Of a DNA stretch of 32,339 nucleotides, positions 1 through 32,339 are shown piece after piece. Source of the DNA: an uncultured Clostridia bacterium (lineage in GTDB: Bacteria > Bacillota > Clostridia > TANB77 > CAG-465). How positions within the stretch are numbered: the first letter of the stretch is position 1; the number at the start of each line of letters is the position of its first letter. The position numbers and the translations under genes were made by a program. Under the pieces are notes generated by a model. That model was not told where the DNA came from. It searched no databases and saw only the letters and a program-made list of their open reading frames with translations. The stretch is taken from the NCBI GenBank assembly GCA_947628575.1, contig CANRAK010000003.1, forward strand, positions 1 through 32,339, given 5' to 3'.

Positions 1-402
1 GAAACATTAAGATTTGATGGTGAAACTGGACCATACGTACAGTATACATTTGTTAGAACAAAATCTATACTTGAAAAAGTAGGATTTAATATACAAGATA
101 TAAAGATTGATGATATAGACTTAAATGTACTAAACTCTAAGCAAGAGATAGAACTAATAAAAGAGCTTGAAAAATTTGAGAGTATAATTAAAAAAGCTGC
201 AGAAGAATACGAGCCTTCTGTACTAGCAAGATATTTAATTGATGTATCAACTTTATTTTCTCGTTTTTATAACGAATGTAGTGTTGCAAATGTAGAAGAT
301 GAAAATTTAAAAATAGCAAGATGTATTCTTGTATATGCAACATCAACTGTCATAAAACATGGACTATCTATTCTTGGAATAGAATGTCCAGATAAAATGT
401 AG
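1..402 (+). CDS. argS: Arginine--tRNA ligase, C-terminal anticodon-binding part (5' end lies outside the window)
   Basis: Not in the ORF track. Frame 1 translates ETLRFDGETGPYVQYTFVR...YEPSVLARYL...FSRFYNEC...GLSILGIECPDKM, then TAG at 400-402. G(E/D)TGPY.QY and the terminal LGI..P.KM are typical of ArgRS. Confidence 0.95.
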   Translation, partial: ETLRFDGETGPYVQYTFVRTKSILEKVGFNIQDIKIDDIDLNVLNSKQEIELIKELEKFESIIKKAAEEYEPSVLARYLIDVSTLFSRFYNECSVANVEDENLKIARCILVYATSTVIKHGLSILGIECPDKM

Positions 403-449
403 TTAACTAAATAGAAATAATCTCGTTATATAATTTAAGGAGGAATTAT

Positions 450-1487
450 ATGTTAACAATCAATATGATGTCAAGTGCTAACAAGATAAAAGGACAAGGA
501 GTTTTATCTGCACATGACGAACAAGTAGAACTTGTTAAAGAAATTGGTAATTTTAACATTGAAGAAAATAAGAAGCATATATGCAATATAACACATTTTC
601 ATACAGTAAATCTTGAATATTATTTATGGTTACCTTTTTTAAAAAATAAATCTACTACTGTAGCTTATGTTCATTTTGTTCCTGAAACTATAGAGAACAG
701 TATACATTTATTTAAACCATTTAAGCATATTTTCTATAAATATCTAATTAGTTTTTATAACAGAATGGATAGATTAGTAGTAGTAAATCCATATTTTATA
801 GATGTACTTAGTAATTATGGTATAGATAAAAATAAGATACAATATATACCTAATTTTGTATCTTCAGAAAAGTTCTATCCATTAGAAGAAGATAAGGTAA
901 AAGAAATAAAGAAAGAGTATAATGTACCAGATGATAAATTTACTGTACTTGCAGTTGGACAACTACAAAAAAGAAAAGGTGTAGTAGATTTTATAAATAT
1001 AGCAAGAGAAATGCCAGATGTAGAGTTCCTATGGGCAGGAGATGCTGTATTTGGTAAGATGAGTGAAGGATATGATGAAATCCAAAATATAATAAATAGT
1101 AACTTACCAGATAATGTACATTTTCTAGGTCTTATAGATAGAGATAAAATGAATGATATATATAACATAGCTAATGTAATGTTCTTACCATCTTATGAGG
1201 AACTATTTCCAATGTCAATACTTGAAGCTATGTGTGTTAACAAACCAGTACTTACAAGAGATTTAGATATATATAATGGTATACTTTTTGATTTTTATTG
1301 TTCAGGAAACAATAATGAAGAATTTAAAAATACAATTAGTAAATTAAAAGAAGATAAAGAATTTTATACAATGATGTCAAATAAATCTAAAGAGGGTAAT
1401 ACTTTCTACAACAAAGAAAATATAAAAAATATGTGGAATGAATTTTACAGAGATTGTGCAAAGTATGAAGTAGGTAACGATGAATAA
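450..1487 (+). CDS. GT4 glycosyltransferase, CpoA/Dgs-like glycolipid (diglycosyl-DAG) synthase
   Basis: N-terminal GQGV.SA..E, HFHT, YVHF.PE, GQLQKRKG and PSYEELFPMSILEA (GT4 EX7E motif). RBS AGGAGG upstream. Confidence 0.85.
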   Translation: MLTINMMSSANKIKGQGVLSAHDEQVELVKEIGNFNIEENKKHICNITHFHTVNLEYYLWLPFLKNKSTTVAYVHFVPETIENSIHLFKPFKHIFYKYLISFYNRMDRLVVVNPYFIDVLSNYGIDKNKIQYIPNFVSSEKFYPLEEDKVKEIKKEYNVPDDKFTVLAVGQLQKRKGVVDFINIAREMPDVEFLWAGDAVFGKMSEGYDEIQNIINSNLPDNVHFLGLIDRDKMNDIYNIANVMFLPSYEELFPMSILEAMCVNKPVLTRDLDIYNGILFDFYCSGNNNEEFKNTISKLKEDKEFYTMMSNKSKEGNTFYNKENIKNMWNEFYRDCAKYEVGNDE

Positions 1488-2079
1488 AGAAGATAATAAA
1501 ATGAGAAAATTAATGAATTTATGTACTGTTATAGGTACAATACTTCTTTTAATCTTTTTATATTTTGCAATAAAGTCACAAATCTTTGCATCTCAAGAAA
1601 AAATGGCTATGTTTTTAGAAAGATGTGGGATATATGCGCCATTATTATTTGTAATAATTCAAATTGTACAAGTTGTAATTCCACTTATTCCTGGAGGTAT
1701 AAGTCAGGGAGTAGGGGTATTAATATTTGGACCAATTTGGGGATTTGTATATAACTATGTAGGAATTGTAATAGGCTCAATAATTGTATTTTTTATAGCT
1801 AGAAAATATGGAATGCCTTTAATACGAAAAATGTTTAAAGAAGAATTAATAGAAAGGTATATAGGGTGGCTAAATAAAGGAAAGAAATTTGAAAAGTTTT
1901 TTGCACTAGCTATATTTTTACCGGTAGCACCAGATGATTTCTTATGCTATTTAGCAGGTGTAACAGATATTAGTGTAAAAAAATATATTGCAATAATTGT
2001 ATTTTTAAAACCATTTACTATATCTGCATATAGTTTTGGGTTAGTGTTAATATATGATTTAATTTCTAAGATATTTTAA
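1480..2079 (+). CDS. TVP38/TMEM64 (DedA/VTT) family membrane protein
   Basis: Hydrophobic helices with QVVIPLIPGG, FG..WG, GS...FF.ARKYG and LPVAPDDFLCYLAG. Overlaps the GT4 stop codon. Confidence 0.9.
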   Translation: MNKEDNKMRKLMNLCTVIGTILLLIFLYFAIKSQIFASQEKMAMFLERCGIYAPLLFVIIQIVQVVIPLIPGGISQGVGVLIFGPIWGFVYNYVGIVIGSIIVFFIARKYGMPLIRKMFKEELIERYIGWLNKGKKFEKFFALAIFLPVAPDDFLCYLAGVTDISVKKYIAIIVFLKPFTISAYSFGLVLIYDLISKIF

Positions 2080-2109
2080 AAAGCAACGTCAAAATCTGAC
2101 GTTGCTTTT
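2079..2109. terminator. Bidirectional intrinsic terminator
   Basis: Perfect 13-bp inverted repeat AAAAGCAACGTCA-aaatc-TGACGTTGCTTTT between convergent genes. Confidence 0.85.
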
Positions 2110-2413
2110 ATGTTATAATAATTAGGTACTTGAAAATGAAATAGATACAAACTAAGTTTATTACAAAGAAAGCAGGTATACCATACTTAAATTGTGGATG
2201 CAAAGTTTTGTGTCTAAATACTTTCATACCAATAAAAGAACCTATACTTCCTAAAAGTAATGGGATTAAAAGCAATGTATTTTCAGGAGTTCTCCACATA
2301 TTATGTTTTGCTTTAAATTTATCCCATCCCATAGATATAAATCCAATAACATTAATTACTAAATAATAAATAATAAAATATTTTAAATAATCCATGTTTA
2401 AATTTAAGTTCAT
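2108..2413 (-). CDS. DUF1294 family small membrane protein
   Basis: N.IGF..MGWDK.KA....WR.PE..L, GS.G...GM..FRHKT....F. Confidence 0.92.
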   Translation of the reverse strand: MNLNLNMDYLKYFIIYYLVINVIGFISMGWDKFKAKHNMWRTPENTLLLIPLLLGSIGSFIGMKVFRHKTLHPQFKYGIPAFFVINLVCIYFIFKYLIIIT

Positions 2414-2463
2414 AAACGCACCTCTTACAAGATAATTATATATAATTATTTAAAAATAATCAA

Positions 2464-3177
2464 TTATCTATCTTTCTCACATTTCCTTAGTGATTTATTA
2501 TTATTTCTGTTATGCTTAAAATGTCTAATATCAAACATAATAGTAAAGATTAAAAAATCTTCATCATACATATTGTATTTTTCTATAAGGTCTAATTGTT
2601 TAGAAAAAAATTCAACATGAGATTTTATTTCTTTCAATAATACTTTTTTATCCATTCTTTCATTTCTATAATTAATAGCTTGTGCTTTAATATTATGAAA
2701 TCTATCAAGTATTTTAGAACGATAAACATCTTCATTAACATCTACAAGTCCGCAATGTTGAAGGATTGCAATGTAATTTGGCATTTTGTATGAATACAAT
2801 TCCTCAATTATTGCATCTCTTGATTCACATTCTTCTATAATTACTAATGTTAGTAATGAATAGAAGTCTTTAAGTTCAACTATTGCTTGTGTGATAATAT
2901 CCTTGTTTAATTTTGTTGTGTGACTCATTGTAAGTAATTTGCTATCATCTCCATTTAGATAATCATGCATATCTTTATTGTACTTTTGTATGCATAATGC
3001 AATTTGCTCTTCTAACTGTTTTGGATAAAAATCTAATCCTTGCATAACTTCTTTTAAGCGGAACACATAAAAGTCCTTTACAGGAGTATGACAAGATAGA
3101 ATACGCAAACACCGATTATCTGTTTTGTTTTCTGTGTCAATTTTTAGTAGTGTTTCAATATTTTCTCTACTGAGCAT
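2464..3177 (-). CDS. Hypothetical protein, probably alpha-helical and cytoplasmic
   Basis: 237-aa ORF with AGGAGG RBS (reverse complement of CCTCCT at 3185-3190). No recognisable motif. Confidence 0.75.
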   Translation of the reverse strand: MLSRENIETLLKIDTENKTDNRCLRILSCHTPVKDFYVFRLKEVMQGLDFYPKQLEEQIALCIQKYNKDMHDYLNGDDSKLLTMSHTTKLNKDIITQAIVELKDFYSLLTLVIIEECESRDAIIEELYSYKMPNYIAILQHCGLVDVNEDVYRSKILDRFHNIKAQAINYRNERMDKKVLLKEIKSHVEFFSKQLDLIEKYNMYDEDFLIFTIMFDIRHFKHNRNNNKSLRKCEKDR

Positions 3178-3340
3178 ATTTATACCTCCTTTAGTTAAAT
3201 TAGTACATAATATAATAAAGTCGTTATTATTATACTACAACTTGATAAAAAAATAAAGTATAAAGCAATAATTTACATAATTTTTGAAAATTAGACAAGA
3301 TTTTCTTTATTTAAATTTATTTTTATTTTATCTTATTAGC

Positions 3341-3369
3341 TTGACTTTTTATATCAACTATTATATAAT
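3341..3369 (+). promoter_or_regulatory. Sigma-A promoter for rpmF
   Basis: TTGACT (3341-3346), 17 bp, TATAAT (3364-3369). Confidence 0.75.
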
Positions 3370-3447
3370 ATACGAGTAACAAATTAAATCAGAACAGAAT
3401 ACCTATGCTTAGCATAGTTATATGTGGCATTAAGGAGGGAATATAAA

Positions 3448-3642
3448 ATGGCACAACCAAAAAGAAGATGGTCTAAACAAAGAACACATACAAAACGTTC
3501 AACATGGAAACTAGAAGAGACTAATTTATCTACATGCGCTAATTGCGGTGAACCAGTACTTTCACATAAAGCATGTCCTTCTTGTGGATATTACAATAAA
3601 AAACAAGTAGTTGAAATTAAAGAAAAAAAAGCAAACGCTTAA
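3448..3642 (+). CDS. rpmF: 50S ribosomal protein bL32, Zn-binding form
   Basis: MAQPKRRWSKQRT..KR followed by CANCG...HKACPSCGYY. Start moved from 3424 to ATG 3448 because AAGGAGG precedes it. Confidence 0.97.
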   Translation: MAQPKRRWSKQRTHTKRSTWKLEETNLSTCANCGEPVLSHKACPSCGYYNKKQVVEIKEKKANA

Positions 3643-3652
3643 TAACAATATT

Positions 3653-3678
3653 AACTCCACAATATGTGGAGTTTTTTT
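3653..3678 (+). terminator. Intrinsic terminator after rpmF
   Basis: AACTCCACA-ata-TGTGGAGTT followed by a T-run. Confidence 0.85.
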
Positions 3679-3694
3679 AGTATAGGAGTATTTT

Positions 3695-4396
3695 ATGCAA
3701 AATTTAAAAATTTTATATGAAGATAATCATATAATAGTAGTAATAAAAGAGCCAGGTATACCAGTTCAAGCAGATAAAACTGGCGACGAAGATATGTTAA
3801 CTATAGTAAAAAAATATATTAAAGAAAAATATAATAAACCTGGAAACGTATATCTTGGATTAGTACATAGATTAGATAGAATGGTTGGGGGAGTTATGGT
3901 ATTTGCTAAAACTTCTAAAGCTGCTTCTAGAATATCTAAGTATATAAGAGAAAAGAATGTAAAAAAGAGATATTTAGCAGTAGTTAATGGTATTTTGCCT
4001 GTATCAGATAAAAAGGTAAGATTAGAAAATTATTTAGTAAAGAATGAAAGACTAAATATGTCTAGAGTAGTAGATAAAAATACTAAAGGTGCTAAAGAGG
4101 CTATACTTGAATATAAAGTAGTAAAAAACATAAAATATAATAATAAAGATTATTCTTTAGTAGATATAGATTTATTAACAGGTAGACATCATCAAATAAG
4201 AGTACAATTTGCAAATATTTTGCATCCTCTTTATGGTGATATAAAGTATGGAAATAAAGTAAATAAAGTAGGACAAAATTTAGCGTTGTTTTCATATTAC
4301 TTGTCGTTTTTTCACCCTACTAAAGATGAATATTTGGAATTTGAATTTAAACCAAATATGCTAGAAAAAAGAGATAAAATATGGGATGTGATTTAA
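3695..4396 (+). CDS. RluA-family RNA pseudouridine synthase (no S4 domain)
   Basis: ILYEDNH, KEPG, catalytic HRLD, TGRHHQIRVQ and HPLYGD.KYG. Confidence 0.95.
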   Translation: MQNLKILYEDNHIIVVIKEPGIPVQADKTGDEDMLTIVKKYIKEKYNKPGNVYLGLVHRLDRMVGGVMVFAKTSKAASRISKYIREKNVKKRYLAVVNGILPVSDKKVRLENYLVKNERLNMSRVVDKNTKGAKEAILEYKVVKNIKYNNKDYSLVDIDLLTGRHHQIRVQFANILHPLYGDIKYGNKVNKVGQNLALFSYYLSFFHPTKDEYLEFEFKPNMLEKRDKIWDVI

Positions 4397-5511
4397 TGGA
4401 TTTTGATAGTGTTAGATTATTACTTGAAGAATTAAAAGAAAAAATGTACACTTTAAAAAATGCTTTAAAAATAGAAGAAAAGAGTAATACTTTATCTGAG
4501 CTTGAAAAAGAAACTGCTAAAAATGATTTTTGGGAAGATACAGATAATTCTTCTAAAGTGCTTGCTAAAATGAAGATGCTAAAGTCTGATGTTGAAAAAT
4601 ATAATAATATAGAAAATCAGTATGAAGAAGCTGTTACGTATTTAGAGCTTGCACAAGAAGAAAACGATACAAACTCTTTTAAAGAGGCAAAAAATATTGC
4701 AAATAAACTACAAAGCAATTTAGAAAAATTAGAAGTAAGCACATTATTATCTGATGATTATGATAAAAATAATGCAATTGTAACAATTCATCCAGGCGCT
4801 GGTGGTACTGAATCACAAGATTGGGCATTAATGCTTTATAGGATGTATACTAGATGGGCACAACGTCAAGAGTTTGAAATTGAAGTTTTAGACTATCAAG
4901 ATGGTGAAGAGGCAGGTGTGAAATCTGTATCATTTTTAGTTAAAGGTGAAAATGCCTATGGATATTTAAAAGGAGAGGCAGGTGTACATAGACTTGTAAG
5001 AATATCTCCTTTTGATTCAAATAGTAGAAGACATACTTCATTTGCTGCACTTGAAGTTTTACCAGAAATTTCAGATGAGATAGTTGTAGATATACGTCAA
5101 GAAGATATTGAAATGGATGTATATAGAGCTAGTGGAGCAGGAGGTCAGCATGTTAATAAAACATCTTCTGCAGTTAGATTAAAACATATACCTACAGGAA
5201 TTGTTGTTACATGTCAAACAGAAAGATCACAAATGCAAAATAGAGAATATGCTATGAAAATGCTAAAAGCTAAGATATATAAACTAGAAAAAGAAAATCA
5301 TGATAATATGATTAATAATATAAAAGGGGAAACAAGTGATAATGGATGGGGAAGTCAGATAAGATCATATGTATTTTGTCCTTATACACTTGTAAAGGAC
5401 CATAGAACAGGATATGAAACTGGAAATGTTCAAGCTGTAATGGACGGCAAGATAGATGACTTTATATATGAATACTTGAAAAGTTATGTAAAAAATGATA
5501 TAATGAAATAG
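4396..5511 (+). CDS. prfB: Peptide chain release factor 2, single uninterrupted ORF
   Basis: GAGGTESQDW, the RF2-specific SPF tripeptide (RISPFD), GAGGQHVN and WGSQIRSY. Probable start ATG 4396 overlaps the rluA stop (TAATG); the track starts at 4381. Confidence 0.97.
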   Translation: MDFDSVRLLLEELKEKMYTLKNALKIEEKSNTLSELEKETAKNDFWEDTDNSSKVLAKMKMLKSDVEKYNNIENQYEEAVTYLELAQEENDTNSFKEAKNIANKLQSNLEKLEVSTLLSDDYDKNNAIVTIHPGAGGTESQDWALMLYRMYTRWAQRQEFEIEVLDYQDGEEAGVKSVSFLVKGENAYGYLKGEAGVHRLVRISPFDSNSRRHTSFAALEVLPEISDEIVVDIRQEDIEMDVYRASGAGGQHVNKTSSAVRLKHIPTGIVVTCQTERSQMQNREYAMKMLKAKIYKLEKENHDNMINNIKGETSDNGWGSQIRSYVFCPYTLVKDHRTGYETGNVQAVMDGKIDDFIYEYLKSYVKNDIMK

Positions 5512-5532
5512 TAAAATATAAAGGAAAGGAAG

Positions 5533-6267
5533 ATGATACTAATGAATTGCTTCAAAAATTTATCTGACTATGATAAATTAAAGTATTCTTTAGAGAAATC
5601 AAAATTATTATTAGTCGATTTAGACGGTACGTTGATAGACTTTAAGCAACTGGATAATCTAATTATAGGAGCTATTTTTAGAGATAATCCTAATATTCTA
5701 AAAATAGATAAATTATTATGGAAGATTAACAGCTTAGATGTTTTTGGAAATGGATATAACGGATTAAAATTAAGACTTGCTTTTTACTCTTTTTTTACTA
5801 GAAGAAAATACAAAGAAGTAAAAAAATCATATAAGTACAATTATAGCACCAATGCTAGAAGGTTGTTACTTTACACAATTCAAGAGGAATTTGAAGATAT
5901 AATTAGTTCTGATAGAAAAATGATAATAGTAACAAAAAATGTTTATGCAGAAAAAATACTGGATGATGTTGATAGCATAATAGGAAAGGACCTTGCAAAA
6001 AATATCAAATTAATTATATTGGAAAAAAACAAGAAAAAAGTTATTAATCAAATAAAAAGTGAATATAAAGATAATATCCTAGTTATTGGTAATAACTTGT
6101 TTGATGATATAATTAGTTCTTGGAGGGAAGGTTTACCATACATCTATATTGGAAAAAGTAATGCAGTAAAAAAAATAATAAAGCATTTAAATAGAAAAAA
6201 TAATGTAGATAATAAGTATGGAATTAGTGTTGATAATATCGGAGAAATTTCCAAAAGTCTAAAATAA
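5533..6267 (+). CDS. Divergent HAD-superfamily hydrolase
   Basis: Motif I VDLDGTL, motif II IIVTK and a motif IV-like VIGNNLFDDI. Confidence 0.7.
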   Translation: MILMNCFKNLSDYDKLKYSLEKSKLLLVDLDGTLIDFKQLDNLIIGAIFRDNPNILKIDKLLWKINSLDVFGNGYNGLKLRLAFYSFFTRRKYKEVKKSYKYNYSTNARRLLLYTIQEEFEDIISSDRKMIIVTKNVYAEKILDDVDSIIGKDLAKNIKLIILEKNKKKVINQIKSEYKDNILVIGNNLFDDIISSWREGLPYIYIGKSNAVKKIIKHLNRKNNVDNKYGISVDNIGEISKSLK

Positions 6268-6270
6268 TTG

Positions 6271-6300
6271 AGGAAGATAAATTTTATCTTTCTTTTTTTT
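6271..6300 (+). terminator. Intrinsic terminator
   Basis: AGGAAGATAA-att-TTATCTTTCT followed by a T-run. Confidence 0.7.
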
Positions 6301-6469
6301 ATGTTCATTATTAAAAACTTATTCCATAGGCATTTTTAAGTCTTGTTTCATTATTGATACAAATACATTAAATTAATATTATATAATTTAATTAATAAAA
6401 TAAAAAATTGAAAAAAAATAAATTATAATATAAAATAATGGTAATATTGTATTTATTTGGAGGGAAAAT

Positions 6470-9400
6470 ATGAGGAAAATTAAGGTGATTTTAAGTATAA
6501 TTGTAATGACAGCAATAATCCTTATTGGAAAAAATAATGAAGTACAAGCTTATAGGTCTATTACATCACAAGAGCTATTTGAAGCAAGTACATTTGATAC
6601 ATTGAATTTAAACTATACATCATTACCAAATATTAGTGTAACAGGTTCTACACCGTATAATGTAGTTAATGATGCAGGACGAAGATATATTAATTTTACT
6701 AATTCTGCAGGTCAAACATTAAATGCTACTGTAACAGCTGCATTTAATAACTGTGGTACATTAAACGGTAGAGCAATAGATATGAGATTGGTATATTCAG
6801 ATATTGTTACTAGTGGAGCTAATGCCTACTTATATTGGACAGCTTTTGGTACGAATATGGCATCTGCCAATGAATGGTGGTACAATTGTGTTGAGCATAT
6901 GAAAATAGAGATTTATTTCTATTATCATGGAGAAAACACACCAATACAGCTAAAAAATGCCTTTTTATCTATTTATTCTGAAGACCAAGATGAAGGTGCT
7001 TCAAGTACAACTAGTGTAGAGGAATTTATATATACTCAGACAAATATGAGACATGCTAATTCATACCACTCTCCAGTTACAAATAGAACATATAGTGATG
7101 TCTTTTATGGAATTGCTAGTGGATCAACAGAGGCAGGTTCTTTAAACTGTGTTGCTTTCCAATATAAAGACACAAATCATTTAACAGTTGAATTATATGG
7201 TTTAAATGCTAAAGTTGGAATAGGTTATCATTTACAATATATTCCGCTTACAGCTACATTACCATCAGACCCAGTAAAAAAAGTGGATAAAACTGAATCA
7301 AAATTAGGCGATAAGATTAAATATACAGTTGAGCAAAGAATATCTATGCGTTTTGATAATGCATTCCATTATTCAAGCCTTGTATTTACAGATAATTTGA
7401 ATTCTAATTTAACATATGATAGCTTAAAAGTATATAATGAAAATGGAGTAGATGTTACTAGTTCTGCAGGTAATGTAACATATAACGGAGCAACTAATAT
7501 TGTTACTTATACTTTTAATGCAGCTTATCTACAAAATACAATGAAGTATACAGGTGAACTATATAAATTTGAAATTAATACAACTGTAAAGAATTCATCT
7601 ACTGAAAATCCATTACAAAATTCTGCTAGAACCGCTATAAACGGAGCATATAATTTAGACTCTAATTCAGTAAGTACAACTTTAAAATCTAGAGTAATAG
7701 TACATCATGTAAATAAATTAGGAGTAAAAATAGCAGATGATGTAATTATAAATGGAAATCTTTTAGATACTTATACTACAGATCCAGTAGAAGTATATGG
7801 ATATAAACTTGTTGAAAATTCAGGTAATACTTCTGGAACTATGGTAAAAAATGATACAGAAGTAACATATACATATGACTTAATTAGAGTAAATATAGAT
7901 TTAGATAAATATCTTGAAAAAACAGATTCAACACCAAGACAAGTATTAAAAGGTGCTAAGTTTAGAGTTAAAGTTGTAGAATTCCCAGAAAAAGTCGCTT
8001 TAGCAAATCCAGATGAAGAATATTTCTCAGTAGAAGAAGGTGCAGATGGTCATTATGTAGTAAAAGGTGTACCTTATGGAGATTATAAATTTAGTGAGGT
8101 AACTATACCAGATGTTGCATATGATGGAATATACTACTTAAATGGTGGAGAAGATAGATTAAAAGAGTTTGATATTACAGTAAATGCAGAAAAAGCATAT
8201 AGCTATGAACTTGAAGATGTAGCAAAGAAAATGCAAATAACAATATATAAGCAAGACAAAGATACACAAAATAACGTACAAGGAGATGCACATCTTGAAG
8301 GAGCAAAATATGGCATTTATAGAAATGAAGATTGCACAGACTTAGTAGAAGAGTTAACAATACAAAAAGAAGAGCTACCAAGTGGAGATGTAGAATATAA
8401 AGCGGTAAGTGGCTGGTACTTAGTTGGAACATACTATGTTAAAGAAACAGAAGCACCAGAAGGATACTTAATAGACGAAAATGTATATACAGTAGAGCAA
8501 ATACCATCAGAACAAACTGAGGAGAAAACAAGTCATAGTATTACATCAAAAGATGAAGTAATGAAAGGGTTAGTTACAGTAATTAAGTATGATAACAATA
8601 GTAAATCATCACAAAAAAATCCAGCAGAAGGAGCTAAACTAAGACTAACATTAGATAGTAATCCAGATGTATATTATGAAGCAATAATAGATCAATATGG
8701 ATATTTAGAGTTTGTAGACGAAGAAACAAGAGATGAATATTATCCATATACAATACCATATGGAGTATATACAATAGAGGAAATAGAAAGTAGCAACTCA
8801 GGGGAGACAATATTTATAAAACCACAAAAAACAGAAATAAAATATGATAAACAAACACAAGAATATATACTAAGTGATGAATATATAAGATTAAGACTTA
8901 CAATACAAAAACAAGATACAGAGACTAAAAAGCCAATACCAGAAGGAGCAAAATTTAAGATTTGGAATGTTAATACACAAAGCTGGTATGAAGATGTAAC
9001 AGCTTTTGGAAGAATAACAGAATTTACAACAAATAGTGAAGGACAAATAACAATAAATGGACATTTAGAAGCAGGAAATTATGTGCTATATGAAACAAAA
9101 GCACCAGAAGGATATTATTTAGACGAAAACTTAAGAGAAGGCTCAAAAGGATATGAGTTTAGAGTAAGTGTAAATAAAAAGGGAGAAGTAGTAGTAAGAC
9201 ATAATGATGAAGAAGAAGTGCTAGAATATGATGAAGAGCTTTTTGATAATATCCCATCAAGAGTACATAAATATACAGCTAATGTAGATAATATGCCACA
9301 AAAAGCAGTAGTAGAGGTGTTAAAGACAGCAGATCAATTTACAAAAGTAGAAAGTAAAAATACAGAGTATGGAGAAGTAAAAACACCAATATTTGAAAAA

Positions 9401-11119
9401 GTAGGCCTAAAAGGAGTAGAATTTGAACTTATAGCTGCAGAAGATATTACAACACCAGATGGAACAGTAAGATATACAAATGGACAAGTTGTATCAACTG
9501 TAGTAACAGGAGAAGATGGTATAGCAAGAACAGAAGAAGTATATTTAGGAAAATATAAACTAAGAGAAGTATCATCAGTAAATGGATATGTTTTAGATAC
9601 ACAACCAATAGATTTAGATATACAGTATACAAACGATAAAGAAAAAGTACAATTAGTACATGTAGATAAAGAAAATAAAAAACAAAGTGTAAAATTAAGC
9701 TTTGAGAAGATATTTAAAGAGTTAGAAACTTCAAAATTTAAATTTACAAATAAAGAAGCTATATTTGGAATATATACAAAAAATAATGTAGTAAATTATA
9801 AAAATGAGAATACACTAGGAATGGATGAACTAGTAGATATAATAAAAACAGATGAAAATAATATGGTAAAAAATACAGTAGAACTACCAGTAGGGCAATA
9901 CTATGTAAAAGAGTTATATGTTTCAAATCCATATGGAAAATTAACAGATGAATATGAATTTGAAGTAGCATATAAAGATACATTAGATAAAGATATACAA
10001 GTAACAGTAAATAATGGAAAGATAGAAAATATAGCAAAGACAGCAAAATTAAGACTAATTAAATTCTCAGATGAAGATTATAAAAATCTAGAAATAGCAG
10101 ATATAAAGGATAATGAGAAGATAAAAGAGCTTTCAGAAGAATATGGTGTAAAAGATGCAACATATAAAGTGTATAATGATAAAGAATGTAAAGACCCAGT
10201 AATTACAAACGAAGATGTAGAAGCAGAATTTACAACAGATGAAAACGGACAAATATATATTGAAGATATGCCATATGGAACATATTACTTTAAAGAGTCA
10301 AAATCTCCATTTGGATATGAATTATCTAGTGAAGTAATAAAAGTAGAGATAAATGATACAAATACAAACTCTGAAATAGTAAAAGTAGTAAAAGACAAAT
10401 TAAAAAGAGCAAAACTACTTAAAAAATACGACTCATTTACAAAAGACATAATAAAAGGAGTAGAGTTTGAAATTACAGATAAAGAAGGAAATGTAGTATA
10501 TAGTGCAAAAACAGATGAAAAAGGAATAGTAAGTGTACCAATAATATACTTTAAAAATGGAGAAACATATTACTATCAAGAAAAAAAAGTAGCAAAACAA
10601 TATGAACTAGATAAAGAAAAACACGAATTTACTGCAAAATATGATGAAGAGACATGTAAATGGAACTTAGATACAATACAAGTAGATAATAATAGAAAAA
10701 CAATAGATGAGCTAATAGTAAGAAAGACAGATAGAGAAACAGGCGAACTATTAGAAGGATGTAAATTTACAATAGTATTATTAGACGAAAATGGCGAAGA
10801 ATATGTAAACGAAAATGGAGATAAAATATATCTAGTAGAAGATGGAGTAACAAACGAAAAAGGAGAATATGTAATAAAAGACGTACCATATGGAACATAT
10901 AAATTTGTAGAGATAACACCACCAGAAGGATATGAACTAGACGAAGATATAACAGGACTAGTATTTACAGTAGATGAGAATACAGGAGATACATTAATAT
11001 TTGAAGTAACAAACACAGGAGATATAGCAGTAATAGCACTTGTATGTGTAGCAGTAGTATCTGTTATAGGAATAGTATATGTGATATTAAAAAATAGAAA
11101 GAAAAACAAGGAAAAATAA
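6470..11119 (+). CDS. Large cell-surface adhesin: signal peptide, N-terminal head, isopeptide-forming domain, MucBP domain, multiple SpaA/CnaB (prealbumin-like) repeats and a C-terminal TM anchor
   Basis: Signal peptide ending VQA. PVKKVDK..GDKIKYTV..NSA..SNSV isopeptide-type domain (~7271-7680). MucBP-like VIVHHVN..G..Y.T...EVYGYKL..G......EVTYTY (~7688-7879). About 8 repeats of K.D....GAKF/GVEF...G.Y...E..AP.GY. Ends with TGD, a hydrophobic helix and KNRKKNKEK. Confidence 0.88.
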   Translation: MRKIKVILSIIVMTAIILIGKNNEVQAYRSITSQELFEASTFDTLNLNYTSLPNISVTGSTPYNVVNDAGRRYINFTNSAGQTLNATVTAAFNNCGTLNGRAIDMRLVYSDIVTSGANAYLYWTAFGTNMASANEWWYNCVEHMKIEIYFYYHGENTPIQLKNAFLSIYSEDQDEGASSTTSVEEFIYTQTNMRHANSYHSPVTNRTYSDVFYGIASGSTEAGSLNCVAFQYKDTNHLTVELYGLNAKVGIGYHLQYIPLTATLPSDPVKKVDKTESKLGDKIKYTVEQRISMRFDNAFHYSSLVFTDNLNSNLTYDSLKVYNENGVDVTSSAGNVTYNGATNIVTYTFNAAYLQNTMKYTGELYKFEINTTVKNSSTENPLQNSARTAINGAYNLDSNSVSTTLKSRVIVHHVNKLGVKIADDVIINGNLLDTYTTDPVEVYGYKLVENSGNTSGTMVKNDTEVTYTYDLIRVNIDLDKYLEKTDSTPRQVLKGAKFRVKVVEFPEKVALANPDEEYFSVEEGADGHYVVKGVPYGDYKFSEVTIPDVAYDGIYYLNGGEDRLKEFDITVNAEKAYSYELEDVAKKMQITIYKQDKDTQNNVQGDAHLEGAKYGIYRNEDCTDLVEELTIQKEELPSGDVEYKAVSGWYLVGTYYVKETEAPEGYLIDENVYTVEQIPSEQTEEKTSHSITSKDEVMKGLVTVIKYDNNSKSSQKNPAEGAKLRLTLDSNPDVYYEAIIDQYGYLEFVDEETRDEYYPYTIPYGVYTIEEIESSNSGETIFIKPQKTEIKYDKQTQEYILSDEYIRLRLTIQKQDTETKKPIPEGAKFKIWNVNTQSWYEDVTAFGRITEFTTNSEGQITINGHLEAGNYVLYETKAPEGYYLDENLREGSKGYEFRVSVNKKGEVVVRHNDEEEVLEYDEELFDNIPSRVHKYTANVDNMPQKAVVEVLKTADQFTKVESKNTEYGEVKTPIFEKVGLKGVEFELIAAEDITTPDGTVRYTNGQVVSTVVTGEDGIARTEEVYLGKYKLREVSSVNGYVLDTQPIDLDIQYTNDKEKVQLVHVDKENKKQSVKLSFEKIFKELETSKFKFTNKEAIFGIYTKNNVVNYKNENTLGMDELVDIIKTDENNMVKNTVELPVGQYYVKELYVSNPYGKLTDEYEFEVAYKDTLDKDIQVTVNNGKIENIAKTAKLRLIKFSDEDYKNLEIADIKDNEKIKELSEEYGVKDATYKVYNDKECKDPVITNEDVEAEFTTDENGQIYIEDMPYGTYYFKESKSPFGYELSSEVIKVEINDTNTNSEIVKVVKDKLKRAKLLKKYDSFTKDIIKGVEFEITDKEGNVVYSAKTDEKGIVSVPIIYFKNGETYYYQEKKVAKQYELDKEKHEFTAKYDEETCKWNLDTIQVDNNRKTIDELIVRKTDRETGELLEGCKFTIVLLDENGEEYVNENGDKIYLVEDGVTNEKGEYVIKDVPYGTYKFVEITPPEGYELDEDITGLVFTVDENTGDTLIFEVTNTGDIAVIALVCVAVVSVIGIVYVILKNRKKNKEK

Positions 11120-11141
11120 AGAAAACAAGAAAAAAATTAAA

Positions 11142-11179
11142 AAATAAAACGGAGGTACTTATGTAACTCCGCTTTATTT
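11142..11179 (+). terminator. Probable terminator after the adhesin
   Basis: Imperfect hairpin AAATAAAaCGGAGgTAC-ttat-GTAaCTCCGcTTTATTT. Confidence 0.65.
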
Positions 11180-11231
11180 AGGAAATACAGTAAATAAAGC
11201 TATTTAATATATTAAATATGGAGGTATAATA

Positions 11232-12065
11232 ATGAAAATTTATCCTAAAACTAGTAGAAATTTTGAAGGATTAGATAAAATGGAAAAGTATGTAAAAAAG
11301 TATAAAGGTGTTGAATTGCAGTATTTTGATGAGAATGGTATAATGGCCGAATTTGATTTAAAAACACCAGTAGAAAAGCTTATGGAAATGTATCCATATA
11401 TAGAAGAGGTTACCATACATCCACCTTTATCATTTTATGATATAGAATGTATTATGCTAAAAGATATTAATATAATAAAAAAGCAGTTAAAAGATGTAGT
11501 AATGCTATCTAGAAAATATAATATTCATATAAATTTACTATATCATACTGAATGGGGATATAAGAAGCATTTTGAAGCAACAATAGATAAGTTTAAAGAG
11601 ATATTGACAATAATAGAAGGAGAAAATGTATATCTTATATTAGAAAACATATATATGTTCTTTGAAGATAAGTGTAGTGTATTTGAAGTAGCAAATCGTA
11701 TCAATCATCCAAATCTTAAAGTTTGTTTTGATATATGCCATTTATATTGTAGAGCTAATATTGAAAGAACAAATGTAGAAGAATATGCAAGTAGATATTT
11801 AGACCCAAATTTATGTAAAAAGTATATACATCAAGTACATTTTTCAGATACATTAGATAATGATGGGTATATAAAAAGAAGTACACATGGAAAGTTACAT
11901 AGAAATATTGAGCAACTAAAATTTGACTTAAATCTTTTGAAAAAATATAATATGTATGAGTGTAATTATATTACAGAAATATCTGAGGAAGATTATAGTG
12001 CAAGAGTTGACCAATTAAAAGAGCTAGAAATGCTAGAGCAGGTTGTAAACAATAAAGAAGAATAA
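11232..12065 (+). CDS. Xylose-isomerase-like / AP-endonuclease-2 TIM-barrel metalloprotein
   Basis: Metal-ligand pattern TIHPP, LENI, FDICH, HFSD, H..LH, TEI. RBS GGAGG. Confidence 0.7.
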   Translation: MKIYPKTSRNFEGLDKMEKYVKKYKGVELQYFDENGIMAEFDLKTPVEKLMEMYPYIEEVTIHPPLSFYDIECIMLKDINIIKKQLKDVVMLSRKYNIHINLLYHTEWGYKKHFEATIDKFKEILTIIEGENVYLILENIYMFFEDKCSVFEVANRINHPNLKVCFDICHLYCRANIERTNVEEYASRYLDPNLCKKYIHQVHFSDTLDNDGYIKRSTHGKLHRNIEQLKFDLNLLKKYNMYECNYITEISEEDYSARVDQLKELEMLEQVVNNKEE

Positions 12066-12095
12066 AAAATAATAGCCAAGTCGGCTATTATTTTT
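12065..12095. terminator. Bidirectional intrinsic terminator
   Basis: Perfect 13-bp inverted repeat AAAAATAATAGCC-aagtc-GGCTATTATTTTT between convergent genes. Confidence 0.85.
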
Positions 12096-13833
12096 CTTTC
12101 TTTTCATTTTCAAGTATTTTCTCGATTTCTTTAAATCTCTTTACTTTTTCAGTAGTTGTTTTAATCATTTCTTCATCTGTTAAGAATAGTTTTTTAATAT
12201 ATTTATATGTTGGAAGTGTTTGGTTAATTTGCTTTATGTCATTCCAAACAATTTTATATAGATCATCATAAGGAATATCGTTCATTTGGTTTTTAACATA
12301 CTCTTTATTATATGTTATTTCGACTGATACTACTAAGTCATCATCTTTTGGATATCCAAATACCATAGACTCAGAAACATAAGGTAGGTTATTTATTAGT
12401 ATTTCAAGTTCTTCGGGAAATATTTTTTTACCATTTTTAAGTACAATTAAGTTCTTTTTTCTACCTGTTATAACTAGGAAGTTATCTTTATCAAAATAAC
12501 CTAAATCACCAGTATAGAACCAGCCATCTTTTAAAACTTCTTTTGTAGCTTCTTCATTTTCGTAATATCCAAGCATAACATTTGGTCCTTTAGCTTTAAT
12601 TTCACCAATACCATTATTATCTGGAGAATCTATCTCAATATCTACACTATAAACAGGTTTTCCAACAGTTCCCTCACGCATATTTTTAATATTTTCAGCT
12701 GCTATAACAGGGGATGTTTCAGTAAGTCCATATCCTTGTAATGGTATTATACCGAAAGCTTTAAATCCTTTTGCTACATCTTTATCTAGAGCAGCAGCAC
12801 CGCTTATAACAAAACGTATATGTCCACCAAGCTGATCTAACACTTGTTTAAATATTTTCCTACGTACATCAATTCCAAGTTTAAGTAATGTACCACTTAT
12901 AATTTTACCAAATTTAATAACTTTTTCTTTTTTTTGTTTTTTTACTTCAGTAAGTATCTTTTTATACATAGCTTCAAGTATTAAAGGAACACATACAAAT
13001 ACAGATACTTTATATTCAGCTAGATTTTTTTGTACATATTTTAGTCCATCACAAAATGTTGTACAAACTCCATTATGTAGAAATAGTAATAATGCAGTAG
13101 AACCAAATGTATGATGAAATGGTAAAAATGCTAGTGATACGTCAGTATCATAAAACTCTATCATACAATCTAGAGAGTATATATTAGATAAAATATTATC
13201 TTGAGATAACATAACTGCTTTAGAAAGTGATGTAGTACCAGATGTAAATAGTATAACACTCATTTCTTTTGTGTTTACTTTGTAATCATATATATCTGTT
13301 TTTCCAGCTTTAAGCTCAGCCTTTCCACTTTCCATTACTTCTTTTATTGTTGTATAATTATCTTCATTTTCTCTCATACAAATAAATTCTGTTAAGCTAG
13401 TACTTTTTCTACTTTTTATATTGTTAATAATATCTATGTAATTACTATCAAAGACAATACAATCAGCTTTACTTCTTGCAAGTGATGATTCAATTTCATC
13501 TTCTTTTAATCCTTTATCTAAAGGAACTACTATACCTACAGAAGAAAGTATACTTACAAAAGTAAGGGCCCATTCGTAGCTGTTTTTGCCAATTATAGCT
13601 ATTCTTTTATGCATAAGGCCTAATTTTACTAATCCTTGTGAAAAGTTGTTTACATCGTCTTTTAAATCGTTATATGTAATGTATTTGTATTTTGGATCTT
13701 TTTCAACTTTTTCTTTAATTATAAAAGCATTTTTATCTTTAAATTTTTCTGCGCTATCTTCAAGTAACTCTCTAAAACTATTTAATTTTTTCGAGTTATC
13801 ATATACTTTAATATCATTTCTCATTTTTTTCAC
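12088..13833 (-). CDS. Long-chain-fatty-acid--CoA ligase (AMP-binding family)
   Basis: FTSGTTS..KAVML, LPFHH, QGYGLTETSP, GWFYTGDLG and GRKKN.I...NGK.I.PEELE. Confidence 0.9.
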   Translation of the reverse strand: MKKMRNDIKVYDNSKKLNSFRELLEDSAEKFKDKNAFIIKEKVEKDPKYKYITYNDLKDDVNNFSQGLVKLGLMHKRIAIIGKNSYEWALTFVSILSSVGIVVPLDKGLKEDEIESSLARSKADCIVFDSNYIDIINNIKSRKSTSLTEFICMRENEDNYTTIKEVMESGKAELKAGKTDIYDYKVNTKEMSVILFTSGTTSLSKAVMLSQDNILSNIYSLDCMIEFYDTDVSLAFLPFHHTFGSTALLLFLHNGVCTTFCDGLKYVQKNLAEYKVSVFVCVPLILEAMYKKILTEVKKQKKEKVIKFGKIISGTLLKLGIDVRRKIFKQVLDQLGGHIRFVISGAAALDKDVAKGFKAFGIIPLQGYGLTETSPVIAAENIKNMREGTVGKPVYSVDIEIDSPDNNGIGEIKAKGPNVMLGYYENEEATKEVLKDGWFYTGDLGYFDKDNFLVITGRKKNLIVLKNGKKIFPEELEILINNLPYVSESMVFGYPKDDDLVVSVEITYNKEYVKNQMNDIPYDDLYKIVWNDIKQINQTLPTYKYIKKLFLTDEEMIKTTTEKVKRFKEIEKILENEKKEK

Positions 13834-13852
13834 CTCAAATGTTTATACCTCA

Positions 13853-13881
13853 ATTATATTTTAAAGAAGTAAGAAAGTCAA
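13853..13881 (-). promoter_or_regulatory. Sigma-A promoter for the acyl-CoA ligase
   Basis: On the minus strand: TTGACT (13881-13876), 17 bp, TATAAT (13858-13853). Confidence 0.7.
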
Positions 13882-13900
13882 TCGAATAAGCGGTCAAATA

Positions 13901-13929
13901 TTGTATATTACCGTATTTTATGATAATAT
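13901..13929 (+). promoter_or_regulatory. Candidate sigma-A promoter for hisC-pheA
   Basis: TTGTAT, 17 bp, TAATAT with an extended -10 TG at 13921-13922. Confidence 0.5.
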
Positions 13930-13953
13930 ATTTTTGTTAAAAGGGAGGATATA

Positions 13954-15024
13954 ATGAAAGTAAGAGAATGTTTAGAAAATGTATTACCATATGTACCTGG
14001 TAAAACCGAGCAAGAAATAAAAGAGGAATTTAATCTAGAAAAAGTAGCAAAACTTGCTTCAAATGAAAATCCATATGGACCATCTGTAAAGGTAAAAGAA
14101 ATACTAAATATGGAGACTAATGTATATCCAGATAATTATATGAATGATATAAGAGAAAAAGTATGCGAAAAGTTAAGTGTAGATAAAGATTGTGTATTAT
14201 TTGGTAATGGCTCTGTAGAAATTATCCAGATGATATCACGTGTATTCTTAGATGCAAAGGATAATATAATTACACAAATTCCATCTTTTTCTAGCTATTT
14301 TTCTGAAGCAATGATACAAGGAGCTAATGTAAAAACTATAAAGTATAATAGTGAATATAACTTTAATTTAGATGAAATGTTACCACTAATAGATGATAAT
14401 ACTAAAATAATATATATAACTAATCCTAATAATCCACTTGGAACATTTATACCAGCAGATATTTTAGAGGAATTTATCCAAAAAGTTCCTAGCAATATCC
14501 TTATTGTAGTGGATGAAGCATATTATGAATTTGTAAGAGATGAGTCATATAAAAGTGCAATACAATTTTGTAAAAAGTATAGTAATGTATGTGTACTAAG
14601 GACTTTTTCAAAAGCTTATGCACTTGCAGCACTAAGAATTGGATATATAGTTGCAAGTAAGGATGTTATTAAAAACTTAGAAAAGGTAAGAGTACCATTT
14701 AATGTTTCTTCAACCGCACAAAAATGTGCTATAGCAGCACTAGAAGATAATGATTATATGCAAGAGACAGTAAGTAATATTCATGATACTATAGATTATA
14801 TGTATGAAAAACTAGATGAGCTAAATATTGAGTATATTAAAACGCAAGCAAACTTTATTATGGTTAATGTAGGAAAGAAATCTAGTGAAGTAGTAAAGAG
14901 GCTATTAGAGCTAGGATATATAGTAAGGGACGGGTTCCCTCTTATGGATACATGGATTAGAGTTAGTATAGGAACACTTGGGCAAATGCAAGACTTTATT
15001 AAAGCATTAGAGGAGGTATTATAA
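13954..15024 (+). CDS. hisC: Histidinol-phosphate/aromatic amino acid aminotransferase (PLP-dependent)
   Basis: PYVPGK, KLASNENPYGPS, YPD, GNGS, NPNNP.G, DEAYYEF and RTFSKAY.LA.LRIGY (PLP lysine). Confidence 0.93.
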   Translation: MKVRECLENVLPYVPGKTEQEIKEEFNLEKVAKLASNENPYGPSVKVKEILNMETNVYPDNYMNDIREKVCEKLSVDKDCVLFGNGSVEIIQMISRVFLDAKDNIITQIPSFSSYFSEAMIQGANVKTIKYNSEYNFNLDEMLPLIDDNTKIIYITNPNNPLGTFIPADILEEFIQKVPSNILIVVDEAYYEFVRDESYKSAIQFCKKYSNVCVLRTFSKAYALAALRIGYIVASKDVIKNLEKVRVPFNVSSTAQKCAIAALEDNDYMQETVSNIHDTIDYMYEKLDELNIEYIKTQANFIMVNVGKKSSEVVKRLLELGYIVRDGFPLMDTWIRVSIGTLGQMQDFIKALEEVL

Positions 15025-15818
15025 TGAAAGTTGGATATTTAGGGCCTAAAGGTTCTTATTCTTATGAGGCAGTTCAAAAGTATATAGGTGCTGAAGATAA
15101 TATTTTAGAATACGATACAATAACTAAAGTTATAAACGCATTAGAGGAAGATAAAATAGAGACTTGTGTAGTACCACTTGAAAATGTTATACATGGAAGT
15201 GTAGTTGATACACTAGACTGTATATTAGAATATAAAGATATATACATTGTAAATGAACTAATTGTAGATATAAATCATGTACTAATGGCTAAGACTAAAG
15301 ATACAAGAGTTGCTAGAATATACTCACATCCACAAGCTCTAGCACAATGCAGAAAATTTCTAAATGAGCAATACTTTAATATAGAACAAGTTGCTGTATC
15401 TAGTACATCTCAAGCAGCTTCACTTGCTGCAAAAGAGAGTGGTACTGCTTGTATTTGCAATATGGGATGCAAAGATTTATATGATTTAGAAATATTAAAT
15501 AGCAATATTCAAGATATAAAAGATAATAAAACAAAATTTATTGTCTTATCTAAAAATAAAAATAAAGAGGCTAAAAGTAAAACAAGTCTTGTTTTCTCTA
15601 CAATGAATGAACCTGGTGCATTATATAAAATATTAGGATTATTTTCACTTTCAGATATAAATTTAACTAGAATAGAGTCTAGACCTGCTAAAACAAAACT
15701 TGGTGAGTATATGTTCTTTGTAGATATAGATGGAGATGAAAATGAAGAAAGAATAAAAAAGACATTTGATATGATAAAAGATTTTTGCAGTGAATTTAGA
15801 ATATTAGGCTCATATTAA
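15024..15818 (+). CDS. pheA: Monofunctional prephenate dehydratase with ACT domain
   Basis: YLGPKGSYS, VPLEN, SHPQALAQC, SSTS.AA, IQD...N.TKF, PGAL and LTRIESRP. No chorismate mutase domain. Confidence 0.93.
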   Translation: MKVGYLGPKGSYSYEAVQKYIGAEDNILEYDTITKVINALEEDKIETCVVPLENVIHGSVVDTLDCILEYKDIYIVNELIVDINHVLMAKTKDTRVARIYSHPQALAQCRKFLNEQYFNIEQVAVSSTSQAASLAAKESGTACICNMGCKDLYDLEILNSNIQDIKDNKTKFIVLSKNKNKEAKSKTSLVFSTMNEPGALYKILGLFSLSDINLTRIESRPAKTKLGEYMFFVDIDGDENEERIKKTFDMIKDFCSEFRILGSY

Positions 15819-15843
15819 TTTTTCAAAAGTTAGATAAAATATA

Positions 15844-15872
15844 TTGATTATAAAAAAACGATGAGATATAAT
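15844..15872 (+). promoter_or_regulatory. Sigma-A promoter
   Basis: TTGATT, 17 bp, TATAAT. Confidence 0.6.
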
Positions 15873-15885
15873 TGTCTATAAGGGA

Positions 15886-16455
15886 ATGGGATTATGTATG
15901 AAAAAAAATAGTGAAAAGAAAAAGATGAATTTTCTATTAAAAGCACTTATTTATATTGGTGTATTGCTATTGATATTTGTTGTAACAATTCTAGGAACAA
16001 AATATTATTTTTATGATAGCGACAGCGCTATTAAAAAAACAGACTTATCTGCAGTAAGTGTAGATGATATTAAATTAGGTCAGAATATAAATGATGTTGA
16101 CTTAACAAAATATACAGCTACAGAAAATGTTGTGGATAATTGTAACTATAATTTTGAGGAACTAAGTATAAAAACAGACTCTAAAGGAGAAATAGAGTAT
16201 ATAAATGCAAATTATAGGAAAGTAAAATTATATGTAGGTCAAGAGGAAAATGTAGAAATAGATAGAGTAAATAAAATATGGGAAATATTAGGAAGTAATT
16301 ATGATACTAAAATGTATAAAGAAAAGGAAAATAATTATTGGAAAATTGCAAAGTATGTAGATACAGAAAATGATATATACTTAGGACTAGTATACTCTAG
16401 ATTTAATAATGAAATGATTAATGTTATTTTATCTAATAAGAAAATTAAAGAATAG
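15886..16455 (+). CDS. Hypothetical membrane-anchored extracytoplasmic protein
   Basis: Basic N-terminus, one hydrophobic helix, then a polar domain. The start may be 15898. Confidence 0.7.
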   Translation: MGLCMKKNSEKKKMNFLLKALIYIGVLLLIFVVTILGTKYYFYDSDSAIKKTDLSAVSVDDIKLGQNINDVDLTKYTATENVVDNCNYNFEELSIKTDSKGEIEYINANYRKVKLYVGQEENVEIDRVNKIWEILGSNYDTKMYKEKENNYWKIAKYVDTENDIYLGLVYSRFNNEMINVILSNKKIKE

Positions 16456-16458
16456 TGC

Positions 16459-16500
16459 AAAAATAGGTAAGAGTACAACATAACTCTTATCTATTTTTTT
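16459..16500 (+). terminator. Intrinsic terminator
   Basis: AAAAATAGGTAAGAGT, 8-nt loop, ACTCTTATCTATTTTT, then further Ts. Confidence 0.75.
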
Positions 16501-16501
16501 C

Positions 16502-16530
16502 TTGCATTTTAATAAAAACTGTGGTATATT
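16502..16530 (+). promoter_or_regulatory. Sigma-A promoter
   Basis: TTGCAT, 17 bp, TATATT with an extended -10 TG. Confidence 0.6.
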
Positions 16531-16547
16531 TACACAGGAAGTGAGGT

Positions 16548-17996
16548 ATGATACTTATGAATAAAAAATATGATGTTATTGTAGTAGGTGCAGGACCTAG
16601 TGCAGTATTTCTAGCTTATGAATTAATTGAGAAAAAAAGTAATAAAAAAGTTCTACTTGTAGAACAAGGAAAAAGTGTAGATAAAAGATATTGTCCTATT
16701 GAAAAGTCTGGAAAATGTATTCATTGTAAACCAATGTGCAATATTACTTGTGGCTTTTCAGGAGCAGGCGCTTTTTCAGATGGAAAATTATCACTATATA
16801 ATAAAGAAGATGAAGATTTACATGTTGGTGGTATATTACACGAATATATTGGTGTAGATAAAACAAAAGATTTAATAGACTACACAGATAAAATATATCT
16901 AAAATTTGGTGCGGACAAGCATTTAGAAGGAACTGAATATAAAGAAGAAGTAAAAAAGATTTGTGATAAAGCTAAAAAAGAAAATATTACTTTAATAGAT
17001 ATACCAATTAGACATCTTGGAACAGAAAAAAGTCATGAATTATATTATAAAATACAAGAATATTTATTAGAACATGGTACAGATATAATGTTTGAAACTG
17101 CTGTAAAAGATCTAATAATTGAAGATAATAAGGTAAAAGGAGTTAAGGTACAAAACTCTAATGATTATATTGAAGGAAAAGAAGAATGTGAAGAAATATA
17201 TGCAGATAAAGTTGTACTAGCTGTTGGTAGAAAAGGTGCTAATTGGTTAGTAGATATGTGTGACAAACATAATATTACAACTGAGGCAGGAACTGTAGAT
17301 ATTGGTATTAGATATGAACTACCAGATAAGGTTATGGAAAAAATAAATAAATATATGTATGAAGGTAAGTTTATAGGTCGTGTTGGAAGATATAAAGATA
17401 AAGTGAGAACATTTTGTCAAAATCCAAGTGGCTTTGTTTCAACAGAAGTTTATGATAACAATATAACACTTGTTAATGGTCATTCATATAAGGAAAAGAA
17501 AAGTACTAATACAAATTTAGCGATACTTGTATCACATAACTTCAATTATCCATTTAATAAGCCAATAGATTATGGTAGAAATATAGCTAAAAATCTAAAT
17601 GAAATTGGTGCAGGAAAAATAGTTGTACAAAGACTAGGAGATATATACAGAGGAAAGAGAACATGGAAAGAAGAACTAGAAAATAACTCTGTAGTTCCAA
17701 CTTTGAAAAATGCTGAGCCTGGAGATTTAACTTTTGCTATTGGATATAGAACTATGACAAATATATTAGACTTTATACAATCTGTAGATAAAGTTGTAGA
17801 AGGCTTTGCAGCACCAGAGAACCTACTATATGGTCCAGAAATAAAGTTTTATAGTAATAAAGTAAAAATAACAAAAGACTTTGAAACTAGTGTAGAAGGA
17901 CTATATTCTATTGGAGATGGTGGCGGAATGACTAGAGGTTTAATGATGGCATCATGTTCTGGAGTACAAATGGCTAGAATAATTGAAGGAGTGTAA
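16548..17996 (+). CDS. NAD(P)/FAD-dependent oxidoreductase (COG2509-like, with Cys cluster)
   Basis: DVIVVGAGP Rossmann motif, CP.....CIHC..MC, GAGAFSDGKL, RTFCQNP.G, VNGHS and GDGGG.TRGL. Confidence 0.88.
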   Translation: MILMNKKYDVIVVGAGPSAVFLAYELIEKKSNKKVLLVEQGKSVDKRYCPIEKSGKCIHCKPMCNITCGFSGAGAFSDGKLSLYNKEDEDLHVGGILHEYIGVDKTKDLIDYTDKIYLKFGADKHLEGTEYKEEVKKICDKAKKENITLIDIPIRHLGTEKSHELYYKIQEYLLEHGTDIMFETAVKDLIIEDNKVKGVKVQNSNDYIEGKEECEEIYADKVVLAVGRKGANWLVDMCDKHNITTEAGTVDIGIRYELPDKVMEKINKYMYEGKFIGRVGRYKDKVRTFCQNPSGFVSTEVYDNNITLVNGHSYKEKKSTNTNLAILVSHNFNYPFNKPIDYGRNIAKNLNEIGAGKIVVQRLGDIYRGKRTWKEELENNSVVPTLKNAEPGDLTFAIGYRTMTNILDFIQSVDKVVEGFAAPENLLYGPEIKFYSNKVKITKDFETSVEGLYSIGDGGGMTRGLMMASCSGVQMARIIEGV

Positions 17997-18002
17997 AATA
18001 TT

Positions 18003-18233
18003 ATGAATATAGAAAAAGGAAAAACATATAGACATTTTAAGGGCCATATTGTTAAAGTATTAGAAATTGGTACTAATACAGAAACAATGGAAGAAATGGT
18101 AGTATATGAGCATTTAGGAGATAATAAAATATGGATAAGACCATATGATATGTTTGCAAGTCAAGAAGACATTAGTAGTAGAAAAGATAATATAACTGGT
18201 CAAAAAACAAGATTTGAATTATATGAATTATAG
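18003..18233 (+). CDS. DUF1653 domain protein
   Basis: G..YRHFKG...V.....TET.E.MVVY......WIRPYDMF...RFE. Confidence 0.9.
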   Translation: MNIEKGKTYRHFKGHIVKVLEIGTNTETMEEMVVYEHLGDNKIWIRPYDMFASQEDISSRKDNITGQKTRFELYEL

Positions 18234-18257
18234 GTAGAGTTTAGGCTCTACCTTTTT
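18232..18257 (+). terminator. Intrinsic terminator
   Basis: AGGTAGAG, 6-nt loop, CTCTACCT, then TTTT. Confidence 0.8.
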
Positions 18258-18313
18258 CTGCATTACATTTGTGTTAAAAATACATTACATAAATCACATT
18301 TAAATATTATTAA

Positions 18314-18342
18314 TTGTTAATATTGCTTAAAATGTGTATAAT
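18314..18342 (+). promoter_or_regulatory. Candidate sigma-A promoter
   Basis: TTGTTA (18314-18319), 17 bp, TATAAT (18337-18342). RBS AGGAGG at 18355-18360. Confidence 0.55.
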
Positions 18343-18367
18343 ATAGGTAAACATAGGAGGTTTATTT

Positions 18368-19666
18368 ATGGACGAGTTAAAAAATAAATTAATTGCAGAA
18401 TATATAGAAAGAAATAACATAAAACTTGATGAGAATCAAGATATAGAAGATGTATTAAATATAGAGGATAAATATGATGGATATAACTTAAAAGAGCTAT
18501 CTATTAATGATGAAAAAATATCAATAGAATATGACGAATATGATAATGTTATAAAAAGAACAAGAAATGGAAAAAATTATAAAGAAGTACTAAAGTATGA
18601 TTTTGATGGTAAATTAAACTCTAGTTATTATTCTGAAAAAACAAAAAATGATTTTGATGAAGAAATGTTAAATAAAACTGTTATAAAATATCATAGAAAT
18701 GGTTGTATAAGTAGCAAAACAAATGCTAAATTTACAGATAATAACACATATAATTATTATAAATCAGAAGGATTTACAAATAAAGGAGAACCTCTTTTTA
18801 GTGTAGAAGAAGAGACAAAGCATAATCCAATTCATGAAGATGGAAAAGAGTATAGTACAAAGGTAAGTAAGTCTTTTTATAACGAAGATGGAAAAGCTAT
18901 GTCAAAAAAATATTTTTTAGAAAAGTATCCTGAATATGCAGATGAAATAAATGCACTAGATGAAATGAAAAATGTAGATTATAAAATAAAAGAAGAAGTA
19001 GATGTAAATGGAAATTTAGCACGTCAAATAATACAATATGGAGATTATACTGAAGAAAAAGAATATAAAAATGGAAAATTAGCATCTAAATCTTTAGATA
19101 AAAATACAGAGCAAGAAATTTTACATAAGAAACAAATATATAATAAAAAAGGTGAACTAGAAATTAAGTCTTATGTAAATTATGATAAAGTGAAAAAAAC
19201 AGGTGAATCAAGAATTAGCAATGGACATGGCGACACTATTATGGCAATACATGTAGATAAAGATAAAAAAGCTAAATTAATGTGTTATTCTATAAATTCA
19301 ATAAACCCTAATGAACCAATAAGTAGCAATAAGTTTTATCAAGAGTGTGTGGAAAATGAAGGAAATAATGAGTCATTAAAAAAAGTATTAAATGAAAGAG
19401 ATGTCATATATAATTATACTATAACTAGTGGTTTTGATATTGAAGATGTTTCAAGTAATAAAAATAAACTAGTAAATAGCATTTTAGGAAAAATTAAATT
19501 ATCACGTGAAATGAAGGAATATGAAAAATATCAAGAATATTATCGTGAGTTACATGAAGAACAATCTAAAAAAATGAATAATGATAAAGATAAATTAAAA
19601 ATAGGAGAAAATAAAAGAGAAGAAAAAGATAAAAAAGCAAAAGAAAAAGAAGAGATAGGGAGATAG
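18368..19666 (+). CDS. Hypothetical protein with degenerate YD/MORN-variant-like beta-hairpin repeats and a charged C-terminal tail
   Basis: Recurring Y-x(2-3)-G-x-hydrophobic units. No signal peptide or TM segment. Strong RBS. Confidence 0.65.
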   Translation: MDELKNKLIAEYIERNNIKLDENQDIEDVLNIEDKYDGYNLKELSINDEKISIEYDEYDNVIKRTRNGKNYKEVLKYDFDGKLNSSYYSEKTKNDFDEEMLNKTVIKYHRNGCISSKTNAKFTDNNTYNYYKSEGFTNKGEPLFSVEEETKHNPIHEDGKEYSTKVSKSFYNEDGKAMSKKYFLEKYPEYADEINALDEMKNVDYKIKEEVDVNGNLARQIIQYGDYTEEKEYKNGKLASKSLDKNTEQEILHKKQIYNKKGELEIKSYVNYDKVKKTGESRISNGHGDTIMAIHVDKDKKAKLMCYSINSINPNEPISSNKFYQECVENEGNNESLKKVLNERDVIYNYTITSGFDIEDVSSNKNKLVNSILGKIKLSREMKEYEKYQEYYRELHEEQSKKMNNDKDKLKIGENKREEKDKKAKEKEEIGR

Positions 19667-20002
19667 ATGCGTATGTTATTAGATAAAATAAAAAGTATAT
19701 TTTCTAGTGTTTTTGGTAATAGAAAAAAATTACCAGAAGTAGATTTTAACCAAATATATCAAGATTCAAAAAGTGGTAAAATAGACTTATATTCTTTAGA
19801 TGAAAATACTCTATCGAAGATAGATGAAACATTAGAAAAAGAAGTTATAATAGAAAAGAAAAATTTAGAAAAAGAGATAGGCGAAGAAATAGAGCTTTCA
19901 GAAGATGCAATTGATACAAAAATTCAAGAATTAATTGAAGAAATACATAGATTATTAGTTCAAGTTGAAGAAAGAAATAAAAAAATAGATGCAACTGTTT
20001 AA
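19667..20002 (+). CDS. Hypothetical protein with an N-terminal amphipathic helix and acidic coiled coil
   Basis: ATG immediately follows the upstream TAG. Starts LLDKIKSIFSSVFG, then Glu-rich heptads. Confidence 0.65.
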   Translation: MRMLLDKIKSIFSSVFGNRKKLPEVDFNQIYQDSKSGKIDLYSLDENTLSKIDETLEKEVIIEKKNLEKEIGEEIELSEDAIDTKIQELIEEIHRLLVQVEERNKKIDATV

Positions 20003-20064
20003 AATGTGAAAGAATGGTACTAATTTGTATTAATTATTACCATTTTTTCTTTGGAGGAGTTTAA

Positions 20065-20664
20065 ATGAAGAAAATTGTAATGGCAACAAATAATGTAGGT
20101 AAAATAAATGAACTTAAAAAAATGCTAAAAGGATATGAAATTTATTCTCAAAAAGAAATGAAAATTGAAGATTTAAATGTTGAAGAAAACGGTGAGACTT
20201 TTGAGGAGAATGCTATAATTAAAGCTAATTCAATTAAAAATTTAGTTGGAAAAGACATATATATTTTAGCAGAAGATTCTGGTATATGTGTTGAAGCACT
20301 TAATGGATATCCTGGAGTAAAAACTAAAAGAGCAGCTCAAGAAGAGCTAAAAAAAGAAGTTACAAATGAAGAACGATATAAACTTTTAATAGAAAAAATG
20401 AAAGATATTGAAAATAGAAAAGTTATATGGCAAACAGTAGTAGCTCTAATTGAGCCTAATGGTAAAGTATCTACATTTATAGGAGAAGTTGAAGGTAGTG
20501 TTGCATATGAGATTACTGGAAATAATGGATTTGGATTTGACCCTATATTTTATATAAAAGAAGAAGGAAAGACTTTAGGACAAATGAGCTTTGAAGAAAA
20601 AGAAAAATATAGTGCCAGAAAAAGAGCAATTGAAAAATTAATTAAATATTTGGAAGAAAAATAA
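20065..20664 (+). CDS. rdgB: Non-canonical purine NTP pyrophosphatase (RdgB/HAM1 family), variant motifs
   Basis: ATNN.GK..E, EE.G.TF.ENA..KA, EDSG..V.AL.G.PG, GFGFDPIF and EEK...SAR. Confidence 0.88.
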   Translation: MKKIVMATNNVGKINELKKMLKGYEIYSQKEMKIEDLNVEENGETFEENAIIKANSIKNLVGKDIYILAEDSGICVEALNGYPGVKTKRAAQEELKKEVTNEERYKLLIEKMKDIENRKVIWQTVVALIEPNGKVSTFIGEVEGSVAYEITGNNGFGFDPIFYIKEEGKTLGQMSFEEKEKYSARKRAIEKLIKYLEEK

Positions 20665-20757
20665 AAATTTGTAATAAAAACAAAAAAATGTAAAAAACAT
20701 TTTGATTTTTAGTTATTTATGATATACTATAATATATGTAAAGTATGGAGGATGTAT

Positions 20758-21972
20758 ATGAATAGTAAAAAAGGAATATCAAAAATTGCAATAGTAATTA
20801 TTATTTTTGTTGTTATATTATTAATAGCAGGTGGAACTATATTAACTATATGGCTTATAGATAAAAATAAACCTGTAACTGAAGTAAAACTTTATGAAGA
20901 ATATAATGAAGGACAGGAAATTTCAAATGATGAATTTGAAGAAGATGAAGTATTAACACCACTTGCAAAAGGTTTAACAGAATATAGAAATGACGAGCTT
21001 GGTGTAAGATTTGGTTATTTTGATAGTATGGAAATACCTGTTGATGAAGAGGCAGATGATGGTACATATATTTCAACAATCAATTCTGAAGAAAAATCTA
21101 CTGTAATTCAACTTAGAATTGGAAAAATAGATGTATCACAACCAGGTATTGATCATATAGATAAACAAAAAGCTGCTCTAAAACAAGAACTAATTGAAGC
21201 TGAAACTTATGAAATAGAAGTTGAAGAAAACGGAAAGAAAGTTACTAAAACTATTGTACCTACAGAAGATGAAGTATCAGATATAGATATATCTTATACA
21301 TTATTTGCAGGACAATTAGCTGTTAGATTTAAATATACAGAAAATGATATGGAAGCAGCTAGAGTATTAACTATTAAGGATGAGAAGGTATACTCTTTAA
21401 CATATAAAGCTGAAAAGGATGATTATAATTATAATGACCAAGAAAAAATATTCCAAACTTTTGAATTTATAGATAGAATTGATGATGTAAAACCAGATGA
21501 TTTAAATACAGTCGTTATAAATGGTAAAGAGTATAGTTTACCAATGAAAGTATCAAATATTGAAGGTTTACCTATAGATTCAAAATACTCTACTGGAAAA
21601 ATTCAACCTAATTATTATACAGTAGTATCACTATATGAATTACAAAATCCAAAATATAGTGGATACATATACAATGCAAGAGCTAGTGTAAATGAAATAG
21701 GTAAAGGATATATTACTGCAATATCTACAGATGTTGACAGAGGAGGAAATATTAAAATATATAAAGGTGTAGAAATTGGAACTACATATGCTAAAGTTAA
21801 AGAATTATTAGGAAGCCCAACTAAGCAATATTATTCAGATGATGAGTCTACACTAACAAACATTTATCAGATACAAGGTGTTACAATACAACTTAGATTT
21901 AGAAATGATGATTTATCTAAACCAGACGAAACATCAAAAGTAGTATCAATATTACTTAGAGTTCCTAGATAA
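20758..21972 (+). CDS. Membrane-anchored extracytoplasmic protein with a prepilin-like N-terminus and possible PsbP/DcrB-like domain
   Basis: Start moved from 20719 to ATG 20758 (GGAGG at 20747-20751). MNSKKG followed by a hydrophobic helix. YRN...GVRF.Y ... VYSLTY.A...Y......IFQTFEF resembles the PsbP/DcrB fold. Confidence 0.6.
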   Translation: MNSKKGISKIAIVIIIFVVILLIAGGTILTIWLIDKNKPVTEVKLYEEYNEGQEISNDEFEEDEVLTPLAKGLTEYRNDELGVRFGYFDSMEIPVDEEADDGTYISTINSEEKSTVIQLRIGKIDVSQPGIDHIDKQKAALKQELIEAETYEIEVEENGKKVTKTIVPTEDEVSDIDISYTLFAGQLAVRFKYTENDMEAARVLTIKDEKVYSLTYKAEKDDYNYNDQEKIFQTFEFIDRIDDVKPDDLNTVVINGKEYSLPMKVSNIEGLPIDSKYSTGKIQPNYYTVVSLYELQNPKYSGYIYNARASVNEIGKGYITAISTDVDRGGNIKIYKGVEIGTTYAKVKELLGSPTKQYYSDDESTLTNIYQIQGVTIQLRFRNDDLSKPDETSKVVSILLRVPR

Positions 21973-21987
21973 ATTAAAATATAATAT

Positions 21988-22028
21988 AAAACCACTTGTT
22001 TTAAATTCTTTTTAAAGCAAGTGGCTTT
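21988..22028 (+). terminator. Probable terminator
   Basis: AAAaCCACTTGtTTTAAA, loop, TTTAAAgCAAGTGGcTTT. Confidence 0.7.
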
Positions 22029-22122
22029 ATTATGCTAAATTATTATTTTTTCCTTTCAATTTATATATATTTGTAGTAAAATATATATATCAAAAAATAT
22101 ATTCTAATGAAGGAGGTAAATA

Positions 22123-23808
22123 ATGCAAAGAATTTGGAATTTGAAGAAATATGATAATAATTTAGTTGAGAAGATAAGAGAAGAGTATAAAGTTTCTGAA
22201 ATTATGGCTAAGCTTATTATATCAAGAGATATAGATTTTAAAGATATAGATAGCTTTTTAAATGGCACTTTAGATGATTTAAATGACCCATATAAGATAA
22301 AAGATATGGATAAATTTGTTAAAAGGGTAGATGAAGCTATAAAAAATAAAGAAAAAATTTGCATTTATGGTGACTATGATGTAGATGGTATTACTAGTAT
22401 AACCATAATGTATAAATTTTTAACTAAGCTTGGTGCAGATATTATGTATTATTTACCAGATAGACTAATTGAAGGATATGGAATAAATAATAATGCCCTA
22501 AAGGAAATTAAAAATAAAGGAGTATCATTAATTATTACAGTAGACTGTGGTATTACAGCAATAGAAGAAGTAAAATTTGCTAAGGAGCTAGGTCTAGATG
22601 TATGTATAACTGACCATCATGAGTGTGCACCGGAATTGCCAGATGCTCTAGCAATAGTAAATCCTAAAAGAAAAGATGATACATCTTCATTTAAGCTACT
22701 TGCAGGTGTTGGTGTAGCATTTAAGTGTATTAGTGCAATAGCAATAAAATATAATTTAGATAAAGATGAGTATCTAAAATATTTAGATATAGTTTCTATT
22801 GGAACTATATCAGATATAGTTCCACTTATAGGGGAAAATAGGATTATATCTAAATATGGACTAAAAATGATGGAAAACACAGAAAATATAGGACTTAAAG
22901 CATTGCTAAAACTAGTAAATGCTAAAGAAATAGATAGTATGATGGTATCATTTGGAATGGCACCAAGAATAAATGCTTGTGGCAGAATGGGTAATGCTTC
23001 TGCAGCAGTCAAACTGTTGCTTGAAAAGGATAAAAATACAGCAGAGAAAATAGCATTAGAGCTAGATAATTTAAATCAAGAAAGAAAAAATGTTGAAACT
23101 ATAATATTTAATGATGCTATGGAAATAATAAAGGAAAAAAATCTTGAATCAAAAAATAGTATCGTACTATATAAAGATTCTTGGCATAATGGTGTTATAG
23201 GAATTGTTGCATCTAGACTTGTTAATATGTATTATAAGCCTGTAATACTACTAACTAAAGAAAATGGTATTATACGTGGTTCAGGACGTTGTCCAGCTGG
23301 ATTTTCAATTTATGATGCACTAACTGATTGTAAAGATAAACTAATACAATTTGGAGGTCATGAGCTAGCAGCAGGACTTAGCGTACAAGAAGATATGCTA
23401 GAAGAATTTATACAATCATTTGAAGAAGCTTCTTTTAAAAGAAAAGATGCTATTTCTGAACAGATTATAAATATAGATGCACAAATAGAAAGAAAAGACT
23501 TAAATATACAGATAATTAGAGATATTAGGACTCTTAAGCCATATGGACAGTCTAATCAGGTACCAATATTTGTATATAAAAATTTAAAAGTTAATGCTAT
23601 AAGAACAATAAAGGACGATAAGCATTTAAAACTAGTATTAAAAGATGATAAAAGCTTAATAGATGCTGTTGGATTTTCAATGGGACCTAGACGTGATGAG
23701 ATAAGGATAGGAGATAAAATAGATGTTGTAGGTAATGTAGAAGTTAATACATACAACACACCTAAAACTATACAACTAGTATTACAAGACTTTAAAAAGT
23801 CAATTTAA
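22123..23808 (+). CDS. recJ: Single-stranded-DNA-specific exonuclease RecJ
   Basis: GDYDVDG, PDR..EGYG, TVDCG, TDHH, GTISDIVPL.GENR, PRINA.GR and GGHELAAG. Confidence 0.97.
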   Translation: MQRIWNLKKYDNNLVEKIREEYKVSEIMAKLIISRDIDFKDIDSFLNGTLDDLNDPYKIKDMDKFVKRVDEAIKNKEKICIYGDYDVDGITSITIMYKFLTKLGADIMYYLPDRLIEGYGINNNALKEIKNKGVSLIITVDCGITAIEEVKFAKELGLDVCITDHHECAPELPDALAIVNPKRKDDTSSFKLLAGVGVAFKCISAIAIKYNLDKDEYLKYLDIVSIGTISDIVPLIGENRIISKYGLKMMENTENIGLKALLKLVNAKEIDSMMVSFGMAPRINACGRMGNASAAVKLLLEKDKNTAEKIALELDNLNQERKNVETIIFNDAMEIIKEKNLESKNSIVLYKDSWHNGVIGIVASRLVNMYYKPVILLTKENGIIRGSGRCPAGFSIYDALTDCKDKLIQFGGHELAAGLSVQEDMLEEFIQSFEEASFKRKDAISEQIINIDAQIERKDLNIQIIRDIRTLKPYGQSNQVPIFVYKNLKVNAIRTIKDDKHLKLVLKDDKSLIDAVGFSMGPRRDEIRIGDKIDVVGNVEVNTYNTPKTIQLVLQDFKKSI

Positions 23809-23822
23809 AATAGGAGATGTAA

Positions 23823-25988
23823 ATGGAACAAAAAGATTATTTAGAAGAAATAAAAAATGTATTGGAAAAAGAGAATATAAAATATGAATTAGATGAACTA
23901 GAAAAAGTAGTAGAATATGCAAAAGATAGCTATAAAGACAAACAAATACTTAACGATAGTACAATAGATTTTGTACTTGAAGTAGCAAGTGAAGTAGCTA
24001 CATTAAGACTAGACGATAAATCTATATATGCAGCTCTTATGTACCCTATTGTAGATTATGATGATTTTGATGAGAAAAAATTATCTGAAGTTGCTGGTGA
24101 AGAAACAACAGATTTAATCTTAACTTTAAAACAGTTAGAAGAAGATTATAAAAAAGAAGATAAAATAAATATATCAACAAATCCAGAAGTGCTAAGAAAT
24201 ATGTTTATGGCTATTGCAAAGGATATAAGAGTAGTAATTATTAAAATAGCTGAAAGACTATCTTATATGAGAAGAATGAATACATTAGATAATAGCGTAA
24301 AGGAGCAAATAGCAAAAGAGTGCTTAGAAATATATGCTCCTATAGCTCATAGACTTGGTATGTCAAAAGTAAAATCTGAACTTGAAGATATATCTTTTAG
24401 AATTTTACTACCAGAAGAATATCACAATATAAAAGAGCAAATTGATGAGAAAAAAGAAGAAAGAGAAGCATATATTGATGCAAGGATAAAAGAAGTAACA
24501 GAAAAGCTTAAAGAGCAAAATATAGAAGCAACTATATATGGTAGACCAAAACATTTTTATAGTATATATAAGAAAATGAAAGCAAAATCATGTAAAGCAG
24601 ATGATTTATTTGACCTTATTGCAATAAGAGTTATTGTAAACTCAATAAAAGACTGCTATAGTGTATTAGGAATTGTACATGATATGTATAAGCCAATGCC
24701 TGGTAGATTTAAAGATTATATTGCTGTACCAAAGACAAATATGTATCAGTCACTTCATACTACTGTTTTTGGTGAAGGTGGTAGACCATTTGAAATACAA
24801 ATACGTACATGGGATATGCACAATGTAGCTGAACGTGGTATTGCAGCACACTTTTCATATAAAGAAAAAAGTAAGAAAATATCTGAGGCAGATAAAAAGA
24901 TTATTTGGCTTAGAAAAACTTTAGAGATACAAAAAGAACTAGCAGATAATACTGAGAATATGGATAAAATTAAAACTGAGATATTTGGAGAAGAAGTTTT
25001 TGTATTTACACCTAAAGGAGATATTAAGTCTATGCCTAAAGGCTCAACACCAATAGATTTTGCATATTCAATTCATCAAAAAGTTGCAGAGCAAATGGTA
25101 GGTGCTAAAATAAATGGAAGAATGGTACCACTTAATACTAAGCTTGAAAACAAAGATGTTGTTGAAGTTGTAACAAGTAAAAATTCAAAAGGACCTAATA
25201 GAGACTGGCTTAAATATGTAAAGACTACAAGTGCTAAAAATAAAATAACTAGTTTCTTGAAAAAAGAAGGTAGAGAAATTAATATCCAAAGTGGTAAAGA
25301 GTCTTTTGATAAAATTTTAAGAAAGCAAAAATATTCACGTGATGAACTATTAAAAGATGAATTTATAGAGCCTGCTTTAAAAAGATTTAATTGCAAAACA
25401 TTAGATGATTGTTATGAAAATATAGGATTTGGTAGTATATCACCTGTAAAAGTGGTTAATAAAATTGTAGAGTTATATGAAGATAGTATTAATCCAACAG
25501 ATGACTCAAAGTTAAAAGTAGTTACTAAGAAAAGAAAAAATAATAGTAATGATTTAGTAGAAGTAGAAGGAATAGATAACTGCTTAGTTAAATTTGCTAG
25601 ATGCTGTTCACCAATACCAGGAGATGATATAGTAGGATATATTACTTTTTCAAATGGTATTTCAATTCATAGAAAAGACTGTGCTAATTTAAAAGCATTA
25701 GATATAGAAGCAAGAACTATAAAAGTATCATGGAAAGAGCAAACACAAGCTGAATTTACAGCACGTGTTGTTGTAAAAGCAAATGATAGAGATGGAGTAC
25801 TTGCAGATATATTAAAAACTATGCGAGAACTAAAAATAGATATAACTGAAATAAGTACTAAAGTTACACAAGATAGAGAAAATATAACTAATTTATGTGC
25901 AACAGTTAAAGATATAAACACTATGCAGACTATGATAAAAGCATTAAGAAAAATAGATAGTGTTTTTGATGTAAGGAGAATAAAATAA
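23823..25988 (+). CDS. rel: Long RelA/SpoT homologue, (p)ppGpp synthetase with a degenerate hydrolase domain, plus TGS, ZFD and ACT domains
   Basis: APIAHRLG, GRPKH.YSI..KM, RFKDYI..PK.N.YQSLHT, EIQIRT..MH..AE.G.AAH, TGS (FTPKG...TPIDFAY..H), CC.P.PGD...IHRKDC and ACT (DRDGVL). Confidence 0.95.
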   Translation: MEQKDYLEEIKNVLEKENIKYELDELEKVVEYAKDSYKDKQILNDSTIDFVLEVASEVATLRLDDKSIYAALMYPIVDYDDFDEKKLSEVAGEETTDLILTLKQLEEDYKKEDKINISTNPEVLRNMFMAIAKDIRVVIIKIAERLSYMRRMNTLDNSVKEQIAKECLEIYAPIAHRLGMSKVKSELEDISFRILLPEEYHNIKEQIDEKKEEREAYIDARIKEVTEKLKEQNIEATIYGRPKHFYSIYKKMKAKSCKADDLFDLIAIRVIVNSIKDCYSVLGIVHDMYKPMPGRFKDYIAVPKTNMYQSLHTTVFGEGGRPFEIQIRTWDMHNVAERGIAAHFSYKEKSKKISEADKKIIWLRKTLEIQKELADNTENMDKIKTEIFGEEVFVFTPKGDIKSMPKGSTPIDFAYSIHQKVAEQMVGAKINGRMVPLNTKLENKDVVEVVTSKNSKGPNRDWLKYVKTTSAKNKITSFLKKEGREINIQSGKESFDKILRKQKYSRDELLKDEFIEPALKRFNCKTLDDCYENIGFGSISPVKVVNKIVELYEDSINPTDDSKLKVVTKKRKNNSNDLVEVEGIDNCLVKFARCCSPIPGDDIVGYITFSNGISIHRKDCANLKALDIEARTIKVSWKEQTQAEFTARVVVKANDRDGVLADILKTMRELKIDITEISTKVTQDRENITNLCATVKDINTMQTMIKALRKIDSVFDVRRIK

Positions 25989-25991
25989 TAT

Positions 25992-26702
25992 ATGGTTAAT
26001 ATAGAAGAAGTACAACTAGAGATATTAGACACAGGGCATATAACTAATTGTTATATCTTATATAACAATGAAAAAGAGGCTTTAATAGTAGACCCTGCAT
26101 TTAATTCAGAAGTTATAATAAATAAAATAGAAAAACTAAATTTAAAACCTAAATATGTGTTATTAACACATGCTCATGCTGACCATACAATGGCATTAAA
26201 TGAAATAGTTGAAAAGTATAATATAAATGTTATAGCAAATAAAAAAGAAAAAAATATGATTGAAGGAAAAGTCAATGATTACGCTGATGTATTTGGACTT
26301 AAGACAATAGAAAAGCCATTAGATAAATTTATTTATTTAAAAGATGGAGAAATAATTAAACTTGGTAATGATGAAATTAAGATGATACATACTCCTGGTC
26401 ATACAGTTGGTAGTGTTTGTTATTACATAGTAAACCAAAATATGTTACTTACAGGTGATACATTATTTAAAGACTGTTTTGGAAGATGCGACTTAGCTAC
26501 AGGTAGTATAGATGATATGATTAAATCGTTAATAAAATTATATAAAGAATATAATAATTGTAGAATATATCCAGGCCATGAATCAGTAGGTGTTACAGTT
26601 GAAGATACATATTATTATATAAAAATATATCTAAGAAAAAGCTTTCAATTTGACTTAGATAGTTATGTTAAAGATGATGGAGGAAAATATGAATCACTTT
26701 AA
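25992..26702 (+). CDS. MBL-fold metallo-hydrolase (glyoxalase II-like)
   Basis: NCY, VDP, THAHADH, HTPGHT.GS, TGDTLF and YPGH. Usual position downstream of rel. Confidence 0.93.
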   Translation: MVNIEEVQLEILDTGHITNCYILYNNEKEALIVDPAFNSEVIINKIEKLNLKPKYVLLTHAHADHTMALNEIVEKYNINVIANKKEKNMIEGKVNDYADVFGLKTIEKPLDKFIYLKDGEIIKLGNDEIKMIHTPGHTVGSVCYYIVNQNMLLTGDTLFKDCFGRCDLATGSIDDMIKSLIKLYKEYNNCRIYPGHESVGVTVEDTYYYIKIYLRKSFQFDLDSYVKDDGGKYESL

Positions 26703-27351
26703 AGATATAATAGAAGAAGAAAGTACAAAAGAATATTACAAAGAGCTACATGAATTTGTGTATAAAGCATATGAGGAGAGTACAGTTTTTCCAGATAAGA
26801 AAAATATATTTGCAGCACTTAAATATACCCCTTATGAAAATGTAAAAGTAGTAATTTTAGGACAAGACCCATATCATGGTCTTGGTGAAGCACATGGAAT
26901 GGCATTTTCAGTGTGTCCTGGTATTAAGACACCACCATCACTTCAAAATATATATAAAGAGTTAAATCAAGAATTAGGATGTTATATTCCTAATAATGGT
27001 TATTTAATGAAATGGTCTAAACAAGGTGTATTACTTTTAAACTCAGTTTTAACTGTAAAAAAAGATACTCCTGCATCTCATAGAGGAATAGGCTGGGAGA
27101 CTTTTACAGATAGAATAATAGAGGAAATTAATAAAAAAGAAGAACCTGTAGTATTTATGCTTTGGGGAAATTTTGCTAGATCTAAAAAATATTTAATTAC
27201 TAACCCTAAACATCTAGTACTTGAGGCTCCACATCCAAGTCCATTTTCTGCAAGAACAGGATTTTTTGGATGTAACCATTTTATAAAAGCAAATGAATTT
27301 TTAATAGCTAATAATAAAGAGCCTATAGATTGGCAAATAGAAAATATATAG
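26689..27351 (+). CDS. ung: Uracil-DNA glycosylase, family 1
   Basis: GQDPYH, PPSL.NI.KEL, GVLLLN..LTV, LWG and HPSPFS. Start moved from 26665 to ATG 26689 (GGAGG at 26679-26683). Confidence 0.97.
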   Translation: MNHFKDIIEEESTKEYYKELHEFVYKAYEESTVFPDKKNIFAALKYTPYENVKVVILGQDPYHGLGEAHGMAFSVCPGIKTPPSLQNIYKELNQELGCYIPNNGYLMKWSKQGVLLLNSVLTVKKDTPASHRGIGWETFTDRIIEEINKKEEPVVFMLWGNFARSKKYLITNPKHLVLEAPHPSPFSARTGFFGCNHFIKANEFLIANNKEPIDWQIENI

Positions 27352-27353
27352 AT

Positions 27354-27379
27354 ATGCAGGATATTAAGTTATCCTGCAT
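27354..27379 (+). terminator. Probable terminator
   Basis: ATGCAGGATA-ttaagt-TATCCTGCAT followed by a T-rich tail. Confidence 0.7.
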
Positions 27380-27439
27380 TTATGTTTTATTAAAATACAT
27401 ATTTTAAAAATCAAATTCATATATATTATTGGTGATATT

Positions 27440-28219
27440 ATGAAAGTTTTTGTTTTAGGTGAAGATAAAAGAAGTATGAATTTAAGAAAGATATATAATT
27501 GTAGTTCAACTAAGTTTGAAGATGCAGATGTTATATTTTGTCCTATACCATTTTCTAAAGATAATATAAAAATTAACGGTGAAAACATAAAAATTGATAC
27601 ATTAATTGATGCATTAAGAGGTAAGGATAAAATATTAATCTCAGGCGTTATAAATGATGAAATTAGAGAAAAATTTGAAGAAAATAATATAAAATATTAT
27701 GACATAATGCAATTTGAAGAATTTAGTGTTATGAATGCTATTGCTACAAGTGAAGGAGCGATAAAAAAGGCTATTGAAATGACAGATAAAACACTTAATA
27801 ACTCTAATATATTAATACTTGGATATGGCAGAATTGGAAAGATTTTAGCACATAATTTAAGTGGATTTGGTGCTAAAATATATTGTGAAGCAAGAAAAGA
27901 AAAAGATATTGCATTAATTAAAAGTATGGGATATAATGAAGTAGATTTAAGTAGTTTAGATTATGTTTTGCCAGATATGGATATTATTTTTAATACTATA
28001 CCACATATTATGTTAGATAAAGATATAATAGATATATTAAAAGAAGATGTTAGTATTATAGACTTAGCATCAGCACCAGGTGGTGTAGACTTTGAATATT
28101 GCTCTAAAAAAGATATAAATGTGTGTTGGTATTTAGCTATTCCATCAAAAGATTCGCCATATTCTGCTGCTATGTACATAAAAGATACTATGGATAAAAT
28201 ATTAGGAGAGGTTAACTAA
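27440..28219 (+). CDS. spoVFA: Dipicolinate synthase subunit A
   Basis: GEDKR (GGD.R-like), PIPFS.D, NAIATSEGAI, ILGYGRIGK, FNTIP and IDLASAPGGVDF. Confidence 0.88.
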   Translation: MKVFVLGEDKRSMNLRKIYNCSSTKFEDADVIFCPIPFSKDNIKINGENIKIDTLIDALRGKDKILISGVINDEIREKFEENNIKYYDIMQFEEFSVMNAIATSEGAIKKAIEMTDKTLNNSNILILGYGRIGKILAHNLSGFGAKIYCEARKEKDIALIKSMGYNEVDLSSLDYVLPDMDIIFNTIPHIMLDKDIIDILKEDVSIIDLASAPGGVDFEYCSKKDINVCWYLAIPSKDSPYSAAMYIKDTMDKILGEVN

Positions 28220-29070
28220 TGGGAGAAAAAATAAATGTAAAAGAAATTGTTACAAGAAGAAAAAAAATGCTAAAAAAAGAAGTTGAAAGCTTAAAAAATA
28301 AAGGGCTAGTACCTAAGCTTGCTGTAATTTTAGCAAGTGATGATGAAGCATCTAAGATATATGTTGGAAAAAAGAGAAAAATGTGTGAAGAACTTGGAGT
28401 ATTGCAACAAGAGTACATTTTAGATGAAAGTGTTACTACAGATGATGTGGTAAATATAGTTGAAAAATTAAATAATGATAGCACTGTTAATGGTATACTT
28501 GTACAGTTACCATTATTTAAGCATTTAGATATGGACAAGATATTAGATAGTATATCATATAAAAAAGATGTTGATGGATTTCATCCACTAACTCTTGGAA
28601 AACTATTTATAGGGGAACATGAAACATTTATTCCATGTACACCAAAGGGTATAATGACAATACTTGATGATATTAATACAGAGTATGAAGGAAAGCATGC
28701 TGTAATAGTAGGAAGAAGTAGGATAGTAGGAAAACCTATATCACAAATACTTTTAAAAAGAGGTGCTACAGTTACAATATGCCATTCTAAAACTCAAGAT
28801 ATATCACTATATACAAAGCAGGCAGATATACTTGTTGTAGCAGTTGGAAAACCACATATTGTAACAAAAGATATGGTAAAAAAAGGTGCAATAGTTGTAG
28901 ATGTTGGTATTAATAGAATAGATGGTAAAATAATAGGCGATGTAGATACAGAAAATGTACTAGAAGTATGTAGTAAAATAACACCTGTTCCTGGAGGAGT
29001 AGGAATTACAACAGTTTTATCTTTACTTGAAAATGTGGTACAAGCTTGTAAATACCAAAATAAAAACTAG
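28219..29070 (+). CDS. folD: Bifunctional methylenetetrahydrofolate dehydrogenase/cyclohydrolase
   Basis: AS..YV..K, GILVQLPL, KDVDGFHP, PCTPKG, GRS.IVGKP, DVGINR and TPVPGGVG. Confidence 0.97.
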   Translation: MGEKINVKEIVTRRKKMLKKEVESLKNKGLVPKLAVILASDDEASKIYVGKKRKMCEELGVLQQEYILDESVTTDDVVNIVEKLNNDSTVNGILVQLPLFKHLDMDKILDSISYKKDVDGFHPLTLGKLFIGEHETFIPCTPKGIMTILDDINTEYEGKHAVIVGRSRIVGKPISQILLKRGATVTICHSKTQDISLYTKQADILVVAVGKPHIVTKDMVKKGAIVVDVGINRIDGKIIGDVDTENVLEVCSKITPVPGGVGITTVLSLLENVVQACKYQNKN

Positions 29071-29089
29071 TAGTTAATAGCTACTAGTT
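29065..29089. terminator. Bidirectional terminator
   Basis: AACTAGTAG-ttaatag-CTACTAGTT flanked by A- and T-runs between convergent genes. Confidence 0.75.
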
Positions 29090-29588
29090 ATTTTTTGTTA
29101 ATATCAAATAAGTCAAAATAGTATTTTTGAGGATCATGCTTTTTAGCATAAATATCAATTGAATAATTATAATCATAAGGACTAACTAGCGGTGTAACAG
29201 TACTTTGCTTATTATAAAATTTAGCATAGTAACTATCTAATGGTAGTTTTATCATAAGAGTAGGGTCAATGATATAATTATCAACTTCAATCCATACATG
29301 TGAGCCATCCTCAGAGTTTTTTGAGTTTTTAAGTATTTCTACTTTTCCTGTGCATATAGAAGCATTATCAAATATAGTTGCAATATAGTAAGATGTAAGT
29401 AAGCAGTTTCCAATATTAAAGCCTTCTTTAAATATTTTGCCTAGAGTAGTTTTGTTATTTCCATCTAAGAAGACAATATTAAAAATACTTTTTCTTAAAT
29501 CTTTATCCCAAGCAAATGCTTCTAAATTAATTCTTCTTTGTTTGGATATAATTTTCCTTAACATTGTTGAAGGTAACATTAGTATCAC
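29088..29588 (-). CDS. Hypothetical protein with a transglutaminase/papain-like Cys-His-Asp signature
   Basis: GNCLLTS ... SHVWIEVDNYIIDPT. The start may be ATG 29579. Confidence 0.6.
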   Translation of the reverse strand: MILMLPSTMLRKIISKQRRINLEAFAWDKDLRKSIFNIVFLDGNNKTTLGKIFKEGFNIGNCLLTSYYIATIFDNASICTGKVEILKNSKNSEDGSHVWIEVDNYIIDPTLMIKLPLDSYYAKFYNKQSTVTPLVSPYDYNYSIDIYAKKHDPQKYYFDLFDINKK

Positions 29589-29651
29589 TTCCTATATTTT
29601 TTTATTTAGGAGAGTAATTGTAACATAATAGATGTAACTTGTAAATAATTA

Positions 29652-29680
29652 TTGTAAAAAATTACAAAAAATGTTATAAT
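29652..29680 (+). promoter_or_regulatory. Sigma-A promoter
   Basis: TTGTAA, 17 bp, TATAAT with an extended -10 TG. Confidence 0.65.
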
Positions 29681-29705
29681 TCTAAAAAAATGAGGAGGCA
29701 CTTTT

Positions 29706-30590
29706 ATGTGGACATTTTTTTGTCTTTTTACAGTAGCAGCATGGGCATTAACTGAGCTTTTTGGTAAAATGGGTTCAAAGCAAAATGAACAAGATAAGTT
29801 GAGTCACTGGAAAATTACATCAATAGTAGGATTTGCCATGGGAGCACTTGCATTAATTTACATAGTCTTTTTAAAGACAGATGTATCACTTAGTAATATA
29901 ATGTCATATTTACCTATTTCATTATGTTATATAGTATCAATGATATTTGGATATGTAGGACTTAGATATATAATGCTATCTATATCTTCACCTGTATCAA
30001 ATGCATCTTGTGGTGTAACTTCTATACTTTGTGTAATATTTTTAAACCAAATTTTAGGGCCTATACAAATATTAGCAGTTGTTACAATAGTTTTAGGAAT
30101 AATAATATTAGGCTATACTTTTGTAGATAGAGAAGCACAAAAAGCAAGTGATAAAAAATATACAAAAAGTCTAATTGCTTTAATGTTTCCACTATTATAT
30201 TGTATTTTAGATGGTATAGGATCATATTTAGATGCATTATATCTAAATGACTGTATAATGACTGAAAATGAAGTAACTGTTTGTTACTTTTTAACATTTT
30301 TTGTAGTTGGTCTTATAGCATGGATATATGTTGGAATAAGAGAAAAGAAAGTATATAACATATTTGAAAATAAATGGTTTTGCTATCAGTCAATTGGAGA
30401 GGCTGTAGGACAAATAACTTATGTATTTGCACTAGCTGAAGCACCTGCTATAGCAGCACCATTAATAGCTACATACAGTGTTGTATCTGTGCTATTATCT
30501 AGAATATTCTTAAAAGAGAAATTATCTAAATTTCAGTATGTTGTAATAGCAGTTGTAATGGTTGCTATGTTTATATTATCTTTTGAATAG
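29706..30590 (+). CDS. DMT/EamA family transporter
   Basis: About 10 hydrophobic helices in two repeats. SISSP and APLIA...VVSVLLSRIFLKEKLS. Confidence 0.9.
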   Translation: MWTFFCLFTVAAWALTELFGKMGSKQNEQDKLSHWKITSIVGFAMGALALIYIVFLKTDVSLSNIMSYLPISLCYIVSMIFGYVGLRYIMLSISSPVSNASCGVTSILCVIFLNQILGPIQILAVVTIVLGIIILGYTFVDREAQKASDKKYTKSLIALMFPLLYCILDGIGSYLDALYLNDCIMTENEVTVCYFLTFFVVGLIAWIYVGIREKKVYNIFENKWFCYQSIGEAVGQITYVFALAEAPAIAAPLIATYSVVSVLLSRIFLKEKLSKFQYVVIAVVMVAMFILSFE

Positions 30591-30612
30591 TTATAAAAGG
30601 AGAGTGTGAAGT

Positions 30613-31110
30613 ATGAATTATAGGAAAGCTACAGTAGATGATGCATTATCTATAGCTATTGTTAATGTATATACTTGGAGAACTCAATATACAGGACTTA
30701 TGGAAGAAGAACTAATACAGTATAGAATAAAAAACTTAGAAGAAACATATAAAAATGTAAAAACTAAAATTGAAACTGGCATAGAATACTATGTAGTTGA
30801 AGATAAAAATACTGTAATAGGATTTTGTAGTTTTGGTAGAGCTAAAAATGAAAGATACAAAAATTCTGGTGAAATCTATGCTCTATATATTTTAGAAGGG
30901 TATAAATCTAAAGGAATAGGAAAAGCACTATTTAATATAGCTAAAAAAGAATTACAACAATATAAATATGATACAATGATAGTAAATTGTTTAAAAGGAA
31001 ATCCATCACTTGGATTTTATATCCACATGGGTGGAAAAGTAATAGAAGATAACATTATTGAAAAAAATGGATATAAGCTAAAAGAAGATACATTATTTTA
31101 TAATATATAA
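30613..31110 (+). CDS. GNAT family N-acetyltransferase
   Basis: RKAT..DA..IA, W...Y.G, EIYALY......KGIGK.L and N....FY...GG. Confidence 0.92.
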   Translation: MNYRKATVDDALSIAIVNVYTWRTQYTGLMEEELIQYRIKNLEETYKNVKTKIETGIEYYVVEDKNTVIGFCSFGRAKNERYKNSGEIYALYILEGYKSKGIGKALFNIAKKELQQYKYDTMIVNCLKGNPSLGFYIHMGGKVIEDNIIEKNGYKLKEDTLFYNI

Positions 31111-31236
31111 ATTTACACCTCATAATTTGACATATATGATATACTAACATAAATGCAATACATTAGAAAACATAATTAATATTCAGTTTGTAGTATAAAA
31201 ATATAATTATAAATTATGAGGAGGGAGAATTTATAT

Positions 31237-31896
31237 ATGAGAGAAGAAAAGGTTTTTGCCAAAGGCTTTTGCTTTGCAAAAATATTTATATTCTTTTTGA
31301 TAGGTTGCCTATTTGGGACATACTATGAACAGATGTTATGGTATTTTAATAACGGTACATGGATAGAAAAGCAAGGACTTATATATGGACCATTCAGCCC
31401 AATATATGGTATAGGTGTAGTAGTATTTATTATTTTTCTAGGAAAGAATAATGATAATAGAGGAATAATAAAAACATATATTTATTCTTGTATAATTGGT
31501 GGAGCAGCAGAGTATATAACTGGATTACTTTCAAATATACTTTTTGGAGTTAAATTTTGGGATTATACAGGATATTATTTAAATATAGATGGACTTACAA
31601 CAATACCATTTATGATGTTTTGGGGTATACTTGGACTTATACTTATGAAGATAATATATCCATATATATCTAATTTAATAGAAAAGATACCATATAAAAT
31701 TGGAATACCAATATATTATTTTATACTAATATTTATGGTATTAAATTGCTTACTTACTCTTATAGCATTTACAAGAATGACTCTAAGAAACGAGGGAAAA
31801 GAGCCAGTAACAATAATAGGCGAGTTTTGTGATAAAAATTATGATGATGAATTTATGTATAAGAATTTTCCAACAATGAAAAAAATTAGTGGTTAA
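31237..31896 (+). CDS. Putative ABC-transporter permease (DUF1113/CmpB-like membrane protein)
   Basis: F..G...G..YE, G..YGPFSPIYG.G, EY.......FG..FWDY.....N..G. GAGGAGGG favours ATG 31237 over the track start 31216. Confidence 0.8.
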   Translation: MREEKVFAKGFCFAKIFIFFLIGCLFGTYYEQMLWYFNNGTWIEKQGLIYGPFSPIYGIGVVVFIIFLGKNNDNRGIIKTYIYSCIIGGAAEYITGLLSNILFGVKFWDYTGYYLNIDGLTTIPFMMFWGILGLILMKIIYPYISNLIEKIPYKIGIPIYYFILIFMVLNCLLTLIAFTRMTLRNEGKEPVTIIGEFCDKNYDDEFMYKNFPTMKKISG

Positions 31897-31930
31897 AAAA
31901 TAGCATATAACATTATATGTTATTTTTTTT
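31895..31930 (+). terminator. Intrinsic terminator
   Basis: AAAAAATAgCATATA, loop, TATATGtTATTTTTT, then more Ts. Confidence 0.65.
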
Positions 31931-31983
31931 TGTTATCTTTTTTTTAAAATACGTGATATAATATATAGAATAGGAGAGGAAAT

Positions 31984-32339
31984 ATGAAAAAAATTATAAA
32001 GTTTATTATCATTTTTTTAGTTCTTATTATTGCTATTTTATCACCTTTTATACATGAAGGGTACGATATGTATAAAAGAGCATTAGAAGAAGAGCCTATA
32101 AGTAAAAAATTAGAAGAAATAAAGCAAAAAGAAAATTATACTAAACTAGAAGATTTACCTAAGATGTATGTTAATGCTGTAATTGCAGCAGAAGACCATA
32201 GATTTTACAAGCATGGTGCTATTGATTTATTATCTGTAGCAAGAGCTATAATAAACGATATAAAAACAATGAGTTTTGATGAAGGTGGTAGTACAATAAC
32301 GCAGCAGTTATGTAAAAATATATATTTTACACAAGAAAA
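31984..32339 (+). CDS. Peptidoglycan transglycosylase (GT51) domain protein (3' end lies outside the window)
   Basis: Not in the ORF track. ATG 31984 after AGGAGAGG gives MKKIIKFIIIFLVL (TM), then AEDHRFYKHGAID and GGSTITQQLCKN (GT51 motifs 1 and 2). Confidence 0.93.
   Translation, partial: MKKIIKFIIIFLVLIIAILSPFIHEGYDMYKRALEEEPISKKLEEIKQKENYTKLEDLPKMYVNAVIAAEDHRFYKHGAIDLLSVARAIINDIKTMSFDEGGSTITQQLCKNIYFTQE

What the first reader, a model, noticed from the sequence alone, without database searches (positions are those of the whole stretch)
23823..24360. Firmicute-type Rel with an apparently dead hydrolase domain resembling proteobacterial RelA
Seen: the canonical AALLHDVVEDT motif reads AALMYPIVDYD (HD to YP at 24042-24047; ED lost). 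KLADRLHNMRT reads KIAERLSYMRR (~24243-24275). The H..Q.R.SG.PY..H motif is absent, and ARETLEIYAP reads AKECLEIYAP. Synthetase, TGS, ZFD and ACT motifs are intact, with the Rel/SpoT-type RFKD rather than RelA-type EFDD, and the gene sits in the normal recJ-rel-MBL locus. Established: the long RSH of Bacillota is normally bifunctional, and unopposed synthesis is toxic. As I recall it, E. coli RelA has AALLFP, KLAER and AKEC at these same positions. Inference: an independently evolved synthetase-only long RSH in a Clostridia-like lineage, reached by convergent substitutions. This implies a split stringent-response system with a separate (p)ppGpp hydrolase encoded elsewhere.
Basis: partly seen in the sequence, partly recalled or inferred. 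Interest (0 to 1): 0.85.

Follow-up and report, generated by a model that had tools for sequence, protein, structure and literature searches.

The report
Hydrolase-dead Rel in gut Clostridia
The single long starvation-alarm enzyme (Rel) of this small-genome gut Clostridia bacterium has kept its alarm-making half but lost the catalytic residues of its alarm-destroying half, much as E. coli RelA did independently, which raises the question of what removes the alarm signal in this lineage.

Summary
The 721-aa Rel (23823-25988, +) has every long-RSH domain and an intact synthetase. The hydrolase (HD) domain has lost its catalytic set, mapped on RelSeq: H53F, H77Y, D78P, E81D, D82Y, D144E, N148Y.

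This is a lineage trait, not an artefact. All 48 readable Rel proteins of the 50 species genomes of the genus are degenerate, in graded classes (HE, then HG, then YP). All 14 order-mates examined are canonical.

Synteny, HD and synthetase trees and profile scores place the change in situ in the ancestral rel gene. The resemblance to RelA is therefore convergent and limited to a few active-site positions. An AU test of a RelA grouping gave p = 0.066, so it is not formally rejected.

The predicted separate hydrolase exists in this genome: a tandem HD_4 protein on another contig with one canonical domain. However, 24 of 50 genus genomes have no second HD_4 protein, and eight of these also carry a small alarmone synthetase.

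Loss of enzyme activity is inferred from sequence, not measured. I rate it a new variant of a known kind.

The parts
23823..25988 (+). rel: the single long RSH, 721 aa, read as Rel[hS] (pseudo-hydrolase plus active synthetase)
   Evidence: ORF; Pfam architecture; TIGR00691 666.6 bits, over its cut-off; the only RelA_SpoT domain found in this genome
23913..24362 (+). Pseudo-HD (HD_4) domain, residues 31-180
   Evidence: Pfam HD_4 97.6 bits. The fold is predicted with pLDDT about 90 over residues 10-100 and 130-200. dN/dS is 0.08-0.17 between close species.
23970..23972 (+). F50, at the place of the Mn-ligand His53 of RelSeq
   Evidence: Alignments; role of His53 from PMC13299517 (passages read)
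24042..24047 (+). Y74-P75, at the place of the HD doublet His77-Asp78
   Evidence: D78A abolishes hydrolase activity according to PMC13299517
24054..24059 (+). D78-Y79, at the place of Glu81-Asp82 (the ED of HDxxED)
   Evidence: The catalytic role of ED is recalled; the term 'Glu81' had 0 occurrences in the paper searched.
24135..24185 (+). Alpha6-alpha7 loop ('H-loop'), 3 residues longer than in relatives
   Evidence: 38 residues against 35-36 in other classes and order-mates; E. coli RelA 41, SpoT 35. PMC8012599 says this loop is longer in RelA (passages). Low pLDDT here.
24243..24275 (+). KIAERLSYMRR, in place of KLADRLHNMRT (E144 for Asp144, Y148 for Asn148)
24312..24341 (+). AKECLEIYAP (C167 where canonical Rel has T)
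   Evidence: C is present throughout the genus, T in order-mates.
24540..24872 (+). Synthetase (RelA_SpoT) domain, residues 240-350, catalytic residues intact
   Evidence: Pfam 144 bits. R241, K243, H244, D264, R269, G294-I300, Y308-S310, H312, E324, Q326 and R328 are invariant in 81 sequences.
24705..24716 (+). RFKD (Rel/SpoT-type RXKD motif, not the RelA-type EXDD)
24996..25175 (+). TGS domain
   Evidence: Pfam 82 bits
25311..25703 (+). AH/RIS (zinc-finger) region, including CCSPIPGD
   Evidence: Pfam RelA_AH_RIS 39 bits; translation
25746..25979 (+). ACT/RRM domain
   Evidence: Pfam ACT_4 51 bits
22123..23808 (+). recJ, the conserved upstream neighbour
   Evidence: DHH, DHHA1 and RecJ_OB; synteny kept in the genus and in order-mates
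25992..26702 (+). Metallo-beta-lactamase-fold gene, the conserved downstream neighbour
   Evidence: Lactamase_B 106.5 bits. It is also downstream of intact rel genes, so it is not specific to the dead-HD state.

Best explanation
The gene is the positional orthologue of the ancestral Clostridia rel gene. In this genus its hydrolase active site decayed stepwise, while the domain was kept as a structural and regulatory pseudo-hydrolase. The most likely working mode is RelA-like. The C-terminal TGS/AH-RIS/ACT domains read deacylated tRNA on stalled ribosomes. The intact synthetase makes (p)ppGpp. The protein itself cannot degrade it, because three of the four Mn ligands are F, Y and P, and the R44, ED and N148 positions are also replaced. 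In this genome, degradation is most plausibly done by a separate tandem HD_4 protein on contig C70, whose first domain carries every canonical hydrolase motif.

Shown here: residue states, their distribution across species, in-situ origin and purifying selection.
Inferred: loss of activity, ribosome dependence, and the role of the C70 protein.
For: - Catalytic map. Residue roles come from PMC13299517 (Mn bound by His53/His77/Asp144; R44Q and D78A abolish hydrolysis).
- Distribution: the genus set holds 50 species genomes. Of these, 49 have Rel, 48 are readable at the HD/ED positions, and 48 of 48 are non-canonical. All 14 order-mates with Rel are canonical.
- Graded states: class III HE (13 genomes), class II HG (16) and class I YP/YL/SP plus AER (17, including the window).
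- In-situ origin: recJ-rel-MBL synteny is shared with intact relatives. The genus is one clade in the HD tree (SH-aLRT 97) and in the synthetase tree (100). Class I is nested inside it (100 and 96). E. coli RelA sits elsewhere, with a RelA-like protein.
- Profile scores for the HD domain alone: TIGR00691 falls from 275 bits (intact order-mate) to 169 (class III) to 135 (window). The RelA model does not rise (119.5, 93, 97).
- Representative search: the nearest HD domains among 1.84 billion representatives are mostly canonical Rel, 116 of the top 150. Only 2 are RelA-like.
- Faster HD evolution: the window against order-mates is 33-37% identical in HD and 53-61% in the synthetase. Intact pairs show 60% and 62%.
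- Selection: dN/dS is 0.08-0.17 in HD, 0.025-0.05 in the synthetase and 0.02-0.09 in the C-terminal domains.
- Fold retained: AF2 mean pLDDT 81.4. The best PDB matches are Firmicute Rel (7oiw, TM 0.91, rmsd 2.1).
- Synthetase residues are invariant across 81 sequences.
- Separate hydrolase candidate.
Against: - No enzymatic data exist. E144 could still bind metal, and an acidic cluster (D78, D80, D81, D83, E84) follows YP.
- The AU test did not formally reject a clade of class I plus RelA (p = 0.066, log-likelihood 27 lower). Only E. coli RelA and one RelA-like fragment stood for RelA.
- dS is near 1, so the dN/dS values are rough.
- 24 of 50 genus genomes have no second HD_4 protein (mean completeness 94.8%; about 2.5 misses expected from incompleteness). 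Eight class I genomes also carry a SAS. A separate RSH-type hydrolase is therefore not a general requirement, which weakens the assumption that the C70 protein is the needed partner.
- The own genome is only 87% complete. It is fragmented, and no SAS was found in it.
Confidence: 0.78

Rival explanations
1. The HD domain is still a (p)ppGpp hydrolase and uses a rebuilt active site, for example E144 plus the acidic cluster after YP. On this reading Rel remains bifunctional and no other hydrolase is needed.
For: 24 of 50 genus genomes, 8 of them also carrying a SAS, show no other HD_4 protein. Some activity must remove the alarmone there. The pseudo-HD domain is under purifying selection and folds confidently.
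Against: F, Y and P stand at three of the four metal-ligand positions. R44, E81/D82 and N148 are also replaced. Single changes R44Q or D78A abolish activity in RelSeq (PMC13299517). E. coli RelA has the same kind of changes and is described as hydrolase-inactive (PMC8012599 and PMC3153485, passages read).
Confidence: 0.1
2. The N-terminal domain was acquired from a proteobacterial-type RelA by recombination (a domain swap), rather than evolving convergently.
For: Shared states with RelA at the active site: aromatic-Pro for His-Asp, AER for ADR, AKEC, and a longer H-loop. The AU test of class I with RelA gave p = 0.066, not below 0.05.
Against: - Class I nests within the genus in both the HD and synthetase trees.
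- Intermediate states (HE, HG, ADRLYNM) exist in sister species.
- HD identity to genus mates is 42-63% outside the closest pair, against 29% to E. coli RelA.
- Only 4 of 33 derived states are identical to E. coli RelA.
- The RelA profile score did not rise.
- AKEC is already present in classes II and III.
Confidence: 0.04
3. Rel is synthetase-only, and the alarmone is removed by a non-RSH enzyme (Nudix-type or another HD protein) or only by dilution. On this reading the C70 tandem HD_4 protein is an accessory gene, for example for (p)ppApp or a phage-related function, and not the housekeeping partner.
For: - The tandem gene is patchy even between very close species: G042 and G047 have it, G048 does not.
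- It is found in 21 of 50 genomes, and in G019, which has no Rel and no SAS.
- There are 4-9 Nudix and 9-12 HD-family proteins per genome.
- Nudix enzymes degrade ppGpp in T. thermophilus (cited in PMC3153485) and B. subtilis NahA does so too (PMC10117726).
- Its domains also resemble a (p)ppApp hydrolase (7smg, TM 0.77).
Against: Domain 1 of the C70 protein has every canonical (p)ppGpp-hydrolase motif, and its best sequence matches are Rel hydrolase domains. No specific non-RSH candidate was identified here.
Confidence: 0.3

Closest known systems
RelA of gamma/beta-proteobacteria (E. coli RelA, PDB 5IQR)
   Same: A long RSH with a retained but catalytically degenerate HD domain and an active synthetase. 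It has aromatic-Pro at the His-Asp doublet, Glu at Asp144, AKEC and a lengthened alpha6-alpha7 loop. The pseudo-HD domain is under selection.
   Different: - It is not related by descent.
- It keeps RXKD rather than EXDD.
- No SpoT-like long paralogue accompanies it: there is a single long RSH per genome.
- It scores 547 bits on the RelA equivalog model, below the 728 cut-off.
Bifunctional Rel of Bacillota (B. subtilis Rel 6YXA, S. aureus Rel 7OIW, RelSeq 1VJ7)
   Same: Same locus type, same domain order and RXKD motif. It is the best sequence and structure match and the phylogenetic home.
   Different: The catalytic hydrolase residues are replaced. According to the 2023 review (PMC10117726, passages), Firmicute Rel is bifunctional and its hydrolase is needed to detoxify SAS products.
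Other long RSHs with diverged HD domains (RshB of Bacteroidetes; plant Rsh4/CRSH)
   Same: These are independent cases where a long RSH's HD domain diverges. For RshB, PMC3153485 notes a long HD branch 'similar to that for RelA'.
   Different: RshB is a second copy beside an intact Rel. Here the only long RSH is affected. The CRSH comparison is recalled, not checked.
Small alarmone hydrolases (SAH: P. aeruginosa SAH 6YVC, TdActApo2 7P1Y, RelH 7QOC, Mesh1)
   Same: Domain 1 of the C70 protein has the H.GQ.R.GG.PY..HP, HDxxED and KL.DR..N motifs. Both of its domains have the SAH fold (TM 0.72-0.77 to the targets).
   Different: There are two HD_4 domains in one chain, plus a 140-aa helical N-terminal extension in the long form. 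Domain 2 carries a conserved non-canonical set (LLHE..KKC, KLSNRANTCT). Databases name it only 'HD domain-containing protein'.

Membership tests
Long RSH (RelA/SpoT family, TIGR00691) | HD_4 + RelA_SpoT + TGS + AH/RIS + ACT architecture, and a family score over the cut-off | tested here: met
   Pfam; TIGR00691 666.6 bits against a cut-off of 499.2
Rel (ancestral bifunctional Rel[HS]) | Descent from the Rel lineage: tree position among Clostridia Rel and the conserved recJ-rel locus | tested here: met
   Trees; synteny
Rel (ancestral bifunctional Rel[HS]) | Intact hydrolase catalytic residues (R44, H53, H77, D78, E81, D82, D144, N148 of RelSeq) | tested here: not met
   The window has I, F, Y, P, D, Y, E, Y at these places
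Rel (ancestral bifunctional Rel[HS]) | Measured (p)ppGpp hydrolase activity | not testable with these tools
   Needs an enzyme assay
Rel (ancestral bifunctional Rel[HS]) | RXKD motif in the synthetase domain | tested here: met
   PGRFKDYI
RelA (monofunctional, proteobacterial) | Score over the cut-off of the RelA equivalog model NF008124 | tested here: not met
   547.2 bits against a cut-off of 728. For the HD domain alone, 97 bits against 403 for E. coli RelA.
RelA (monofunctional, proteobacterial) | Monophyly with RelA | tested here: inconclusive
   The free trees place it in the Clostridia genus clade. The AU test of a RelA grouping gave p = 0.066. Only two RelA-type rows were included.
RelA (monofunctional, proteobacterial) | EXDD motif | tested here: not met
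   RFKD here, EFDD in E. coli RelA
RelA (monofunctional, proteobacterial) | Paired with a SpoT long-RSH paralogue | tested here: not met
   One long RSH per genome in the genus
Small alarmone hydrolase (for the C70 protein) | HD_4 domain with canonical catalytic motifs | tested here: met
   Met for domain 1 in all 21 genus genomes with the tandem protein
Small alarmone hydrolase (for the C70 protein) | Single-domain architecture | tested here: not met
   Two HD_4 domains, 420-570 aa

The most novel reading that the evidence does not exclude
A widespread gut Clostridia genus runs its alarmone system with no RSH-type hydrolase at all. In at least eight species, a hydrolase-dead Rel and a small alarmone synthetase coexist with no HD_4 hydrolase. 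An unrecognised, non-RSH (p)ppGpp-degrading enzyme, or a hydrolase-free way of resetting the stringent response, must then exist in these bacteria. The graded HE, HG and YP series would capture how a bifunctional Rel becomes a RelA-like enzyme.
Probability: 0.3. Interest if true: 0.8.

Novelty: new variant of a known kind. Interest (0 to 1): 0.62.

Why it matters
Bacillota are described as having one bifunctional Rel whose hydrolase is the cell's main means of removing (p)ppGpp (PMC10117726, passages read). The RSH survey lists Clostridia as Rel[HS], and its long-RSH list marks RelA as the only one with an inactive hydrolase ([hS]) (PMC3153485, passages read).

- **A second origin of a RelA-type enzyme.** This is a second, independent origin, with living intermediates. 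It offers a natural experiment on which substitutions lock the HD domain 'off' and why the domain is kept.
- **An open question on alarmone removal.** The patchy hydrolase complement points to an alarmone-degrading activity not yet recognised in a common group of gut bacteria.

Tried and rejected
- **Sampling more RelA/SpoT.** I tried to sample gamma-proteobacterial RelA/SpoT around E. coli with the genome search. 'of' needs a G handle, and the E. coli record only received a W handle with no relatives. RelA is therefore represented by E. coli RelA plus one RelA-like fragment (P0086) from the representative search.
- **AU test.** The test of a class I plus RelA clade was not significant at 0.05.
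- **MBL-fold neighbour as the missing hydrolase.** I considered this and set it aside. The neighbour also follows intact rel genes.
- **Generic HD and Nudix searches.** In hydrolase-less genomes these gave many candidates and no specific one.
- **Literature searches.** Searches found no paper describing a hydrolase-dead Rel in Bacillota. Supplements were closed. Datasets S1 and S2 of PMC7229694, which classify RSHs of 24,072 genomes, could already list such sequences.
- **Earlier notes of this scan.** The look-up held nothing on this genome.
Full report
**What is there.** The window has 26-29% G+C. It carries recJ (22123-23808), a 721-aa long RSH (23823-25988), a metallo-beta-lactamase-fold gene, ung, dpaA and folD on the + strand. 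The RSH has the full HD_4 / RelA_SpoT / TGS / AH-RIS / ACT architecture and passes the RelA/SpoT family model (666.6 bits, cut-off 499.2). It stays below both the RelA (547 against 728) and SpoT (504 against 947) equivalog cut-offs. Its best solved relatives are an actinobacterial Rel (8fr8), E. coli RelA (5iqr) and B. subtilis Rel (6yxa).

Alignment to RelSeq and B. subtilis Rel and a family alignment give this map:
- F50 stands for His53.
- Y74-P75 (nt 24042-24047) stand for His77-Asp78.
- D78-Y79 stand for Glu81-Asp82.
- E144 stands for Asp144 and Y148 for Asn148, both within KIAERLSYMRR (nt 24243-24275).
- The H..Q.R.SG.PY..HP loop reads YKDKQI-LNDSTIDFV, with I at the Arg44 place.

In RelSeq the Mn ion is held by His53, His77 and Asp144, with Asp78 approaching on substrate binding. 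R44Q and D78A abolish hydrolysis (PMC13299517, passages read).

The synthetase residues are intact. R241, K243, H244, D264, R269, GRFKDYI 294-300, YQS 308-310, H312, E324, Q326 and R328 are invariant in 81 aligned sequences.

**Whose gene is it.** The window is contig C3 of a 1.19-Mb assembly in 103 contigs, 87% complete. The nearest public records are uncultured gut Clostridia MAGs (rabbit, human, sheep, deer, mouse), Clostridium sp. CAG:465 and Clostridium sp. CAG:921.

**A lineage trait with stages.** The genus set holds 50 species genomes.
- 49 have Rel. G019 has none (96% complete).
- 48 are readable at the HD/ED positions. G017 is masked there.
- All 48 are non-canonical.

They fall into classes:

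| Class | State | Genomes |
|---|---|---|
| III | LLHE, KLADRLYNM; some keep KKR.SGK | 13 |
| II | LLHG | 16 |
| I | YP, YL or SP, plus KI[AT]ERLS[YF]MRR and F or Y at the His53 place | 17, including the window |
| Odd | other states | 3 |

All 14 genomes of other families of the same order that have Rel are canonical: H.GQ.R..G.P...HP, LHDV[VI]EDT, KL.DRLHNM. Two order-mates (G027, G031) gave no match to the Rel query.

**In situ, not imported.**
- recJ-rel-MBL synteny is shared by the genus and by order-mates with intact Rel.
- In quick IQ-TREE trees of 62 rows, the 18 genus rows plus one metagenomic sister (P0004, itself degenerate) form one clade. Support is 97 in the HD tree and 100 in the synthetase tree.
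- Class I is nested within that clade (100 and 96).
- E. coli RelA joins a RelA-like fragment elsewhere. Both are long branches.
- The AU test of a forced class I plus RelA clade cost 27 log-likelihood units but gave p = 0.066. It is not formally rejected.
- Scoring the HD domain alone, TIGR00691 falls from 275 bits (intact order-mate) to 169 (class III) to 135 (window). E. coli RelA scores 96.5. The RelA model gives 119.5, 93 and 97, against 403 for RelA itself.
- A phmmer search of the HD domain against 1.84 billion representatives found 7496 proteins at E <= 0.001. Of the best 150, 116 have canonical HD+ED, 32 are degenerate and 2 do not cover the site. Only 2 look RelA-like.

**How far the convergence goes.** Of 33 HD positions conserved in at least 90% of 23 canonical sequences and changed in class I, 4 are identical to E. 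coli RelA (P75, D78, E144, C167). Y74 is similar to RelA's F. Eight are identical to the RelA-like P0086. The identities cluster at the metal site. The alpha6-alpha7 loop is 38 residues in class I, against 35-36 in the other classes and order-mates, 41 in RelA and 35 in SpoT. This loop is reported as longer in RelA and as a switch for its synthetase (PMC8012599, passages). The resemblance is therefore real but narrow.

**The pseudo-domain is kept.**
- The HD region evolves faster than the rest. The window against order-mates is 33-37% identical in HD and 53-61% in the synthetase. An intact order-mate against Lachnospiraceae is 60% and 62%.
- It remains under purifying selection. dN/dS is 0.08-0.17 among class I pairs, against 0.025-0.05 for the synthetase and 0.02-0.09 for the C-terminal domains. 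dS is about 1, so these values are rough.
- The AF2 model of residues 1-385 (81-row alignment) has mean pLDDT 81.4 and pTM 0.77. The HD helices are near 90 and the loop is low.
- Its best PDB matches are Firmicute Rel (6yxa; 7oiw with TM 0.91 and rmsd 2.1). RelA 5iqr ranks 8th.

**Who degrades the alarmone.** This genome has only one RelA_SpoT domain and a second HD_4 protein on contig C70 (G000:C70:4466-6154, 562 aa).
- It has two HD_4 domains.
- Domain 1 is fully canonical: HKGQKRKGGDPYIIHP, AALLHDVIEDN, KLNDRTDNLRT.
- Domain 2 has a conserved variant set: LLHEVFKKC, KLSNRANTCT.
- The same pattern holds in all 21 genus genomes that have this protein.
- Its best sequence matches in the PDB are Rel hydrolase domains and small alarmone hydrolases.
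- The AF2 model is confident (pLDDT 89.7, pTM 0.88). Its domains match SAH folds and a (p)ppApp hydrolase (TM 0.72-0.77).
- 2300 database relatives scored E <= 1e-5 (best 120 listed). The only name shown among them is 'HD domain-containing protein'.

**The genus does not fit a simple split system.** Across the 50 genomes:
- 21 have the tandem protein.
- 7 have canonical small SAHs of 161-253 aa.
- 3 have other HD_4 proteins of 459-680 aa.
- 24 have no HD_4 domain besides Rel. Their mean completeness is 94.8%. Incompleteness across the 50 genomes would explain about 2.5 misses.

Nineteen genomes carry a strong second RelA_SpoT domain of 226-264 aa, a SAS with the usual motifs. These include 14 of the 17 class I genomes. 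Eight class I genomes (G005, G006, G008, G015, G050, G056, G058, G059) have a SAS and no extra HD_4.

Loss of Rel hydrolase beside a SAS is toxic or growth-impairing in S. aureus, B. subtilis and E. faecalis (PMC10117726, passages). spoT deletion is lethal in relA+ E. coli (PMC3153485). So either another enzyme class removes the alarmone or the pseudo-HD keeps an unexpected activity. There are 4-9 Nudix and 9-12 HD-family proteins per genome. This remains unexplained.

**Comparison and novelty.** It works like RelA but is not a RelA: the family cut-off, the EXDD motif, the SpoT partner and the tree position all fail. By descent it is a Rel that fails the defining hydrolase feature.
- The RSH survey lists Clostridia as Rel[HS]. 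Its long-RSH list marks RelA as the only one with an inactive hydrolase ([hS]). It notes HD divergence in Bacteroidetes RshB (PMC3153485, passages).
- Three literature searches found no description of a hydrolase-dead Rel in Bacillota.
- Supplementary classification tables of PMC7229694 could not be opened and may bear on this.
- Other degenerate long RSHs with RXKD motifs appeared among the representatives (for example P0023, P0055, P0066, P0076, P0098). HD decay in long RSHs may therefore recur more often than described.
- This scan had noted dead HD-fold proteins on other DNA, but nothing on this genome.

**Verdict.** I rate it a new variant of a known kind, of moderate to good interest. 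Its most interesting open end is the apparent lack of any RSH hydrolase in half of the genus.

Noticed in passing
G000 contig C70:4466-6154 (locus L002 976-2664, +), outside the window: A tandem HD_4 protein of 562 aa. Domain 1 is canonical for (p)ppGpp hydrolase motifs. Domain 2 has a conserved non-canonical set (LLHE..KKC, KLSNRANTCT). It also has a roughly 140-aa helical N-terminal extension. Short (about 424 aa) and long (about 560 aa) forms exist. 2300 database relatives scored E <= 1e-5; the one source name shown among the 120 listed is 'HD domain-containing protein'.
   Followed up: partly
Genus genomes, e.g. G008:C8:54239-54925 (L189 240-926) and G012:C1 (L192 359-1045): A 228-aa small alarmone synthetase with intact motifs occurs in 19 of 50 genus genomes and in 14 of 17 genomes of the YP class. 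None was found in the window's own genome, which is 87% complete.
   Followed up: partly
window 25992-26702: The MBL-fold gene downstream of rel is only 49-59% identical among the close YP-class species. In the same species Rel is 85-89% and the next gene (ung) 87-94% identical. It evolves unusually fast for its neighbourhood.
   Followed up: no
G019 (same genus), contig C45: This genome (96% complete) shows no Rel and no SAS but has the tandem HD_4 protein, so it holds a hydrolase candidate without any detected synthetase. The protein search reported two TAA stops inside its match.
   Followed up: no
G027 and G031 (same order, genus g4): No match to the Rel query in two genomes that are 97% and 95% complete, and no match to the tandem HD_4 query either. 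This may be loss of the RSH system in a sister family.
   Followed up: no
Proteins P0023, P0055, P0066, P0076, P0098, P0102, P0141: Full-length long RSHs of unknown taxa with degenerate HD/ED motifs. Those whose motif was matched by the script carry an RXKD-type motif. This suggests further independent decays of the hydrolase site.
   Followed up: no
G014:C70, G052:C13, G055:C13 (loci L186-L188): Proteins of 459-680 aa that carry the N-terminal half of an HD_4 domain with canonical HKGQ.R and LHDVVEDT motifs, inside a larger uncharacterised protein.
   Followed up: no
window 20719-21972: A 417-aa ORF with an N-terminal hydrophobic segment and no Pfam family at E <= 1e-4.
   Followed up: no
window 27440-28219: A dipicolinate synthase subunit A homologue (DpaA_N domain), which suggests that this small-genome lineage forms spores.
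   Followed up: no
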